Below, one piece after another: positions 1 through 54,083 of a DNA stretch of 54,083 nucleotides (positions within the stretch are counted from its first letter, which is position 1; the number at the start of each line of letters is the position of its first letter). Both the position numbers and the translations under genes were made by a program. The notes under the pieces are model-generated. The model worked only from the letters and a program-made list of their open reading frames with translations. It did no database searches and was not told where the DNA came from. This stretch comes from a virus. Lineage: Duplodnaviria > Heunggongvirae > Uroviricota > Caudoviricetes. The stretch is from the IMG/VR virus record IMGVR_UViG_2534682338_000012, positions 1 through 54,083 of that record. One strand, 5' to 3'.

Positions 1-1254
1 ATGCTGGAACAAATGGGCATTGCCGCGAAGCAAGCCTCGTATAAATTAGCGCAACTCTCCAGCCGCGAAAAAAATCGCGTGCTGGAAAAAATCGCCGATG
101 AACTGGAAGCACAAAGCGAAATCATCCTCAACGCTAACGCCCAGGATGTTGCTGACGCGCGTGCCAATGGCCTTGGCGAAGCGATGCTTGACCGTCTGGC
201 ACTGACGCCCGCACGGCTGAAAGGCATTGCCGATGATGTGCGCCAGGTGTGTAACCTCGCCGATCCGGTGGGGCAGGTAATCGATGGCAGCGTACTGGAC
301 AGCGGCCTGCGTCTTGAGCGTCGTCGCGTGCCGCTGGGGGTGATTGGCGTGATTTATGAAGCGCGCCCGAACGTGACGGTTGATGTCGCTTCGCTGTGCC
401 TGAAAACCGGTAATGCGGTGATCCTGCGTGGTGGCAAAGAAACCTGTCGCACTAACGCGGCAACGGTGGCGGTGATTCAGGACGCCCTGAAATCCTGTGG
501 CTTACCGGCGGGTGCCGTGCAGGCGATTGATAATCCTGACCGTGCGCTGGTCAGTGAAATGCTGCGTATGGATAAATACATCGACATGCTGATCCCGCGC
601 GGCGGGGCTGGTTTGCATAAACTGTGCCGCGAACAGTCGACAATCCCGGTGATCACAGGTGGTATAGGCGTATGCCATATTTACGTTGATGAAAGCGCAG
701 AGATCGCTGAAGCATTAAAAGTGATCGTCAACGCGAAAACTCAGCGACCGAGCACATGTAATACGGTAGAAACGTTGCTGGTGAATAAAAACATCGCCGA
801 TAGCTTCCTGCCCGCATTAAGCAAACAAATGGCGGAAAGCGGCGTGACATTACACGCAGATGCAGCTGCGCTGGCGCAGTTGCAGACAGGCCCTGCGAAG
901 GTGGTGGCGGTTAAAGCCGAAGAGTATGACGATGAATTTCTGTCATTAGATTTGAACGTTAAAATCGTCAGCGATCTTGACGATGCCATCGCCCATATTC
1001 GTGAACACGGCACACAACACTCCGATGCGATCCTGACCCGCGATATGCGCAACGCCCAGCGTTTTGTTAACGAAGTGGATTCGTCCGCTGTTTACGTTAA
1101 CGCCTCTACGCGTTTTACCGACGGCGGCCAGTTTGGTCTGGGTGCGGAAGTGGCGGTAAGCACACAAAAACTCCACGCGCGTGGCCCAATGGGGCTGGAA
1201 GCACTGACCACTTACAAGTGGATCGGCATTGGTGATTACACCATTCGTGCGTAA
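1..1254 (+). CDS. proA: gamma-glutamyl phosphate reductase (proline biosynthesis)
   Basis: 417-aa ORF recognised as enterobacterial ProA ([38 protein letters not shown]...); sits immediately upstream of tRNA-Thr as in the E. coli proA-thrW locus. Confidence 0.95.
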
Positions 1255-1368
1255 ATAAAACCGGGTGATGCAAAAGTAGCCATTTGATTCACAAGGCCAT
1301 TGACGCATCGCCCGGTTAGTTTTAACCTTGTCCACCGTGATTCACGTTCGTGAACATGTCCTTTCAGG

Positions 1369-1444
1369 GCCGATATAGCTCAGTTGGTAGAGCAGCGCAT
1401 TCGTAATGCGAAGGTCGTAGGTTCGACTCCTATTATCGGCACCA
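1369..1444 (+). tRNA. thrW: tRNA-Thr (anticodon CGU)
   Basis: 76-nt cloverleaf-compatible sequence GCCGATATAGCTCAGTTGGTAGAGCAGCGCATTCGTAATGCG...TTCGACTCC...GGCACCA with CGT anticodon and 3' CCA; coordinates approximate to 1-2 nt. Confidence 0.9.
1399..1444. repeat. attL core (3' 46 bp of tRNA-Thr)
   Basis: Exact repeat of 41810-41855 by eye (ATTCGTAATGCGAAGGTCGTAGGTTCGACTCCTATTATCGGCACCA). Confidence 0.7.
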
Positions 1445-1458
1445 TTTAAATCAATAAG

Positions 1459-2622
1459 TTACACATCATTAGTACCTTCCTTATTTTTTGACTGGGACAA
1501 ATTTGGGACCGATGGGTTCAGGATCGAGTCTATTTGCCGTGCGTGTTCGGTAAGGTGATTAGGTGCAAGGTGAGCATATCGACGAACCATTTCGATAGAC
1601 TCCCAGCCTCCCATTTCCTGTAACACTGACAACGGGACTCCGGCTTGAACCAGCCAACTTGCCCAGGTGTGTCTCAAGTCGTGAAATCTGAAATCATCAA
1701 TACCAGCCCGTCTCAGCGCCGCTTTCCAGGCTGTGTTTGCGTCATACCGCATCTTCCTTACTGTTGGCGCTTTCGTTCCGTCTGGTTTGGTACAGCTTTC
1801 CTTGTACACAAATACCCAACGGTGATGATTCCCGATTTGTTTTTTCAATACGCGACATGCAGTATCATTCAGCGCAACGCCAATTGCGCGGTTTGATTTA
1901 CTCTCTTCCGGGTTTATCCATGCCACCCGGCGCTGCATATCTATTTGTTGCCATTCAAGGTTGATGATGTTCGAGCGTCTTAAACCTGTTGCCAGTGCAA
2001 ATTCAACAACAGACTTTAATGGCTCCGGACATTCATCAATCAGCCTTTGTGCTTCATGGGGCTCCAGCCAGCGGATCCGTTTATTCTTTGGTTGAGGCAC
2101 TTTAATAATTGGTGCCTTATCCAGCATTTTCCATTCACGCTCTGCGGCTCTTAGTAGGGCCTTTATAAATGAAAGATGCGTAGCCTTCGTTGCAACGGAC
2201 GCTGGTTTTGGCGTGTATTCTGGAACAGGTTTCCCTTTTTTTCTGCATGCTTCTGCCCTGAGTCTCCAGTTTTCCTCATGACGCCGGTTCGTCATTTTCT
2301 GCATTGCTGAATAAATTTTTGATTCAGTAATGTCTCTTAGTTGCATTCCTGCGAAATGTTGAAGCCAGAATCCGATCCGGCTTTTGTCATCGTCCAGTGA
2401 TTTTTTATGTGCTTTCTCTTCAAGCCACCTGACACACGCTTCCTCGAACGTTATATCAGGTATTTCACCAAGTTTGCTGACCCGCCATGCTTCAGCCTTT
2501 AGCTTGTCATGGAGTTCTGTCGCCTGCCTTTTGTCCTTTGTTCCAAGAGACTGTTTAAATCTTTTACCGTTCGGCAATGTGAAACTGGCGTACCATATTT
2601 CACCTCTGCGGAAGAGTGACAT
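1459..2622 (-). CDS. int: tyrosine integrase, P22 Int-like
   Basis: 387 aa, [33 protein letters not shown]... with C-terminal [10 protein letters not shown]...VRRYAH catalytic region; adjacent to tRNA attachment site. Confidence 0.95.
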
Positions 2623-2849
2623 TTTCTTTCCTCTGTTATGCCATCACCCGCGCTCACCTGGACAGTATGCAGCGGAGACTGAAGCGCCGCAATGCAGGCT
2701 TGTCGTGTTGTGAGGTAAGGAGATTTATTCTTAGTGGGATCTTTGCGTGTTGCCTGAAGACGCCCTGTGCGTATCCAGTTAATGGCAGTCGGTCTGGATA
2801 TCTTGAGAAAATGACAGGCCTCATCGAGTGTGAGGCTGTATGGCTCCAT
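2499..2849 (-). CDS. xis: excisionase (Xis)
   Basis: Internal Met start ([31 protein letters not shown]...) giving ~116 aa, overlaps int 5' end as in P22; helix-turn-helix like. Confidence 0.7.
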
Positions 2850-3154
2850 TATTTCACCTCTTGCTGTGACATTGTTGAAAAATGGATACCAGCTCGTTGC
2901 TGCCAGACGATCCAACCGAGAGTCATATCCCATGCCATGTATTCGTTATCGCCGTTTTTTGCTCTCCGACGATCTACTAAGTCACCGAAACGCTTTTCCA
3001 TGAATAATTCATAAGCTTCGCGTTCATCTGGTTCTACTTCCAGAGATAGGAGTGCGATTTCATAAGCACGGCGCTCAATATCGTCTCGCACGTCAAGGCT
3101 GCTGATACGCTCTTTAATTTCTTTAATCAGTTCTTTGTCGGTAAAAGTGGTCAT
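2849..3154 (-). CDS. hypothetical early-left operon protein
   Basis: 101-aa ORF with GGAGG RBS, stop/start overlap with flanking genes (translational coupling). Confidence 0.5.
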   Translation of the reverse strand: MTTFTDKELIKEIKERISSLDVRDDIERRAYEIALLSLEVEPDEREAYELFMEKRFGDLVDRRRAKNGDNEYMAWDMTLGWIVWQQRAGIHFSTMSQQEVK

Positions 3155-3516
3155 TATGCTCCAGCCTCCGGTGCTTTTGGCATTACTGCCCAGTGAGTGA
3201 TATTGACGTTTTCAAGGTCCCCGACCTGAAATGTCCACTGCCATTCTCCGGTTTCTTTTTGTCCCCAGGTGTACCAGAGAGAACGCCAGCCAATTAGCCA
3301 GCCTTCTCCGTTAGCATCGAATAACAAAACACTTTCATTTGCTGGTGGCAGTTCAGCTGACACTGGTATTACTTTGTTTTCCTGTGCTGCACATTTAGCT
3401 TCAAGCGCATCGAATTTACGCACCAGGTATTCAGCATCTGTTTCATTTACTTTCAGATCTCGCGGTACACATCTCCCACGAAGAAACCCTTCCATTTCGA
3501 AAACATTCATGCGCAT
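3154..3516 (-). CDS. hypothetical early-left operon protein
   Basis: 120-aa ORF, ATG start, coupled to neighbours. Confidence 0.5.
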   Translation of the reverse strand: MRMNVFEMEGFLRGRCVPRDLKVNETDAEYLVRKFDALEAKCAAQENKVIPVSAELPPANESVLLFDANGEGWLIGWRSLWYTWGQKETGEWQWTFQVGDLENVNITHWAVMPKAPEAGA

Positions 3517-4043
3517 TTGCGTAACTCCGATAACTCGTTAAAGCGTTCCATAAACATCCCGTAGGCATGGCCCGGTGCCAGTGGAATCACGTTGAACATC
3601 TCTGTTGCCGGGATACCTTCCAGTACAGGCCAGAAAGAGCCATCATCAAGCCCGAGATCGCGGCGTTCGGTTGCCAGCATGATGAGATCGGCATATTTCA
3701 CGGGCGTACTCATAACTGGGGGTAATCCGTATTTCTCACGGATTACGGAGTCTATTTTTTCTTCCATTTGTTTATAGTCAGGAAGAAGGCGTTTCAGTGG
3801 TGCGGGAATGTCCTGGCAATACGCTTCTGTTGCATCATGCATTAACGCTTCAAAAGCAAATTCCTGCGGCACCAGCTGGCTGCAAAGAACCGCATGTTGG
3901 GCGACGCTGTAGAAGTGCGAAAGATGACCGGCAAAGCGACAGATATTTGAAAGGGAAACCGCGATATCGTTAATATCGATGTCGTCTTTATTTATCCTGT
4001 CATAATAAAAATGCTTCCCGGAAAAAGTTTTAATAAATGACAT
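3507..4043 (-). CDS. HD-domain phosphohydrolase (YfdR-like)
   Basis: Start taken at MSFIKTF with GGAG RBS; contains H...HD-type metal-binding motifs (FAGHLSH, LMHDATE). Confidence 0.65.
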   Translation of the reverse strand: MSFIKTFSGKHFYYDRINKDDIDINDIAVSLSNICRFAGHLSHFYSVAQHAVLCSQLVPQEFAFEALMHDATEAYCQDIPAPLKRLLPDYKQMEEKIDSVIREKYGLPPVMSTPVKYADLIMLATERRDLGLDDGSFWPVLEGIPATEMFNVIPLAPGHAYGMFMERFNELSELRKCA

Positions 4044-4170
4044 TTTGTTCTCCACGTATATGCGCTGCACCGCGCTGAATTCTGGTAAAAAGAATCCCTC
4101 ACCATCCGGCGATTATTGAGTAAATTACGTTTCCATAAATGCCCCCGCAGGGGCATTTGCAGTAATGAAA

Positions 4171-4995
4171 TCAGGCGGTGAAAGTACCAATAAAGGTTTC
4201 TACTTTGCTGTCCTTGAATTTCTCAACAAGCAGATCACGAAATTCGTTAGCCATTTCTTCCTGCACCGCCTCCAGCTGAATAATGCGCAGAACCAGTACC
4301 GGACGATCGCCAGTGATAATGCTGAGGCGTAATTTAAACGGACGTTCTTTCAGACCTTCAAACGGAATGCATTTAAATTCAAATGCCACTGGCATAATGT
4401 CTTTGGTCTTCGCTTCGACAGACTCCATCAGGGAGCGTTTGCCGCTGAAGTCATTATCTTCAAAATCAGCGGTCTGGTTTGCTTCAATCGTGATTTTACG
4501 GACCGCCGCAGCCGCTTTTGTTGCCTGAATGGTGTCACCATTAGCATCAAAGCCCACAAGGTAGTCGGCCCAGTCTTCAATCCATTCTGCCAGTGATTTC
4601 TGGGAGTTACGCTCGCCATTAACAGACAACAGAGCAGAGAACGGTGCTGTCTTTTTCAGTTTGAGAGTGGCGGTGTTATCTGCGTGACCTGGTTCATCAA
4701 TAGTACCCAGGTTAAGCACACTGACGGCACGCATATTATCAGCATCGATAAAGCAGCGGGTGCCTTCATCTGCAAGATCTTTAGAATAACGGGTAAAGTC
4801 ATCGATGCTGGCAGTGGAAAGCGCACCACGGAAACGGAAGCGATTTAAATTAAATTTTTCCAGATCATGAATGCGGAAATTCTCAGGCAATGCCACAGCA
4901 TCGGCACCAATCTTACTGATAATTTCATTAACACCCTGAGCAGAAATAATGGCATGGATTTGATTAATTGCGGTTGCGTCTAAGTTCTGAGACAT
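4171..4995 (-). CDS. YfdQ-like prophage protein (DUF2303 family)
   Basis: 274-aa ORF, GAGGA RBS; resembles the CPS-53 prophage YfdQ family by eye. Confidence 0.6.
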
Positions 4996-5060
4996 AATAA
5001 GTCCTCACTATATAAAGATATTCAGTGATGAGATAAATAATCAGTTAATTAAAAACGATA

Positions 5061-5423
5061 TTAACGACCTGCTGCGCGGAGTTTTCCGTCAGGTTCACCG
5101 GCAAGAGTCAGTAACTGTCCCTGGTCTTCCTGCAGAATAGTCAGGCGACCACCGCGATTGACATACATCGGCGTTTCGGTGGTGTCTTCTTCGGAAATTT
5201 TCCCGCGGTTAGTCGGGCGAACATATGAGAGTTTGTGTTTGATTTTCACACGGTTCTCATCAAATGGTTCGATTTCCAGGTTGAGTGAGACCTTACCTTT
5301 GGTTTTCGTGTTCATCACACCGGAAGCGACTTCACTGAGAACTGCGCCGATTTTGGTTTCAAATACGCCGCCGTCCAGCTCCCCGATAAATGCCTGCACA
5401 TCAGTACTGCGTTCGCTAGCCAT
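5061..5423 (-). CDS. hypothetical early protein
   Basis: Start taken at MASERSTD... preceded by AGGAG; ~120 aa. Confidence 0.5.
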   Translation of the reverse strand: MASERSTDVQAFIGELDGGVFETKIGAVLSEVASGVMNTKTKGKVSLNLEIEPFDENRVKIKHKLSYVRPTNRGKISEEDTTETPMYVNRGGRLTILQEDQGQLLTLAGEPDGKLRAAGR

Positions 5424-5892
5424 TTTGCTGCTCCTCATCATATCGACCCTGCAAGGCCGATTAGTTTCTCCACAAAACAGAGAAGAACACCTGCGGTGGC
5501 AGCCGCCCGGATGGATTGGGTTATGAGCCCGTCGTCCGGTGATGCTCTTCTCTGTTTTGTAAAAAAGGACGGTACCAGCCGGAAGCAAGAGTACAAGCTG
5601 GTACCGCCAGGACTACACACAGCATAAAGTTGTGGTGCCGGGTGCCTCCCGGTGCCTGGCGAAGGTTGCACACCAGGCGGGTGGGTATCTACAGAAGGTC
5701 GACTGTCAGCCTCAACCTTAACCCGCGTGCGCTGAGCCGCATTCACCACAACGCTAAGAATTCTCTCTGGTTGAAAATACTTAGCTGTTATGTGCCTGCT
5801 TTTAGCCACATCAGGCGAGGTGGACCTGGTTATTCCCCAACAACAAGGATTCGGTTAATCTGGTTATCCCCAACAACGCAAAAGGAAAAGAA

Positions 5893-6327
5893 ATGTCCGG
5901 TAATATCTACACGTTGTACAAATCCCACTGTGAAAATGTTGGAAAGTATCGGGGCATTGAAATCAGTGGGGTAGTGTCATCAGTCGAAATAAGTAAAGTT
6001 GAATCAAGGGCAACATTACTTACTCTTCTGGACCTTGTCTTACATGAGCACCGGAAGAAATTCGGCACTCCCTATAATCAGTTGAATGGGAAAAAGGCTC
6101 TGGTTCACCTTATTCTGATGAAGCATCACTGGATGCCAAAGCAGATTAATGAGATGAAATTTGATGAACTTCTTCTTTCAATTCAGGATGAACTCACGCT
6201 TGATAAAATAAGCGTAACCGCCCAGAAATTTTTAGATTATCGAGACTGGAGATCACAAATTCATCACTTTGATGATTTTGACGAAAATGAATGGGATCCT
6301 AATTTGTCTGCACAATATCTAAAGTAA
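5893..6327 (+). CDS. hypothetical accessory (moron) protein, 144 aa
   Basis: ATG with AAGGAAAAG RBS, AT-rich by eye, opposite orientation to surrounding early genes, preceded by tandem direct repeat. Confidence 0.5.
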   Translation: MSGNIYTLYKSHCENVGKYRGIEISGVVSSVEISKVESRATLLTLLDLVLHEHRKKFGTPYNQLNGKKALVHLILMKHHWMPKQINEMKFDELLLSIQDELTLDKISVTAQKFLDYRDWRSQIHHFDDFDENEWDPNLSAQYLK

Positions 6328-6505
6328 CATCCTGTGATAAAACCGTGATTTCCTGATCCAGTTTTTTTAAGGAGTCTATTGTTTCCTGTCGATAAGACAG
6401 CACTTCACGAAGCTGGTTTATAGCTGCCAGCTTCTTTGTCATCCACTCATAAATTTCCTCATCTGTGTAGCCAGGCGCGACGATTTTGGGTTCTGTTTTG
6501 TGCAT
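6299..6505 (-). CDS. small hypothetical protein (68 aa), first ORF downstream of putative pL
   Basis: Start at MHKTEPK preceded by GAGGAGG RBS; 3' end overlaps the convergent 144-aa gene by ~29 bp. Confidence 0.4.
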   Translation of the reverse strand: MHKTEPKIVAPGYTDEEIYEWMTKKLAAINQLREVLSYRQETIDSLKKLDQEITVLSQDVTLDIVQTN

Positions 6506-6567
6506 TTCACACCTCCTCAAGTTATCAGTTACTTGTTGAAGGGGACCAGATTGTTAAAGAGCTAAGC

Positions 6568-6597
6568 GTCCTGTAGGGCGCTTTTTTGTTGCTAACG
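6568..6597 (+). terminator. putative rho-independent terminator (+ strand)
   Basis: GCGTCC-loop-GGGCGC imperfect stem followed by TTTTTTG. Confidence 0.3.
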
Positions 6598-6664
6598 AAT
6601 CATCCTGGACTTCATATGCCCCAGGCGGCTACTTCGTGGGCGTCCTGCCTGTTCGTTGTTTCTC

Positions 6665-6700
6665 TTGGGTACATTATGTATCTTAAAGGTACATTGTCAA
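6665..6700. promoter_or_regulatory. putative OL operators / pL region
   Basis: GGTACAttaTGTA and AAGGTACA motifs related to the palindromes found between cI and cro. Confidence 0.4.
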
Positions 6701-6703
6701 GTA

Positions 6704-6731
6704 TAAAAAAACCTGCCGAAGCAGGTTCATA
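6704..6731 (-). terminator. rho-independent terminator downstream of cI
   Basis: On minus strand: AACCTGC-TTCG-GCAGGTT stem followed by TTTTTTT. Confidence 0.5.
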
Positions 6732-6739
6732 AACATTGA

Positions 6740-7414
6740 TTAGGCTTTGATTTTGTATCTTCTTGGTTTTCCTGAGAAAATCACTGTACCAATTATAGAG
6801 CAATTACCGTTGATCTTAATGTAAGGCTCAGGCCAGTTTGGGTTTAACGCTTTGAGATAACGCTGTGTCCCATCTTCTATTAACCTTTTGAAGGTGGTTT
6901 CACCTGTATCGTGCATCAATGCAATAACGTCGTCACCGTGGCAGGCAGGTACTTCAGGATCGACAAAAATCATGTCTCCCGGGCGGTACTCATCAATCAT
7001 TGAATCACCTATCACCCGCAAGATATAAGTCATTTCCCCACAGGGTACAGGGCAGGGATACGTTTCTGCTGTGCTCAAATCAACCTCAGAATATCCAACT
7101 TCTTTCCATGCTCCGGCCTGTACCCATGATATGACAGGGACTAATGTGATTTGTTTATTAGTGATTGAAACATCAGGTTTTTTTGTGATGTTCGTTGTCT
7201 GGTGTTCTTGATCGAGCCATCCGACAGGTAGGTCGAAACATTTTTCGATGTGTCGTGCCATGCTGTCACCGATATTTTTAGTAGCACCATCTCCCATAAA
7301 CCTGCTGGTCTGGGTTGGCTCGCGATCAATCATAGTGGCAAAGGAAGAATTCCCGCCAACACCATCTCTCAGTTTTCTGGCGTTAGACCGCCGGATGTCA
7401 TGGATTGTTTTCAT
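6740..7414 (-). CDS. cI: CI-like prophage repressor with LexA-like S24 peptidase domain
   Basis: 224 aa; N-terminal HTH region, C-terminal GDSM serine and downstream Lys typical of S24 autocleavage domain; divergent from cro. Confidence 0.9.
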   Translation of the reverse strand: MKTIHDIRRSNARKLRDGVGGNSSFATMIDREPTQTSRFMGDGATKNIGDSMARHIEKCFDLPVGWLDQEHQTTNITKKPDVSITNKQITLVPVISWVQAGAWKEVGYSEVDLSTAETYPCPVPCGEMTYILRVIGDSMIDEYRPGDMIFVDPEVPACHGDDVIALMHDTGETTFKRLIEDGTQRYLKALNPNWPEPYIKINGNCSIIGTVIFSGKPRRYKIKA

Positions 7415-7427
7415 AACGAAATTAAAA

Positions 7428-7500
7428 CCCTTGTACCGTAAAGGTACAAGTATCTTGAAGGTTCATTTCAATCATGTAATATGTACACCGGAGGTACATA
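7428..7500. promoter_or_regulatory. OR operators with divergent pRM/pR
   Basis: 21-bp perfect palindrome CTTGTACCGTAAAGGTACAAG and second palindrome ATGTAC-N7-GTACAT in the cI-cro intergenic region. Confidence 0.55.
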
Positions 7501-7504
7501 TTGT

Positions 7505-7705
7505 ATGAAAGCGTATTGGGACTCTTTAACCAAAGAACAGCAGGGCGAGTTGGCCGGAAAAGTTGGCTCAACACCAGGCTACTTACGGCTGGTTTTCAAT
7601 GGCTATAAAAAAGCCAGTTTTGTGCTGGCTAAAAAACTTGAGCAATGCACGTCAGGTGCAATTACGAAATCTGACTTAAGACCGGATATCTATCCGAAAG
7701 ATTAG
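7505..7705 (+). CDS. cro: Cro-like repressor
   Basis: ~66 aa from MKAYWDSL, GGAGG RBS, divergent from cI, HTH-like. Confidence 0.7.
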   Translation: MKAYWDSLTKEQQGELAGKVGSTPGYLRLVFNGYKKASFVLAKKLEQCTSGAITKSDLRPDIYPKD

Positions 7706-7736
7706 CAGAACACTTTCAATTTTTAACCACAGAACG

Positions 7737-8300
7737 ATGAGGCTAACCGTGGGTAAGCATCACTGGAAAGTAGAAAAACAGCCTGAGTGGTACGTGAAAG
7801 CTGTCAGAAAAACTATCGCAGCGTTGCCGGGTGGTTACGCTGAAGCTGCTGACTGGCTGGATGTAACAGAGCACGCATTATTTAACCGCCTTCGTGCCGA
7901 TGGCGATCAGATTTTCCCGCTGGGATGGGCAATGATTTTGCAACGTGCTGGTGGAACTCACTTCATTGCTGACGCTGTGGCGCAGTCTGCAAATGGCGTC
8001 TTTGTGTCTCTTCCTGATGTCGAGGATGTGGACAACGCCGATATCAACCAACGCCTGCTGGAAGTCATTGAACAGATCGGCAGTTATTCAAAACAGATTC
8101 GTTCAGCAATTGAAGACGGTGTAGTGGAACCGCATGAGAAGACAGCAATTAACGATGAGCTGTACCTCTCAATTTCGAAGCTGCAGGAGCATGCAGCTCT
8201 GGTCTACAAAATCTTTTGCGTTTCAGAAAGTAGTGACGCCCGCGAGTGTGCAGCTCCGGGCGCCGTGGCGTGTCGTGACTGTGGAGAAACTAACGCATGA
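7737..8300 (+). CDS. CII-like regulatory protein (large CII/CP76-type)
   Basis: 187-aa ORF immediately after cro; family assignment from memory of prophage CII-like proteins, not verified. Confidence 0.5.
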
Positions 8301-8655
8301 ACAGTTTAACAACACACTACCGTCGCTCGCAACTGATTGCGCTTCCTGTACCGGGTGGAAAAGCGAAGGTGGAGTATTGCTATGCAGTAAATGTACCAGG
8401 TGACAGGGAAATTGTAACCCACAGCTTTGCAGAGTGGGCTGTGGGTGATTTCAACCGGCAGAAGGAGACAGTCCTTTGCGACAAGTTAACCGCTGGTTCA
8501 AAGATCACTACGGAGTGCCCGTCAGAGTCATTCGTTGGGAGCCGGAAACACAACGTGTTATCTACCTCCGCGAAGGCTATGAGCATGAGTGCTTCAGCCC
8601 GCTCGAACAGTTTCGTCGTAAATTCAGGGAAATAGAGGTCGGTCATGAGCACTAA
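8297..8655 (+). pseudogene. hypothetical gene apparently split by a frameshift
   Basis: Frame-2 ORF 8297-8635 has a start but a serine-rich low-complexity tail; frame-1 (8449-8655) encodes protein-like ...[50 protein letters not shown]... without a start and ends overlapping the next gene's ATG. Confidence 0.35.
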
Positions 8656-9586
8656 ATTAACCGGCTATGTATGGGATGGTTGCGCTGCATCAGGCATGAA
8701 ATTATCCAGCGTGGCAATTATGGCCCGCCTGGCTGATTTCAGTAATGACGAAGGTGTGTGCTGGCCATCAATTGAAACCATTGCCCGCCAGATTGGCGCG
8801 GGAATGAGTACCGTCAGAACGGCTATCGCACGGCTGGAAGCAGAAGGCTGGTTAACGCGTAAGGCGCGTCGCCAGGGTAACCGCAATGCGTCGAATGTTT
8901 ATCAGCTTAACGTTGCGAAGCTTCAGGCAGCGGCATTTTCTCAACTGTCAGATTCTGACCCGTCAAAATCTGACGCATCAAAATCTGACCCGTCAAAATT
9001 TGATGCGTCGAAATCTGGCAAAAAAGCGGGTTTTCACCCGTCAGAATCTGGCGGGGATCCGTCAGTAAAATCAAAACATGATCCGTCAGATAAAAAAACT
9101 TCTCGTCCGGACGCTTCGCAACCGGACACGCAGACGGCTGAACAGGAGTTTTTAACTCGCCATCCTGATGCGGTTGTATTCAGCCCTAAAAAGCGCCAGT
9201 GGGGAACGCAGGATGATTTGACCTGCGCACAGTGGCTCTGGAAAAAAATCATCGCCCTGTACGAGCAGGCCGCCGAATGTGACGGCGAGGTGGTTCGTCC
9301 CAAAGAACCGAACTGGACAGCCTGGGCAAACGAAATTCGCCTGATGTGTGTGCAGGATGGTCGTACTCATAAACAAATCTGCGAGATGTACAGCCGCGTC
9401 AGTCGCGATCCGTTCTGGTGCCGTAACGTGCTCAGCCCGTCGAAGCTGCGGGAAAAATGGGATGAGCTTTCCCTGCGCTTATCGCCGTCCGTCAGCACGT
9501 ACACCGAAAAACGCGAAGACCCGTACTTCAAAGCCAGTTACGACAACGTGGACTACAGCCAGATCCCGGCAGGATTCAGGGGGTGA
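8645..9586 (+). CDS. replication initiation protein (lambda O-like)
   Basis: 313 aa; N-terminal HTH-like region followed by repeat-encoded DPSKSDASKSDPSKFDASKS linker that coincides with DNA iterons. Confidence 0.8.
   Translation: MSTKLTGYVWDGCAASGMKLSSVAIMARLADFSNDEGVCWPSIETIARQIGAGMSTVRTAIARLEAEGWLTRKARRQGNRNASNVYQLNVAKLQAAAFSQLSDSDPSKSDASKSDPSKFDASKSGKKAGFHPSESGGDPSVKSKHDPSDKKTSRPDASQPDTQTAEQEFLTRHPDAVVFSPKKRQWGTQDDLTCAQWLWKKIIALYEQAAECDGEVVRPKEPNWTAWANEIRLMCVQDGRTHKQICEMYSRVSRDPFWCRNVLSPSKLREKWDELSLRLSPSVSTYTEKREDPYFKASYDNVDYSQIPAGFRG
8945..9100. repeat. origin iterons inside the O-like gene
   Basis: About 8 imperfect direct repeats of CCGTCA(A/G)AATCTGAC-type units followed by an A-rich tract. 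Confidence 0.6.
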
Positions 9587-9588
9587 TC

Positions 9589-10077
9589 ATGAGTCTGTTA
9601 AATGACGTTCAGAAATTCATTGAAGCCCATCCGGGGTGTACTTCCGGAGACATTGCGGATGCTTTTGCAGGTTACTCACGGCAGCGCGTTCTGCAGTCTG
9701 CAAGCAAGTTACGTCAGAGTGGGCGTGTGGCTCACCGTTGTGAAGGAGATACACGCAGACATTTCCCGCGCCTGACTGAGAGAGCGCAGGAGCCGGAACC
9801 ACAACCAGTTCGTGAAACCAGACCTGTGCGCAATTTCTATGTCGGCACTAACGATCCCCGGGTGATTTTGTGCCTGACCCGCCAGGCGGAAGAACTGGAG
9901 TCCAGGGGCTTATACCGTCGTGCTGCAACGGTGTGGATGGCGGCATTCCGTGAAAGCCACTCCCAGCCAGAACGAAACAATTTTCTGGCGCGTCGTGAAC
10001 GGTGTTTACGGAAAAGCAGCAAGCGGGCTGCATCAGGTGAAGAGTGGTATCTGTCAGGGAATTACGTGGGGGCTTAA
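9589..10077 (+). CDS. PerC-like transcriptional regulator
   Basis: Contains AEELESRGLYRRAATVWMAAF resembling the conserved PerC/Pch core; start taken at ATG after GGGGGTG. Confidence 0.45.
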   Translation: MSLLNDVQKFIEAHPGCTSGDIADAFAGYSRQRVLQSASKLRQSGRVAHRCEGDTRRHFPRLTERAQEPEPQPVRETRPVRNFYVGTNDPRVILCLTRQAEELESRGLYRRAATVWMAAFRESHSQPERNNFLARRERCLRKSSKRAASGEEWYLSGNYVGA

Positions 10078-10730
10078 TGAGTAATAAATATTGCCAGGCG
10101 CTGGTGGAACTGCGGAACAAACCAGCCCATGAACTGAAGGAAGTGGGCGATCAGTGGCGCACGCCGGACAACATTTTCTGGGGAATTAACACCCTGTTTG
10201 GCCCGTTTGTTCTGGATCTGTTCACCGACGGTGATAACGCCAAATGTGCCGCGTATTACACGGCGGAAGACAATGCGCTGGCGCATGACTGGTCAGAACG
10301 TCTTGCGGAGCTTAAAGGTGCTGCCTTTGGTAATCCCCCATACAGCCGCGCCAGTCAGCATGAGGGGCAATACATCACTGGCATGCGTTACATAATGAAG
10401 CATGCCAGTTCCATGCGTGATAAAGGCGGTCGCTATGTTTTCCTGATCAAAGCTGCCACCAGCGAAGTGTGGTGGCCGGAAGATGCAGATCATATTGCTT
10501 TTATTCGCGGGCGTATTGGTTTTGAACTGCCTGTCTGGTTTATCCCGAAAGACGAGAAGCAGGTGCCGACAGGCGCTTTCTTCGCTGGTGCTATTGCTGT
10601 TTTCGACAAGACCTGGAAGGGACCGGCAATCAGCTACATCGGGCGCGATGAACTTGAGGCATGTGGTGAGGCGTTTCTGGCGCAGGTTCGCCAGCAGGCG
10701 GAAAAACTGGTCAGGGAGATGGCGGCATGA
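10077..10730 (+). CDS. phage DNA N6-adenine methyltransferase (Dam-type)
   Basis: GNPPY(S) catalytic motif (AAFGNPPYSRA); TAATG overlap with upstream gene. Confidence 0.85.
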   Translation: MSNKYCQALVELRNKPAHELKEVGDQWRTPDNIFWGINTLFGPFVLDLFTDGDNAKCAAYYTAEDNALAHDWSERLAELKGAAFGNPPYSRASQHEGQYITGMRYIMKHASSMRDKGGRYVFLIKAATSEVWWPEDADHIAFIRGRIGFELPVWFIPKDEKQVPTGAFFAGAIAVFDKTWKGPAISYIGRDELEACGEAFLAQVRQQAEKLVREMAA

Positions 10731-11053
10731 CGACGTTAACTCAATGCCAGCAGCAGGTGCTGGATATGCTGATTTCTTATCAGAAAGAACGTGGCTTCCC
10801 GCCAACCAATCAGGAGGTGGCAACCATGCTGGGATACCGTTCGGTGAATGCAGCGGTGGAACATCTTCGCGCACTGGAGAAAAAAGGCGTCATCACGATA
10901 AAGCGTGGTGTGGCCCGGGGGATCACGCTTCATACCGTGGTGAAGGACGACGACAGCGAGGCGGTCGGGATTATCCGCTCACTGCTTGCCGGTGAGGAAA
11001 ACGCCAGGCTGCGTGCAGCCCACTGGTTACATGAGAGGGGCCTGAAAGTATGA
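10727..11053 (+). CDS. LexA N-terminal DNA-binding-domain-like protein (no peptidase domain)
   Basis: 108 aa; LTQCQQQVLDMLISYQKERGFPPTNQEVATMLGYRSVNAAVEHLRALEKKGVI closely parallels the LexA winged-helix domain. Confidence 0.6.
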   Translation: MTTLTQCQQQVLDMLISYQKERGFPPTNQEVATMLGYRSVNAAVEHLRALEKKGVITIKRGVARGITLHTVVKDDDSEAVGIIRSLLAGEENARLRAAHWLHERGLKV

Positions 11054-11439
11054 AGCTAATACTGCCTTTTCCGCCCAGCGTGAACACGTACTGGCGACAC
11101 CCCAACAAAGGGGCGTTTGCAGGTAAGAGCCTGATAAGCGTGGCAGGGCGAAAATTCCAGAGCGCGGCGTGCGCAGCAATAGTTGAGCAGTTACGTCGTC
11201 TGCCGAAACCAACGTCGGCACCTGCTTCAGTGGAGATCGTGTTGTTTCCTCCGGATAACCGGATCCGCGATCTGGACAACTATAACAAGGCGCTGTTTGA
11301 CGCCCTGACCCACGCGGGTGTGTGGGAAGACGACAGTCAGGTGAAAAGAATGCTGGTGGAGTGGGGACCGGTTATCCCGGAGGGGAAGGTCGAGATCACT
11401 ATCAGTAAGTACGAGAAAACGGCGGGTGCAGCCGCCTGA
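11050..11439 (+). CDS. rusA: RusA Holliday junction resolvase
   Basis: MKLILPFPPSVNTYWR... conserved RusA N-terminus and acidic residues. Confidence 0.9.
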   Translation: MKLILPFPPSVNTYWRHPNKGAFAGKSLISVAGRKFQSAACAAIVEQLRRLPKPTSAPASVEIVLFPPDNRIRDLDNYNKALFDALTHAGVWEDDSQVKRMLVEWGPVIPEGKVEITISKYEKTAGAAA

Positions 11440-11459
11440 TCAAGAGGAGAAACGAAGTA

Positions 11460-12267
11460 TGAATAATCTGATGGTCATTGATGGTATTGAAGTTCGTCGT
11501 GATGCTTATGGGCGTTACAGCCTGAACGATCTGCACAGGGCAGCCGGGGGAGAACAAAAAACCGCCCGAAATACTGGCTCTCCAATAAGCAAACCTGTGA
11601 ATTGATTGAACAACTTTTCACCGAGGGTGGAATTCCGCCTCTGGAACAAAATCAACCAGTTAGCGTCATTAATGGCGGAAATAACCAGGGGACGTATGTC
11701 TGCAAAGAACTGGTGTATGCCTATGCAATGTGGATCAGCCCGTCATTCCATCTGAAGGTGATCCGTACTTTCGATATGGTAACCAGCGCACCGGAAAAAT
11801 TATCCGGGCAGGCTGCTGACAAGATGCAGGCTGGAGTGATTCTGCTGGACTTTATGCGCAGGGAGTTAAACCTGTCTAACTCTTCAGTGCTTGGGGCCTG
11901 TCAGAAACTCCAGGAGGCTGTTGGCTTACCGAATCTGGCACCGCGCTATGCCATTGATGCTCCTGCTGACGCGCCTGATGGCTCAAGTCGCCCGACACTG
12001 TCGCTGAGTGCACTGCTGAAACAGTATGGTATCCGCCTTACGGCTAATCAGGCATATCACCAGATGGCGAAGCTGGGGATCGTCGAACAGCGCGAACGAT
12101 ACAGCCGTACAGCGATTAACAACATCAAAAAATTCTGGTCGCTGACGGCGAAAGGCTGCATGTTCGGCAAGAACATCACCAGTCCTGCAAATCCGCGCGA
12201 GACGCAGCCGCACTTCTTCGAATCCCGATTCCCTGAGCTGTTAAAGCTGCTCGATACCGTTCATTGA
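11460..12267 (+). pseudogene. KilA-N domain protein interrupted by frameshift in an A6 run
   Basis: ATG with AAGAGGAGA RBS encodes MNNLMVIDGIEVRRDAYGRYSLNDLHRAAGGEQK then stops; the +1 frame continues ...NRPKYWLSNKQTCELIEQLFTEGG into the 221-aa ORF 11602-12267. Confidence 0.5.
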
Positions 12268-12268
12268 G

Positions 12269-13264
12269 GTGACCGTGAGAGCACTACTGACCCCTGAAAT
12301 TGCCCCGCGTATGGGGATCGTATTGTTCAGACCAGGTTCAGAGCTGATGCCCCTGTTTATGCAGGGGCGTGTCCTGCTGGAGCCTGAGCCGGAACGTTAT
12401 TCATCTTTCGCCAGTGGTGCCGTTCCGGCGGCATCACAACCGCTGGCGGATGATCCTGCCGTTCGGGCCGTATTCCGCAATGAGGCAGTGATCCGTCGTG
12501 CTGGTGGCGTGGAATGTCTTGAAAGCTGGTTACTTCGTGAAAAGGGCTGCCAGTGGCCTCATTCCGACTGGCACAGCGAGAACATGACCACAATGCGACA
12601 CGCTCCGGGCGCAATCCGTCTGTGCTGGCACTGCGATAACCAGCTGCGCGATCAGTTCACGGAACGGCTGGAATCAATGGCAACGGATAACTGTGCCCGC
12701 TGGGTGTTGTCTGTTGTGCGTCGGGATCTCGGTTTTGATGACAGTCACGTTGTGACAATGCCGGAACTGTGCTGGTGGCTGGTTCGTAATGACCTGGCGG
12801 GTGCCTTGCCGGAAAGTGCAGCCCGTAAGGCACTGAGATTACCGAAGCCTGTTGTGCCGTCTGTCACCCGGGAAAGTGACCTTGTTCCTTCGGTTCCTGC
12901 CATCAGCATCATCCAGGATAAAGTGAAAAAGGTGCTGGCGCTGAAAGTGGATCCGGAGTCGCCGGAGTCTTTTATGTTACGCCCAAAACGTCGCCGCTGG
13001 GTTAACGAAAAGTACACGCGCTGGGTTAAGACACAGCCGTGTGCATGTTGTGGAAAGCCTGCTGATGATCCCCACCACCTGATAGGCCACGGTCAGAGGG
13101 GAATGGGTACAAAAGCGCATGACCTCTTTGTGTTGCCTTTGTGCAGAAAGCATCACGACGAGCTGCATGCGGATACCGTGGCATTTGAAGAGAAGTATGG
13201 CTCCCAGTTGGAGCTGATATTTCGTTTTATCGATCGTGCGCTGGCAATAGGCGTACTGGCGTAA
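12269..13264 (+). CDS. DUF968-family prophage protein (HNH-like C-terminus)
   Basis: 331 aa, GTG start; C-terminal CxxCG...HHL...GMGTKAHD...CRKHHDELH motif cluster. Confidence 0.55.
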   Translation: MTVRALLTPEIAPRMGIVLFRPGSELMPLFMQGRVLLEPEPERYSSFASGAVPAASQPLADDPAVRAVFRNEAVIRRAGGVECLESWLLREKGCQWPHSDWHSENMTTMRHAPGAIRLCWHCDNQLRDQFTERLESMATDNCARWVLSVVRRDLGFDDSHVVTMPELCWWLVRNDLAGALPESAARKALRLPKPVVPSVTRESDLVPSVPAISIIQDKVKKVLALKVDPESPESFMLRPKRRRWVNEKYTRWVKTQPCACCGKPADDPHHLIGHGQRGMGTKAHDLFVLPLCRKHHDELHADTVAFEEKYGSQLELIFRFIDRALAIGVLA

Positions 13265-13277
13265 GTGGAGAACGAGC

Positions 13278-14030
13278 ATGAACCTTGAAGCTTTACCAAA
13301 ATATTACTCCCCAAAATCTCCAAAATTGAGCGATGACGCACCGGCGACAGGCTCGGGTGGTTTAACAATTACAGATGTGATGGCTGCGCAGGGGATGGTG
13401 CAGTCGAAAGCACCGCTTGGGTTTGCCTTATTCCTGGCAAAAGTTGGTGTTCAGGATCCTCAGTTTGCGATTGAAGGTCTGCTCAATTACGCGATGGCAC
13501 TGGATAACCCGACATTGAACAAATTGAGTGAAGAAACCCGGCTACAGATCATTCCTTACCTTGTGAATTTTGCCTTTGCTGATTATTCCAGGTCTGCGGC
13601 AAGTAAGGCTCGCTGTGAGCGTTGTGCTGGTACTGGATTTCATAATGTATTGCGCGAAGTGGTGAAACACTCCAGAAGCGGGGAGTCTGTTATCAAGGAA
13701 GAGTGGGTGAAGGAACTATGTCAGCATTGTCATGGTAAGGGAGAAGTCAGCACAGCGTGCAGAGGGTGTAAGGGTAAAGGTATTGTCCTGGATGAAAAAA
13801 GAACCCGGCTTCATGGTACGCCTGTTTATAAGATTTGTGGGCGTTGCAATGGAAAACGGTTTAGTCGTTTACCAACCACACTGGCGCGGCATCATGTCCA
13901 GAAACTGGTACCAGACCTGACGGATTATCAGTGGTACAAAGGATATGCAGATGTCATTGATAAACTGGTTACAAAGTGCTGGCAGGAGGAATCTTACGCT
14001 GAAGCACAATTGAGAAAGGTGACAAGATAA
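13278..14030 (+). CDS. late-gene antiterminator Q-like protein with zinc-finger repeats
   Basis: 250 aa with CxxCxGxG repeats (CERCAGTG, CQHCHGKG, CRGCKGKG, CGRCNGKR); positioned immediately upstream of late promoter/lysis region. Confidence 0.55.
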   Translation: MNLEALPKYYSPKSPKLSDDAPATGSGGLTITDVMAAQGMVQSKAPLGFALFLAKVGVQDPQFAIEGLLNYAMALDNPTLNKLSEETRLQIIPYLVNFAFADYSRSAASKARCERCAGTGFHNVLREVVKHSRSGESVIKEEWVKELCQHCHGKGEVSTACRGCKGKGIVLDEKRTRLHGTPVYKICGRCNGKRFSRLPTTLARHHVQKLVPDLTDYQWYKGYADVIDKLVTKCWQEESYAEAQLRKVTR

Positions 14031-14060
14031 GTGATCTTCGCCGAAAATGGTGACATGATG

Positions 14061-14089
14061 CTTGCAATTTTCAAAAAACATGGATAAGA
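14061..14089 (+). promoter_or_regulatory. putative late promoter pR'
   Basis: TTGCAA -35, 17-bp spacer, TAAGAT -10 downstream of Q-like gene. Confidence 0.3.
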
Positions 14090-14232
14090 TTTTCTCAACG
14101 ATGGGCTTTATGTATCTGCCGTTGATAACCTTCAAGAACTCGCCATTGAGCGGGTTTTTTATTGTGTAAAAACAGAATGACGGTATTAATTAGTAATATA
14201 ATTATTCGACCATACAACTAGGGGTCGAAAAA

Positions 14233-15018
14233 ATGTATGTTTTTGAGTTAATCAAGCCAGGCAGTAATCTTAAGTTTGAAAACAGAGAGTTAGAATGGAC
14301 GTTTAATAACTTATTATCCCATTTAGAAACTGCATTTTATGATGCTAATGTAGCATTAAATTTATTCGAACAGGAAAGAACTAAGAATAACAGTAAATTC
14401 GATAATATTTCTCAGACATGGCAAGCTGATGTACAGAAACGACAAGCACTGGAAATGCTGGTTCGTAAAGAGTTTGGTTATCAACCTTATGAATATTCAG
14501 AACAGGTTTTTTCAGAGGTCGAGCTACGTCTAAAAAGAGAAAAATGGAATAACGGTGAATATCCGTTGGCTCATCAACACAGATTGATCTTCTTACATGC
14601 AAAATCATTTCTCTACGCTTTGGATGCTATTGATAAATTTTTAAAGGTAATTTCAAAAGAAAATGGCGCGCCAGAGAACATTAAAAAATTGCATGAACAG
14701 CTTTCTAAAGACTTTCCGGATTTAAGAAAGGTAAGGAATTCAGCTCAACACATGGAAGACAGAGTTCGTGGGCTTGGTGCAGAGAAAGAACCAAAGCCAA
14801 TAAAACTCAAACCTGTAAATAATATTCATGTTGTTGCACCTCAGGGGGCATTGATGTTGAATAACTTATTCGGAACTAAATTTGGGTGCACTATGGCTGA
14901 TGGCTATTATGGTGAAGTAGATATTTCGACAGAGTCTTTGGCAAAGTTGCAAAATTTAATCCAAAAAGTTTTTAATTCCTTCAGTTGGGAAGGACCAAAG
15001 CAACACCTTCCCCGATAA
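14233..15018 (+). CDS. hypothetical moron protein (261 aa) at the Q-holin locus
   Basis: AT-rich ORF with own downstream terminator; no recognisable domain. Confidence 0.6.
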   Translation: MYVFELIKPGSNLKFENRELEWTFNNLLSHLETAFYDANVALNLFEQERTKNNSKFDNISQTWQADVQKRQALEMLVRKEFGYQPYEYSEQVFSEVELRLKREKWNNGEYPLAHQHRLIFLHAKSFLYALDAIDKFLKVISKENGAPENIKKLHEQLSKDFPDLRKVRNSAQHMEDRVRGLGAEKEPKPIKLKPVNNIHVVAPQGALMLNNLFGTKFGCTMADGYYGEVDISTESLAKLQNLIQKVFNSFSWEGPKQHLPR

Positions 15019-15035
15019 CATTTTCTTTTTTATTG

Positions 15036-15068
15036 AAAGCCGCCAAATAATTGGCGGCTTTTTTATTT
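15036..15068 (+). terminator. rho-independent terminator
   Basis: AAAGCCGCC-AAATAATT-GGCGGCTTT stem-loop followed by TTTTTATTT. Confidence 0.7.
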
Positions 15069-15107
15069 CACAGTACCCGCAAATATCGCGAGGTGAGAGA
15101 TGACGAA

Positions 15108-15434
15108 ATGCCTCATAACCCAAATACCTGGCTGGACTTGGTCCAGAGCTGGTGGCGTGGAGACACACCGCTGGGCGCAGTGATTATGTCGATTGTTATG
15201 GCTGGTTTACGTATCGCCTATTTTGGCGGTGGTGGCGGCTGGAAGCGAAAAACACTCGAAATTCTACTCTGTGGCGCTCTGACGCTGACTTTTGCATCCG
15301 CTCTTGAGTATGTCGGATGGCCTAAATCACTTTCTGTTGCCATTGGTGGTGGGGTGGGGCTGATCGGTGTCGATGCTATTCGTGGGGCTGCAATGCGAGT
15401 AATCGGTAACAAATTTGGTGGCTCTAAGGAGTAA
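15108..15434 (+). CDS. holin
   Basis: Small protein with hydrophobic transmembrane stretches (LGAVIMSIVMAGLRIAYFGGGGG, LLCGALTLTFASALEYV) and charged C-terminus, directly upstream of endolysin. Confidence 0.75.
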   Translation: MPHNPNTWLDLVQSWWRGDTPLGAVIMSIVMAGLRIAYFGGGGGWKRKTLEILLCGALTLTFASALEYVGWPKSLSVAIGGGVGLIGVDAIRGAAMRVIGNKFGGSKE

Positions 15435-15437
15435 TTT

Positions 15438-15914
15438 ATGCAGGTACTAAATTCCCAGCGTAAAGCTTTCCTTGATATGGTGGCATGGTCAGAAGGAACG
15501 GATAACGGGCGACAACCGACACGTAACCACGGTTATGACGTTATTGTTGGTGGTGAACTGTTTACTGATTACTCCGATCATCCTCGCAAACTTGTCACGC
15601 TAAACTCCAAACTCAAATCAACAGCCGCCGGACGTTACCAGCTTCTTTCACGTTGGTGGGATGCTTACCGTAAACAGCTTGGTTTGAAAGACTTCTCCCC
15701 CAAAAGCCAGGACGCTGTGGCATTGCAGCAGATTAAAGAACGTGGCGCTTTACCGATGATTGATCGTGGTGATATTCGTCAGGCTATCGACCGTTGCAGC
15801 AATATCTGGGCTTCGTTGCCGGGCGCTGGTTACGGTCAGTATGAACATAAAATTGGTGACCTGATTGCCAGGTTTAAAGAGGTTGGCGGGGTGGTAAATG
15901 AAGTTGAGCTATAA
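15438..15914 (+). CDS. R: endolysin, lambda R-like lytic transglycosylase
   Basis: 158 aa, near-identical to lambda R over most of its length (QRKAFLDM.AWSEGTDNGRQ.TRNHGYDVIVGGELFTDYSDHPRKLVTLN). Confidence 0.95.
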   Translation: MQVLNSQRKAFLDMVAWSEGTDNGRQPTRNHGYDVIVGGELFTDYSDHPRKLVTLNSKLKSTAAGRYQLLSRWWDAYRKQLGLKDFSPKSQDAVALQQIKERGALPMIDRGDIRQAIDRCSNIWASLPGAGYGQYEHKIGDLIARFKEVGGVVNEVEL

Positions 15915-16359
15915 GCTAGTTATCGCTGCTTTCTTCGTTACTATTATTGGTTCTTTCATCTGGTCAGCGAATCATTACCACAATCAAGCCATTGAATACA
16001 AAAAGCAGCGCGACGAAAACGCTATGGCATTACATTCGGCTATGGCGACGATCTCTGATATGCAGAAGCGTCAACGTGACGTAGCTGAACTTGACGCCAG
16101 ATACACAAAGGAGCTTGCTGATGCTAACACGACTCTCGAAAGTCTCCGTACTGATGTCTCTGCTGGTCGTAAGCGCTTGCAAATCGCCGCCACCTGTGCA
16201 AAGTCAACGACCGGAGCCAGCGGCATGGGCTATGGAGAAAGTCCAAGACTTACAGCTGATGCTGAACTCAATTATTACCGCCTCCGAAGTGGGATCGACA
16301 AGATAACTGCACAGGTTAACTACTTGCAGGAGTACATCAAGACACAGTGCCAGAAATGA
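15898..16359 (+). CDS. Rz: i-spanin Rz
   Basis: N-terminal TM helix, coiled-coil periplasmic domain, overlaps endolysin stop. Confidence 0.85.
   Translation: MKLSYKLVIAAFFVTIIGSFIWSANHYHNQAIEYKKQRDENAMALHSAMATISDMQKRQRDVAELDARYTKELADANTTLESLRTDVSAGRKRLQIAATCAKSTTGASGMGYGESPRLTADAELNYYRLRSGIDKITAQVNYLQEYIKTQCQK
16121..16306 (+). CDS. Rz1: o-spanin Rz1 (lipoprotein embedded in +1 frame of Rz)
   Basis: Signal peptide with lipobox LVVSAC and proline-rich mature region (KSPPPVQSQRPEPAAW). Confidence 0.7.
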   Translation: MLTRLSKVSVLMSLLVVSACKSPPPVQSQRPEPAAWAMEKVQDLQLMLNSIITASEVGSTR

Positions 16360-16431
16360 ATCTATAGATGACACTCCTCGTTCGTATAAGATAATGCTAA
16401 ATTACTATTAGCTTAATCACAGGAGACGGAC

Positions 16432-17295
16432 ATGGAAAGAGGTGTGGTATTTAGTGCATGCGAATTACTTAAAACCGAGGATGGAAAAGGCATCCGTACA
16501 GGTAAATGGATTAGTCAATTAGAAATAAACTATCTATGTCTTTATTGGGATAAACTAGTTTCACCCACTAATAATATTATACATACAGCATTAAATAACG
16601 AGGATGAATTAGAAAAATGTGGATTGCTAACCAGACCTGTATATAGACATCATGGTTGTTTTGATGGCCAATATATGGCTGATTTTTATGCTGAAACTCA
16701 TGCCAAAACAATAGATATACTTAGGCATGCGGATTCTTCTGTCGATTGGCGCATGCATTTTTTAAGTGACCAAATAAACTTGGTGCCTGAATTATCTAGA
16801 ACCTCAGAAGTGATACGTTTTGAGCTAGCAAATTTATTACCCGTTCCCACAGAAGATGTGCACCTACATGATATTCTTGATTTCAAGGAAAGAAGAAAAC
16901 CTGAATTAATCGCTTTACATGAATATCTTGATGAGCTTTACTTGGAAATAAAACGTTCTGGTGATATCAATCTTCAGAAAGCAAAAGCTCTTTCTAATCT
17001 TAAACAAGCAATAAAGGATATTGAACGCTTAAATTGTGAAGTGTGGAAAAGTCCAATAAAATTTAGCATCTCTACTTCCTTTGAGTTCGATTTTTCACAA
17101 ATATTTACTCTGGCGGGAACTGTTTTATCTATGTCAGTAGATTATCCTTATAATGTTATTGGAGGGGTAAGTAGTTTTGCTTATTTTTTGGGAGGATGCA
17201 TAAAAATAAAGCCACAATTTCAACAAGTGTTATCATTAGGTAATGATAAATTAGTTTACATAAGCAAAGGAAAATCGGAGGGTATTATTTCCTGA
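16432..17295 (+). CDS. hypothetical moron protein (287 aa) between lysis and packaging modules
   Basis: AGGAG RBS, AT-rich by eye, no recognisable domain. Confidence 0.6.
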   Translation: MERGVVFSACELLKTEDGKGIRTGKWISQLEINYLCLYWDKLVSPTNNIIHTALNNEDELEKCGLLTRPVYRHHGCFDGQYMADFYAETHAKTIDILRHADSSVDWRMHFLSDQINLVPELSRTSEVIRFELANLLPVPTEDVHLHDILDFKERRKPELIALHEYLDELYLEIKRSGDINLQKAKALSNLKQAIKDIERLNCEVWKSPIKFSISTSFEFDFSQIFTLAGTVLSMSVDYPYNVIGGVSSFAYFLGGCIKIKPQFQQVLSLGNDKLVYISKGKSEGIIS

Positions 17296-17371
17296 TTTTT
17301 GATTCTCATAATCAATGAATGTTTTTTGTGAATATACTTATTTTAACCATATAAATAATCAAGGTAATAAA

Positions 17372-17722
17372 GTGCCTCCTCGTATCCCGAAAGCCTGCCG
17401 TGCTCGAGGTTGCCGTAATACCACCACAGACCCGTCAGGCTACTGCGAAAGCCACAAAAGCGAAGGCTGGAAGCAATACAAGCCAGGCCAGTCCCGACAC
17501 CAGCGCGGTTATGGTGCGAAATGGGATTTTATCCGTGAACGTGTGCTCAAGCGTGACAAAGGCCTGTGTCAGTTGTGTTTGCGTGCCGGTGTGGTGCGCG
17601 AGGCGAAAACCGTTGACCACATCATCCCTAAAGCACATGGCGGCACTGATGCCGACAGTAATCTGCAGAGTCTGTGCTGGCCGTGTCATAAGGCGAAGAC
17701 GGCCCGTGAACGGTTGAAGTAA
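17372..17722 (+). CDS. HNH endonuclease (packaging-associated)
   Basis: CxxC...H-N-H motifs (CQLCLRAG...VDHIIPKAHGGTDADSNLQSLCWPCHKAK); start uncertain (GTG). Confidence 0.8.
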   Translation: MPPRIPKACRARGCRNTTTDPSGYCESHKSEGWKQYKPGQSRHQRGYGAKWDFIRERVLKRDKGLCQLCLRAGVVREAKTVDHIIPKAHGGTDADSNLQSLCWPCHKAKTARERLK

Positions 17723-17847
17723 GAACCAGTTCCCACTGCCAGAGGGGAGGGGCGGGTCAAATCCCTGTGACCTGACGTCTTCCGGACTGCCCGCCCCATC
17801 GTTTTTTTATACCCGCGAAAAATGAAATTTAACCAGGAGTGCCGCAT

Positions 17848-18342
17848 ATGGCTGGAACGGCGGGGCGTTCCGGGCGTCGCCCCAAGCCAACGGCGCGCAA
17901 GGCGCTGGCCGGAAACCCCGGCAAGCGAGCCCTGAATAAAGATGAACCTGTTTTTACGCCCATCAAAGGTGTTGAGCCACCGGAGTGGTTCGCAGAAGAA
18001 AATCTCCCTCTCGCCACGATCATGTGGCAACTGACAACCAAAGAACTCTGCGGTCAGGGCCTGTTGTGCGTGACTGACCTCGCGGTGCTTGAGCGGTGGT
18101 GCGTGGCCTATGAGTTCTGGCGACGTGCCGTGAAAAATATTGCCATACAGGGCAACACCATCACCGGTGCAATGGGCGGCAGGGTCAAAAATCCGGAGCT
18201 GACCGCCAAAAAAGAACAGGAGTCCGAGATGAGCAGCACGGGGGCAATGCTCGGACTCGACCCCAGCAGCCGCCAGCGTCTGATTGGCCTGGCGGGGCAG
18301 AAGAAAGCCACTAACCCGTTTCTGAAAATCATCGAGTCATGA
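17848..18342 (+). CDS. terminase small subunit
   Basis: Positioned between HNH and TerL; start at MAGTAG after CAGGAG. Confidence 0.65.
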
Positions 18343-20072
18343 GCCGGAAATCTTACCCCAACGTAAATGCTGCCAATCAGTATGCCCGTGATGTTGTGCG
18401 CGGAAAGATTGTGGCCTGCCAGTTTGTGATTCAGGCCTGCCAGCGCCATCTTGATGACCTGATGGCGGAAAAAAGTAAGTCGTTTCGTTACCGCTTCGAC
18501 AAGGACCTGGCTGAACGGGCCGCCAAATTTATTCAGCTGTTGCCGCACACCAAGGGTGAGTGGGCATTCAAGAGGATGCCCATCACGCTGGAGCCGTGGC
18601 AGCTATTTGTGGTCTGCTGTGCGTTTGGCTGGGTCAATAAAGGGTCCCGGCTGCGCCGCTTCCGGGAGGTGTATACCGAAATCCCCCGTAAGAACGGCAA
18701 ATCGGCAATCTCTGCCGGTGTTGCCCTGTATTGTTTTGCCTGTGATAACGAGTTTGGCGCGGAAGTGTATTCCGGTGCCACGACAGAGAAACAGGCGTGG
18801 GAAGTCTTTCGCCCGGCGCGACTGATGTGTAAACGCACACCCATGCTGACGGAAGCGTTCGGGATTGAGGTTAACGCCTCAAACATGAATCGTCCGGAGG
18901 ATGGCGCGCGGTTTGAACCGCTGATCGGTAACCCCGGTGATGGTTCATCACCCCACTGTGCGGTGGTGGATGAATATCACGAGCACGCCACCGATGCGCT
19001 TTACACCACGATGCTTACCGGGATGGGGGCGCGACGTCAGCCATTGATGTGGGCCATTACTACTGCCGGGTACAACATTGAGGGGCCGTGCTACGACAAG
19101 CGACGGGAAGTTATCGAGATGCTCAACGGGTCGGTACCCAACGATGAACTGTTCGGGATCATCTATACCGTTGACGAAGGCGATGACTGGACCGACCCGC
19201 AGGTGCTGGAAAAAGCTAACCCGAATATTGGCGTGTCGGTTTATCGCGAATTTTTGTTAAGTCAGCAGCAGCGTGCGAAAAATAACGCCCGTCTGGCAAA
19301 CGTCTTTAAAACAAAACACCTCAATATCTGGGTGTCGGCGCGTTCGGCGTATTTCAACCTGGTGAGCTGGCAGAGCTGCGAGGATAAATCACTGACCCTT
19401 GAGCAGTTCGAGGGGCAGCCGTGCATTCTGGCCTTTGACCTGGCCCGTAAGCTGGATATGAACAGCATGGCGCGACTTTATACCCGCGAGATTGACGGTA
19501 AAACGCATTACTACAGTGTGGCCCCGCGTTTCTGGGTACCGTATGACACGGTGTACAGCGTCGAGAAAAATGAAGATCGCCGGACAGCCGAACGCTTTCA
19601 GAAATGGGTGGAAATGGGCGTCCTGACCGTTACCGATGGTGCAGAGGTGGATTATCGCTACATCCTCGAAGAGGCCAAAGCGGCGAACAAAATCAGCCCG
19701 GTCAGCGAGTCACCCATCGACCCCTTCGGGGCGACCGGGCTGTCACATGACCTTGCTGATGAAGACCTGAATCCCATCACCATCATTCAGAACTACACCA
19801 ACATGTCCGACCCGATGAAAGAGCTGGAAGCGGCAATTGAATCGGGGCGCTTTCATCATGATGGCAATCCCATCATGACCTGGTGTATCGGCAACGTGGT
19901 CGGCAAAACCATTCCGGGTAACGATGATGTGGTGAAGCCCGTCAAAGAGCAGGCGGAAAACAAAATCGATGGTGCAGTTGCGCTGATTATGGCGGTTGGC
20001 AGAGCCATGCTGTATGAGAAAGAAGACACGCTGTCCGACCACATTGAGTCCTACGGGATCCGCTCGCTTTAA
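18339..20072 (+). CDS. terminase large subunit
   Basis: 577 aa; ATPase N-terminal region and nuclease C-terminal region (acidic DxxD/DEYHE motifs), canonical position. Confidence 0.9.
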
Positions 20073-20083
20073 CTGAGGTAATT

Positions 20084-20266
20084 ATGATCATGCTGATTCT
20101 CGCGCCTCTGGTGGGCGTGCTGGGGGTGCTTTTGCTGGCGTATGGTGCCTGGCTGATTTATCCCCCGGCGGGGTTTGTTGTTGCCGGGGCGTTGTGCCTG
20201 TTCTGGTCGTGGCTGGTGGCGCGATATCTCGACCGTACACAGTCGTCTGTCGGCGGAGGTAAATAG
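20084..20266 (+). CDS. small membrane protein
   Basis: 60-aa ORF, two hydrophobic helices, fills gap between terminase and portal. Confidence 0.4.
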
Positions 20267-21507
20267 TGTTCTTTTCGGGATTATTTCAACGAAAAAGTGA
20301 CGCACCGGTGACCACGCCAGCAGAGCTGGCGGATGCTATCGGGTTGTCCTACGACACCTATACCGGAAAGCAGATCAGCAGCCAGCGGGCCATGCGACTG
20401 ACGGCGGTTTTTTCCTGTGTCAGGGTGCTGGCGGAGTCGGTCGGGATGTTGCCCTGCAACCTGTATCACCTGAACGGCAGCCTGAAGCAGAGAGCCACTG
20501 GCGAACGTCTGCATAAGCTGATCTCCACGCATCCCAATGGCTATATGACGCCGCAGGAGTTCTGGGAGCTGGTGGTCACCTGTCTGTGCCTGCGGGGAAA
20601 CTTTTACGCCTACAAAGTGAAAGCATTTGGCGAAGTGGCTGAACTGCTGCCCGTCGATCCCGGCTGTGTGGTACCGAAGCTTAACAGTAGCTGGGAGCCG
20701 GTCTATCAGGTCACATTCCCGGATGGCTCCACGGATGTACTGAGCCAGGAAGATATCTGGCATGTGCGCACGCTGACGCTGGACGGACTGGTGGGGCTGA
20801 ATCCCATCGCCTATGCCCGCGAGGCAATATCGCTGGCGGCAGCGACCGAAGAGCACGGGGCCAGACTGTTCAGCAATGGCGCGGTGACGTCGGGTGTGTT
20901 GCGTACAGAGCAGACGCTGTCAGATCAGGCTTATGAGCGCCTGAAGAAAGATTTTGAGGAGCGTCACACCGGGCTTGGCAATGCTCACCGCCCGATGATC
21001 CTTGAGATGGGGCTGGACTGGAAGTCGATGGCGCTGAACGCCGAGGACAGCCAGTTCCTGGAAACCCGCAAGTTTCAGCTTGAAGAAATCTGTCGTCTGT
21101 TCCGGGTGCCATTGCACATGGTGCAGAACACCGATCGCGCCACCTTCAACAATATCGAAGAGCTGGGGCTGGGATTTATCAACTATTCACTGGTGCCGTA
21201 TCTGACCCGCATTGAGCAGCGGATCAACACCGGACTGGTACGAAAAAGTAAGCAGGGCGTTTATTACGCCAAATTTAACGCCGGGGCCTTACTGCGCGGG
21301 GATATGAAGTCCCGTTTTGAAGCCTACGCTACCGGGATCAATTGGGGAATTTACTCTCCCAATGACTGCCGCGACCTGGAAGATATGAATCCGCGTCCCG
21401 GTGGTGATGTCTATCTCACACCGATGAACATGACCACGAAACCCTCCGATGGCAGTAAAGCCGGTAAGCAGAAGGATAACGCCAATGCAGACGAAACAAC
21501 GTCTTGA
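20266..21507 (+). CDS. portal protein (HK97 family)
   Basis: 413 aa, position and sequence character typical of HK97-type portals. Confidence 0.85.
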   Translation: MFFSGLFQRKSDAPVTTPAELADAIGLSYDTYTGKQISSQRAMRLTAVFSCVRVLAESVGMLPCNLYHLNGSLKQRATGERLHKLISTHPNGYMTPQEFWELVVTCLCLRGNFYAYKVKAFGEVAELLPVDPGCVVPKLNSSWEPVYQVTFPDGSTDVLSQEDIWHVRTLTLDGLVGLNPIAYAREAISLAAATEEHGARLFSNGAVTSGVLRTEQTLSDQAYERLKKDFEERHTGLGNAHRPMILEMGLDWKSMALNAEDSQFLETRKFQLEEICRLFRVPLHMVQNTDRATFNNIEELGLGFINYSLVPYLTRIEQRINTGLVRKSKQGVYYAKFNAGALLRGDMKSRFEAYATGINWGIYSPNDCRDLEDMNPRPGGDVYLTPMNMTTKPSDGSKAGKQKDNANADETTS

Positions 21508-22135
21508 TGTACCGCTGAGTCTGAAATCTGTCAGTGACTCCGGTGAGTTTGAAGGGTATGGCTCCGTCTTTGGTGTAAAGGACAGCCACGATGATGTGGT
21601 GATGTCAGGGGCATTTGCCGCTTCCCTGCGGGCGTGGAGTGACAGAAAAGCGTTACCTGCGCTGCTCTGGCAGCACCGCATGGATGAACCCATCGGTGTT
21701 TACACCGAAATGAAGGAAGACGATGTCGGGCTTTACGTCAGGGGACGGTTGCTTATTGATGATGATCCCCTCGCAAAACGCGCACATGCACACATGAAGG
21801 CCGGTTCGTTAACCGGCCTTTCTATTGGGTACGTCCTGAAAGACTGGGAATACGACCGGACGAAAGAAGCCTTTCTGCTGAAAGAAATCGACCTCTGGGA
21901 AGTCAGTCTGGTGACGTTCCCGTCTAACGACGAGGCGCGGATCAGCGACGTCAAGAACGCGCTGGCCCGCGGGGAAATCCCCGAACAGAAAAAAATCGAA
22001 AGAGTCCTGCGTGATGTCGGACTCTCCCGTACCCAGGCCAAAGCATTCATGGCCGGGGGCTATGGCGCACTGTCCCTGCGCGACGCTGAGGATGTGAGCT
22101 CTGCACTGAATGCACTGAAAAATCTGAACTTCTAA
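21485..22135 (+). CDS. prohead protease (HK97 family)
   Basis: Between portal and capsid; start at MQTKQRL, overlapping portal 3' end. Confidence 0.75.
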   Translation: MQTKQRLDVPLSLKSVSDSGEFEGYGSVFGVKDSHDDVVMSGAFAASLRAWSDRKALPALLWQHRMDEPIGVYTEMKEDDVGLYVRGRLLIDDDPLAKRAHAHMKAGSLTGLSIGYVLKDWEYDRTKEAFLLKEIDLWEVSLVTFPSNDEARISDVKNALARGEIPEQKKIERVLRDVGLSRTQAKAFMAGGYGALSLRDAEDVSSALNALKNLNF

Positions 22136-22149
22136 TCAGGAGAAATACG

Positions 22150-23355
22150 ATGGCGGTAGATATTAAAGATGTCGAACAGGTCGCGCAGGAGCTGCAGCAG
22201 AAGTTTGACGACTTCAAAGCAAAGAACGACAAGCGCGTGGATGCGATTGAGCAGGAAAAAGGCAAGCTTGCCGGGCAGGTGGAAACCCTGAACGGGAAAC
22301 TCAGCGAGCTGGAAAACCTCAAAAGCGATCTTGAAAAAGAGCTGCTTGAGCTGAAACGTCCGGCAGGTGGTGCGCAAAATAAACTGGCCACCGAGCATAA
22401 AGAAGCGTTTGTGGGCTTCCTGCGTAAAGGCCGTGAAGATGGTCTGCGCGATCTGGAGCGCAAGGCATTACAGGTGGGCACCGATGAAGACGGCGGCTAT
22501 GCCGTGCCGGAAGCACTGGATCGCAACATTCTCACCCTGCTGAAAGATGAAGTGGTGATGCGCCAGGAAGCCACGGTGATCACCGTTGGTGGTTCCGACT
22601 ACAAAAAACTGGTGAATCTGGGCGGCACGGCTTCCGGATGGGTTGGCGAGACTGACGCGCGCTCCCAGACTGCCACCTCAAAACTGGGCCTGATTGAACC
22701 TTTCATGGGGGAAATCTACGGTAACCCGCAGGCCACCCAGAAAATGCTGGATGATGCCTTTTTCAACGTGGAAGCATGGATCAACAGCGAGCTGGCAACC
22801 GAATTTGCCGAACAGGAAGAAATTGCCTTTACCACCGGCGATGGTACCAAGAAGCCGAAAGGGTTCCTGGCGTATGAATCCACGGATGAAACCGATAAGG
22901 TCCGGGCGTTCGGCAAACTTCAGCATATTGTATCCGGCGACGCGACGGCGGTGACCGCAGACGCCATTATCAAACTGATTTACACGCTGCGTAAGGCACA
23001 CCGCACCGGCGCGAAGTTCATGATGAACAACAATAGCCTGTTTGCCATCCGTCTGCTGAAAGACAGCGAGGGTAACTATCTGTGGCGTCCGGGGCTGGAG
23101 CTGGGGCAGCCGTCCTCTCTGGCGGGTTACGGTATCGCTGAAAACGAACAGATGCCGGATATCGCCGCTGATGCGAAAGCCATTGCATTTGGTAACTTCA
23201 AACGGGGTTACACCATCGTTGACCGTATCGGCACCCGCATTCTGCGTGACCCGTACACCAATAAACCGTTTGTCGGTTTTTATACCACCAAACGCACCGG
23301 CGGCATGCTGGTCGATTCGCAGGCCATCAAACTGCTGAAGATTGCAGTGGCGTAA
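22150..23355 (+). CDS. major capsid protein (HK97 fold) with N-terminal coiled-coil delta domain
   Basis: 401 aa; coiled-coil first ~100 aa then conserved HK97-type capsid region. Confidence 0.9.
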   Translation: MAVDIKDVEQVAQELQQKFDDFKAKNDKRVDAIEQEKGKLAGQVETLNGKLSELENLKSDLEKELLELKRPAGGAQNKLATEHKEAFVGFLRKGREDGLRDLERKALQVGTDEDGGYAVPEALDRNILTLLKDEVVMRQEATVITVGGSDYKKLVNLGGTASGWVGETDARSQTATSKLGLIEPFMGEIYGNPQATQKMLDDAFFNVEAWINSELATEFAEQEEIAFTTGDGTKKPKGFLAYESTDETDKVRAFGKLQHIVSGDATAVTADAIIKLIYTLRKAHRTGAKFMMNNNSLFAIRLLKDSEGNYLWRPGLELGQPSSLAGYGIAENEQMPDIAADAKAIAFGNFKRGYTIVDRIGTRILRDPYTNKPFVGFYTTKRTGGMLVDSQAIKLLKIAVA

Positions 23356-23403
23356 TCACTCAGGGGCGCGGAACCGCGCCCCTGTTCTGACGGGTGAAGA
23401 ATC

Positions 23404-23604
23404 ATGATCCTGAAACAAGATCTGAAATGGTCACCGGACGGTATGCGTGTTGAGGTCATTCGGGCCGGTGAGTATGACGACGGGGCGCTTCCTGCCCGGG
23501 TGCAGGAGATTGCACTTCAGGCCGGGTTAGCAGAGCGCGGAACCAGTGCAAAAAGCAGTAAAGCGACAAAAGAGAAAAAAGCCACGACCAGTAAAGAGGG
23601 CTGA
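23404..23604 (+). CDS. small hypothetical head-module protein
   Basis: 66-aa ORF between capsid and connector genes. Confidence 0.4.
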   Translation: MILKQDLKWSPDGMRVEVIRAGEYDDGALPARVQEIALQAGLAERGTSAKSSKATKEKKATTSKEG

Positions 23605-23606
23605 GT

Positions 23607-23930
23607 ATGCTTCTGACAATGGAAGAGATTAAAGCCCAACTCCGGCTGGATGAGGATTTCGATGCTGATGACCGCCATCTGCAACTGCTGGCCTGTGCGG
23701 CACAAAAGCGGACGGAAACGTATCTGAACCGGAAGCTCTATGCACCGGATGAAACCATTCCGGACAGCGATCCGGACGGGCTGCACCTGCCGGATGATAT
23801 TCGTCTGGGGATGCTGATGCTTATCAGCCATTTTTACGAAAACCGCTCGTCGGTTACGGAAGTGGAGAAACTCGACATGCCGCAGAGTTTTGGCTGGCTT
23901 GTCGGCCCGTACAGGTACTTTCCGCAATGA
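23607..23930 (+). CDS. head-tail connector protein (gp6-like)
   Basis: 107 aa, position and size. Confidence 0.65.
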   Translation: MLLTMEEIKAQLRLDEDFDADDRHLQLLACAAQKRTETYLNRKLYAPDETIPDSDPDGLHLPDDIRLGMLMLISHFYENRSSVTEVEKLDMPQSFGWLVGPYRYFPQ

Positions 23931-24337
23931 AAATTCGTCAGGCGCAGACCAGCGCAACCTACATTCTGCCGGACCCCGGTGAACTGAATAAACGCGTCCT
24001 GATCCGCCAGCGGGTGGATATGCCCGCGGATAACTTTGGCGTGGAGCCTCAATACCCGGTTACGTTCCGGACATGGGCGAAGGTTATCCAGACCAGTGCC
24101 ACCACCTGGCAGGAAACCGCGCAGACCGGGGACGCCATCACCCATTACATCACCATTCGTTACCGCCGGGGGATCACTGCTGATTATGAGGTGGTCTGTG
24201 ATGACAGTGTGTACCGGGTGAAACGTCAGCGTGATCTGAACGGGGCGCGGCGCTTTCTGCTGCTGGAGTGTACGGAGCTGGGCGAATGTAGGCAGAGTCA
24301 CGGAGGCAGCAATGGCGACTCCCTTTTTTCACGTTGA
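23927..24337 (+). CDS. head closure / head-tail adaptor protein
   Basis: 136 aa, overlapping stop-start, canonical position. Confidence 0.55.
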   Translation: MKIRQAQTSATYILPDPGELNKRVLIRQRVDMPADNFGVEPQYPVTFRTWAKVIQTSATTWQETAQTGDAITHYITIRYRRGITADYEVVCDDSVYRVKRQRDLNGARRFLLLECTELGECRQSHGGSNGDSLFSR

Positions 24338-24818
24338 TGTTCAGCAGCCCGCCGAGATGCGCTTTAACCGCGCCCGTGTCCGGCGGGCGTTTGTCACGAT
24401 TGGGCAGCGTCATATGCGTGATGCCCGTCGGCTGGTGATGCGCCGTGCGCGGTCGGCACCGGGTGAAAACCCCGGTTATCAGACCGGACGCCTGGCTCGT
24501 TCGATTGGTTATATGGTGCCGAGAGCCAGTAAAAAGCGAGCCGGTTTTATGACACGCATTGCCCCTAACCAGCGCAACGGGAAGGGGAACCGGATGATCT
24601 CTGGTGACTTCTATCCGGCGTTTCTGTTTTTTGGTGTCCGGGGAGGAGCAAAACGTCGTCGTAGTCATCATCGTGGTGCATCCGGTGGCAGCGGCTGGCG
24701 ACTGGCTCCACGTAATAACTTCATGGTGGAAACGCTTGAAAAGAACCGCAGCTGGACACGCTATTTTCTGGCGCGGGAATTGCGTAAATCACTGAAGCCG
24801 GAGCGACGACACAGATGA
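24312..24818 (+). CDS. tail-neck component (HK97 gp10-like)
   Basis: 168 aa basic protein in head-tail joining cluster. Confidence 0.5.
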   Translation: MATPFFHVDVQQPAEMRFNRARVRRAFVTIGQRHMRDARRLVMRRARSAPGENPGYQTGRLARSIGYMVPRASKKRAGFMTRIAPNQRNGKGNRMISGDFYPAFLFFGVRGGAKRRRSHHRGASGGSGWRLAPRNNFMVETLEKNRSWTRYFLARELRKSLKPERRHR

Positions 24819-25375
24819 AACTGACTCCTGTTATTGCTGCACTGCGTGCCCGTTGTCCGTATTTTGAAAACCGGGTTGCAGGCGCGGCCCAGTTCAAAAA
24901 TCTGCCGGAGGTCGGAAAGCTGAAACTCCCGGCGGCATATGTTGTACCGGGTGATGATTCTCCGGGAGAAAACAAAAGCCAGACCGACTACTGGCAGGAG
25001 CTGAAAGAGGGTTTCTCCGTGGTTGTCATACTGAGTAACGGGCGTGATGAGCGCGGTCAGTTTGCCTCGTATGATGTGGTGGACGATGTCCGGCAGATGC
25101 TCTTTAAGGCTCTGCTGGGCTGGAACCCGGAGGCGTGCGGTAACCCGATTACCTATGACGGCGGCACGCTGCTGGATCTGAATCGTCATGAGCTGATTTA
25201 TCAGTTCGATTTTTCGGTCATCAGCGAGCTGACTGAAGACGATACCCGCCAGCAGGATGATCTGAACAGTCTGGATGAACTGCAAACGCTGGCGATTGAT
25301 GTTGATTATCTCGAGCCCGGTAACGGGCCTGACGGCGATATCGAACATCACACCGAAATAACCCTTCCTTCCTGA
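24815..25375 (+). CDS. virion structural protein (tail terminator-like)
   Basis: 186 aa, immediately upstream of sheath gene. Confidence 0.5.
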   Translation: MKLTPVIAALRARCPYFENRVAGAAQFKNLPEVGKLKLPAAYVVPGDDSPGENKSQTDYWQELKEGFSVVVILSNGRDERGQFASYDVVDDVRQMLFKALLGWNPEACGNPITYDGGTLLDLNRHELIYQFDFSVISELTEDDTRQQDDLNSLDELQTLAIDVDYLEPGNGPDGDIEHHTEITLPS

Positions 25376-25537
25376 GGATCCTCATGTTTGTCAAACCTGT
25401 TAAAGGGCGGTCAGTGCCTGACCCTGCCCGCGGCGACCTTTTGCCCGCCGAAGGGCGAAATGTTGACGAGAACAACTACTGGCTGCGCCGTGAAGCAGCG
25501 GGTGATATCCGGCGCGTGAATAAAAAGGTGAACACCG

Positions 25538-27034
25538 ATGACGATAAGCTTTAACACCATTCCGTCGAATACGCTGGTTCCGTTGTTTTATGCGGAAATG
25601 GATAACCAGGCGGCGAATACTGCACAGGACAGCGGAGCATCGCTGCTGATTGGTCATGCCAATAACGGTGCAGAGATTGTTGCCAACAGTCTGGTACTGA
25701 TGTCGTCGGCAGACTATGCACGCCAGATTTGTGGTGCGGGAAGTCAGCTGGCGCGTATGGTCGAGGCTTATCGCCAGACTGACCCGTTTGGCGAGCTGTA
25801 TGTGATTGCCGTTCCTGAATCCACAGGTGCGGCGGCAACAGTTACGCTGACGGTGACCGGGGCGGCAACCGAAACCGGCACGGTGAATGTGTATGTAGGA
25901 CGTACCCGCGTGCAGGCACCGGTGACTAACGGCGATAACGTCACGATGATTGCCAGCAGTATCCAGGATGCCATCAATGCCGTTCCGACCCTGCCGTTTA
26001 CGGCTTCATCTTCGGCAGGCGTGGTCACACTGACCGCGCGTCATAAGGGGCTTTGTGGGAATGAAATTCCTGTCAGCCTCAATTACTACGGCTTTGGTGG
26101 GGGCGAAGTGCTGCCAGCGGGCGTACAGATTGCCGTGGCGACGGGTACCGCCGGAACGGGTGCTCCGGTTCTCACCGGCGCGGTGGCTGCAATGGCGGAT
26201 GAGCCGTTTGATTATATCGGCCTGCCGTTCAACGACACGGCCTCCGTTAACACGCTGGTGACCGAGATGAACGATACCAGCGGTCGCTGGAGCTATGCGC
26301 GTCAGCTGTATGGTCATGTGTATACGGCAAAGATCGGCACGCTGTCAGAACTGGTGACCGCAGGTGACCAGTTTAACCAGCAGCACATTACCCTGGCGGG
26401 GTACGAAAAAGAGACCCAGACGCCTGCCGACGAGCTGGCGGCAAGCCGTACCGCCCGCGCAGCGGTGTTTATCCGCAACGATCCGGCACGTCCCACGCAG
26501 ACCGGTGAGCTGGTGGGTATGCTGCCTGCGCCGAAGGGGAAACGGTTCACGATGACCGAACAACAGACCCTGCTGTCTCATGGCGTGGCAACGGCGTATG
26601 TCGAAAGCGGGGTACTACGCATTCAGCGTGATGTCACCACGTACAGGAAAAACGCTTACGGGGTTGCGGATAACAGTTACCTCGACAGTGAGACGCTGCA
26701 TACCAGCGCGTATGTACTGCGCAAACTGAAATCCGTCATTACCAGTAAGTACGGGCGTCACAAGCTTGCCAGTGACGGTACCCGCTTTGGTCCCGGTCAG
26801 GCGATTGTCACCCCGGCGGTGATCAAAGGGGAACTGCTGGCAACCTACCGTCAGCTTGAGCGTGCGGGGATCGTGGAAAACTACGAACTGTTTAAGCAGT
26901 ACCTGGTTGTGGAGCGTGATGCCAGCGATCCGAACCGCCTGAACACGCTGTTCCCGCCTGACTATGTTAACCAGCTGCGTGTCTTTGCCGTGGTTAATCA
27001 GTTCCGTCTTCAGTATTCAGAGGAGTCTGCATAA
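25538..27034 (+). CDS. contractile tail sheath protein
   Basis: 498 aa, followed directly by tube gene; Mu/P2-type organisation. Confidence 0.8.
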   Translation: MTISFNTIPSNTLVPLFYAEMDNQAANTAQDSGASLLIGHANNGAEIVANSLVLMSSADYARQICGAGSQLARMVEAYRQTDPFGELYVIAVPESTGAAATVTLTVTGAATETGTVNVYVGRTRVQAPVTNGDNVTMIASSIQDAINAVPTLPFTASSSAGVVTLTARHKGLCGNEIPVSLNYYGFGGGEVLPAGVQIAVATGTAGTGAPVLTGAVAAMADEPFDYIGLPFNDTASVNTLVTEMNDTSGRWSYARQLYGHVYTAKIGTLSELVTAGDQFNQQHITLAGYEKETQTPADELAASRTARAAVFIRNDPARPTQTGELVGMLPAPKGKRFTMTEQQTLLSHGVATAYVESGVLRIQRDVTTYRKNAYGVADNSYLDSETLHTSAYVLRKLKSVITSKYGRHKLASDGTRFGPGQAIVTPAVIKGELLATYRQLERAGIVENYELFKQYLVVERDASDPNRLNTLFPPDYVNQLRVFAVVNQFRLQYSEESA

Positions 27035-27390
27035 TGGCCCGTATCGGGGGAACCTGTTATTTCAAAATTGACGGTCAGCAGCTATCGCTGACCGGCGGCA
27101 TTGAGGTGCCCATGAACAAAACGGTTAACGATGACATCATCGGCCTGGACGGTTCAGTGGACCGCAAGGAAACTCACCGTGCGCCTTATGTCAAAGGGAC
27201 CTTCAAGGTGCCGAAGAATTTTCCGGTAAGCAAAATCACCTCGTCTGATGAGATGACCATCACTGCCGAGCTGGCGAACGGTCAGGTCTATGTACTGTCG
27301 TCTGCCTGGCTGCACGGCGAAGCGAACCATAATGCCGAAGAAGGCACGGTTGATCTTGAGTTCCACGGTGAAGAAGGGGATTACCAGTAA
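27034..27390 (+). CDS. tail tube protein
   Basis: 118 aa immediately after sheath. Confidence 0.75.
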   Translation: MARIGGTCYFKIDGQQLSLTGGIEVPMNKTVNDDIIGLDGSVDRKETHRAPYVKGTFKVPKNFPVSKITSSDEMTITAELANGQVYVLSSAWLHGEANHNAEEGTVDLEFHGEEGDYQ

Positions 27391-27659
27391 TGAAAGAGCT
27401 TGAGTTAAAGAAACCGATTACTGCTCATGGCGAGACACTCTCCGTACTGGAGTTTGATGAACCCACCGGGAAGGATGTCCGCGAGCTGGGGTATCCCTAC
27501 CAGATGAATCAGGATGAGTCAGTCAGACTTCTGGCGCATGTGGTGTCGAAATACATTGTGCGGCTGGCGAAAGTGCCGCAAAGCTCTGTCGACCAGATGT
27601 CTCCGGCAGACCTGAATGCAGCGGCGTGGCTTGTGGCTGGTTTTTTCCTCCAGGCCTGA
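27390..27659 (+). CDS. tail assembly chaperone
   Basis: 89 aa between tube and tape measure; ends just after slippery heptamer. Confidence 0.6.
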   Translation: MKELELKKPITAHGETLSVLEFDEPTGKDVRELGYPYQMNQDESVRLLAHVVSKYIVRLAKVPQSSVDQMSPADLNAAAWLVAGFFLQA

Positions 27660-27814
27660 CGGCTGAATACCTCACTGATCGCTTCTTTGACTGCGCCAGC
27701 TACTGGCGCATTAATCCTTTCGAATTGCTGAATATGCCGATCAGTGAAATTCCCTTGCTGGTCAGTCAGGCAAACAGGATAGAGCAGGAGAAACGCACAC
27801 ATGGCGGAATTTGA
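27626..27814 (+). CDS. tail assembly chaperone -1 frameshift extension
   Basis: -1 frame ORF overlapping chaperone 3' end; T TTT TTC slippery heptamer at ~27641-27647. Confidence 0.4.
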   Translation: MACGWFFPPGLTAEYLTDRFFDCASYWRINPFELLNMPISEIPLLVSQANRIEQEKRTHGGI

Positions 27815-29636
27815 GCTTAAGGCGTTGATCACCGGTGTCGACAGGCTTTCTCCCGCGCTGTCGAAAATGCAAAAGAAAATCCGGGGATTTAAACGCCAGG
27901 CGGAAGAAGCGTCACAGGGTGGGCTGGCGCTTGGTGGCGGACTGGCAGCGGGTCTGACGCTTTCCCTGAAATCTTATGCCGATCAGGAAAACGCCGCCAC
28001 CGGGCTGAAAGTCGCCATGATGGATGCGAACGGCGAGGTCGGAAAGAGCTTTCAGGACATCAATAAACTGGCTATTGGCCTGGGTAACCAGCTACCCGGT
28101 ACAACGGCTGATTTCCAGAACATGATGCAGATGCTGGTGCGTCAGGGGATCCCGGCAGAAAACATTCTTGGCGGTGTGGGTAAAGCGACAGCTTATCTTG
28201 CGGTACAACTGAAAAAAACACCGGAAGCGGCTGCTGAGTTTGCTGCAAAGATGCAGGATGCTACCGGAACGGCGTCAGAAGACATGATGGGGCTGTTCGA
28301 CACTATCCAGAAGGCGTTTTATCTGGGTGTTGACGATACCAACATGTTGTCCTTCTTCACTAAAACCAGCTCTGTTCTGAAGATGGTGAACAAGGACGGT
28401 CTTCAGGCTGCACAGAGCCTTGCCCCCATCAGCGTCATGATGGATCAGATGGGGATGAACGGGGAGTCGGCAGGTAACGCCCTGCGAAAAGTTATCCAGT
28501 CCGGATTAAGCGTTAAGAAAATCAGGGACGTCAATAAAATCATGGCCCGCCAGAAACTCGGGGTACAGCTCGATTTTACTGACGGCAAAGGAAGTTTTGG
28601 CGGTCTTGATAACATGTTCAGGCAACTGGCAAAGCTGCGAAAACTGACCGATGTTAAGCGAACAGGTGTACTTAAGGCAATATTTGGTGATGATGCCGAA
28701 ACCCTTCAGGTGGTCAATGCACTAATCGATAAAGGAAAGGATGGCTACGATCAGATCCAGCAGAAGATGAATAAACAGGCCAGCCTGAATAAACGTGTTC
28801 AGGCCCAGCTTGGTACGCTGTCCAACCTGTGGGAGGCAATGACGGGGACCGCAACTAACGGCCTTGCGGCTATTGGCGGCGCATTTTCTGGTGACGCCAA
28901 AAATATCACGCAATGGCTGGGGGAGTTAGGGGAAAAATTCACGAAGTTTGCGGATGAAAATCCCCGGGTTATTCGCGGCGTCGTCGGGCTTGCTGCCGGT
29001 CTTGCGATTCTGAAACTGGGATTGATGGGCGTTGGCGGTGCCATCAGTATTGTCAGCAGGATCATGTCGATGACGCCGATTGGAATGATTGCGACGGCGA
29101 TAGCCCTGGCTGCGGGATTAATTATCACTAACTGGGATGTTGTCGGACCTTATTTCAAGAAGCTCTGGGAAACCATTGGTCCTTATTTTGAGGCTGGCTG
29201 GGAACTTCTGAAGAAGGTTTTTGCCTGGTCGCCGCTGGGGATGGTAATCAATAACTGGGGACCGGTTGTTAAGTGGTTTCAGGATATGTGGGACAAACTG
29301 AAGCCAATTATTGAGTGGTTTACCGACAGTTCCGGTGACACGGTCGATGCCATTAACTCTGCGCAGTGGGGCGCGGGTGCTTATGATGCTTATGGGACGG
29401 GAATACCGGCACGGGGATACACACCTTATCAGGCGGTAGATCCGGCTCAGTCAAACAACGCCTCCGGTGCCACAGGCCCGAATCCCTTCATGATTAACAA
29501 AGCTTCTGCGCCAAAAGTTGATGGTGAGATCAAGGTCTCTTTTGTGAATTCGCCTCCGGGTATGCGGGTTATGGAAACGCGATCCAGCGGTTTTGATGTC
29601 AGCCATGATGTTGGCTATACGCGCTTTGGCAGGTAA
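27801..29636 (+). CDS. tail tape measure protein
   Basis: 611 aa, Gly/Ala-rich hydrophobic central region, canonical position. Confidence 0.85.
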   Translation: MAEFELKALITGVDRLSPALSKMQKKIRGFKRQAEEASQGGLALGGGLAAGLTLSLKSYADQENAATGLKVAMMDANGEVGKSFQDINKLAIGLGNQLPGTTADFQNMMQMLVRQGIPAENILGGVGKATAYLAVQLKKTPEAAAEFAAKMQDATGTASEDMMGLFDTIQKAFYLGVDDTNMLSFFTKTSSVLKMVNKDGLQAAQSLAPISVMMDQMGMNGESAGNALRKVIQSGLSVKKIRDVNKIMARQKLGVQLDFTDGKGSFGGLDNMFRQLAKLRKLTDVKRTGVLKAIFGDDAETLQVVNALIDKGKDGYDQIQQKMNKQASLNKRVQAQLGTLSNLWEAMTGTATNGLAAIGGAFSGDAKNITQWLGELGEKFTKFADENPRVIRGVVGLAAGLAILKLGLMGVGGAISIVSRIMSMTPIGMIATAIALAAGLIITNWDVVGPYFKKLWETIGPYFEAGWELLKKVFAWSPLGMVINNWGPVVKWFQDMWDKLKPIIEWFTDSSGDTVDAINSAQWGAGAYDAYGTGIPARGYTPYQAVDPAQSNNASGATGPNPFMINKASAPKVDGEIKVSFVNSPPGMRVMETRSSGFDVSHDVGYTRFGR

Positions 29637-29659
29637 TGAAAAATTAATCTGTTAATGAG

Positions 29660-29685
29660 TCCCACTCCGGTGGGATTTTTTATGT
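29660..29685 (+). terminator. putative terminator after tape measure gene
   Basis: CCCAC-TCCG-GTGGG hairpin followed by ATTTTTTAT. Confidence 0.4.
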
Positions 29686-29696
29686 ACGGAGTTTAT

Positions 29697-31025
29697 ATGA
29701 CGTGGAAAGACAGACTTCAGGACGCGTCATTTCGCGGTGTGCCGTTTAAGGTTGAAGAAGAAAGTGCGGGAACCGGTCGTCGTGTGGAAACGCACGAATA
29801 CCCGAACCGCGACAAACCCTATACCGAAGACCTGGGGAAAATCACTTTCCGCCCGTCCATCACAGCTTATGTGGTGGGAGATGACTGCTTTGACCAGCGC
29901 GATCGCCTGATTGACGCGCTGAATAAACCCGGTCCCGGCACGCTTGTCCATCCGACTTACGGTGAGCTGAAAGTCTGTGTTGACGGGGAAGTTCGGGTCA
30001 GCACATCGAAGAGTGAAGGGCGTATTGTCCGCTTTGACCTGAAGTTTGTCGAAGCGGGAGAACTCTCTTACCCCACTTCAGGTGCGGCGACGGCGCAGAC
30101 GCTGATGTCATCCTGTTCTGCACTGGATGACTGCATCAGTGACAGCTTCAGTGGTTTCAGTATCGATGGCGTGGCAGATTTTGTGCAGAACGACGTCGTC
30201 GGTAATGCCAGCACAATGCTTGGGTATGTTTCTGATGCGATGAAAGTGGTGGATTCTGCCGTATCGGATGCCGCCAGGCTGTTGCAGGGGGATATCTCGG
30301 TACTTCTGCCGCCACCATCGTCAGGCAAAAATTTCGTTGAGCAGGTGCAGAAAATGTGGCGTACCGGGAAACGCCTTTATGGTAACGCCAGCGACCTGGT
30401 CACCATGATCAAAACGCTTTCCGGTGTCAGCCTCGGCAGCGATCTGCAACCGCGCGGCGTCTGGAAAACGGACAGTAAAACTACCGCCACGGCGACGCAG
30501 CAGCGTAACGTGGTTGCCAGCACCCTTCGTACGACCGCAATCAGCGAAGCGGCGTATGCCGTCACACGATTGCCTGCGCCCACAACTTCCGCGGTGATGC
30601 AGAATGCCACAGTAGGGCAGTCAACAACACCCGCGCAGAGCACCGGCTGGCCTTCTGTCACGCATCCGGCACTGAACAATGCACCGGCGGTGAAAAACAC
30701 GGTTGACCTGCCAACGTGGGAAGAACTGACCGACATTCGCGACACACTGAATACGGCAATTGATAAGGAGTTGTCCCGTACAACCAGTGATGCGCTGTTT
30801 CTGGCGCTGCGCCGGGTGAAAGCAGATCTGAATGCGGATATCAACACGCGCCTTGAACAGTCTGCACGGATCATTCAGCGCACGCCGGATGAGGTTTTAC
30901 CCGCGCTGGTGCTGGCGGCGACCTGGTTTGATAACGCGGCGCGTGACGCGGACATTATCCGGCGTAATGCCATTACGCATCCCGGCTTTGTGCCGGTGAT
31001 CCCTCTGAAGGTGCCAGTGCAATGA
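29697..31025 (+). CDS. DNA circularisation protein (Mu gpN-like)
   Basis: MTWKDRLQDASFRGVPFKVEEE... N-terminus typical of Mu N family; start chosen at ATG with GGAG RBS. Confidence 0.75.
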   Translation: MTWKDRLQDASFRGVPFKVEEESAGTGRRVETHEYPNRDKPYTEDLGKITFRPSITAYVVGDDCFDQRDRLIDALNKPGPGTLVHPTYGELKVCVDGEVRVSTSKSEGRIVRFDLKFVEAGELSYPTSGAATAQTLMSSCSALDDCISDSFSGFSIDGVADFVQNDVVGNASTMLGYVSDAMKVVDSAVSDAARLLQGDISVLLPPPSSGKNFVEQVQKMWRTGKRLYGNASDLVTMIKTLSGVSLGSDLQPRGVWKTDSKTTATATQQRNVVASTLRTTAISEAAYAVTRLPAPTTSAVMQNATVGQSTTPAQSTGWPSVTHPALNNAPAVKNTVDLPTWEELTDIRDTLNTAIDKELSRTTSDALFLALRRVKADLNADINTRLEQSARIIQRTPDEVLPALVLAATWFDNAARDADIIRRNAITHPGFVPVIPLKVPVQ

Positions 31026-32101
31026 ACGACAATGTCACGCTACGGGTAAATGGCCGGGAGTGGAATGGCTGGACATCGGTGCGCATCGGTGCCGGTATTG
31101 AACGGCTGGCGCGGGATTTCAGTGTGGAGATCACTCGCCAATGGCCGGGAGATGAGGGTATCACCACGCTTCAGCCGCGCATTAAAAACGGTTCAAAAGT
31201 GGAAGTGCTGATTGGTGATGAGCTGGTGATCACCGGCTGGGTGGAGGCGACTCCCGTTCGTTACGATGCCCGTTCGGTCAGCACCGGTATTGCCGGACGT
31301 AGTCTGACGGCTGACCTGATTGACTGTGCAGCCGAACCGACACAGTTTAACGGACGCTCGCTGGTGCAGATTGCGCAGGCGCTTGCTGCGCCTTTCGGCA
31401 TTGAGGTTGTGAACAGCGGTGCGCCGTCGGGTGTTATTCCTGATGTTCAGCCTGATCACGGTGAAACGGTGATTGAGGTAATCAACAAAATACTCGGTCA
31501 GCAGCAGGCGCTGGCTTACGACGACCCGCACGGCAGGCTGGTGATTGGCGGTATTGGCTCAACGCGGGCACATACCGCGCTGGTACTTGGGGAAAACATC
31601 CTTTCCTGTGATACGGAGAAGAGTATCCGGGAGCGGTTTTCTGTTTACCAGGTGGCGGGGCAGCGTGCCGGAAACGACGATGATTTCGGTGAGGCCACCA
31701 CCACCGCGCTGCGGGCCCGCACAGAGGACGCATTTATTGCCCGTTACCGTCCGATGTATATCAGGCAGACAGGGCAGGCCACGGGGGCAGGCTGTATTGC
31801 GCGTGCTGACTTTGAAGCCCGAAAACGGGCGGCGCGGACGGATGAAACCACCTATGTGGTGCAGGGCTGGCGACAGGGTAACGGTACGCTGTGGCAGCCC
31901 AACCAGCGGGTGATTGTCTTCGATCCGGTCTGTGGTTTCGACAATACCGAACTGCTTGTCTCGGAAGTCACGTTTACTCAGGACCAGAACGGCACCCTGA
32001 CGGAAATCCGTGTCGGCCCGCCTGATGCTTATCTGCCTGAACCCGAAGCCCCCGGCGCGCGGAAAAAGAAAAAAGCCAGAGTACAGGAGGACCCGTTCTG
32101 A
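31022..32101 (+). CDS. baseplate hub protein (Mu gpP-like)
   Basis: 359 aa, canonical position after N. Confidence 0.7.
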   Translation: MNDNVTLRVNGREWNGWTSVRIGAGIERLARDFSVEITRQWPGDEGITTLQPRIKNGSKVEVLIGDELVITGWVEATPVRYDARSVSTGIAGRSLTADLIDCAAEPTQFNGRSLVQIAQALAAPFGIEVVNSGAPSGVIPDVQPDHGETVIEVINKILGQQQALAYDDPHGRLVIGGIGSTRAHTALVLGENILSCDTEKSIRERFSVYQVAGQRAGNDDDFGEATTTALRARTEDAFIARYRPMYIRQTGQATGAGCIARADFEARKRAARTDETTYVVQGWRQGNGTLWQPNQRVIVFDPVCGFDNTELLVSEVTFTQDQNGTLTEIRVGPPDAYLPEPEAPGARKKKKARVQEDPF

Positions 32102-32649
32102 TGAGGACGATTGAAGCCATGCAGCGACAACTTCTCGGCCTGATTGGGCGGGCAGTGGTGAAAAGCATCAGTGCCGCCACGAAATGTCAGACCGTGGATG
32201 TGTCCCTGATTGCCGGTGAACCCAAAGCCGGGGTTGAACATCTTGAACCCTACGGTTTTACCGCAAGGGCAAACAGCGGTGCGGAAGCGGTGGTGTTGTT
32301 TCCGGATGGCGACCGTTCTCATGCGGTGGTTGTTACGGTGTCGGACCGGCGCTACCGCCTGAAAGGGCTGCAAACGGGTGAGGTGGCTGTCTATGACGAT
32401 CAGGGGCAGTCTGTGACGCTGACCCGGGAGGGGATCGTGGTGGACGGTGCAGGGAAAACGATCACGTTTCGCAATGCACCTGAAGCACGTTTTGAAATGG
32501 ATCTGGAAGTGACCGGACAGGTGAAAGACCTGTGCGACTCCGGCGGCACCACCATGTCAGCGATGCGGCTTGCCTATAACGGGCATCGTCACAGAGAGAA
32601 CGGTCAGGGCAGTAACACCGACAAACCTGATAAAGCGATGGAGGCATGA
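32101..32649 (+). CDS. baseplate assembly protein V / spike
   Basis: 182 aa, canonical position. Confidence 0.7.
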   Translation: MRTIEAMQRQLLGLIGRAVVKSISAATKCQTVDVSLIAGEPKAGVEHLEPYGFTARANSGAEAVVLFPDGDRSHAVVVTVSDRRYRLKGLQTGEVAVYDDQGQSVTLTREGIVVDGAGKTITFRNAPEARFEMDLEVTGQVKDLCDSGGTTMSAMRLAYNGHRHRENGQGSNTDKPDKAMEA

Positions 32650-33073
32650 TGGAACTGTGGCTGACGGTGAACGGTAAACGCACCTGCGCCAGCGCACCGC
32701 TGGATCCGCTGACCCGCGCCGTGGTGATTTCCCTGTTCACCTGGCGGCGGGCGGAGCCTGATGACAATGCCGACGTCCCGATGGGATGGTGGGGGATACC
32801 TGGCCTGCGGTACAGAATGACCGTTACGGCTCCCGACTGTGGTTGCTTCAGCGCAGCAAACTGACCAATCAGCTGGTGCAGACGGTAAGGGGATATATCC
32901 GCGAATGCCTGCAATGGATGACTGATGACGGCGTGGTGTCCCGTATTGATCTGGATATCCGCCGCACCGGGATTAATGAGCTGGGTAACAGTATCACCCT
33001 CTGGCGTCGTGATGGACCAGTAATGATTTCTTTTGATGATCTGTGGAGTGCGATAACGCATGGCGGACAGTGA
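32646..33073 (+). pseudogene. baseplate protein (Mu gp46-like) interrupted by frameshift in G-run
   Basis: ORFs 32646-32864 and 32786-33073 overlap in different frames; junction at GGTGGGGGAT where one extra G would give continuous ...DVPMGWWGDTWPAVQNDRY... Confidence 0.5.
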
Positions 33074-34118
33074 ATTTCAGCGCCCGACGCTGGCAGAAAA
33101 TATCAGTATGCTCCGTAACGATTTATTCGCCAGGCTGGACGTCAGCGACACGCTCCGGCGCATGGATGAAGACGTGCGGGCAAAGGTGTATGCGGCGGCG
33201 CTGCATACGGTCTACGGTTACATCGATTATCTGGCAATGAATATGCTGCCTGACCTGTGCGATGAGTCCTGGCTGGCGCGACATGCTGCGATGAAACGGT
33301 GTCCGCGCAAGGGGGCCACGGTTGCCAGCGGGTATATGCGCTGGGAAGGTGTCAGCGATGGCCTGAAGGTGACTGCCGGGAGTGTTATTCAGCGCGATGA
33401 CCTGGTGCAGTACACGACAACTGACGATGCAATCAGCTCCGGTGGTGTCCTGCGCGTGCCGATCGCCTGCTCAAGTGCAGGTGCGGTCGGTAACGCTGAC
33501 GACGGTACGGCATTAATCCTGGTCACGCCGGTGAATGGTCTGCCGTCTTCCGGTGTGGCTGACACCCTGACAGGCGGATTTGATACTGAAGAGCTGGAAA
33601 CGTGGCGCGCCCGCGTCATTGAGCGGTATTACTGGACGCCGCAGGGCGGGGCTGACGGGGACTATGTCGTCTGGGCTAAAGAAGTGCCTGGCATTACCCG
33701 CGCATGGACATACCGACACTGGATGGGAACGGGGACTGTCGGTGTGATGATTGCCAGCAGTGACCTGATTAATCCCATTCCGGAAGAATCAACGGAAACG
33801 GCGGCAAGACAACATATCGGGCCACTGGCCCCGGTGGCAGGCTCTGATTTGTATGTGTTCAGGCCGGTGGCACATACGGTGGATTTTCATATCCGTGTGA
33901 CGCCGGACACACCGGAAATACGGGCTGCCATCACCGCGGAGTTGCGTTCGTTCCTGCTGCGTGATGGTTATCCGCAGGGAGAACTGAAGGTGTCACGTAT
34001 CAGTGAAGCGATTTCCGGTGCGAACGGGGAATACAGCCATCAGTTGCTTGCACCGGCGGACAATATCACCATTGCGAAAAATGAACTGGCGGTTCTGGGG
34101 GCGATTTCATGGACGTGA
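33060..34118 (+). CDS. baseplate J-like protein
   Basis: 352 aa, canonical position. Confidence 0.75.
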
Positions 34119-34693
34119 CAAACGATGATTACATCCGTCTGTTGTCAGCACTGTTGCCGCCCGGTCCGGCGTGGTCAGCCAGCGATCCGGCGATTGCCGG
34201 TGCGGCACCGTCATTAACCCGTGTTCATCAGCGTGCGGATGCCCTGATGCAGGAGCTGGATCCGCGCACCACCACCGAACTGATAAACCGCTGGGAGCGT
34301 CTGTGCGGCCTGCCGGATGAATGTATTCCGGCAGGGACGCAGACCCTTCGCCAGCGTCAGCAACGGCTGGATGCGAAGGTTAACCTGGCGGGCGGCATCA
34401 ATGAGGATTTTTACCTTGCACAGCTTGCTGCCCTGGGCAGACCAGACGCCACCATCACGCGATACGACAAAAGCACGTTCACCTGCTCATCTGCCTGTAT
34501 TGACGCGGTGAATGCGCCGGAATGGCGGTATTACTGGCAGGTCAACATGCCAGCCGCCACCAACACCACCTGGATGACATGTGGCGATCCCTGTGATTCC
34601 GCGCTGCGCTTCTGGGGGGACACCGTTGTCGAGTGTGTTCTTAACAAACTCTGCCCGTCGCATACCTATGTGATTTTTAAATATCCGGAGTAA
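34109..34693 (+). CDS. tail protein (DUF2313/YmfQ-like)
   Basis: 194 aa, precedes tail fibre as in e14/Mu-type tails. Confidence 0.65.
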
Positions 34694-34696
34694 TCC

Positions 34697-35344
34697 ATGC
34701 ATCGTATAGACACGAAAACCGCGCAGAAGGATAAGTTCGGCGCGGGTAAGAACGGTTTTACCCGTGGTAACCCCCAGACCGGCACGCCTGCCACCGATCT
34801 GGATGATGACTACTTTGACATGTTGCAGGAGGAGCTTTGCAGCGTTGTGGAGGCATCCGGTGCCAGCCTGGAGAAGGGGCGGCATGACCAGCTGCTTACC
34901 GCGCTTCGTGCGCTGCTGTTAAGCCGCAAGAATCCGTTTGGCGATATCAAATCGGATGGCACGGTGAAAACAGCTCTCGAAAACCTTGGTTTGGGAGAAG
35001 CGGCAAAGAGGAATGTGGGGACAGGAGAAAATCAGGTACCGGATATGAACAGCTTTGGTAACTCATTGACCGCCAATGGATACCAGAAATTACCTGGGGG
35101 GATGATTATTCAATGGGGGAGTTTTTCTGTCTCACCAACCGGAGGAAGTGTTGGAACAGTTGATATAACATTACCTGTAGCTTTCCCTGCTGCTTGTCGT
35201 TCGGTAAACGCTCTTATTTCAACTAATGATCCTTCTGCCCGTTCTGTGGGCTTTGATATTGGAAGTACCAACAGAACTAAAATCAGATTTACTTACACTT
35301 CTGCTACAACAAATTCAATTTACTGGATGGCTGTGGGGTATTAA
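34697..35344 (+). CDS. tail fibre protein (constant N-terminus fused to variable segment A)
   Basis: [22 protein letters not shown]... conserved fibre N-terminus; crossover site lies inside the gene. Confidence 0.75.
34974..34999. repeat. left inversion crossover site (gix/pix-like)
   Basis: CTCTCGAAAACCTTGGTTTGGGAGAA; inverted copy at ~36832-36857. Confidence 0.55.
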
Positions 35345-35346
35345 CT

Positions 35347-35778
35347 ATGGAAAAGACATATTATTTTAATCCCTCTGATTCGGGATTTTATATTTCACCA
35401 GATAGCCAAACCATTCCTGAGAACGCTACGAAAATAAACTTTACTATTTATTCTGAGTTCGCAGGAGTTGCATGGCCTGATGGTAAAATACTTGGTTCAG
35501 ATAAAAATGGTTTTCCAGCATGGCAGGATGCGCCACCACTTACAAGCGAAGAATTAATCTCAATCGCTGAATCAAATAAACAGCGATTAGTTAATCAGGC
35601 CAACGAATACATGAACAGTAAACAATGGCCTGGTAAAGCGGCGATTGGTCGTCTGAAAGGTGAGGAACTGGCGCAATATAATTTGTGGCTGGATTATCTG
35701 GACGCACTGGAACTGGTCGATACTTCCAGTGCGCCAGATATTGAATGGCCTACTCCTCCGGCAGTTCAGGCCAGATGA
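35347..35778 (+). CDS. tail fibre assembly protein (for variant A)
   Basis: 143 aa, C-terminal LWLDYLDALELVDTSSAPDIEWPTPP typical of Tfa chaperones. Confidence 0.7.
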   Translation: MEKTYYFNPSDSGFYISPDSQTIPENATKINFTIYSEFAGVAWPDGKILGSDKNGFPAWQDAPPLTSEELISIAESNKQRLVNQANEYMNSKQWPGKAAIGRLKGEELAQYNLWLDYLDALELVDTSSAPDIEWPTPPAVQAR

Positions 35779-36352
35779 CATCCGGCGCGGTACTGGTATC
35801 TGTTGCCGTCACCGCGTCAATGTAATCCAGCACAGTGTTAAGTCGGGTGGTCTCTGCCTGCATCAGCTTCCGCCCGGCCTGCAATTTCAGTTGAATCAGA
35901 CTAATGGAAGCCATTGCAGTATCAATCAGTGACTGACGTTGTGCTTCTGCCGCGTCTACTGCGGCGCTATGCTGTGTCTCAGTATCCGTCACCCATTTCT
36001 CACCATCCCATTTATCGTATGGCGTTAACGGGGCGATAGTGGTTGTTTTTTCGGGGTAATCACCCGGAGTTGTGATTTCTTTGGCGTCTCCCGTTTCGGT
36101 GTTATAGACGATTTCACCGCGATGGTCTGGTACATATTCCCATGAGTTAAAATCTGCAGAGCGGCAGATTGCATAACCAGCTTTGTAGGTGCCTGGAGCA
36201 TCTAAACAGGAATAAGCCGGAATGCCGACACCAACAGCAAGATATTCAGTTGAAGCTGAAATATACTCCCGACTCATGACGTCAAAGTTATAAACAGTAA
36301 TTTCTCCTGCCATAGTGGCAATTAATTCACTGTTTAATTCTGCGTTATTCAT
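35750..36352 (-). CDS. tail fibre assembly protein (for variant B)
   Basis: 200 aa, C-terminal LNTVLDYIDAVTATDTSTAPDVIWPELP Tfa signature, opposite strand within invertible segment. Confidence 0.7.
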   Translation of the reverse strand: MNNAELNSELIATMAGEITVYNFDVMSREYISASTEYLAVGVGIPAYSCLDAPGTYKAGYAICRSADFNSWEYVPDHRGEIVYNTETGDAKEITTPGDYPEKTTTIAPLTPYDKWDGEKWVTDTETQHSAAVDAAEAQRQSLIDTAMASISLIQLKLQAGRKLMQAETTRLNTVLDYIDAVTATDTSTAPDVIWPELPEE

Positions 36353-36856
36353 TATGCAGCCCTCACAATATAGTTAAAAGCGACATTTCGTGGGCGTGTT
36401 TCATTCGCACCTGCAGGTTTAGTCGTTGCCGCAACAACACTACCCTCTGTAATAGCCGGGTTGGGAATTGGGTAATTATCGAAGTCAATGGCTGGAGACA
36501 GGGGCGTGATTTGTTTTAAAATCGTGGTGCCTGTAAAACTTCCCAGAGTCTGGTCGTTAGTTCGTGAAGTCCAGACTCCCCAATAGTGGTTATGACTGAC
36601 AATCGCACCGTCCTGAAGCGTTAATAATCCCCTTCCGTTATCCACTCCACGTCCGTCATCCCAGCCACGAATAAACTCACCGCGTAAATCAGGTAATTTA
36701 TTTGTCGGATAAGCCTTTGCCAGTTCCGGGTATTCTTCAGCAGAAAAAGCTGCTCCGTTGCATTTCAGCCAGCCTGTTGGCGGAGTGGCTGAAGGCCACG
36801 GAACAGGCACACCAACGGGTAATGCTGAGCCTTCTCCCAAACCAACGTTTATGAAA
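36352..36856 (-). CDS. alternative tail fibre C-terminal segment (variant B, currently unfused)
   Basis: Minus-strand ORF ending at crossover site; would fuse to fibre N-terminus after inversion. Confidence 0.6.
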
Positions 36857-36857
36857 A
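36832..36857. repeat. right inversion crossover site
   Basis: TTCTCCCAAACCAACGTTTATGAAAA, inverted relative to left site (shared TTCTCCCAAACCAA core). Confidence 0.55.
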
Positions 36858-36911
36858 TGCAGAAATAACGAGCAAATGGCATCATTCCTGCTTTTGTCAG
36901 GGAGATCTACC

Positions 36912-37466
36912 ATGCTTATTGGCTATGTACGTGTGTCAACAAATGACCAGAACACAGATCTACAACGTAATGCGCTGAACTGTGCAGGATGCGAGCTGAT
37001 TTTTGAAGACAAGATAAGCGGTACAAAGTCCGAAAGGCCGGGACTGAAAAAACTGCTCAGGACATTATCGGCAGGTGATACGCTGGTGGTCTGGAAACTG
37101 GACCGACTGGGGCGCAGTATGCGGCATCTTGTCGTGCTGGTGGAGGAGTTGCGCGAACGAGGCATCAACTTTCGTAGTCTGACGGATTCAATTGATACCA
37201 GTACCCCAATGGGGCGCTTTTTCTTTCATGTGATGGGTGCCCTGGCTGAAATGGAGCGTGAACTGATTGTTGAAAGAACAAAAGCTGGACTGGAAGCTGC
37301 TCGCGCACAGGGACGAATTGGTGGACGTCGTCCCAAACTTGCACCAGAACAATGGGCGCAGGCCGGGCGATTAATTGCATCAGGCGTTCCTCGCCAGAAG
37401 GTGGCGATCATCTATGATGTTGGTATATCGACACTGTATAAGAAGTTTCCGGTCGGAGATAAATGA
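36912..37466 (+). CDS. pin: serine DNA invertase (Pin/Gin/Hin family)
   Basis: MLIGYVRVSTNDQNTDLQ... catalytic Ser in YVRVST, C-terminal HTH; immediately right of invertible segment. Confidence 0.9.
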   Translation: MLIGYVRVSTNDQNTDLQRNALNCAGCELIFEDKISGTKSERPGLKKLLRTLSAGDTLVVWKLDRLGRSMRHLVVLVEELRERGINFRSLTDSIDTSTPMGRFFFHVMGALAEMERELIVERTKAGLEAARAQGRIGGRRPKLAPEQWAQAGRLIASGVPRQKVAIIYDVGISTLYKKFPVGDK

Positions 37467-37572
37467 AACCGTAGCACGTCGTATGCAAGAAGATCGTGCT
37501 GCGGTTTATGCTTATCACTTAAAGACTCAAAAATTAGGTGAGTAACGGACCGGGGACATAGCTCCTTTTTTC

Positions 37573-38394
<822 letters not shown>

Positions 38395-38926
38395 CTAACC
38401 CTTTGAATTTACATAGCGCAAAAAGATACCTTTCCTCATAATGTGAGCTAATTTTATGTTTCGTTTGATGATCGGGTCGGTCTCGAAACCCGTAGCCACG
38501 TCATATGCAAGAACGTGCTACGACTGGCTGGTGAACTTCCGATAGTGCGAGTATTGAATGATTTCCAACTGTTATCGATTTTGCGTATTTTTAGCATGAG
38601 AGGATTCGCACCACCTCCCACCGACCATCTATGACAGTATGCCACTATCTATAGGACTGCTTTGTGCCAGCAGCGGACGGTATGTTTGTTAATTGGCGGA
38701 TTTTCTTGAGTAAATCAATAGGATAGGTGAAAAATTAATCAAAAGTTTATGGCCCTACTACCCATCAAACTGATAGAGCCTCTCCCTGGATGGACGACAA
38801 AATCAGATATTGGAAAGTCAATAATTAATACAAGCACCAACATTTCTTGAAAAGGTTATTTATAAAATGAAATAATTTTTAGCCATGTTATAGTGATGTA
38901 TTAACTTCAGATAAAGAGATTATAGG

Positions 38927-40363
38927 ATGAATGCTAAAATTTCATGTCCAATTGATGGGTATATCATAACAGATTTCATAGGAGACGGAGGGAACGGAGA
39001 TGTGTATCTTGTAACTTCAAGTTCTGGCGAGGAAGCATTCGCTTTAAAAATACTAAGAAATGTACAAGAATCAACTTATAATAGATTCAAGGTAGAAGTT
39101 AATTTCTTGAAAGATAATAAAGTAGATGGGGTAATGCCTTTGCTTGATTTTTACCTTCCAGATAATGCAAAAAAAGAACAAGCTTGGTATCTTATGCCAT
39201 TGGCTGAAAGCTTTAAAGAAAGTGTAAAGCAAAAAGATCCATTATCAATCATCTCTGAATTCATTCATCTCACTCAAACCATTATAGAACTCCATGACCA
39301 AAACATATCTCACCGGGATATAAAGCCAGATAATCTTCTATATTTGAATGGCAGGATATTTTTAGCGGACTTTGGATTGGTAAAATATCCTGAAAGAATC
39401 GAATTAACACCCGATATGCGAGACGTTGGCGCAAAATTCACAATGGCCCCAGAAATGAGACGGATAGCAAATCGTGCTGATGGGCTCCCGGCAGACATTT
39501 ACTCTCTGGCAAAATCAGTATGGATGTCTCTGACTAAAGACTATCTTGGTTTTGATGGTCAGTACAGCACAAAATCTAATATCGGATTATCAAACTACAT
39601 AAAAGAACTATATCTACCGCCCTTAGATGACCTATTAGTGCGCGCAACAGATAACGATCCGTATCAGCGACCAACTGCTGCGGAGTTTAAGACAGAACTT
39701 GAAAATTGGATAAAAATTAATAATGATTTCATCCAGCGTAATTTAACTGAATGGTTCGAAATCCAAAACCTACTATTCCCATACAGCACACCGAATAGTG
39801 TAGAGTGGACAAATAATGATGACATAATAAACATACTCAATTTAATAGCTGGAAGGGAGTCTCTAAATCACATGTTTTATCCTTCCGGTGGGGGAAGCGA
39901 TTTGATTTATGTCGAACCAGCCTCAGAAAAAGGATTTATCGCGCTTATAGTCTGTGAACGATGCGCTGAAATTTTAAAGCCCAAAAAACTTTCATTTGAA
40001 TCATTTGGTCATGATCCCGAATGGAATTATTTTCGTCTTGAATGTGAAGTAATCGAACCAATGAAAATTTCGGGTCCCGTTACTAGTTCAACGATGGATG
40101 AATACATGGTTGAAATTACGCCTGGAAATTACATACCTCCAGATTGCTGGGAAATAAATGAGTATCAAGGTAAACCTCTACCTGAAACCGCTAGAATTGT
40201 CAGCAGGTATATAAAAGGTAGTTTTGTATTTTTCTGCAAGTCATCAACTTATAACAGAATAAGCCAGACGTATAATGCTTGGCAGAATGTGGGGGAAAAT
40301 GAATTCAGAAAGCTAATCGCAAAATTTGCTCAGTATGCTTCTGCCCGAAGAACCATTAAATAA
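38927..40363 (+). CDS. Hanks-type Ser/Thr protein kinase with C-terminal domain of unknown function
   Basis: Gly loop IGDGGNGDVY, catalytic Lys (AFALK), HRDIKPDNLL catalytic loop, DFG (LADFGL), APE (MAPEMRR). Confidence 0.8.
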   Translation: MNAKISCPIDGYIITDFIGDGGNGDVYLVTSSSGEEAFALKILRNVQESTYNRFKVEVNFLKDNKVDGVMPLLDFYLPDNAKKEQAWYLMPLAESFKESVKQKDPLSIISEFIHLTQTIIELHDQNISHRDIKPDNLLYLNGRIFLADFGLVKYPERIELTPDMRDVGAKFTMAPEMRRIANRADGLPADIYSLAKSVWMSLTKDYLGFDGQYSTKSNIGLSNYIKELYLPPLDDLLVRATDNDPYQRPTAAEFKTELENWIKINNDFIQRNLTEWFEIQNLLFPYSTPNSVEWTNNDDIINILNLIAGRESLNHMFYPSGGGSDLIYVEPASEKGFIALIVCERCAEILKPKKLSFESFGHDPEWNYFRLECEVIEPMKISGPVTSSTMDEYMVEITPGNYIPPDCWEINEYQGKPLPETARIVSRYIKGSFVFFCKSSTYNRISQTYNAWQNVGENEFRKLIAKFAQYASARRTIK

Positions 40364-40719
40364 TATTCCAACTACTGTGGCAGCGTATTTAATACTTAAT
40401 TGGTCGCTACAGTGTACAAGGAAAGTGTGTTATATAGCGTTCATATTCTGATAAGCATATACAAATCAGGTGTTTTTCGGCTATTATCTTTTGGTATTCC
40501 GTTTTGCCTGCAGCACACTGACACATCTGCTTCTCGCTTACAGCCGCCGAGGTAAGAGAGCACGTTACCGCGTCGGTGGACTTACTGACCTATCAAAATA
40601 ACCGCTTAATGCCAGAAGCGGGTATTCAGAGTATCCTGCAACCATATGGTCATTACACAAAGTGGATAGCAAATGTTTCAGTTTTTTGGCTCAGGATTGA
40701 GCTGGAGTGAGGATAAATA

Positions 40720-41337
40720 ATGAAAAGTAGCCTTGAACAAGCTTTCCAAGAAGCAGCACACGCAGCAGATCGTGCAGTCAGCGGTGCGATGCTGAAGTAT
40801 TCTAATGGGTTGGTCACGGATGAAGACGACATAACAGGGGTACTGATCGGCCGGTTGGATGCTGTGTTTTCCGAAGAAATTGGTGGTGTAACATGGTCTT
40901 CATCCATTCTAAGGCACCGTAAGGGGGTAGCAGCAGAAGAAAAGAAGGTCGGTGCTGACATGCTGCTCCATGTCTCAATCTCAACACCAGAGCTCACCTA
41001 TTCAAAGGGGGTTTTGATTCAGTCAAAGAGAGTTGATGAAGGTATTGCAATGACAGCACAAGGTCACAAAGAATTGCTGGGACAGTGCGACAAAATGCTA
41101 AATATTACCCCGGCTTCGTTTGTTTTTACCTATACGAAGTCAGGGATGCGCTGCGCTTCCGCAACGAAGATTGTTGGAACAAGTAGCCGAATACTTAACG
41201 ATTCGTGCAACCTGACCTCTTATCGGTTCTTCCTGGAACTGTTCCGATGCACAATTGGAGATCGCAACATTACATCGGCCAAGTTTGATGATCTTCGGAT
41301 ACCTCAAGGCATTGCCATCAAGGGAACACTGGAGTAA
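40720..41337 (+). CDS. hypothetical protein (205 aa)
   Basis: ATG with GAGTGAGG RBS downstream of kinase; no recognisable domain. Confidence 0.5.
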   Translation: MKSSLEQAFQEAAHAADRAVSGAMLKYSNGLVTDEDDITGVLIGRLDAVFSEEIGGVTWSSSILRHRKGVAAEEKKVGADMLLHVSISTPELTYSKGVLIQSKRVDEGIAMTAQGHKELLGQCDKMLNITPASFVFTYTKSGMRCASATKIVGTSSRILNDSCNLTSYRFFLELFRCTIGDRNITSAKFDDLRIPQGIAIKGTLE

Positions 41338-41809
41338 GTGGTGTCTCTTCCTAGGCTTTGAGAGTGCATAGACACACAGCCTAAAGGCGGTATAACCCCA
41401 TTGGGTTAAATTATGTCTATTTAACCACATCATGATACGAAGATACCTTCCAAAATGTTGCCATGTACTCATCTGTTGTTGCCTGGCTGGTGACGTGTCT
41501 GGGTGTTAGCACCGTGCTCTCTCATTGTCTGAGTCTGGGCCAATCCACGCTCATAGCAGGCATTCACTTCAGTCATGGCGGAAAGGTATGCATGCTGGGT
41601 GGGGAAAGTGTGAAAGAAAAGAAGACTGCTGCGTCGTTTGTCGTCACGTTTATCTTCATTGGCTATGCAAGTCGTAATACAAGGTGGGACAAAACTGAGA
41701 CACATAAGGCCTCGCAATGGCTTGCAAGGCTTTACATGTTTTGATGTGGTGGGACGTGTGAGCGCAGTGTTGATGGGGTAATGCTTTGAATTAGAAGCGG
41801 ATTCTTATA

Positions 41810-41855
41810 ATTCGTAATGCGAAGGTCGTAGGTTCGACTCCTATTATCGGCACCA
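41810..41855. repeat. attR of prophage / attL of P4-like element (partial tRNA-Thr 3' end)
   Basis: 46-bp copy of tRNA 3' end lacking the 5' half. Confidence 0.7.
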
Positions 41856-42019
41856 TCACCTAGTTTTCCCAAGTCAACCCACATCAACAAAATCATTTAA
41901 AAACATATATATTACGTTATTTTCATACGTTTGAGGTCAACCCTTGTCTCTTGAAATCAACACGCGGTTGGGGGCACAATCAGGGGCATGTTCTGTTCGG
42001 TCTAGGAAATGTGCCCCCA

Positions 42020-43210
42020 ATGATGCTGAATGCCCGCAAGGTTGAAGCTGCGAAAGGAAAAGAGAAGAGCTACAAGCTGTTTGATGGAGGTGGCCTATAC
42101 CTTCAGGTCGAACCTAATGGCTCGCGTTACTGGCGTATGAAATACCGTTTTGCTGGTAAAGAGAAACGATTGTCCTTTGGTGTTTATCCAACAGTCACAC
42201 TTGCTGATGCCAGACAAAAACGAGAAGACGCGAAGAAACTACTCGCAGCAGGTGAAGATCCCGGCGAAGTCAAAAAAGCCAAAAAGCAGGCTTTAAATGC
42301 AGCGATTGAGACACTTAACCCATTCAGAGAAGTGGCGTTAGAGTGGCACAAAATGAAATCACCCAAATGGTCTGAGGGCTATGCTTCCGACATCATTGAG
42401 GCATTCGAGAAAGACATTTTCCCGCATATTGGGCACAGACCTATAGCTGATATTCAGCCCCTTGAACTGCTTGAAGTTCTGAGGTTGATAGAAGCTCGAG
42501 GCGCTATGGAGAAAGCGAAGAAAGTCCGTCAGCGATGCGGTGAAGTTTTTCGCTATGCCATCGTAACGGGTAGGGCAATCTACAATCCGGCACCGGATCT
42601 TGCCAGTGCGATGCAAGGACATGAAGCAGTCCACTATCCATTCCTCAAAGCCAACGAACTACCGGAGTTCTTTAATGCCCTTAATTCTTATTCAGGAAGT
42701 CCAATTGTATTGTTGGGGGCGCATTTACTTATCCTGACAGGTCTACGAACTGGAGAACTACGAGCAGGTGAGTGGCGAGAGGTGGATTTTGATAATGCGG
42801 TGTGGGAGATCCCAAAAGAACGTATGAAAATGCGTAGGAGCCATATTGTCCCGTTGTCAAAACAAGCATTATCCCATCTCAAAAGTTTGAAAGAACTAAC
42901 TGGGAACTACCCGCTGATGTTCCCTGGACGCAACGATCCTAGCAAATTTATGAGTGAAGCAAGCATTAATCAGGTGTTTAAACGTATTGGATATGCAGGG
43001 CGTGTTACGGGGCATGGTTTCAGGCATACGATGAGTACAATCCTACATGAGAAAGGATTTAACAGCGCTTGGATTGAAACCCAGCTTGCTCATTCGGACA
43101 AAAACTCTATTCGTGGAATTTATAACCATGCCCAATATCTCGAAGGGAGAAGAGAAATGATGCAATGGTATGCTAATTATTTATCTGAGCTAATTGGTAC
43201 TCATAAATGA
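42020..43210 (+). CDS. P4-type tyrosine integrase
   Basis: N-terminal LNARKVEAAKGKEKSYKLFDGGGLYLQV (DUF4102-like arm-binding domain), C-terminal HGFRHT...Y catalytic region; track start is TTG, ATG chosen. Confidence 0.85.
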   Translation: MMLNARKVEAAKGKEKSYKLFDGGGLYLQVEPNGSRYWRMKYRFAGKEKRLSFGVYPTVTLADARQKREDAKKLLAAGEDPGEVKKAKKQALNAAIETLNPFREVALEWHKMKSPKWSEGYASDIIEAFEKDIFPHIGHRPIADIQPLELLEVLRLIEARGAMEKAKKVRQRCGEVFRYAIVTGRAIYNPAPDLASAMQGHEAVHYPFLKANELPEFFNALNSYSGSPIVLLGAHLLILTGLRTGELRAGEWREVDFDNAVWEIPKERMKMRRSHIVPLSKQALSHLKSLKELTGNYPLMFPGRNDPSKFMSEASINQVFKRIGYAGRVTGHGFRHTMSTILHEKGFNSAWIETQLAHSDKNSIRGIYNHAQYLEGRREMMQWYANYLSELIGTHK

Positions 43211-44031
43211 ATATTTTAAAAATTAATAATACTGATTCTCTGCTCAGAGATTACTACCAGTTGGATGAAGCTTCAGAAAAAATTGGTTGTAGTGAAAAGG
43301 ATATACTCTGGTTTGCCAGAGAACGAGATGTAGAGCTATGCATGGAATTCCATGATGATGAGTATGATGTTTCATGTGGTTTGAAGATTGATGGTCAAAT
43401 GGATGAGTTCTTATCTAATCTGAAATATTTACCACGAGATAGAAATGGCAATATTATGTTGTCAGACTTAAGTTCTATAAGAATCCCTGATGAAGATAAT
43501 TTAATTGATAAAAATGGTTTTATTCGATGTTTCATATCCGGTTTATGGGCTGTTGATTATGAATATAAAGATCTGTTAGTTAAGCATGAGGGGCAACCGG
43601 ATTCTTGGCCTATTCATTTTCTACTGGCGGGTACGCCTAATATAAATTGTAAGGTAATTCTTTATGTAAATTATGATGAAAAAGAAAATTATTATCTTTT
43701 TGAGGTTTTGTGGATTACAAAGGTACAGATTCAAAAATTCATTGATATAGTCTTATGCGAACAAAAGCGGATAAAAAACGCCAATAAATATAAATCACAA
43801 TCTGAGGCGCAAAAACAAAAACATGCTGTTCCTCGAGCTGAAATACTCATGGCTATTATTTCGCTCTATCATCGTGATATGAGGCTAAGAAGAGAGAGTC
43901 CAGCAGCGATAGCTGATTATCTTTTTCAACATGCCAGTGAGTTCTGGCCTAAGACCGGAGAACCGCCTTTGAGCTATGATACTGTTGTTAGTTTGCTACG
44001 TAGTTGCATGAAAAACATTAAGTTTAACTAA
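43207..44031 (+). CDS. hypothetical protein (274 aa), AT-rich
   Basis: Start overlaps integrase stop (ATGA), no recognisable domain. Confidence 0.5.
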   Translation: MNILKINNTDSLLRDYYQLDEASEKIGCSEKDILWFARERDVELCMEFHDDEYDVSCGLKIDGQMDEFLSNLKYLPRDRNGNIMLSDLSSIRIPDEDNLIDKNGFIRCFISGLWAVDYEYKDLLVKHEGQPDSWPIHFLLAGTPNINCKVILYVNYDEKENYYLFEVLWITKVQIQKFIDIVLCEQKRIKNANKYKSQSEAQKQKHAVPRAEILMAIISLYHRDMRLRRESPAAIADYLFQHASEFWPKTGEPPLSYDTVVSLLRSCMKNIKFN

Positions 44032-44156
44032 ATATTAACAATTATTGTGGCTAATGATTTTGGATTTTTTTCATTAGTCACATTTTTCTCATTTATAACC
44101 TATGTTTTAATTTTCCGTGTTGAAGCCAATAGACTTAGATAAACGGAGAATGATGA

Positions 44157-44447
44157 ATGTTATCTAAACATGATAATACTACTTTGCAACGACCTTCAAT
44201 GGATTCTCTGATCGATATGAAGTTTATTACTTCCGATTGTTTATTAAGTGATAAATGGATTTATCGATTGATTTCTCTGAATCGCTTTCCAAAACCTATA
44301 AAAATAGGTCGGATGTCACGATGGCGCGCTGCTGATTATTATAAGTGGCGAGATGGGTTTGAAGAAAACTCAGGTCAACATTTTGAGGGAATGAGAAATA
44401 AGGCAAGAGCAATTAATAAAGGGAATAGATTATCACCTACTCCCTAA
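44157..44447 (+). CDS. AlpA-family phage regulatory protein
   Basis: C-terminal region resembles AlpA HTH (RLISLNRFPKPIKIGRMSRWRAADYYKW); true start may be internal (~44217). Confidence 0.55.
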   Translation: MLSKHDNTTLQRPSMDSLIDMKFITSDCLLSDKWIYRLISLNRFPKPIKIGRMSRWRAADYYKWRDGFEENSGQHFEGMRNKARAINKGNRLSPTP

Positions 44448-44479
44448 GCCTTAATTGATAGTTAGTAATATTTAACTGA

Positions 44480-44653
44480 TTAGCCTTTAGGGTCAATCCC
44501 GCGTGATTGGAGTTCTTTGCGTAAAATTCTTTTAATCCAAGTTGCCAACGCGCTATCTCCATCTTTGCGCATTTCGTTTTCGAGTTGCAACCTAAAATCG
44601 TCGGTAAGACGCATTTGGAATGGTGGAGAACGTTTCTCTTGTGGTGTTGACAT
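44480..44653 (-). CDS. small ribbon-helix-helix-like protein (57 aa), not in ORF track
   Basis: Minus-strand ORF MSTPQEKRSPPFQMRLTDDFRLQLENEMRKDGDSALATWIKRILRKELQ...; beta-strand/helix/helix pattern; two copies of CATGGTAATTACC palindrome at and upstream of start. Confidence 0.4.
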   Translation of the reverse strand: MSTPQEKRSPPFQMRLTDDFRLQLENEMRKDGDSALATWIKRILRKELQSRGIDPKG

Positions 44654-44784
44654 GGTAATTACCCTAGAATATGATGACTACATGGTAATTACCATTGTAA
44701 GTATAGTTCGCTTGTAAAAGCAATGCCCGATTGTGCGGGAACACAAATCGGGCATTTAACCAACCGTTATAAGAGGTAACGAAG

Positions 44785-44961
44785 ATGGCTAAACAGAAGT
44801 GTACCTGGTTATTTGCGGCGATCAACCGCAGTCAACGCAATGCCCGTCCTGTGATGTTAAGGATCACCGCAGATAACGAGCGGTCAGCGCGGCGCAGACT
44901 TGCCCCGGACTATGTACTGAGCTTTGCCGGGCGCATTCCCTGCGGAGGTGAACATGCGTAA
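44785..44961 (+). CDS. small protein (58 aa), possibly Icd-like
   Basis: AAGAGG RBS; MAKQKCTWLFAAINRSQRNARPVMLRITADNERSARRRL...; translationally coupled to next gene; family assignment from memory, low certainty. Confidence 0.35.
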   Translation: MAKQKCTWLFAAINRSQRNARPVMLRITADNERSARRRLAPDYVLSFAGRIPCGGEHA

Positions 44962-45313
44962 TTATCCGCACCCCGGCGAACGCTGGCAGCATGAACGTGG
45001 CTGGACGGTCACGATTATCCGATTAATAGAAGCCTCGCCCTCTGTGGCGCTGGTTAATCCTGAATTCAGCTGTGAAGTGCTGATACGTCATGACAGCGAC
45101 AACCAGCTTTCTTCCTGCCCTCTGGCATGGTTTGAACAGCGGTATACGCGCCTGTTTGATGTACCGCTCTTTAAGCCTGCACCAGCTCCTGCAGGCGGTA
45201 GTGGTTCCGGCCCGCTGACACTGCATCCGTCTGTGCTATTTATCCGCTGGCGGGAGCGTAGCATATGGCGTTCTGCTGAGCCTGACGACGGTCACTATTC
45301 AAAGTTTCTCTGA
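44954..45313 (+). CDS. hypothetical protein
   Basis: Start MRNYPHPGERW after GGAGGTG, overlapping upstream stop. Confidence 0.5.
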   Translation: MRNYPHPGERWQHERGWTVTIIRLIEASPSVALVNPEFSCEVLIRHDSDNQLSSCPLAWFEQRYTRLFDVPLFKPAPAPAGGSGSGPLTLHPSVLFIRWRERSIWRSAEPDDGHYSKFL

Positions 45314-45344
45314 CAAAATACCGCTGAAAACGGAGTAATCCACG

Positions 45345-45629
45345 ATGAATATTTCAAACGGGCACAACGGTGCTCAGGGCCACACTTTGCCTGAAAAACA
45401 CAATACCGGTGCTTTTGCCTATGGGTTGTCAGAGGACAGTTTCGGAAAGCTGACCCGCGCAAGAAATGCCTGCGACATGCTCCAGCTTCTCTTTTCTGAA
45501 TACCCGTCTCAGGCCGGAGCACTGGACGCTGGCTGTGCGCATGGTGTCGCCGCGCTGATGGAGTACCTGCTGGCAGATTTGACGGATATTGCACACAGTT
45601 GCGCACTGATTGAAGGAGGTGCCAGATGA
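45345..45629 (+). CDS. hypothetical protein
   Basis: 94-aa ORF in operon upstream of primase. Confidence 0.45.
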   Translation: MNISNGHNGAQGHTLPEKHNTGAFAYGLSEDSFGKLTRARNACDMLQLLFSEYPSQAGALDAGCAHGVAALMEYLLADLTDIAHSCALIEGGAR

Positions 45630-46009
45630 ACCAGCCGCAGGTTTCCATTTTCCCGGCAGAAATGACCACCGCGCTTTACCGGCGGGCTATTGCTTCAGCA
45701 TGGCGGCAGAAAATGCTGAACGAAACTGGCAGTGATCAGTATGGTCCGCACAGCCTGACGGTGGAGCGTATTGAAATGGCCATTGCGCTGCATATCGAGT
45801 GCGTACTGATTAACGAGTACGGCGAAGTGCAGGGCGCCGCTACCGCGCTGGCACTGCTGACTGACATGCTGGAGCCGTCACTGCTGACCGCGCCGCCGGT
45901 ACTGACCGCGCGCGGCTGTGAAGTGATGGCGGAGATGTACCGCACGCTTCCGGCGGCCTTTGATGACTTCTGCAGTACCGGTGTGACGTTGTATGAGGGG
46001 GAAGTATGA
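45626..46009 (+). CDS. hypothetical protein
   Basis: 127-aa ORF, stop-start overlap with neighbours. Confidence 0.45.
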   Translation: MNQPQVSIFPAEMTTALYRRAIASAWRQKMLNETGSDQYGPHSLTVERIEMAIALHIECVLINEYGEVQGAATALALLTDMLEPSLLTAPPVLTARGCEVMAEMYRTLPAAFDDFCSTGVTLYEGEV

Positions 46010-48678
46010 CAATACGGACGGTTACGCAGATTTCAGCCGCCGCACGGGGGAAATGGCCCGTTATTCTGCAGATGCTGCGTATTGATGTACCTGAAAACGG
46101 CAGGCACGGTCCCTGCCCGAAATGTGGGGGCAAGGATCGTTTTCGCCTTGATGACCTTGACGGGCGCGGGACGTGGATCTGCAGCCAGTGTGGCAATGGT
46201 GACGGTCTGGATCTGGTTAAGCTCGTAACCGGTTACAGCGTCAGAAAGGCTGCGCAGGAGGTGGCGCAGGTGCTTAATGTGCCGGATGTGCAGGAACTGC
46301 CTGTTAAGCCTGCCAGACAAAAAGCCCCTAAACGAGACATGGGTCTTACCGTGGCGGCGCTGATGAAAGAGAGCCACACGGGAGAAAGCGCCTATCTGAC
46401 AGGAAAAGGGTTCGCCGGATACCCGGCCTCTCTGACCGGAAGCGTGCAGCATATCAGCGGTAAGGATTTTCCTGCCGGTTCCCTGCTGTTACCACTCACG
46501 ACCAACACCGGAGCCGTGACCGGTGCACAGCTTATCGCCCCGACGGGTGAAAAAAGCATACTGCCCGGCAGCACGATGAAAGGCGCGTTTGTGTCGCTCA
46601 GCCCGTTACCGTCTGAACCACCGGTACAGGTGGTGATTACCGAAGGTTACGCTACGGCGCTGACGGTAAGCCAGCTCACTGCCGGATGCGTAGTGGCTGC
46701 CATATCTGCGGGCAACCTGCCCAATGTGGCGCAGTCGCTGCGGGCACGCTGGCCTGAGGTAAAAATTATCATCGCCGGTGATAACGATTTTCAGGACGGG
46801 GGTGAGAATCCCGGCAGAGCCTTTGCTGAACGGGCGGCAAAAGCTGTTGGCGGCTGGATGACGCTGCCACCAGGAGAGATTAAGGCTGACTGGAATGACT
46901 TTCATCGGGAGCACGGTATTACCCGTGCCCGTGAAGCCTTTCGCAACGGTCTGGTACTGTGCGGGGAAGGCCGCACGCAACTGCCGCACGGGTTCCGTCT
47001 TACCCAGGAATATCTCTGGTATGAAAAGCAGGTACAGCGCAACGGTGAGACGGAGATCCAGAACGTCAAAATATGCAGCCCGCTGCGCGTGACGGCAATT
47101 ACCTGCGATGCCGATGGCGGTAACTTCGGACGACTGCTGGAATGGGAAGATACGTGGGGTGAGTGTCGCCGCTGGGCGATGCCAATGGAAATGCTGAGCG
47201 GCAGTGGTGAGGAACTGCGCCGGGTTCTGCTGGTTAACGGGCTGTCTTATATCAGCACCACCGGTGAGGCACGCGCACGCCTGATGGAATATATCTCACT
47301 GTGTAAACCGGAACGCCGCGTGACCTGCGTCAGTCGTACTGGCTGGCATGGTCAGGTTTACGTCCTGCAGGATGAGGTCAGCGGTGAAGGTGCAGAGGGT
47401 GTCATTCTCCAGACCACTTCCGTGCAGGGGCGTGATTTCCGCGTGTCGGGCACAACAGAGGAATGGCGGGAGCATGTATCCCGCTACTGTACCGGCAACT
47501 CCCGCGTGGCATTTGCTGTCAGCCTGGCCTTTGCTGCACCACTGTTACGGCTGGTTGGTATGGACGGCGGCGGCTACCACCTCAAAGGGGAATCGACAGA
47601 CGGTAAGACCACCACCATGAAAGCGGCAACCTCCGTCTGCGGCGGGCCTGACTACTGGCAGACATGGCGGGCCACCGGCAACGCGCTGGAGGGATGCGCC
47701 AGCCGCCGTAACGATGCCGCCATGATGCTTGATGAGATCCGGGAAGTTGACGGACGCGAGGCAGGCAATATCGCCTACATGCTGGCAAACGGTCAGGGCA
47801 AGGGCCGTGCCGGTACGGACGGTGAGCTGCGTACCCGTAAGCAGTGGCGCCTGTTGTTCTTTTCAACTGGCGAGTTGTCTCTGACCGAACATGCGGCAAA
47901 GGCCGGTGAGCGTACTTTTGCCGGGATGGAAGTCAGGATGATCCAGATCCCCAGCGATTCCGGGAAGTTTGGCGTTTTTGAGGAGCTGCACGGCTTCGAC
48001 AGCGGCAAGGCTCTGGCAGAGCATCTTGAATGGGCCACGTCCTGCTACTACGGTTCGCCGTTCCGGGAGTGGCTGAAAGCACTGACCGCTGATCTTAACG
48101 GACTAACGGCACAGGCAAAATCGCTGATGAAGGAATATGCTGCCGCCCTGACTCCGAAAGATGCAGGCAATCAGGTGGGCCGGGCTGTGAACCGCTTTGC
48201 ACTGGTGGCGATGGCAGGTGAACTGGCAACCCGTCTGGGTATCACCGGCTGGCCTGAGGGTGAAGCACTGCGGGCAACCCGCGTCTGCCTGAACGCATGG
48301 CTGAAAGATCGCGGGCACACCGCCAATCAGGAAGATATCGCCGCACTGGAGCAGGTTCGCAGTTTCTTTACCGCGAATCAGTACAGCCGCTTTGCAGACT
48401 GGTATGACGAGCGCAACCGCCCCGGCAATATGGTGGGCTGGCGCAGGGTGGAGAAAGGCAGTACCGCGCAGGGCACGGAAGCTGTCACTACGTTCTATGT
48501 CATGCCGTCCGGCTGGAAAGAAATCTGCAGGGGATTTGACCCGCGCAAGGTGGCGCGTCTGTGCGCAGATCGTGGATACCTGCTGCCCTCCACTGATGGC
48601 AAACTCCAGACAACCATTCGCCCGCCAGAGATGAATCCCCGCAGGCTCTATGTCTTCAACAGCGAGGTGCCGGGTTAA
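46006..48678 (+). CDS. P4 alpha-like primase-helicase
   Basis: 890 aa; N-terminal zinc-binding CPKCGG...CSQCGNGDG, TOPRIM-like acidic region, central P-loop (GESTDGKT) helicase region. Confidence 0.85.
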   Translation: MTIRTVTQISAAARGKWPVILQMLRIDVPENGRHGPCPKCGGKDRFRLDDLDGRGTWICSQCGNGDGLDLVKLVTGYSVRKAAQEVAQVLNVPDVQELPVKPARQKAPKRDMGLTVAALMKESHTGESAYLTGKGFAGYPASLTGSVQHISGKDFPAGSLLLPLTTNTGAVTGAQLIAPTGEKSILPGSTMKGAFVSLSPLPSEPPVQVVITEGYATALTVSQLTAGCVVAAISAGNLPNVAQSLRARWPEVKIIIAGDNDFQDGGENPGRAFAERAAKAVGGWMTLPPGEIKADWNDFHREHGITRAREAFRNGLVLCGEGRTQLPHGFRLTQEYLWYEKQVQRNGETEIQNVKICSPLRVTAITCDADGGNFGRLLEWEDTWGECRRWAMPMEMLSGSGEELRRVLLVNGLSYISTTGEARARLMEYISLCKPERRVTCVSRTGWHGQVYVLQDEVSGEGAEGVILQTTSVQGRDFRVSGTTEEWREHVSRYCTGNSRVAFAVSLAFAAPLLRLVGMDGGGYHLKGESTDGKTTTMKAATSVCGGPDYWQTWRATGNALEGCASRRNDAAMMLDEIREVDGREAGNIAYMLANGQGKGRAGTDGELRTRKQWRLLFFSTGELSLTEHAAKAGERTFAGMEVRMIQIPSDSGKFGVFEELHGFDSGKALAEHLEWATSCYYGSPFREWLKALTADLNGLTAQAKSLMKEYAAALTPKDAGNQVGRAVNRFALVAMAGELATRLGITGWPEGEALRATRVCLNAWLKDRGHTANQEDIAALEQVRSFFTANQYSRFADWYDERNRPGNMVGWRRVEKGSTAQGTEAVTTFYVMPSGWKEICRGFDPRKVARLCADRGYLLPSTDGKLQTTIRPPEMNPRRLYVFNSEVPG

Positions 48679-48699
48679 GGCTTTGCGTGAGTCTTATTT

Positions 48700-48900
48700 A
48701 TTAAGGGTAACAGGTGAAACAGGTGGAACAACCGTATTTTACAGGGCTGAATCTGTTCCACCTTCTGAAATAGTGAGGTGGAACAGATGTAACGCCAGCC
48801 AATCCGCTGTTCCACCTTGTTACCCGCGATGTTCCACCGGTGCAGTGTATATAAATGCTTTATAAAACAAATGGGTAACACATGTTTCACCTGTTACACC
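48700..48900. repeat. ori/crr-like iteron cluster
   Basis: At least five copies of GGTGGAACA/TGTTCCACC in both orientations plus inverted GTAACAGGTGAAAC...GTTTCACCTGTTAC. Confidence 0.5.
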
Positions 48901-49078
48901 GCATCAGGGACATAAAGCAGACTGAAACAGAGGGCATTTTTATCTGGCTGGCTTTCATAGCCACGTCTGAATAACCGCAAGCGCCCGTTGTACCAGCCAC
49001 CACACACTGAGCACCGATAGTGTGCTTGTGTCAGCCACGACACAATTGACGTAACGAACCAACCCGACAGGAGAAGTC

Positions 49079-49822
49079 ATGAACAACACCGCAGTGAATA
49101 ACAACCTTTCCACTTTTCCGGCTGTAACGCAGCGGGCACTGGAAACCATGAACACAGCCAGAAACGCATGGCTTGAAGCACGTCGTCAGCAGAAAGCGGC
49201 AGCGGATAATATTGCGACAATCCGCCAGCGTCGCGCTGAAATGGAAGCCACGACGAACACACTGAATGAGGAGTGGCGCACGCTGTTTCGTGAAAGTCAG
49301 GGCGTGGTCTCAAAGGAAATGAAAAAACTGCGCACGGAAATTGCGCTGGGACGAGAAACTCTTGAGGATTTTGATGAGCTGCTGGAGGCTCAGGAAAGCG
49401 AAAATGCACTTTTGCCGCAGAAAGCTGCGGAATTAGCCGGAAAGTATATCCACGCGCATAACATCCTTGTGGATATTCGCGCAAAACAAATCTGGGAAGA
49501 TTTTATGCAGTCGCATGGAAAAGCGCTTATTCAGACGCTGAGCCTGCTTAAATCCACAATGGGCCGGGAAGCCAGTGCCGTTGTGGGTGTGGTGAATTCA
49601 GTTAATGACCCGGACACAGTGCTGAAAGACTTTATTCATAAACATATCACCAGACCGGCTCTGGCTAACGATGCGATGCCTGAGCAGGACCCGGTGTTTA
49701 AACTGGCGGGAGTTGCCCCGGATTATGCGGCGCGTCTGGATTTCAGTAATCAACTCTCTCCGGCAGCTATGCATAAAATTAAGGTTCGTCAGGAACTTGC
49801 TGAGAAGGAGAAAGCAGTATGA
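49079..49822 (+). CDS. possible Sid-like capsid size determination protein
   Basis: 247 aa, alpha-helical/coiled-coil character, immediately upstream of Psu; size close to P4 Sid. Confidence 0.35.
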   Translation: MNNTAVNNNLSTFPAVTQRALETMNTARNAWLEARRQQKAAADNIATIRQRRAEMEATTNTLNEEWRTLFRESQGVVSKEMKKLRTEIALGRETLEDFDELLEAQESENALLPQKAAELAGKYIHAHNILVDIRAKQIWEDFMQSHGKALIQTLSLLKSTMGREASAVVGVVNSVNDPDTVLKDFIHKHITRPALANDAMPEQDPVFKLAGVAPDYAARLDFSNQLSPAAMHKIKVRQELAEKEKAV

Positions 49823-50370
49823 CGGCCCGAGGCACGCCTGACCAGGCACTTACCAGTTTTCGGAATGCCCGTATTCTGTGGGCCGGACATAATGAGAGCC
49901 GAAAAGCCGTTGAACAACAGATAACATCTCTCCTCGCTGCCACAGAAAAACCAGCAGATTATGCCCGACAGCTCGAATTACTGCGGGAACGTCTGGATGT
50001 GCTGAAATGGCAAATTAACTGTGCTGCGCGCGAATGCATTTACTCGCAGCATTTACTGATGGAGGCCTGCACAGAAGCCGCTCTCAGCAATTTTATGCAG
50101 GCGAATGGGGCAGCCCTGACATCTGCACTGGCTCCGTTCCTGAAGGGGCGCGGAGGGGTTGACGTTGCGTCCCGTATATTACGCAGTGCTCTGGTTCGCC
50201 AGCTGGCAATAACACCGCCTGAAATTGCCGGGGATTATCGTGAGATCCTGGATGAATCCGGTTTGATGCCTGACCCCGGGATGATTCGTGATTGCCAGGG
50301 GTCTTACACCCCGGCACAACATCTGCGTTTTCAGCAACGCCTGAATGACATTAACGATATACAGGAGTGA
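49819..50370 (+). CDS. psu: polarity suppression protein Psu
   Basis: 183 aa; blocks recalled from P4 Psu (LKWQINCAAR, FMQANGAALTSALAPFL, YTPAQHLRF). Confidence 0.65.
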   Translation: MTARGTPDQALTSFRNARILWAGHNESRKAVEQQITSLLAATEKPADYARQLELLRERLDVLKWQINCAARECIYSQHLLMEACTEAALSNFMQANGAALTSALAPFLKGRGGVDVASRILRSALVRQLAITPPEIAGDYREILDESGLMPDPGMIRDCQGSYTPAQHLRFQQRLNDINDIQE

Positions 50371-50375
50371 TATTA

Positions 50376-50648
50376 ATGGCACTTAAATGTCCGGAATGCG
50401 GTACAGTTGCACACGCCAGAACAGCAGCCTATGAAGCTCCGTCAGTTAAACGCTCGTGGTATCAGTGCCAGAATCTGGAATGTTCCTGCACATTTACGGC
50501 ACTGGAGAGTGTGGATAAGATAATCATGAAACCCCGGCGCAATGAACAGCTATCAGACAAAGCACAATCCCCGGAAAAACAACAGCAAACGCTCAATCGC
50601 TATGGCTCCGCGTCAAAACTGTCAAGCCGTCAGCAGATTCCTGTCTGA
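50376..50648 (+). CDS. Ogr/Delta-family zinc-finger late activator
   Basis: CPECG...AHARTAAYEAPSVKRSWYQCQNLECSCTF matches Ogr C2C2 motif. Confidence 0.8.
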   Translation: MALKCPECGTVAHARTAAYEAPSVKRSWYQCQNLECSCTFTALESVDKIIMKPRRNEQLSDKAQSPEKQQQTLNRYGSASKLSSRQQIPV

Positions 50649-51177
50649 TTAGAAAAAAACGCCCACGTAATCCTGGTCGAGTACCGGGATTTTTAACACC
50701 TTTTCCCTGGCTGGCCTGAGAGCGCATGAGTGCATGTCTATGGCGCATGAAAATGCATGAGCCTTATGCACCTTTTTTGAGGCGAAAACCTTTGTGTGGT
50801 GGTATCTGAGACGATTTATGGCATGCATGAAAACCAGTCTGTTAAGCGAAGCGGGCAGGCGTGCGGGGCTGCCCGCGATAGCACTGAAATCAACAGGTAA
50901 AACTATTTTTTATTAGTAGTGTAAACTGGGAGCGAACGGACTCTGTCATGCTGTATCATCCTGTAATGATCAATCTCACTGGTGTCTGTATAGATGTCAA
51001 CCAGTTTCGACGGCTGTGTCTAACTTAAAATTAGAGCTTAATCAAGTTTTTCCTCGAGAATACTTTTAAAAGACAATGAGTTATGAGAAAGTGGAGGCTG
51101 TCACGTTGGTCATATGTAACACTCCACGTAATCTTAATCGCTTTGTAAATGTTGAAGTTAATTAATAGGGAAAACTG

Positions 51178-52137
51178 ATGCTAACCAGGGCTGAAAATAT
51201 AAGAAAAATCACAAGCTATTTAGCTATTCTCTCAAGAGAGGTTGAGATTAGTGCCTCCCTCAATCTTTTGGATATCAACGTTCAAGCGGAATCTTTTTAT
51301 AGAGATTTCTTAAACTTATGTTATGGATATAATTTAAGAAATACCAATAGTGAAGAGCAAAACTACCAAGCAATAGATCTTGCTGATGAAGATCGGAAGA
51401 TTGCTATACAAGTAACTTCAACTTCTGACTTGGGAAAAATTAAGAATACAGTTGATGGATTTATAAAAAGTAAGCAATATGAAAAATATGATAGACTAAT
51501 TGTACTGAATATAACTGAAAAGAAAAAGCACAGATTGAAAGAGTATGGAATAGCCGGGTGCTATGTAATTAATATCAAAGATGATGTATGGGATTATAAG
51601 GATATAATTAGAAAGATAAACGATTTGAATGATTGTGATATATCAACAATATGCTCATTTTTGGAACGTAATATTAATACTAAAGCTGCTGATAAACCGC
51701 CGAAAGAAGTCACAACTATGTTTGCGATGATTGAATTATTGAGTGATGATGCTCACCCATTGGCAGGAAATGGATTTATTGAAGAGCCTAATCCTGAAAA
51801 TAAAATATATAAAAGATTTTCAGATTATTCAGAGCGGTTGATTGGCTTATATACTGGGTTAGCTCCATTATATAGTGGGATATTTAAGTCAATAAAAGAA
51901 CAGAGCGATATTGGTATCGTAAGGTACCAAAAGATGAGTTTGTATTTAGAGTCATTTAGTGATAAGGTCTTAAGAAGCCATGGTGGAGATCCTATCTTGG
52001 CGCTTAATTATTTAAAAGAATATTTTTCTAAACAACTGAGCCAGAGAAATGTAGATTACGATGAAACAGCTATCAAATTTTTCTTAATTGAGAATTTAAT
52101 TGCATGTAACGTCTTTCCTAATTCGGAGATTCTTTGA
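51178..52137 (+). CDS. hypothetical cargo protein (319 aa), candidate effector/specificity component
   Basis: AT-rich ORF, first gene of tightly coupled three-ORF cassette after P4-like late genes. Confidence 0.55.
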   Translation: MLTRAENIRKITSYLAILSREVEISASLNLLDINVQAESFYRDFLNLCYGYNLRNTNSEEQNYQAIDLADEDRKIAIQVTSTSDLGKIKNTVDGFIKSKQYEKYDRLIVLNITEKKKHRLKEYGIAGCYVINIKDDVWDYKDIIRKINDLNDCDISTICSFLERNINTKAADKPPKEVTTMFAMIELLSDDAHPLAGNGFIEEPNPENKIYKRFSDYSERLIGLYTGLAPLYSGIFKSIKEQSDIGIVRYQKMSLYLESFSDKVLRSHGGDPILALNYLKEYFSKQLSQRNVDYDETAIKFFLIENLIACNVFPNSEIL

Positions 52138-52384
52138 TGTTAAGTTTTTTTTCGAAAGATGAGGATTTGACAAAATCCCCTCCTGTTGTAGGGGCTAAAA
52201 TTCTTAATTTATTTGACGAAACAAAAAAGAAAAAATTAGTATTTTCGATTTAGCAAAAGAATTAAAGAAAAACAACTCTCTAGGAGTGCGTGCAATTTAT
52301 TTTGGAATGGTCTTTCTTTATACTCTTGATCTTATCGATTTCGATGAGCCATATGTGATAAATAAAAATGTTAAGAATAAATAA
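52137..52384 (+). pseudogene. small middle ORF (~80 aa if contiguous) interrupted by frameshift in A-rich tract
   Basis: ATG overlaps upstream stop (TGATG); frame 0 gives 38 aa then stop; adjacent frame continues ...ISIFDLAKELKKNNSLGVRAIYFGMVFLYTLDLIDFDEPYVINKNVKNK to overlap the next gene. Confidence 0.35.
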
Positions 52385-54083
52385 ACTATATAGCATACCA
52401 GAATCTTTTGAGCCAGTAAGCTTTGATAGTGGCATCAATATCATCTTAGGTGAAAAAGATGTTTCATCTAACAAAACTAATGGAGTGGGTAAAACTCTTT
52501 TAATAGAGTTTATTAATTTTTGTTTATTAAAAGAATTTAAGTCGAGTAGAGTTTCTAAAATTCCTCATTCTGATTTTTCGAAAGACATTTTGATATGCCT
52601 TGATTTTAATATTGATAATATTAACATTATATCCCAGCGTTCTATTGGGAAACATAATGAGCCAACACTTGTAATAAATGGAAAAACAATAGAGTTTAGT
52701 GGATTAGATGATGCGTTATCTCATTTAAGCAATCTTATCTTTAAGAATAGTAAGGGTATACTTCATCCATCATTTAGAGCGATGCTGGGGCCTCTGATAC
52801 GCGATGAACGATCTGAATTTAAATCTATTGTTGAGTGCTTCGACACAAAATTACATATACCTGCTGACTATACTCCTCATCTTTATTTGTTAGGTATTGA
52901 TATTGCTCCCTATAAAGAGGCAAAGATTTTACAACGAGAAATAGATGATTTATCAACTACAAAAAATAAAATAAAGAGAGATATTGAATTTCTGACGGGA
53001 AAAAAAATTAGTTCTGCAAAGGCAGAGGTTAATGATCTTAAATCAAAAGTTGAACATATCAGAAACGCTATGGATGCATTTGATAGCGATAGCAGTTATG
53101 AACTTATCAAAGATGAAGTAGAAGAATTAGAAAGTTCTTTAGAAGAGTTGCGGAATAAAAGAACAATACTTAAGTTAGAGCTTTCAAGAATAAATGCTCT
53201 CGTTGGTGAAGTATACATAAATGATGATGAAGTAGTTGAAATTTATAATAAATTTAAAGTTGGATTAGGTGATGCTATCAAAAAAGAACTTAATGATGTT
53301 ATTTCATTTAAGAAAAAAATAGATCACTTCCAAAACACTTTGTTAAATACGCGAAAAGAAACATTACTTTCTGAATTGCGTAAGATATCAGATAAGCTAT
53401 ATACAGTAAATAGACTTTATAAAGAAAAAGCTAGTGTTTTTGAGCAGGCGGGGGGGTTTAAAAGCCTGAAAATTTTAATAATGACTTATCAGAAAAAGTT
53501 AGAGGAGTATTCACAGTTATCTTCATTGCTTAAAAAATTTGAAGATTTCGATTCTAAATGGAAAGTTAAGAAGTCAGAACGCTCTTCTATGATAATTTCG
53601 TTAGATCTTTCTATTATGGATAACGAAAAAACGATTGAATCTTTTGAGGAAACCATTTTATCAATCCATGAATATGTTTTTGGAAATAGAAAGTGTTCTT
53701 TCGAAATTAAGGCGACAGAGAAGAAAGAAACTATCTCAATGGATTTAAGAATTGATGATGACGGTAGTCATAGTAATGAGCGAGAAAAGGTTTTCTTTTA
53801 TGATTTGGCTCTTTTACTTACAGAAGAAACGTTTCGACGTCACCCTGGATTATTAATTCATGATAATATTTTTGATGTGGATCAAGATACATTAATTAAA
53901 AGCTTGAATTATTTGGCAGAGAAATCCAGTTGCTTAAATGATGCACAATATATTTTGACGTTAAATAGCGACAAAATTAGTGAAATTGATAAAAGAGATT
54001 TGAAACTAGATATTAACTTCTATAAGCGAGCTTCGTTAACTAAAATAAATAGATTCCTGGGAAGGCATTATCAAGAAATATAA
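52368..54083 (+). CDS. SMC/ABC-like P-loop ATPase with long coiled coil (571 aa)
   Basis: N-terminal Walker A-like NGVGKT, ~200-aa K/E/L-rich heptad region, C-terminal hydrophobic-D stretch (GLLIHDN) resembling Walker B. Confidence 0.6.
   Translation: MLRINKLYSIPESFEPVSFDSGINIILGEKDVSSNKTNGVGKTLLIEFINFCLLKEFKSSRVSKIPHSDFSKDILICLDFNIDNINIISQRSIGKHNEPTLVINGKTIEFSGLDDALSHLSNLIFKNSKGILHPSFRAMLGPLIRDERSEFKSIVECFDTKLHIPADYTPHLYLLGIDIAPYKEAKILQREIDDLSTTKNKIKRDIEFLTGKKISSAKAEVNDLKSKVEHIRNAMDAFDSDSSYELIKDEVEELESSLEELRNKRTILKLELSRINALVGEVYINDDEVVEIYNKFKVGLGDAIKKELNDVISFKKKIDHFQNTLLNTRKETLLSELRKISDKLYTVNRLYKEKASVFEQAGGFKSLKILIMTYQKKLEEYSQLSSLLKKFEDFDSKWKVKKSERSSMIISLDLSIMDNEKTIESFEETILSIHEYVFGNRKCSFEIKATEKKETISMDLRIDDDGSHSNEREKVFFYDLALLLTEETFRRHPGLLIHDNIFDVDQDTLIKSLNYLAEKSSCLNDAQYILTLNSDKISEIDKRDLKLDINFYKRASLTKINRFLGRHYQEI

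What the first reader, a model, noticed from the sequence alone, without database searches (positions are those of the whole stretch)
44480..44700. Unannotated small RHH-like gene with twin palindromic operators
A 57-aa minus-strand ORF, below the ORF-track size cutoff, has the beta-alpha-alpha pattern of ribbon-helix-helix repressors. Its start region contains two copies of CATGGTAATTACC (palindromic core GGTAATTACC) ~30 bp apart, typical of an autoregulated operator. It may act as the immunity or maintenance repressor of the P4-like element or as an orphan antitoxin.
Basis: seen in the sequence. Interest (0 to 1): 0.4.

Follow-up and report, generated by a model that had tools for sequence, protein, structure and literature searches.

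The report
Small repressor gene guarding a satellite's early promoter
A real, strongly conserved 57-residue ribbon-helix-helix protein sits on top of the early promoter of a P4-like phage satellite with two matching palindromes, and together with a neighbouring antisense RNA it most likely keeps the satellite's replication genes switched off.

Summary
A 57-aa ORF lies at 44480-44653 (-). Two exact GGTAATTACC palindromes lie at 44654-63 and 44684-93, the only exact copies in 54 kb.

The palindromes bracket a near-consensus + strand promoter (TTGACA-17-TATGAT). Its -35 box is the gene's own first codons. One palindrome fills the spacer and the other covers the predicted start. This promoter would drive the Icd-like-to-primase operon.

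The layout is conserved across Enterobacterales, Pasteurellaceae, Orbaceae and Aeromonadales. Palindrome sequence changes together with the protein's N-terminal strand, whatever the flanking genes are.

Between operators and the first early gene lies a conserved 75-nt SymR-like antisense RNA covering that gene's ribosome site. P4's own RNA immunity elements (C4, IsrK) are absent.

Best reading: an Arc/Mnt-style repressor of the satellite's early operon, also autoregulated. This is a new family of a known kind. DNA binding is untested. The orphan-antitoxin reading is not supported.

The parts
44480..44653 (-). 57-aa ribbon-helix-helix (Arc-like) repressor gene. Predicted strand about residues 10-16 (PPFQMRL), helix 18-31, turn D31-G32-D33-S34, helix 36-50.
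44654..44663 (.). O1: palindrome GGTAATTACC. It abuts the repressor's ATG and fills the spacer of the + strand early promoter.
   Evidence: A palindrome abutting or within 1 nt of the start codon in nearly all related loci, and the more conserved of the two sites.
44684..44693 (.). O2: second GGTAATTACC, 30 bp from O1. It covers about +2 to +11 of the early promoter and the predicted start of the repressor's own promoter.
   Evidence: Conserved position 27-35 bp from O1 (mostly 30-31), and often a weaker variant such as GGTCATTACC or GGTCGTTACC.
44647..44675 (+). Early promoter P_R: TTGACA (44647-52), 17-nt spacer, TATGAT (44670-75). Predicted start near 44682. The -35 box is the reverse complement of codons 1-2 of the repressor gene (ATG TCA A).
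   Evidence: 11 of 12 consensus match. TTGACA present in nearly all loci; spacer 16-18 nt and -10 box matching 4-5 of 6 in most related loci.
44694..44699 (-). Candidate -10 box (TACAAT) of the repressor's own promoter, abutting O2. Its -35 is poor (TTGCTT).
   Evidence: Read from the sequence. A TAnnnT hexamer directly upstream of O2 recurs in most loci. The promoter scan did not report it because of the weak -35.
44716..44790 (-). Predicted 75-nt SymR-like cis-antisense RNA. Its 5' end is complementary to the Icd-like start codon, the hairpin-1 loop carries CCUC (anti-Shine-Dalgarno), and hairpin 2 plus a U run forms the terminator.
   Evidence: Rfam symR 31.6 bits, below the gathering score of 61. 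Structure on a 33-locus alignment: 93.6% of cells paired, 15 pairs with compensatory changes, 0 of 500 shuffles as good. 95 G-U cells on this strand against 10 on the other. MFE z-score -5.4. My model R1 hits K-12 symR exactly.
44798..44825 (-). Candidate promoter of the antisense RNA: TTGATC (44825-20), 16-nt spacer, TACACT (44803-44798). It lies inside the first codons of the Icd-like gene.
   Evidence: A TAnnnT hexamer ending 7 nt upstream of AGCCAT is the best-scoring -10 in about three quarters of 42 distinct loci, although the overlapped first genes are not homologous.
44785..44961 (+). Icd-like cell-division-inhibitor gene, the first gene of the early operon controlled by P_R. It is followed by two hypothetical genes, DUF5375 and the primase.
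   Evidence: NCBIfam NF033153, E 5.5e-24. RefSeq annotation.
44420..44445 (-). Weak terminator-like hairpin 35 nt downstream of the repressor stop codon, inside the 3' end of the convergent AlpA-like gene.
   Evidence: 11 pairs, of which 4 are G-C.
44157..44447 (+). AlpA/Vis-like helix-turn-helix gene, convergent with the repressor gene. No + strand terminator separates it from P_R.
   Evidence: Pfam Phage_AlpA E 4e-4. PHROG excisionase/regulator. Terminator scan.

Best explanation
The ORF encodes a small dimeric ribbon-helix-helix DNA-binding protein that acts as the transcriptional repressor of the satellite's early (replication) operon.

Proposed mechanism:
- Each 10-bp palindrome is bound by one dimer, through the N-terminal two-stranded sheet inserted in the major groove.
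- O1 lies in the spacer of the near-consensus promoter P_R, so occupancy blocks RNA polymerase.
- O2 covers the P_R start and also the start of the repressor's own weak promoter, which fires in the opposite direction through P_R. Occupancy of O2 gives autoregulation.
- The two sites are about three helical turns apart, on the same face of the DNA, which would allow cooperative binding.
- A second layer is a constitutive SymR-like antisense RNA. It pairs with the leader, ribosome-binding site and start codon of the first early gene (Icd-like) and silences transcripts that escape.

Together these keep the Icd-like division inhibitor and the primase off in the integrated state. They replace the C4/IsrK RNA immunity of phage P4.

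What is shown: the gene is real, the fold is RHH-like, and the promoter/operator/RNA layout is conserved and covaries. What is inferred: binding, repression, cooperativity, and the way a helper phage lifts repression. One possibility is read-through from the AlpA-like gene running antisense across the repressor gene.
For: The gene is real and under purifying selection.
- 85 homologues, nearly all 54-62 aa.
- 68 loci in one-genome-per-species data.
- Median dN/dS 0.096; 0.047/0.568 against Citrobacter.

The fold is RHH-like.
- The AF2 model has pLDDT 75, with an extended N-terminus, H18-31 and H36-50.
- Pfam Arc is sub-threshold in 15 of 43 members, best E 1.5e-4. PHROG 228 'Arc-like repressor' gives E 0.003.
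- D31 and G32 are invariant at the inter-helix turn.

The promoter and operator geometry fits repression.
- P_R is TTGACA-17-TATGAT, 11 of 12 matches, with O1 in the spacer and O2 at about +2 to +11.
- TTGACA is embedded in ATG TCA A in nearly all loci, and the spacer and -10 box are conserved in most.

Operator class tracks the protein's N-terminal strand class.
- GGTAATTACC goes with RSP[PQ][FY]QMRL, GGTATATACC with SPQFPMRL, TGTAATTACA with KTDQYQ[IL]RL and similar, and GTGTAATTACAC with NPPFQFRL.
- L060 and L061 keep an early operon 98-100% identical in protein to the window's, yet have a 54%-identical repressor and different operators.
- L039 keeps a window-like integrase and AlpA but has the TGTAATTACA class.

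Context.
- The gene always faces away from, and its start abuts, the primase-containing operon of integrase-bearing elements.
- C4 and IsrK are absent here but are detected in P4 itself as a positive control.
- The antisense RNA is supported.
Against: No binding or expression data exist.
- The window protein itself reaches no curated family threshold.
- The PDB sequence profile search finds no RHH protein at a significant E-value.
- The monomer model shows no DSSP strand. An RHH strand needs the dimer partner.

The covariation rests on only about four or five independent operator-class transitions, and it is confounded by phylogeny. Pmp8 has one GGTATATACC site although its protein carries Q13.

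The repressor's own promoter has a poor -35 box and was not found by the scan.

In L060 and L061 the swapped segment also includes the integrase side. That case alone therefore does not isolate the repressor as the binder.
Confidence: 0.7

Rival explanations
1. The module is chiefly an addiction or toxin-control device. The Icd-like division inhibitor is the toxin, and the SymR-like RNA (a type I style antitoxin) together with the RHH protein keeps it off. The purpose would be stabilising the island rather than governing the satellite's life cycle.
Against: In many loci the first gene downstream of the same repressor, operators and RNA is not Icd-like, whereas the operon regularly contains the primase or replication genes. 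The RNA and the operators are conserved independently of the first gene's identity.
Confidence: 0.12
2. Orphan type II antitoxin: the RHH domain autoregulates only its own promoter and neutralises a toxin encoded elsewhere.
For: The RHH fold is shared with many antitoxins such as TacA2, MazE9 and VapB12. JGI named some homologues 'HicB family'.
Against: No co-directional downstream gene exists. The next gene is convergent: AlpA-like here, an integrase in Pectobacterium. Only about 7 residues follow helix 2, so there is no toxin-binding tail. The operators sit in and on a strong opposing promoter, not only the gene's own.
Confidence: 0.04
3. The palindromes are sites for another protein, such as the AlpA-like regulator, the integrase or a host factor. 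The small ORF would then have an unrelated role.
For: No binding data exist. AlpA-type proteins also bind repeats near promoters. AlpA is reported to activate the downstream genes in EcCICFT073 (PMC6092414).
Against: The palindrome class follows the small protein's N-terminal class, not the integrase/AlpA type (L039) and not the early-operon type (L060, L061). Pectobacterium loci, in which the AlpA query finds no match, keep the twin palindromes.
Confidence: 0.06
4. A ParG/omega-like centromere-binding protein that serves plasmid-state maintenance of the satellite.
For: P4 can be maintained as a plasmid (established knowledge). ParG and omega are RHH proteins that bind repeats.
Against: No ParA-type partner gene is present. 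There are only two sites, and both are placed precisely on promoter elements.
Confidence: 0.02

Closest known systems
Phage P22 immunity I region (Mnt and Arc ribbon-helix-helix repressors plus the sar antisense RNA, controlling ant)
   Same: A small RHH repressor gene is read in the opposite direction to the operon it controls. The operators sit on overlapping promoters. A short cis-antisense RNA covers the ribosome-binding region of the controlled gene. P22 immI composition is taken from PMC2629481; the operator details are from my own knowledge.
   Different: No detectable sequence homology to Arc or Mnt: Pfam Arc is only sub-threshold and no PDB sequence hit appears. The operators here are two separate 10-bp palindromes 30 bp apart, rather than one 21-bp operator bound by a tetramer. 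The target is a satellite replication operon beginning with an Icd-like gene, not an antirepressor. The RNA resembles SymR, not sar.
Phage P4 immunity (CI RNA = Rfam C4, seqA = Rfam isrK, premature termination of the P_LE transcript)
   Same: Same position in a P4-like genome, between the vis/alpA-type gene and the operon ending in ORF106 (DUF5375) and the alpha primase. Presumably the same job, keeping the early/replication operon silent (PMC3632133).
   Different: C4, isrK and c4-a1b1 are found in P4 but not here. P4 has no homologue of the antisense RNA, and its annotation lists no small leftward repressor gene in this region. Control here would act at transcription initiation through a protein, plus translation through a cis-antisense RNA, rather than through a trans-acting processed RNA.
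SymE/SymR of E. coli K-12 (Rfam RF01809)
   Same: An RNA of about 75 nt starts a few bases inside the target ORF and is complementary to its start codon and Shine-Dalgarno sequence. Both have a two-hairpin architecture with a GUGUU...GCAC top. The similarity is reciprocal: Rfam symR hits the window at 31.6 bits, and my model hits K-12 symR exactly at 34.3 bits, E 2.7e-6.
   Different: The score is below Rfam's gathering threshold of 61. The target is an Icd-like or other early gene, not SymE. The RNA is paired with an RHH repressor and lies in a mobile element. K-12 symER has no such protein gene next to it.
Stl/Rpr master repressors of Gram-positive phage-inducible chromosomal islands
   Same: A repressor gene is transcribed away from the excision/replication operon at the integrase-proximal end of a phage satellite (PMC6092414).
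   Different: Stl/Rpr proteins are larger and, to my knowledge, helix-turn-helix proteins. They sit on the integrase strand and are relieved by helper-phage proteins. None of this has been tested here. [quoted passage not shown]

Membership tests
Ribbon-helix-helix (MetJ/Arc) superfamily | Strand-helix-helix topology in about 45 residues | tested here: met
Ribbon-helix-helix (MetJ/Arc) superfamily | Conserved glycine-containing turn (G-x-S/T/N) between the helices | tested here: met
   D31-G32-D33-S34 in the window protein. D31 and G32 are invariant and D33 is at least 90% conserved across 43 sequences.
Ribbon-helix-helix (MetJ/Arc) superfamily | Obligate dimer formed by an antiparallel two-stranded sheet that reads the major groove | not testable with these tools
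   Only monomer prediction was available.
Pfam Arc (PF03869) | Score at or above the gathering threshold | tested here: not met
   The window protein gives no hit. Fifteen of 43 family members give sub-threshold hits, best E 1.5e-4. NCBIfam gives nothing.
Autoregulated operator-binding repressor | Repeated or palindromic sites placed on promoter elements, conserved with the gene | tested here: met
Autoregulated operator-binding repressor | Specific binding of the protein to those sites, and repression | not testable with these tools
   Requires EMSA or footprinting and reporter assays. The only indirect support is the operator/strand co-variation.
Type II antitoxin (RHH class) | Co-transcribed adjacent toxin gene | tested here: not met
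   The gene is monocistronic and the next gene is convergent, both in the window and in related loci.
Type II antitoxin (RHH class) | C-terminal toxin-binding extension | tested here: not met
   Helix 2 ends at residue 50 of 57.
P4-type RNA immunity (C4/CI RNA with isrK/seqA) | Rfam C4 and isrK matches in the early leader | tested here: not met
   None at E up to 1-10 in the window. P4, the positive control, gives 74.9 and 60.8 bits.
SymR (RF01809), for the neighbouring RNA | Rfam gathering score of 61 bits | tested here: not met
   31.6 bits. The reciprocal hit of my model on K-12 symR, 34.3 bits at E 2.7e-6, suggests a relative rather than a member.
P4-like satellite (context of the gene) | Integrase, AlpA/Vis-like gene, alpha-type primase, ORF106/DUF5375, psu, sid and delta | tested here: met
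   RefSeq annotation of the identical element at tRNA-Thr. DUF5375 hit. The gene set matches that of P4.

The most novel reading that the evidence does not exclude
This small repressor, its twin operators and the SymR-like antisense RNA together form the so-far undescribed master off-switch of many Gram-negative phage satellites, both P4-like elements lacking C4/IsrK and PICIs. It would be exchangeable as an immunity cassette: EcCICFT073 carries a different small protein and different twin repeats at the same place, with the same RNA. Induction would work by helper-triggered transcription from the AlpA-like gene running antisense across the repressor gene into the early operon.
Probability: 0.35. 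Interest if true: 0.7.

Novelty: new member of a known kind. Interest (0 to 1): 0.5.

Why it matters
Fillol-Salom et al. 2018 (PMC6092414) state that it is unclear whether Gram-negative phage-inducible islands have a global repressor. Classical P4 uses an RNA-only immunity system.

This gene family gives a concrete and easily testable candidate for what keeps such satellites silent.
- It has no curated model.
- It is annotated as hypothetical, or missed altogether (as in O157:H7 TW14359).
- Its region matches 715 of 5,426 complete E. coli genomes, 443 of them over most of its length.

The palindrome classes also offer a natural specificity series for RHH-DNA recognition. The linked SymR-like RNA hints at where the chromosomal symER module came from.

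Tried and rejected
Curated family searches found nothing usable.
- Pfam and NCBIfam gave no hit for the window protein.
- PDB sequence searches with the single protein and with the family profile returned only designed helical repeats and noise. AmrZ appeared at E 0.6.
- Foldseek against the PDB was not significant, although NikR came top.

Other leads that gave nothing:
- DNA similarity to phage records found only Pasteurella 'phage' Pmp8, and P4 does not match. A protein-level search of phage records gave 4 records.
- I looked for a P4 CI/C4-IsrK RNA in the leader. It is absent, although detectable in P4.
- I considered that the conserved hairpin lies on the + strand, as a leader or CI-like RNA. 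Rejected: 95 G-U cells against 10 favour the minus strand, and a U run follows only there.
- The overlapping ORFs (66 aa on the + strand at 44517-44717; 41 aa on the - strand at 44437-44562) were not pursued, because the 57-aa frame shows dN/dS of about 0.1.
- hhalign of the family against the EcCICFT073 YlcI/YnfO-like protein was not significant.
- Literature searches for 'P4-like' with 'ribbon-helix-helix', 'Icd-like' with 'antisense RNA', and 'SymR' with 'satellite' found no relevant paper in the held library. This is not proof that none exists.

Full report
**Observation**

The 57-aa ORF is at 44480..44653 on the minus strand. The string ACATGGTAATTACC occurs twice, at 44650-63 and 44680-93. 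The perfect 10-bp palindromes GGTAATTACC lie at 44654-63 (O1) and 44684-93 (O2), 30 bp centre to centre. They are the only exact copies in 54 kb, and no shuffle reaches the observed count of near-matches.

**Setting**

The identical sequence is found in E. coli chromosomes next to tRNA-Thr. The RefSeq gene order there is:
- integrase, then a hypothetical gene;
- an AlpA-like helix-turn-helix gene (+);
- this ORF (-), annotated as hypothetical protein WP_001605077.1;
- an Icd-like gene (+), two hypothetical genes, DUF5375 and a TOPRIM/DUF927 primase;
- two psu-family genes and an ogr/delta-family gene;
- cargo genes.

This is the gene set of phage P4: int, ORF88/vis, ORF106 (= DUF5375), alpha, sid, delta and psu. 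The element is therefore a P4-like satellite. The gene lies between the integration module and the early/replication operon.

**Is it a gene?**

- A protein search returned 85 relatives, nearly all 54-62 aa. They come from Enterobacterales, Pasteurellaceae, Orbaceae (Gilliamella) and Aeromonadales, and are mostly unnamed. A few are called 'Arc family DNA-binding protein'.
- In a one-genome-per-species collection, 68 loci encode it.
- Pairwise NG86 estimates give a median dN/dS of 0.096. Against Citrobacter, dN is 0.047 and dS is 0.568.

It is a protein-coding gene under strong purifying selection.

**Fold**

Pfam and NCBIfam give no hit for the window protein. The weaker evidence all points the same way:
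- PHROG 228 'Arc-like repressor' scores E 0.003.
- Fifteen of 43 family members hit Pfam Arc below threshold, best E 1.5e-4, and NikA-like and MobC_2 (to my knowledge also RHH families) appear among the weak hits.
- The AlphaFold2 model (pLDDT 75) has an extended N-terminus and helices at 18-31 and 36-50.
- By eye, P10-P-F-Q-M-R-L16 aligns with Arc's P8-Q-F-N-L-R-W14. This would put residues 11, 13 and 15 towards the DNA. The Arc sequence is from my own knowledge and was not tested here.
- The D31-G32-D33-S34 turn is conserved.

I take the RHH assignment as well supported, though not proven.

**What the palindromes sit on**

The promoter scan finds TTGACA (44647-52), a 17-nt spacer and TATGAT (44670-75) on the + strand. 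At 11 of 12 matches it is the best site in the region.
- Its -35 box is the reverse complement of the repressor's first codons (ATG TCA A).
- O1 fills the spacer.
- O2 spans about +2 to +11.

This promoter (P_R) points into the Icd-like-to-primase operon.

On the minus strand, TACAAT (44699-44694) abuts O2. A start inside O2 would therefore give the repressor mRNA, which must run through P_R. The two promoters face each other and overlap.

This geometry predicts three things. Binding at O1 should repress P_R. Binding at O2 should autoregulate. Shutting off P_R may relieve occlusion of the weak repressor promoter.

**Comparative test**

I anchored every locus on the start codon. The following are conserved:
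- TTGACA embedded in the start codon, present in nearly all loci;
- a 16-18-nt spacer holding a 10-bp palindrome;
- a -10 box matching 4-5 of 6 positions in most loci;
- a second palindrome 27-35 bp away, mostly 30-31 bp;
- a TAnnnT hexamer directly upstream of that second palindrome.

The palindrome sequence changes by clade, together with the protein's N-terminal arm and strand:

| Operator class | N-terminal motif |
|---|---|
| GGTAATTACC | RSP[PQ][FY]QMRL |
| GGTATATACC | SPQFPMRL |
| TGTAATTACA | KTDQYQ[IL]RL and KS[QT]QYQ[IL]RL |
| GTGTAATTACAC | NPPFQFRL |

In my tally of the table, the outer base pair (G...C or T/A...A) sorts perfectly with Met versus Ile/Leu/Phe at position 14: 24 distinct loci against 14. 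These loci are not phylogenetically independent, and I count only four or five transitions.

The operator class follows the repressor and not the neighbours.
- L060 and L061 have early-operon proteins 98-100% identical to the window's. Their repressor is only 54% identical and their operators differ.
- L039 has a window-like integrase and AlpA but the TGTAATTACA class.
- In Pectobacterium loci the repressor is followed directly by a convergent integrase, with no match to the AlpA query, yet the twin sites remain.

The same family with the same CATGGTAATTACC pair is present in an O157:H7 island at pepT/roxA. It is also in the 15-kb 'Pasteurella phage Pmp8' record, which carries capsid and terminase genes. 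The module is therefore not restricted to P4-like elements.

**A second regulator next door**

Between O2 and the Icd-like start codon lies an element conserved on the repressor's strand. It reads AGCCAU (complement of the first gene's AUGGCU), then hairpin 1 with a CCUC loop, then UGGUYAGA, then hairpin 2 with a GUGYU...RCAC top, then a U run.

| Test | Result |
|---|---|
| Pairing on a 33-locus alignment | 93.6% of cells paired |
| Pairs with compensatory change | 15 |
| Shuffles doing as well | 0 of 500 |
| Pairing in slid controls | 36-51% |
| G-U cells, this strand vs the other | 95 vs 10 |
| Fold of the 75-nt window RNA (44790..44716) | -28.5 kcal/mol, z -5.4 |

A TAnnnT hexamer ending 7 nt upstream of AGCCAU is the best-scoring -10 box in about three quarters of 42 distinct loci, although the overlapped first genes are unrelated.

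Rfam's symR model matches at 31.6 bits, against a gathering score of 61. A covariance model built from these loci hits K-12 symR exactly, at 34.3 bits and E 2.7e-6.

I read this as a SymR-like cis-antisense RNA that blocks translation of the first early gene. The same RNA is present in the O157 island and in the model island EcCICFT073.

**Comparison with P4**

P4 itself gives C4, isrK and c4-a1b1 matches in its early leader, as described in PMC3632133 and PMC10111431. The window gives none. My RNA model finds nothing in P4.

This P4-like element therefore carries a different immunity region: a protein repressor and a cis-antisense RNA in place of the CI/seqA RNA system.

**EcCICFT073**

At the equivalent place EcCICFT073 has a different 59-aa leftward gene of the 'YlcI/YnfO family'. 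It also has twin direct repeats, GTGGGCCACACCT, 23 bp apart, bracketing TTGACG-18-TATAGT. The same antisense RNA and an Icd-like gene follow. hhalign does not link the two small proteins.

This looks like an exchangeable cassette with a constant architecture. PMC6092414 says a global repressor of Gram-negative islands is unclear, and shows that AlpA activates the downstream genes.

In the window no + strand terminator lies between the AlpA-like stop codon and P_R. AlpA-driven read-through would therefore run antisense over the repressor gene and into the early operon. This is an idea, not a result.

**Rivals**

- An orphan antitoxin is unlikely. The gene is monocistronic, the next gene is convergent, and there is no C-terminal tail.
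- A toxin-control (addiction) role for the Icd-like/RNA pair is possible as a side function. The module, however, persists where the first gene is not Icd-like.
- Another protein binding the palindromes is disfavoured by the co-variation.
- A partition role lacks a ParA partner.

**Verdict**

It is an uncharacterised family of a well-known kind of regulator, closest in logic to P22 immI, where Mnt and Arc act together with sar (PMC2629481). Here it is placed as the probable off-switch of a phage satellite. I found no description of it in the searchable literature. DNA binding and repression remain to be shown.

Noticed in passing
window 44716-44790 (-), promoter 44798-44825 (-): A conserved 75-nt SymR-like cis-antisense RNA overlaps the Shine-Dalgarno sequence and start codon of the Icd-like gene. 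The similarity to K-12 SymR is reciprocal, and pairing covaries strongly across 33 loci. It is also present in EcCICFT073 and in an O157:H7 island, but absent from P4.
   Followed up: yes
L073 (E. coli CFT073 NC_004431.1) 474-855: The model island EcCICFT073 has a different 59-aa 'YlcI/YnfO family' gene at the same place. Twin GTGGGCCACACCT repeats (L073 720-732 and 743-755) bracket a TTGACG-18-TATAGT promoter, followed by the same antisense RNA and an Icd-like gene. The architecture is the same but the cassette differs.
   Followed up: partly
L072 (E. coli O157:H7 TW14359 NC_013008.1) 7001-7174 (-): The homologous 57-aa gene, with identical twin CATGGTAATTACC sites, is not annotated in RefSeq. 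An apparently spurious + strand 'Icd-like pseudogene' call (L072 6558-7151) overlaps most of it.
   Followed up: partly
window 44751-44764; L060, L061: DNA homology of 93% to islands of Pantoea stewartii and Enterobacter soli stops inside the antisense RNA gene. Everything from hairpin 2 through the operators, the repressor and the integrase side is replaced. This marks a recombination junction at the regulatory RNA.
   Followed up: partly
L070 (OR544139.1, 'Pasteurella phage Pmp8'): This 15-kb record, deposited as a phage, has an integrase remnant, a primase and a head/terminase module but few tail genes, so it looks like a capsid-forming island. It carries this repressor family with mixed operators, GGTAATTACC and GGTATATACC.
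   Followed up: partly
window 46632-46641 and 47094-47103: Two one-mismatch copies of the palindrome (GGTGATTACC and GGCAATTACC) lie inside the primase gene. Two more lie outside the element at 36055 and 36471. Altogether this is more than shuffles give, but their significance is unknown.
   Followed up: no
window 43207-44031 versus L001 7331-8932: The 274-aa ORF between the integrase and the AlpA-like gene is intact in the window. In strain VG12A2 an IS1A element interrupts it.
   Followed up: no
L065-L069 (Photorhabdus); protein P0085: Decayed copies of the gene exist. Several Photorhabdus species carry 27-aa C-terminal remnants, and one variant is frameshifted so that the N-terminus is fused to another frame.
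   Followed up: no
L001 16079-18901 (downstream of the delta-like gene in the same element): The cargo genes after the ogr/delta gene encode SMEK-domain and DUF2326 proteins. They sit at the position where P4-like satellites are reported to carry defence hotspots.
   Followed up: no

What the first reader, a model, noticed from the sequence alone, without database searches (positions are those of the whole stretch)
48700..48900. Iteron cluster downstream of the alpha-type primase
Multiple GGTGGAACA/TGTTCCACC copies in both orientations, plus a larger inverted repeat, resemble the octamer-type ori/crr repeats bound by P4 alpha. This defines the replication origin of the satellite.
Basis: partly seen in the sequence, partly recalled or inferred. 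Interest (0 to 1): 0.35.

Follow-up and report, generated by a model that had tools for sequence, protein, structure and literature searches.

The report
Satellite replication origin with 9-bp iterons
The repeat cluster is real and is almost certainly the replication origin of a P4-like phage satellite, read by the tail domain of the primase-helicase gene just upstream; it is a well-known kind of origin (as in staphylococcal and E. coli pathogenicity-island satellites), so an ordinary feature, correctly spotted but linked to the wrong half of the P4 protein.

Summary
Observation confirmed. Bases 48704-48900 hold 5 exact GGTGGAACA/TGTTCCACC copies, 3 one-mismatch copies and 4-5 GGGTAACA-type variants (about 12 sites, both orientations), an outer 19-nt inverted repeat, and a 30-bp AT-rich tract (48844-48873). 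Only 0.48 exact copies are expected by chance in the whole 54 kb.

Interpretation partly right. The cluster starts 26 nt after the stop codon of an 890-aa primase-helicase. Only its N-terminal primase third resembles P4 alpha (38% identity). Its helicase (DUF927) and C-terminal domain match SaPIbov1 Rep and SCCmec Cch, not alpha's D5/SF3 helicase and DNA-binding domain.

In 61 of 74 homologous loci, from Enterobacterales to Burkholderiales, the 300 nt after the stop codon hold at least 4 copies of an 8-mer, against 1% of background windows. Site positions and orientations are conserved while the repeated word changes by lineage. The helicase plus C-terminal domain is the only gene module shared by all these loci.

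The element has one cluster, unlike P4's bipartite ori plus crr.

Best reading (about 0.8): a SaPI/PICI-type origin that loads its own helicase. No binding or replication experiment exists. It is a new member of a known kind, of modest interest.

The parts
48704..48730 (+). Left outer iteron triplet, tandem at 9-bp spacing: AGGGTAACA (48704), GGTGAAACA (48713), GGTGGAACA (48722)
   Evidence: the same triplet sits at the same offset from the stop codon in relatives
48754..48762 (-). Single iteron TGTTCCACC (reverse orientation)
   Evidence: it is one arm of a perfect 13-nt inverted repeat with 48776-48788 (I4); an equivalent single '-' site lies about 77 nt after the stop codon in nearly all enterobacterial relatives
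48777..48794 (+). Iteron pair: GGTGGAACA (48777) plus degenerate GATGTAACG (48786; GGTGGAACG in close relatives)
48808..48838 (-). Three reverse-orientation sites: TGTTCCACC (48808), TGTTACCC variant (48818), TGTTCCACC (48830)
48844..48873 (.). AT-rich tract (AGTGTATATAAATGCTTTATAAAACAAATG), the candidate DNA-unwinding site
   Evidence: GC 0.30 in 48840-48879 against 0.55-0.68 in the flanking gene. It is the least stable 30-mer of the intergenic region and sits at the 96th percentile within the element. An AT-rich 30-mer lies 155-172 nt after the stop codon in most enterobacterial relatives.
48873..48900 (.). Right outer sites: GGGTAACA (48873, +), TGTTTCACC (48883, -), TGTTACACC (48892, -). 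The last two, with adjacent bases, form the right arm of the 19-nt outer inverted repeat.
   Evidence: (I1, I3, I17)
46006..48678 (+). Primase-helicase (890 aa), the presumed initiator. Domains: Zn ribbon aa 32-68, Toprim aa 209-304, DUF927 helicase aa 330-612 (Walker A motif GESTDGKTT, aa 528-536), C-terminal domain aa 621-890.
   Evidence: Pfam. P4 alpha similarity only for aa 5-316. PDB profile hits to SaPIbov1 Rep 8tch (3e-17) and Cch 5dgk (9e-16) over aa 415-648. Identical to a protein cluster with 2186 member sequences.
48391..48657 (+). Predicted winged helix-turn-helix (aa ~796-884), the putative iteron reader. Putative recognition helix aa 846-855; wing strands aa 869-871 and 879-884.
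48989..49044 (+). Two TGT-N12-ACA dyads (48989-49006, 49027-49044), 38 bp apart. Probably the Delta/Ogr-activated late promoter of the sid-psu-delta operon. A neighbour of the origin, not part of it.
   Evidence: (D3). Conserved in relatives of both iteron types. P4 has TGTGTCAGGGCTGGCACA upstream of sid. The TGT-N12-ACA consensus for Ogr/Delta sites is recalled from the P2/P4 literature.
41810..41857 (+). attL of the satellite: a 48-nt repeat of the 3' part of tRNA-Thr (thrW, 1369-1444)
   Evidence: In E. coli VG12A2 the same element sits directly at thrW.

Best explanation
Bases 48704-48900 are the single replication origin (ori) of a P4-like satellite integrated at thrW. It is a SaPI/PICI-type origin. 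About twelve 9-bp iterons (consensus GGTGGAACA, with GGTGAAACA and GGGTAACA variants) are laid out as three forward, one reverse, two forward, three reverse, then a 30-bp AT-rich tract, then one forward and two reverse.

Inferred mechanism: the winged-helix end of the C-terminal domain of the primase-helicase encoded immediately upstream binds the iterons. Hexamers, probably two, assemble on the array. The AT tract melts, and the DUF927 (MCM-like, SaPIbov1 Rep-type) helicase loads itself. The fused P4-alpha-like Toprim primase domain then primes synthesis.

Shown here: the repeats and their statistics; conservation of position and layout; the concerted change of the word; and sequence and fold homology of the protein to SaPIbov1 Rep and Cch. 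Inferred: binding, melting, hexamer stoichiometry, and replication itself.
For: (1) Enrichment: 5 exact copies against 0.48 expected in 54 kb, and 8 sites with at most 1 mismatch in 188 nt.

(2) Position: the cluster starts 26 nt after the stop codon of the primase-helicase. This is where SaPI and PICI origins lie (PMC9371898, PMC7581432, PMC6092414).

(3) Family-wide conservation: 61 of 74 homologous loci have at least 4 copies of an 8-mer in the 300 nt after the stop codon, against 21 of 2163 background windows. The word differs by lineage (GGTGGAACA, GGTGTAACA, GGGGTAACA, CTGGTAACA, GTGGATACA, TGTAGTACA, GGTGTAACG, GCAGGGGCA, TTGGGGACA). The offsets and orientations of the sites are kept.

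(4) Concerted change: proteins 91% identical (E. coli type versus Pantoea type) have every copy changed G to T at the same columns, while the spacers diverge. In Xenorhabdus L022/L023 (96.5% aa identity) the flanks are 87-95% identical, but the roughly 200-nt origin drops to 55-60%, with GGTGTAACA replaced in place by CTGGTAACA.

(5) In L022/L023 and L024/L027, 5 of 14 and 4 of 8 substitutions downstream of aa 205 fall in the last 45 residues, within the predicted wHTH. Residue 866 is K with every GGTG[G/T]AACA and GGGGTAACA/TGGGTAACA word and R with every CTGGTAACA-class word in 43 sequences.

(6) The helicase is homologous to SaPIbov1 Rep and Cch. The C-terminal domain model alone retrieves the same two structures, plus the oriT-binding wHTH protein TcpK.

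(7) Helicase plus C-terminal domain is the only module shared by all loci with iterons. sid, psu, delta, alpA and even the primase domain are absent or swapped in many of them.

(8) There is only one cluster in the complete element, and an AT-rich, locally least stable tract lies inside it.
Against: There is no experimental evidence for this element or for any DUF927-type enterobacterial satellite. Binding of the C-terminal domain to the iterons is inferred from homology and covariation only.

Thirteen of 74 homologous loci show no downstream repeats. No single alignment column separates GGTGG-type from GGTGT-type proteins, so the covariation is partial and confounded by phylogeny, apart from the two near-isogenic pairs. 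Those pairs also differ in some upstream genes.

The AT tract is off-centre and is not the least stable site of the whole element. TM-scores to 8tch and 5dgk are low (0.38-0.45), and the model rests on 46 sequences. In this window two of the sites are degenerate compared with relatives. In P4, the cluster in the equivalent position downstream of alpha is crr, an auxiliary site.
Confidence: 0.8

Rival explanations
1. A crr-like auxiliary site: the cluster is bound by the initiator and is needed in cis, but initiation and unwinding happen at a separate ori elsewhere, as in P4, where crr lies directly downstream of alpha.
For: In P4 the repeat cluster directly downstream of alpha is crr (4291-4590) and the true ori lies 4.5 kb away, upstream of sid.
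Against: No second cluster of GGTG[GA]AACA, GGTGAACA or GGGTAACA exists in the visible part of the element, or in the complete copy in E. coli VG12A2. No 120-bp direct repeat like that of crr is present. The cluster contains its own AT-rich tract. The initiator's helicase and C-terminal domain are of the SaPIbov1 Rep type, whose origins are single clusters directly after rep (PMC9371898). Here the intergenic region is both 'downstream of primase' and 'upstream of sid', so it occupies the positions of both P4 sites.
Confidence: 0.06
2. A transcriptional operator array: the repeats are binding sites that regulate the downstream sid-psu-delta late operon, or autoregulate or terminate the primase operon, and are not an origin.
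For: The cluster lies about 90 nt upstream of two TGT-N12-ACA dyads and the sid-like gene. No intrinsic terminator was found between the primase gene and sid. Iterons in plasmid origins often also act as operators (general knowledge).
Against: Iteron clusters follow the helicase plus C-terminal domain gene in loci that have no sid, psu or delta within 4 kb, including Burkholderiales and a Desulfohalobiaceae MAG. The layout is fixed relative to the upstream stop codon, not to the downstream gene. A second, regulatory role is not excluded.
Confidence: 0.05
3. It is an origin, but the iterons are read by another protein, not by the C-terminal domain of the primase-helicase. That protein could be a small satellite-encoded one (for example the DUF5375 protein or the 94-aa ORF upstream), or a helper-phage or host factor.
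For: The near-isogenic pairs with different iterons also differ in upstream genes. No column of the primase-helicase cleanly separates the GGTGG and GGTGT types. Rep1 of SaPI1 discriminated poorly between origins in vitro, and the authors raised the possibility of an unidentified specificity factor (PMC9371898).
Against: DUF5375, orf94, orf129 and alpA homologues are absent from many loci that keep the iteron array. Only the helicase plus C-terminal domain is universal. The C-terminal domain ends in a wHTH fold like the oriT-binding TcpK and like the SaPIbov1 Rep C-terminal domain. Substitutions that accompany word switches cluster in that wHTH.
Confidence: 0.06
4. Chance or decaying repeats with no function.
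For: Two sites in this copy are degenerate relative to close relatives.
Against: 0 of 100 shuffles reach the observed count. The region is at least 90% identical in 326 of 5426 complete E. coli genomes. In the 10-sequence alignment of close relatives the iteron columns are invariant while the spacers vary. The feature recurs in 61 of 74 homologous loci.
Confidence: 0.01

Closest known systems
SaPIbov1 Rep and its ori (staphylococcal pathogenicity islands; structure PDB 8tch)
   Different: The iterons here are 9-mers rather than penta- or hexanucleotides. There are about 12 sites in a fixed asymmetric layout, with the AT tract off-centre. The primase is fused to the helicase and is P4-alpha-like (Zn ribbon plus Toprim). 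The host is Gram-negative, and the hijacking module is P4-type (sid/psu/delta).
EcCICFT073 pri-rep-ori (E. coli PICI; function tested in PMC6092414)
   Same: Same species and same layout: int, alpA, icd-like, pri-rep, then iterons right after the stop codon, all transcribed one way. Cloned pri-rep-ori supported plasmid maintenance, and deleting ori reduced it (PMC6092414).
   Different: Its Pri-Rep is of the D5_N/DUF5906/Pox_D5 type, that is, the helicase type of P4 alpha, not DUF927. Its iteron is GGTAGACA/TGTCTACC. It carries lambda-like capsid genes, not sid/psu/delta.
Phage P4 alpha with ori and crr
   Same: The N-terminal Zn-ribbon/Toprim primase domain is 38% identical. The repeat word is similar (P4 GGTGAACA; here GGTG[G/A]AACA). 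The element carries sid-, psu- and delta-like genes.
   Different: The helicase and DNA-binding domains are unrelated. P4 has two clusters 4.5 kb apart, and crr contains a 120-bp direct repeat; here there is one cluster. The gene order differs: here primase, iterons, then sid, all on one strand.
SCCmec Cch (DUF927 MCM-like helicase, PDB 5dgk)
   Different: The papers read here report specific DNA binding downstream of the gene only for the unrelated Cch2, not for Cch (PMC7581432). Cch has no fused primase.

Membership tests
SaPI/PICI-type origin (iteron origin next to the Rep gene) | Lies immediately 3' of the rep or pri-rep gene | tested here: met
   First site is 26 nt after the stop codon at 48678. 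The same holds in 61 of 74 homologous loci.
SaPI/PICI-type origin (iteron origin next to the Rep gene) | Six to twelve short iterons, in both orientations | tested here: met
   5 exact, 3 one-mismatch and 4-5 variant sites, about 12 in all, on both strands. The word length is 9 nt rather than 5-6.
SaPI/PICI-type origin (iteron origin next to the Rep gene) | AT-rich tract flanked by iterons that point in opposite directions | tested here: met
   AT tract at 48844-48873, flanked by TGTTACCC/TGTTCCACC (-) on the left and GGGTAACA (+) on the right (I17). The tract is off-centre: about 9 sites to the left and 3 to the right.
SaPI/PICI-type origin (iteron origin next to the Rep gene) | Initiator is a Rep-type hexameric helicase with a C-terminal winged-helix domain | tested here: met
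   Sequence homology to 8tch and 5dgk. The C-terminal domain model matches 8tch, 5dgk and the wHTH protein TcpK. Oligomeric state was not tested.
SaPI/PICI-type origin (iteron origin next to the Rep gene) | Initiator binds the iterons specifically, and pri-rep-ori drives autonomous replication | not testable with these tools
   Only indirect support: concerted iteron change together with C-terminal domain substitutions.
P4 ori/crr system | Type 1 octamer TGTTCACC/GGTGAACA | tested here: not met
   No GGTGAACA in 48679-49078. The words here are 9-mers with one extra base.
P4 ori/crr system | Two clusters (ori and crr) about 4.5 kb apart, with crr built of 120-bp direct repeats | tested here: not met
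   A single cluster in the window and in the complete element of VG12A2. No long direct repeat.
P4 ori/crr system | Initiator has alpha's D5_N/SF3 helicase and Pox_D5 C-terminal DNA-binding domain | tested here: not met
   Pfam finds Zn_Ribbon_Prim, Toprim_3 and DUF927 only, against alpha's D5_N, DUF5906 and Pox_D5. hhalign of the C-terminal domain against alpha's C-terminus: probability 0.06%.
P4 ori/crr system | Alpha-type Zn-ribbon/Toprim primase domain | tested here: met
   38% identity over aa 5-316, E 1e-48.
Classical iteron-plasmid origin (RepA/pi/TrfA type) | 17-22-bp direct repeats in one orientation, DnaA boxes, and a WH1-WH2 Rep protein | tested here: not met
   The repeats are 9-mers in both orientations. 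There is no DnaA box with at most 1 mismatch in 48679-49078. The initiator is a helicase fusion.
P4-like satellite (element level) | Integrase, alpA-like regulator, primase, and sid, psu and delta homologues in one att-bounded island | tested here: met
   Integrase 41951-43210; weak AlpA match at 44157-44447; Psu-family proteins at 49079-49822 and 49819-50370; Ogr/Delta-like protein at 50367-50648; attL at 41810-41857. The gene order differs from P4, and no P4 cos 19-mer was found.

The most novel reading that the evidence does not exclude
The family is a natural series of specificity swaps. A fixed layout of about 12 sites is kept while the 9-bp word is rewritten in place, accompanied by a handful of substitutions in the wHTH (for example K866R, and residues 846, 850, 867, 870). 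Copies that share one genome usually carry different words: Pantoea stewartii L004 versus L045, P. leporis L013 versus L051, Enterobacter intestinihominis L012 versus L041, and Caballeronia LZ035 L060 versus L063. This would mean that origin words diversify to keep co-resident satellites from cross-firing or competing (incompatibility avoidance), and that a simple, readable recognition code exists for Rep-type winged helices.
Probability: 0.3. Interest if true: 0.55.

Novelty: new member of a known kind. Interest (0 to 1): 0.33.

Why it matters
It fixes the annotation of a very common E. coli element: at least 90% identical copies of this origin occur in 326 of 5426 complete genomes. It shows that this P4-like satellite does not replicate with a P4-alpha-type origin-recognition system. 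Instead it uses a chimeric initiator, a P4-type primase fused to a SaPIbov1 Rep-type self-loading helicase, with a single PICI-style origin. That links the two best-studied satellite families through a shared, swappable replication module. It also offers well-defined natural variants for working out how Rep-type winged helices read iterons. The origin principle itself is already known.

Tried and rejected
- A second, crr/ori-like cluster: searched for the words in the window and in the complete element of VG12A2; none found.
- A single residue separating GGTGG-type from GGTGT-type proteins: no discriminating column. Coarse per-segment identity also gave no clear signal.
- Homology of the C-terminal domain to P4 alpha's DNA-binding end: BLASTP and hhalign were negative. 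A PDB profile search with the C-terminal domain alone found nothing by sequence.
- DnaA boxes, sigma-70 promoters and terminators, and Rfam families in the intergenic region: none.
- The GGTAATTA cluster at 44.65 kb, considered as a second iteron set: it is a pair of palindromic operators.
- P4 cos 19-mer: not found. The P4 genome shares only a 182-nt, 73%-identical stretch with this element, at the start of the integrase gene.
- Phage-database DNA searches with the origin region and with the region after delta: no match.
- The Ubeda 2007 and Ziegelin 1993 papers were not held in the library, so their content is cited through PMC9371898, PMC7581432 and PMC8628076.

Full report
**1. The observation**

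The 400-nt intergenic region 48679-49078 lies between an 890-aa ORF (46006-48678, + strand) and a 247-aa ORF (49079-49822, + strand).
- Exact GGTGGAACA occurs five times in 48722-48838, two forward and three reverse. It occurs once elsewhere in the 54-kb window. The chance expectation for the whole window is 0.48, and 0 of 100 shuffles reach the observed count.
- Allowing R at position 5 adds 48713(+) and 48883(-). Allowing one mismatch adds 48892(-).
- A related word, GGGTAACA/TGTTACCC, occurs at 48705(+), 48818(-) and 48873(+).
- A degenerate GATGTAACG at 48786 corresponds to GGTGGAACG in close relatives.
- The 'larger inverted repeat' is real: 19-nt arms at 48707-48725 and 48879-48897, 95% complementary. 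It is made of the outermost iteron triplets.
- Between the inner and outer right-hand sites lies an AT-rich tract at 48844-48873. GC is 0.30 there against 0.55-0.68 in the flanking gene. It is the least stable 30-mer in the intergenic region.

**2. The element**

- The 3' 48 nt of tRNA-Thr (1369-1444) is repeated at 41810-41857, so the window holds two islands in tandem at thrW.
- The second island runs from 41858 beyond the window end. All of its listed genes but one small ORF lie on the + strand: a tyrosine integrase, a weak AlpA-like regulator, an Icd-like protein, small ORFs including DUF5375, the primase-helicase, two Psu-family proteins (sid-like and psu-like), an Ogr/Delta-like zinc-finger protein, and then SMEK and DUF2326 genes.
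- The same element sits directly next to thrW in E. coli VG12A2.
- The origin region is at least 90% identical in 326 of 5426 complete E. coli genomes.

It is therefore a P4-like satellite by gene content, but its gene order resembles that of Gram-negative PICIs: int, alpA, pri-rep, origin, then the hijack genes.

**3. The neighbouring protein is only one-third 'alpha'**

- Pfam finds Zn_Ribbon_Prim, Toprim_3 and DUF927.
- P4 alpha aligns only to residues 5-316 (38% identity, E 1e-48).
- Alpha itself has D5_N, DUF5906 and Pox_D5 after its primase domain. So does the validated EcCICFT073 Pri-Rep.
- A profile of 15 homologues hits two solved structures over residues 415-648: SaPIbov1 Rep (8tch, E 3e-17) and SCCmec Cch (5dgk, E 9e-16).
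- An AlphaFold model of residues 621-890 alone (46-sequence alignment, mean pLDDT 84.9) retrieves the same two proteins as its best Foldseek hits: 8tch E 2.9e-5 and 5dgk E 6.5e-3, both with probability 1.00.
- A profile of the C-terminal domain has no relation to alpha's C-terminal 199 residues (hhalign probability 0.06%).

According to PMC9371898 and PMC7581432, SaPI Reps are self-loading hexameric helicases. Their C-terminal winged helix recognises 6-12 iterons located immediately downstream of rep, with an AT-rich region among them.

**4. Comparative evidence**

A genome-collection scan returned 78 loci encoding homologues, from 100% down to 37% identity and from Enterobacterales to Burkholderiales and other MAGs.
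- In 61 of 74 loci with enough sequence, the 300 nt after the stop codon contain at least 4 copies of some 8-mer, counting both strands. Only 21 of 2163 background windows from the same loci do.
- The word differs by lineage: GGTGGAACA, GGTGTAACA, GGGGTAACA, CTGGTAACA, GTGGATACA, TGTAGTACA, GGTGTAACG, GCAGGGGCA, TTGGGGACA and others.
- The layout is conserved. Measured from the stop codon: tandem forward copies at about 26-45, one reverse copy at about 77, forward copies at about 99-108, reverse copies at about 130-160, an AT-rich 30-mer at about 155-172 in most enterobacterial loci, and reverse copies at about 200-220.
- The E. coli-type and Pantoea-type proteins are 91% identical. Between them every copy carries the same G-to-T change, in invariant columns, while the spacers diverge.
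- Xenorhabdus L022 and L023 proteins are 96.5% identical. Their DNA is 87-95% identical on both sides, yet the roughly 200-nt origin is only 55-60% identical. GGTGTAACA is replaced in place by CTGGTAACA.
- In that pair, and in Proteus L024/L027, 5 of 14 and 4 of 8 substitutions beyond residue 205 fall in the last 45 residues. They lie at 846 and 850 (start of the putative recognition helix), at 866, 867 and 870 (wing), and at 883 and 887.
- Residue 866 is K in all 21 sequences with GGTG[G/T]AACA or GGGGTAACA/TGGGTAACA words. It is R in all 22 with CTGGTAACA-class words. Apart from the near-isogenic pair L022/L023, this correlation is confounded by phylogeny, and no column separates GGTGG from GGTGT.
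- A tblastn presence matrix shows that the helicase plus C-terminal domain is the only module common to all loci with iterons. sid, psu, delta, alpA, the small upstream ORFs and even the primase domain are missing or replaced in many.

**5. Mechanism**

Shown: a statistically extreme, positionally conserved array of about 12 sites with an internal AT tract. It is tied to a Rep-type helicase whose C-terminal domain ends in a wHTH, and its word changes in concert with that domain.

Inferred: the wHTH of each protomer reads one 9-mer; hexamers (probably two, given about 12 sites) assemble; the AT tract melts; the DUF927 helicase loads itself; and the fused Toprim primase primes.

No DnaA box, Rfam family, sigma-70 promoter or terminator lies in the region.

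**6. Rivals**

- A crr-like auxiliary role is unlikely. There is only one cluster in the complete element and no 120-bp repeat.
- A purely transcriptional role is unlikely. The array follows the helicase gene even where no sid operon follows.
- A different iteron-binding protein cannot be strictly excluded, because the near-isogenic pairs also differ upstream. However, no other protein is shared across the loci.

**7. Comparison with known systems**

- Functionally and by membership tests this is a SaPI/PICI-type origin. The closest experimentally tested example in E. coli is EcCICFT073, whose cloned pri-rep-ori supports plasmid maintenance (PMC6092414). Its initiator is of the other (D5/alpha) helicase family and its iteron is GGTAGACA.
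- It is not a member of the P4 ori/crr system. The octamer, the bipartite arrangement and alpha's helicase and DNA-binding domains were all tested and not met.
- The similarity of the word to P4's GGTGAACA remains an unexplained resemblance.

**8. Verdict**

The repeats were correctly observed and correctly called an origin, but attributed to the wrong protein family. This is a new member of a known kind. Interest is modest. It is raised slightly by the chimeric initiator, the single origin in a P4-like satellite, and the clean natural series of iteron-word switches.

Noticed in passing
window 1369-1444, 41810-41857 and 1445-41809: Two islands sit in tandem at thrW. The 3' 48 nt of tRNA-Thr is repeated at 41810-41857. 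A separate island of about 40 kb lies between the tRNA and the satellite; one of its genes is a Ser/Thr protein kinase at 38927-40363.
   Followed up: partly
window 48989-49006 and 49027-49044: Two TGT-N12-ACA dyads 38 bp apart, just upstream of the sid-like gene and conserved in relatives. They look like a Delta/Ogr-activated late promoter with two activator sites, as recalled for P4 Psid.
   Followed up: partly
window 44651-44694: Two copies of the palindrome CATGGTAATTACC, 30 bp apart. They lie between a small reverse-strand ORF (44480-44653) and the Icd-like gene, and are probably operators of a small repressor that controls the early operon.
   Followed up: partly
window 44719-44790 (-): Weak Rfam match to the SymR antitoxin RNA (31.6 bits, E 0.009, below the gathering score). 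It overlaps a strong stem-loop (AATGCCCGATT...AATCGGGCATT) in the leader of the Icd-like gene. It could be an antisense or immunity RNA, or a terminator.
   Followed up: no
window 50649-51177 (cos-like motif at 50854): No P4/P2 cos 19-mer occurs anywhere in the element. A loosely similar GGCAGGCGTGCGGGGCTGCCCGCGATAGCAC lies after the delta-like gene. The region has no match in the phage collection, so the packaging site and the helper phage are unknown.
   Followed up: partly
L004 vs L045; L013 vs L051; L012 vs L041; L060 vs L063; L059/L064/L065: Copies of this replication module that share one genome usually carry different iteron words, for example GGTGGAACA and GGTGTAACA in Pantoea stewartii ATCC 8199. 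One exception is Caballeronia pedi L059 and L065, which share GGGTTACA. This may reflect incompatibility avoidance.
   Followed up: no
L049, L050, L053, L065, L068-L080 and proteins P0160-P0170: The helicase plus C-terminal domain module occurs with different or absent N-terminal primase domains (PriCT-2-containing, Toprim-less, or 570-620-aa helicase-only forms). The primase part is therefore a swappable module.
   Followed up: partly
window 51178-54083: SMEK-domain and DUF2326 genes follow the delta-like gene, in the position where P4-like satellites are reported to carry variable anti-phage hotspots (PMC9122126 abstract). Not examined.
   Followed up: no
L002 2991-3688: In E. coli VG12A2 the otherwise identical satellite has an IS1A insertion in the 274-aa ORF that follows the integrase.
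   Followed up: no

Follow-up and report, generated by a model that had tools for sequence, protein, structure and literature searches.

The three overlapping genes at positions 51178-54083 of the window, meaning the whole 54,083-nt stretch of DNA analysed here, most probably encode an abortive-infection system that belongs to the SMEK-effector subtype of type II 'short' Lamassu (ABC-3C) and is carried as exchangeable cargo by a divergent P4-like satellite at tRNA-Thr; this reading is given a probability of roughly 0.85. Domain searches, structure comparison, three-gene synteny and cargo replacement lead to the Lamassu/ABC-3C reading, and the assignment to the short SMEK type rests on architecture, fold and the text of PMC12663957. 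An ABC-three-component or Lamassu-like defence cassette had been proposed in the initial annotation of this DNA, and the proposal was supported by the domain matches, by Foldseek matches to LmuB structures, by synteny and by the MC6 family of the middle protein.

The cassette and its host satellite

The cassette comprises the following genes and domains:

51178-52137, + strand: lmuA-like effector, 319 aa (ORF list; domain matches)
51205-51621, + strand: SMEK nuclease domain of the effector, aa 10-148, Mrr-like PD-(D/E)xK fold (Pfam, NCBIfam, PADLOC)
51691-52134, + strand: helical C-terminal docking domain of the effector, aa about 172-319 (profile search)
52137-52384, + strand: lmuC / ABC-3C middle component, MC6-like, 82 aa when intact, frameshifted in the window (sequence and relatives)
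52368-54083, + strand: lmuB-like sensor ATPase, 571 aa (ORF list; domain and fold matches)

The ORF list of the window shows tight packing: the TGA of the effector gene and the ATG of the middle gene (52137) have one base in common, the TAA of the middle gene (52382-52384) overlaps the ATPase ATG (52368) by 17 nt, and the 230-nt gap between the effector and ATPase genes holds the broken small ORF. The GC content of the cassette is 0.28-0.33, compared to about 0.50-0.60 for the satellite core. The earlier description of a tightly coupled, AT-rich cassette of three ORFs was thus confirmed. Chance was ruled out as an explanation of the cassette, because long ORFs in 30% GC DNA, strong HMM matches and conserved synteny are found together. 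A scan for promoters and terminators performed no better than on shuffled sequence. The window ends with the stop codon of the ATPase gene, and it had been suggested that more components may follow; however, in the near-identical island of E. coli VG12A2, attR comes next, about 180 nt 3' of the ATPase stop, and there is no additional component 3' of the ATPase.

The cassette sits in a divergent P4-like satellite that is inserted at tRNA-Thr and has the following landmarks:

41838-41855, + strand: att core repeat at the left end of the satellite, copying the 3' end of tRNA-Thr (1427-1444) (two exact 18-nt copies)
41951-50648, + strand: satellite core, comprising integrase, AlpA-like protein, DUF5375, primase (Zn-ribbon/Toprim/DUF927), Sid/Psu-like protein of 247 aa, Psu of 183 aa and Ogr/Delta of 93 aa (Pfam and PHROG)
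50851-50858 / 50869-50876, no strand assigned: GC-rich 8-bp inverted repeat GCGGGCAG / CTGCCCGC, hotspot boundary and last conserved bases before the cargo (sequence; homology end)

Both exact copies of the 18-nt att core lie in the window, where 0 are expected, and the same core forms attR in E. coli VG12A2. The RefSeq annotation of near-identical islands agrees with the gene calls of the satellite core. The integrase, the alpha-type primase, the Sid/Psu/Delta late genes and the tRNA integration site uphold the earlier description of a P4-like satellite; however, the element is only distantly P4-like, its Psu sharing 29.5% identity with that of P4, and no canonical cos site was found. The search for cos used the 19-nt sequence of the P2/P4 cohesive end, of which no copy was present at up to 3 mismatches; what had been called a cos-like GC-rich site is the 8-bp inverted repeat listed above. 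The Psu identity fits the divergent satellite cluster reported in the Domainator paper, whose authors suggested that such satellites exploit other Caudoviricetes (PMC11754643). Importantly, a satellite of E. coli O55:H7 carrying a different, experimentally active Lamassu variant is 92% identical to the window up to position 50877, and the cargo differs beyond that point. These data show that the cassette is exchangeable cargo at the end of the satellite, next to a conserved late operon, in agreement with its earlier placement in a P4-like satellite hotspot.

Domains, folds and conservation of the three proteins

The 571-aa protein is a Rad50/SMC-like ABC ATPase of the DUF2326/YydD type. It matches Pfam DUF2326 (E 4e-19) and AAA_23, and in PADLOC-DB 2.0.0 it matches the candidate model PDC-M68B (E 1.4e-48). 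A Walker A motif, KTNGVGKT, lies at aa 36-43, and KTNGVGK[ST] is invariant in 25 homologues; the Walker B motif LLIHD (aa 495-499) is followed by Asn, and (L/F)L(I/V)HDN is likewise invariant in the 25 homologues. The segment between these motifs forms a long helical coiled coil (aa 180-438) that lacks a CxxC (zinc) hook, and the signature-like motif, as read from the alignment, is DGSHS. Foldseek with the structure model (pLDDT 83) returned YydD as the best PDB match (9a6c_A; E 1.8e-23, TM 0.59), followed by LmuB chains from four independent Lamassu structures, 9hqu_A, 9hqx_B, 9ux7_A and 9nyg_B (E 1e-12 to 4e-9), with Rad50 and SMC ranking after them. The motifs in the homologues and these fold matches confirmed the SMC/ABC architecture of P-loop, long coiled coil and Walker B described from the sequence, and the Foldseek comparison that had been suggested as a check thereby came out in favor of a Lamassu-like ATPase. 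The protein shares with LmuB the N-terminal Walker A, the inserted coiled coil, the C-terminal half with Walker B and signature, and the short-type length (571 vs about 600 aa). The link to LmuB is seen at the fold level only, since neither phmmer nor hmmsearch, run against the PDB with the ATPase sequence and profile, respectively, reached LmuB, and both returned only coiled-coil noise. Neither the ATPase nor the middle protein has a model in NCBIfam. No separate ribosome-binding site is obvious for the ATPase gene.

The 319-aa protein consists of a SMEK domain, with an Mrr-like restriction-endonuclease fold, and a C-terminal docking domain. It had been described as having no recognizable domain, which did not hold: Pfam SMEK_N matches at E 5e-46, NCBIfam SMEK_N also matches, and PADLOC Aga_REase matches at E 3e-41. 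By sequence, the SMEK domain matches the Mrr domain of a pAgo nuclease system (E 7.5e-15); in structure, the N-terminal domain resembles NucC as well as Mrr-like and restriction-enzyme folds, indicating that the alpha/beta restriction-endonuclease core is present. The conserved residues are E38, D67/D70, Q78-V-T80, K87 and T91. In the motif D67...Q78-V-T80, Thr stands at the lysine position of (D/E)xK, and the invariant K87 on the next helix might replace the missing lysine; nuclease activity of the domain is therefore putative. The top Foldseek match of the whole effector model, a weak one, was YydB, the cross-link-verified partner of YydD, through its C-terminal part. A profile of the C-terminal domain found only 213 representatives among 1.84 billion proteins, and these matches were SMEK proteins with the C-terminal domain, HNH proteins with the C-terminal domain, and proteins made of the C-terminal domain alone. 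The HNH and domain-only genes have MC6 next downstream, and the domain-only genes also occur with DUF2326. One chassis of C-terminal domain, MC6 and DUF2326 carries a swappable effector, which is SMEK, HNH or none. A Pfam scan of the C-terminal domain, alone and in 25 homologues, found no ABC-3C CTD family.

The intact middle protein matches Pfam MC6 (ABC-3C Middle Component 6) at E 3.4e-4; the window-type sequence scores 21 bits, under the gathering cut-off of 27.2 bits, and 20 of 22 members of the middle-protein family match MC6, with a best E of 5.7e-7. A profile of the middle protein returned only spurious KaiC matches in the PDB. The locus was also compared to PADLOC-DB 2.0.0, a check proposed along with the initial annotation, and the Lamassu models failed to recognize it: the LmuB model reached the ATPase at E 0.014 only, on the coiled coil, the C-terminal domain and the middle protein had no match, and there was no LmuA or LmuC match.

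Linkage of the three genes in homologous loci had been set beforehand as a check, and it was conserved. Of 44 species loci, all have the small middle ORF and 43 have the ATPase gene directly downstream, the sole exception being a contig end; the order effector-middle-ATPase (A-C-B) is kept in every testable locus, across phyla. Among complete E. coli genomes, the SMEK cassette occurs in 3 of 5426. Near-identical intact E. coli alleles are found in strains VG12A2 (NZ_CP128592.1, 3690818-3693724) and CD09, and in Salmonella the cassette likewise resides in a satellite of this kind. A Salmonella 'partial ATPase' of 329 aa (P0159) was considered as a third disrupted allele and rejected, as it is merely cut by a contig end. 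The phage collection contained no DNA copy of the cassette and only one distant protein match to the ATPase.

Proposed mechanism and alternative readings

In published work, type II Lamassu is equated with ABC-3C, and the solved Lamassu systems described there are the source of the sequestration and DNA-end sensing mechanism outlined here. By analogy with the Vibrio, Salmonella and Bacillus Lamassu complexes, an ATPase dimer and the 82-aa middle protein would hold one 319-aa effector inactive via its C-terminal domain. Contact of the ATPase heads with DNA ends or replication intermediates from an incoming phage or plasmid would release the effector, which would oligomerize; its SMEK nuclease would then degrade DNA indiscriminately, so that the infected cell dies. 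Experimental tests of SMEK-type Lamassu systems were looked for in the searchable literature and none was found.

The copy in the window carries a lesion. Its middle ORF starts at the ATG at 52137 and meets a premature TAG at 52251-52253, and the remainder of the protein runs in the -1 frame to the TAA at 52382-52384. The window has A6 at 52223-52228, whereas in three E. coli relatives the run is A7 and the gene for the 82-aa protein is intact. Provided that the sequence is right, the window copy is probably inactive or only weakly expressed ('off or leaky'), because lmuC has a 1-nt deletion and the ATPase gene, which overlaps the middle gene, has no obvious ribosome-binding site. There is a substantial, though less than even, chance that the family assignment stands and the window copy is a dead remnant, in which a real frameshift abolishes LmuC and lost translational coupling lowers LmuB, leaving the system inert or inactivated for its toxicity. 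The deletion relative to the three relatives, a separate frameshift in the A8 run of the ATPase gene in strain VE-T9 and the toxicity of published Lamassu systems when over-expressed are consistent with decay; however, the loss from the A-run is the sole indel in 12.3 kb of satellite that are 99.97% identical to the intact VG12A2 copy, which makes a homopolymer sequencing error equally likely, and defense pseudogenes are reportedly rare in P4 hotspots. The deletion also creates an in-frame A_AAA_AAG heptamer, at which a -1 slip would restore wild-type LmuC. Heptamers of this type are known to be slippery from dnaX-type sites. Independent 1-nt losses in exactly the A7 run of lmuC or the A8 run of lmuB are seen in 2 of the 4 sequenced E. 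coli copies, and it is conceivable, if quite improbable, that these tracts switch a costly suicide system on and off, or dim it, with -1 slippage giving leaky LmuC. Immunity carried by a phage satellite would in that case be phase-variable or tuned by frameshifting, and the 'broken' lmuC allele would give low, leaky expression instead of none.

The type of system and its target can also be read in other ways. That the cassette acts mainly on plasmids or other extrachromosomal DNA, or on the satellite's own helper and competitors, and not on lytic phages, is unlikely but deserves consideration: DdmABC of V. cholerae, a type II Lamassu, acts against plasmids, and published accounts describe Lamassu as sensing DNA ends or structures and not phage proteins; however, no feature of the locus separates plasmid from phage targets, and Lamassu-var, a relative that is also borne by a satellite, was active on T-even phages. 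It is improbable that the DUF2326/YydD systems form a separate three-component family that merely resembles Lamassu, with the same chassis logic and a different stoichiometry and trigger (not DNA ends). The lack of a sequence-level link to the LmuB, LmuA CTD or LmuC models would fit such a family, as would the unusual signature (DGSHS), Walker B (HDN) and H-loop positions, but LmuB chains outrank Rad50 and SMC structurally, after YydD, Pfam places the middle protein under ABC-3C, and the SMEK, HNH and effector-less forms of the published census are the same three forms found on the DUF2326 chassis. A housekeeping SMC/RecN fragment, a satellite core gene or a simple toxin-antitoxin addiction module has almost no likelihood. 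The SMC-like fold of the ATPase is compatible with such an origin; however, the cassette is present in just three of the complete E. coli genomes, its island is mobile and its GC content foreign, a sister satellite with the shared late operon holds other cargo in its place, and the ATPase is full-length in a three-gene unit conserved across phyla. The SMC/RecN-fragment and core-gene readings were rejected on this rarity, synteny and cargo replacement.

On the preferred reading of a SMEK-type short Lamassu, the cassette does not represent a new variant, as had been considered, because SMEK is already listed among the short-Lamassu effectors (Haudiquet et al., PNAS 2025, PMC12663957). The same 2025 census contains SMEK and HNH short-Lamassu effectors and an effector-less clade. 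The subtype is thus catalogued; the cassette reveals no new kind of system and bears on no open question. It does provide a concrete, easily cloned E. coli example of the SMEK type, and it illustrates the modular exchange of immune cargo, with one chassis bearing SMEK, HNH or no effector and 92%-identical late operons carrying different Lamassu variants at one junction.

Comparison with known systems

The cassette resembles short type II Lamassu (PMC12663957) in its A-C-B order, in an SMC/Rad50-like LmuB of about 570-600 aa with an intact Walker A and a residue other than Glu after the Walker B Asp, in a small middle protein, and in an effector made of an N-terminal enzymatic domain and a C-terminal docking domain, with SMEK, HNH and effector-less forms on one chassis. 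The short-Lamassu Walker B consensus is hhhhD[Q/S/T/E], without the canonical catalytic pattern (PMC12663957); the HDN of the window type is similarly non-canonical, but its Asn lies outside the [Q/S/T/E] set. The cassette further differs in having no zinc hook and, in the window, a frameshifted lmuC.

Compared to B. subtilis YydB-(YydC)-YydD (PDB 9a6c, an integrative model), both ATPases contain DUF2326 and YydD is the closest structural match; however, YydB has 481 aa and another N-terminal domain, and sequence identity is about 18%. V. cholerae DdmABC and Salmonella LmuACB (9hqu, 9hqx, 9nyg) share the LmuB fold, the operon logic and a nuclease effector, but their effectors are Cap4/DUF4297 and not SMEK, they combine an MC3 middle component with CTD7 where the cassette has MC6 and a C-terminal domain outside the Pfam CTD families, and sequence identity is 11-15%.

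The 'Lamassu-var' of E. coli O55:H7, which is experimentally active on T-even phages (Domainator, PMC11754643), is found in satellites of the same subfamily, likewise in the hotspot right after ogr/delta; its satellite has a 92%-identical late operon, a Psu about 30% identical to P4 Psu and ABC-3C related cargo. In contrast to the SMEK cassette, Lamassu-var has an MC2-type middle component, lies on the opposite strand and comprises 5 CDS, and it is abundant (259 hotspots, vs 3/5426 complete E. coli genomes for the cassette). Lastly, the Mrr-APAZ/short pAgo system of Kordia jejudonensis (SPARMA; PDB 26bh) has an effector domain homologous to SMEK, with the AIDLAD...QxTST...K motifs in common, and the literature describes this domain as the nuclease effector in a defense system; the sensor in SPARMA is a guide-loaded Argonaute, whereas that of the cassette is an ABC ATPase.

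Layout of the cassette and a frameshift in its middle gene

The two long plus-strand ORFs that the initial annotation had placed in AT-rich DNA were borne out by the ORF list, and GC content, 0.50-0.60 in the adjoining genes, drops to ~0.30 in the cassette. The features considered here are as follows.

50851-50876, no strand: 8-bp GC inverted repeat, arms GCGGGCAG and CTGCCCGC separated by 10 nt
51178-52137, +: 319-aa effector gene (ORF list)
ATG 52137 to TAA 52382-52384, +: middle gene (lmuC), frameshifted, premature TAG at 52251-52253
52368-54083, +: 571-aa ATPase gene (ORF list)

The ATG of the middle gene overlaps the effector TGA just upstream, and its end overlaps the ATPase start by 17 nt; beyond the premature TAG, the other two thirds of the protein are read in the -1 frame as far as the TAA. 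Copies of the cassette in three complete E. coli genomes (VG12A2, CD09 and VE-T9) are 99.7-100% identical to it. The middle ORF does need the repair suggested earlier, because these relatives carry A7 at the run that is A6 in the window (52223-52228), and their gene product is an intact protein of 82 aa. The deletion is the sole indel between the window satellite and that of VG12A2 (99.97% identity over 12.3 kb). It may have arisen during assembly, as a homopolymer error, or by very recent mutation. In VE-T9 the ATPase gene has independently lost 1 nt from an A8 run, equivalent to window 53000-53007, and is thereby split into ORFs of 250 and 337 aa; homopolymer frameshifts are present in two of the four E. 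coli cassette copies, each in a different gene.

If real, the lmuC frameshift removes LmuC and probably also lowers LmuB, since, as read from the sequence, no Shine-Dalgarno motif is evident at the ATPase start and this start overlaps lmuC. At 52220-52229 the deletion leaves ACA AAA AAG in frame, which contains the heptamer A_AAA_AAG. Heptamers of this type are slippery in E. coli, as established from dnaX, and a -1 slip here would regenerate the exact wild-type LmuC (...ETKKEKISIF...).

The host satellite and its cargo hotspot

The satellite encodes an integrase, an AlpA-like protein, DUF5375, a Zn-ribbon/Toprim/DUF927 primase, a 247-aa Sid/Psu-like protein, a 183-aa Psu and an Ogr/Delta protein. 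The P4-like character proposed earlier held for gene organisation, but Psu shares only 29.5% identity with its P4 counterpart, and a search for the canonical P2/P4 cos sequence, allowing up to 3 mismatches, found no copy. A divergent satellite group with Psu ~31% identical to P4 has been noted (Domainator paper, PMC11754643), and the host element belongs to that group.

The experimentally active 'Lamassu-var' of E. coli O55:H7 (PMC11754643) directly follows a late operon sharing 92% identity with window 49166-50877. This similarity ends at 50877, just past the GC-rich inverted repeat, with different cargo on the far side, which is direct evidence that the sequence from 50878 onwards is a cargo hotspot, as the initial annotation had proposed. 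The repeat is without a T-tract, coincides with the end of the O55:H7 similarity and, instead of a terminator, may be a boundary element linked to recombination or packaging. Further components had been anticipated after the ATPase; none follow, and the defence system is complete with three genes, because in VG12A2 the att core (tRNA-Thr 3' end) recurs ~180 nt past the ATPase stop and is followed by chromosomal genes. The cassette is rare in E. coli (3 of 5426 complete genomes), and also occurs in Salmonella, in the same kind of satellite, and, judged by protein names, in Raoultella.

The window itself holds a tRNA-Thr(CGU) tandem array (1369-1444, 1445-41837, 41838-41855, 41856-54083), in which the tRNA and the satellite flank a ~40-kb prophage and the junction carries an exact 18-nt att repeat. 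RefSeq names for the prophage genes include terminase, portal, capsid, Mu-like tail/baseplate and a protein-kinase-domain gene. The order is reversed in VE-T9 (tRNA, satellite, prophage), and VG12A2 has the satellite alone. A 274-aa ORF (43207-44031, +; GC 0.32-0.36) overlaps the integrase stop and had no match in Pfam or PHROG; in VG12A2 an IS1 element interrupts it. The ORF may mark another small cargo site, located between the genes for the integrase and the AlpA-like regulator.

Protein families and conservation of the cassette

The P-loop (KTNGVGKT, aa 36-43), coiled-coil helices (aa 180-438) and Walker B stretch (LLIHD, aa 495-499) described earlier for the 571-aa protein were all found, and are invariant in 25 aligned homologues. 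Its N-terminal half matches AAA_23/SMC_N and its C-terminal half Pfam DUF2326 (E 4e-19); homologues are named 'YydD (DUF2326 family)' in sources. The PADLOC candidate model PDC-M68B matched at E 1.4e-48, none of the cassette components was recognised by the PADLOC 2.0.0 Lamassu models, and a sequence-level search of solved structures with the ATPase did not reach LmuB. Among PDB structures, an AlphaFold model built from the 25 homologues (pLDDT 83) matched B. subtilis YydD best (9a6c_A, E 1.8e-23), followed by LmuB chains from four independent Lamassu structures (9hqu, 9hqx, 9ux7 and 9nyg; E 3e-12 to 4e-9) and then by Rad50 and SMC heads. In the 25-homologue alignment the family has a DGSHS signature-like motif, a Walker B that deviates from the textbook form, its Asp being followed by Asn, and no CxxC zinc hook; by these features the ATPase resembles the 'short' LmuB, described as hydrolysis-impaired in the Lamassu census (Haudiquet et al., PNAS 2025, PMC12663957). 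The middle protein matched Pfam 'ABC-3C Middle Component 6' (MC6) weakly and below the gathering score (E 3.4e-4), MC6 matches were obtained for 20 of 22 aligned family members (best 5.7e-7), and its profile found no homologue at sequence level among solved structures.

The effector had been considered to lack a recognisable domain; in fact SMEK occupies residues 10-148 (Pfam E 5e-46, NCBIfam E 8e-35), and this domain shares homology with the Mrr nuclease domain in the short-Argonaute system of Kordia jejudonensis (26bh_D, E 7.5e-15). Conservation is seen at E38, D67/D70, Q78-V-T80 and K87. We only infer SMEK catalysis, because threonine stands in the (D/E)xK motif where lysine is usual. The top PDB match of the effector model, a weak one (E 0.66), was YydB, the cross-link-verified partner of YydD.

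Residues ~172-319 form a helical C-terminal domain (CTD) with no Pfam match and no named family. A CTD-only profile retrieved 213 matches among 1.84 billion representative proteins, in three size classes: ~320 aa (SMEK + CTD), ~280 aa (of three scanned, two with an N-terminal HNH nuclease domain and one without a Pfam match) and ~177 aa, without an effector domain. An MC6 gene comes after an HNH+CTD gene, and MC6 and a 583-aa DUF2326 ATPase after a CTD-only gene. A single sensor chassis (CTD, MC6 and DUF2326) therefore carries swappable effectors, with the CTD as the predicted docking module. At two loci, the effector-less variant comprises a 178-aa CTD-only protein, a 78-aa MC6 and the 583-aa DUF2326 protein (L087 2753-6514 and L088 809-4570, locus coordinates). 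Upstream on the same strand lie a 62-aa ORF and a protein of 295 aa that gave faint matches to nucleotidyltransferases (NTP_transf_2/Polbeta) and one match to HEPN; this protein may act in trans as an effector, or belong to an adjacent toxin-antitoxin pair.

The three-gene arrangement is the same in distant homologues from Sphingobacterium, Paraburkholderia and Sphingorhabdus. A scan of one genome per species gave 79 loci, and the 44 with a full-length effector homologue were counted; in all 44, an ORF of 68-95 codons overlaps or abuts the effector stop, and in 43 the ATPase lies 180-250 nt downstream and on the same strand; at the single exception the sequence ends 365 nt past the effector. 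The linkage is therefore clearly kept. More distant ~320-aa SMEK+CTD proteins (L055-L082; E 1e-30 to 1e-37) occur in Firmicutes and Bacteroidales, Paenibacillus and Sharpea among them, and have a ~573-aa ORF at exactly +205 nt. The proteobacterial ATPase profile did not match this ORF at E 1e-3, and a small middle ORF of at least 55 codons was often not found; this looks like a more divergent branch with the same layout. In other phyla the cassette adjoins other defence or mobile-element genes. In Sphingorhabdus (L005 1-6000), a type III-like restriction-modification pair (ResIII/N6_N4 methyltransferase) lies nearby and a UvrD-family helicase gene abuts the effector start; in Sphingobacterium (L003 8985-11403), SRAP, ArdA and PRTRC genes are near the cassette.

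Assignment and proposed mechanism

Domain identities, folds, the modular chassis, synteny and hotspot position are shown here and support the ABC-three-component/Lamassu-like reading, and we assign the cassette to the Lamassu/ABC-3C family with a probability of about 0.85. It is not the new variant once suggested: SMEK is already catalogued with HNH and lipase among short-Lamassu-specific effectors, and one clade has lost the effector domain, according to the census (PMC12663957). The SMEK, HNH and effector-less forms recovered here match that census, and were obtained independently of it.

The steps of the mechanism follow by analogy with solved Vibrio, Salmonella and Bacillus Lamassu complexes, and we lean towards their applying unchanged. 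An LmuB dimer and LmuC would sequester an LmuA monomer via its C-terminal domain; once DNA ends or replication intermediates are bound, LmuA would be released and would oligomerise, and its nuclease, here the SMEK/Mrr-like domain, would destroy DNA and abort infection. No experiments on any SMEK-type Lamassu were found in the literature searched, and the cassette is a ready-made SMEK-Lamassu candidate for experiment; it also illustrates cleanly how effectors and cargo are swapped on satellites. Interchangeable effectors are the defining logic of LmuA in Lamassu/ABC-3C systems, and the chassis of this cassette shares it.
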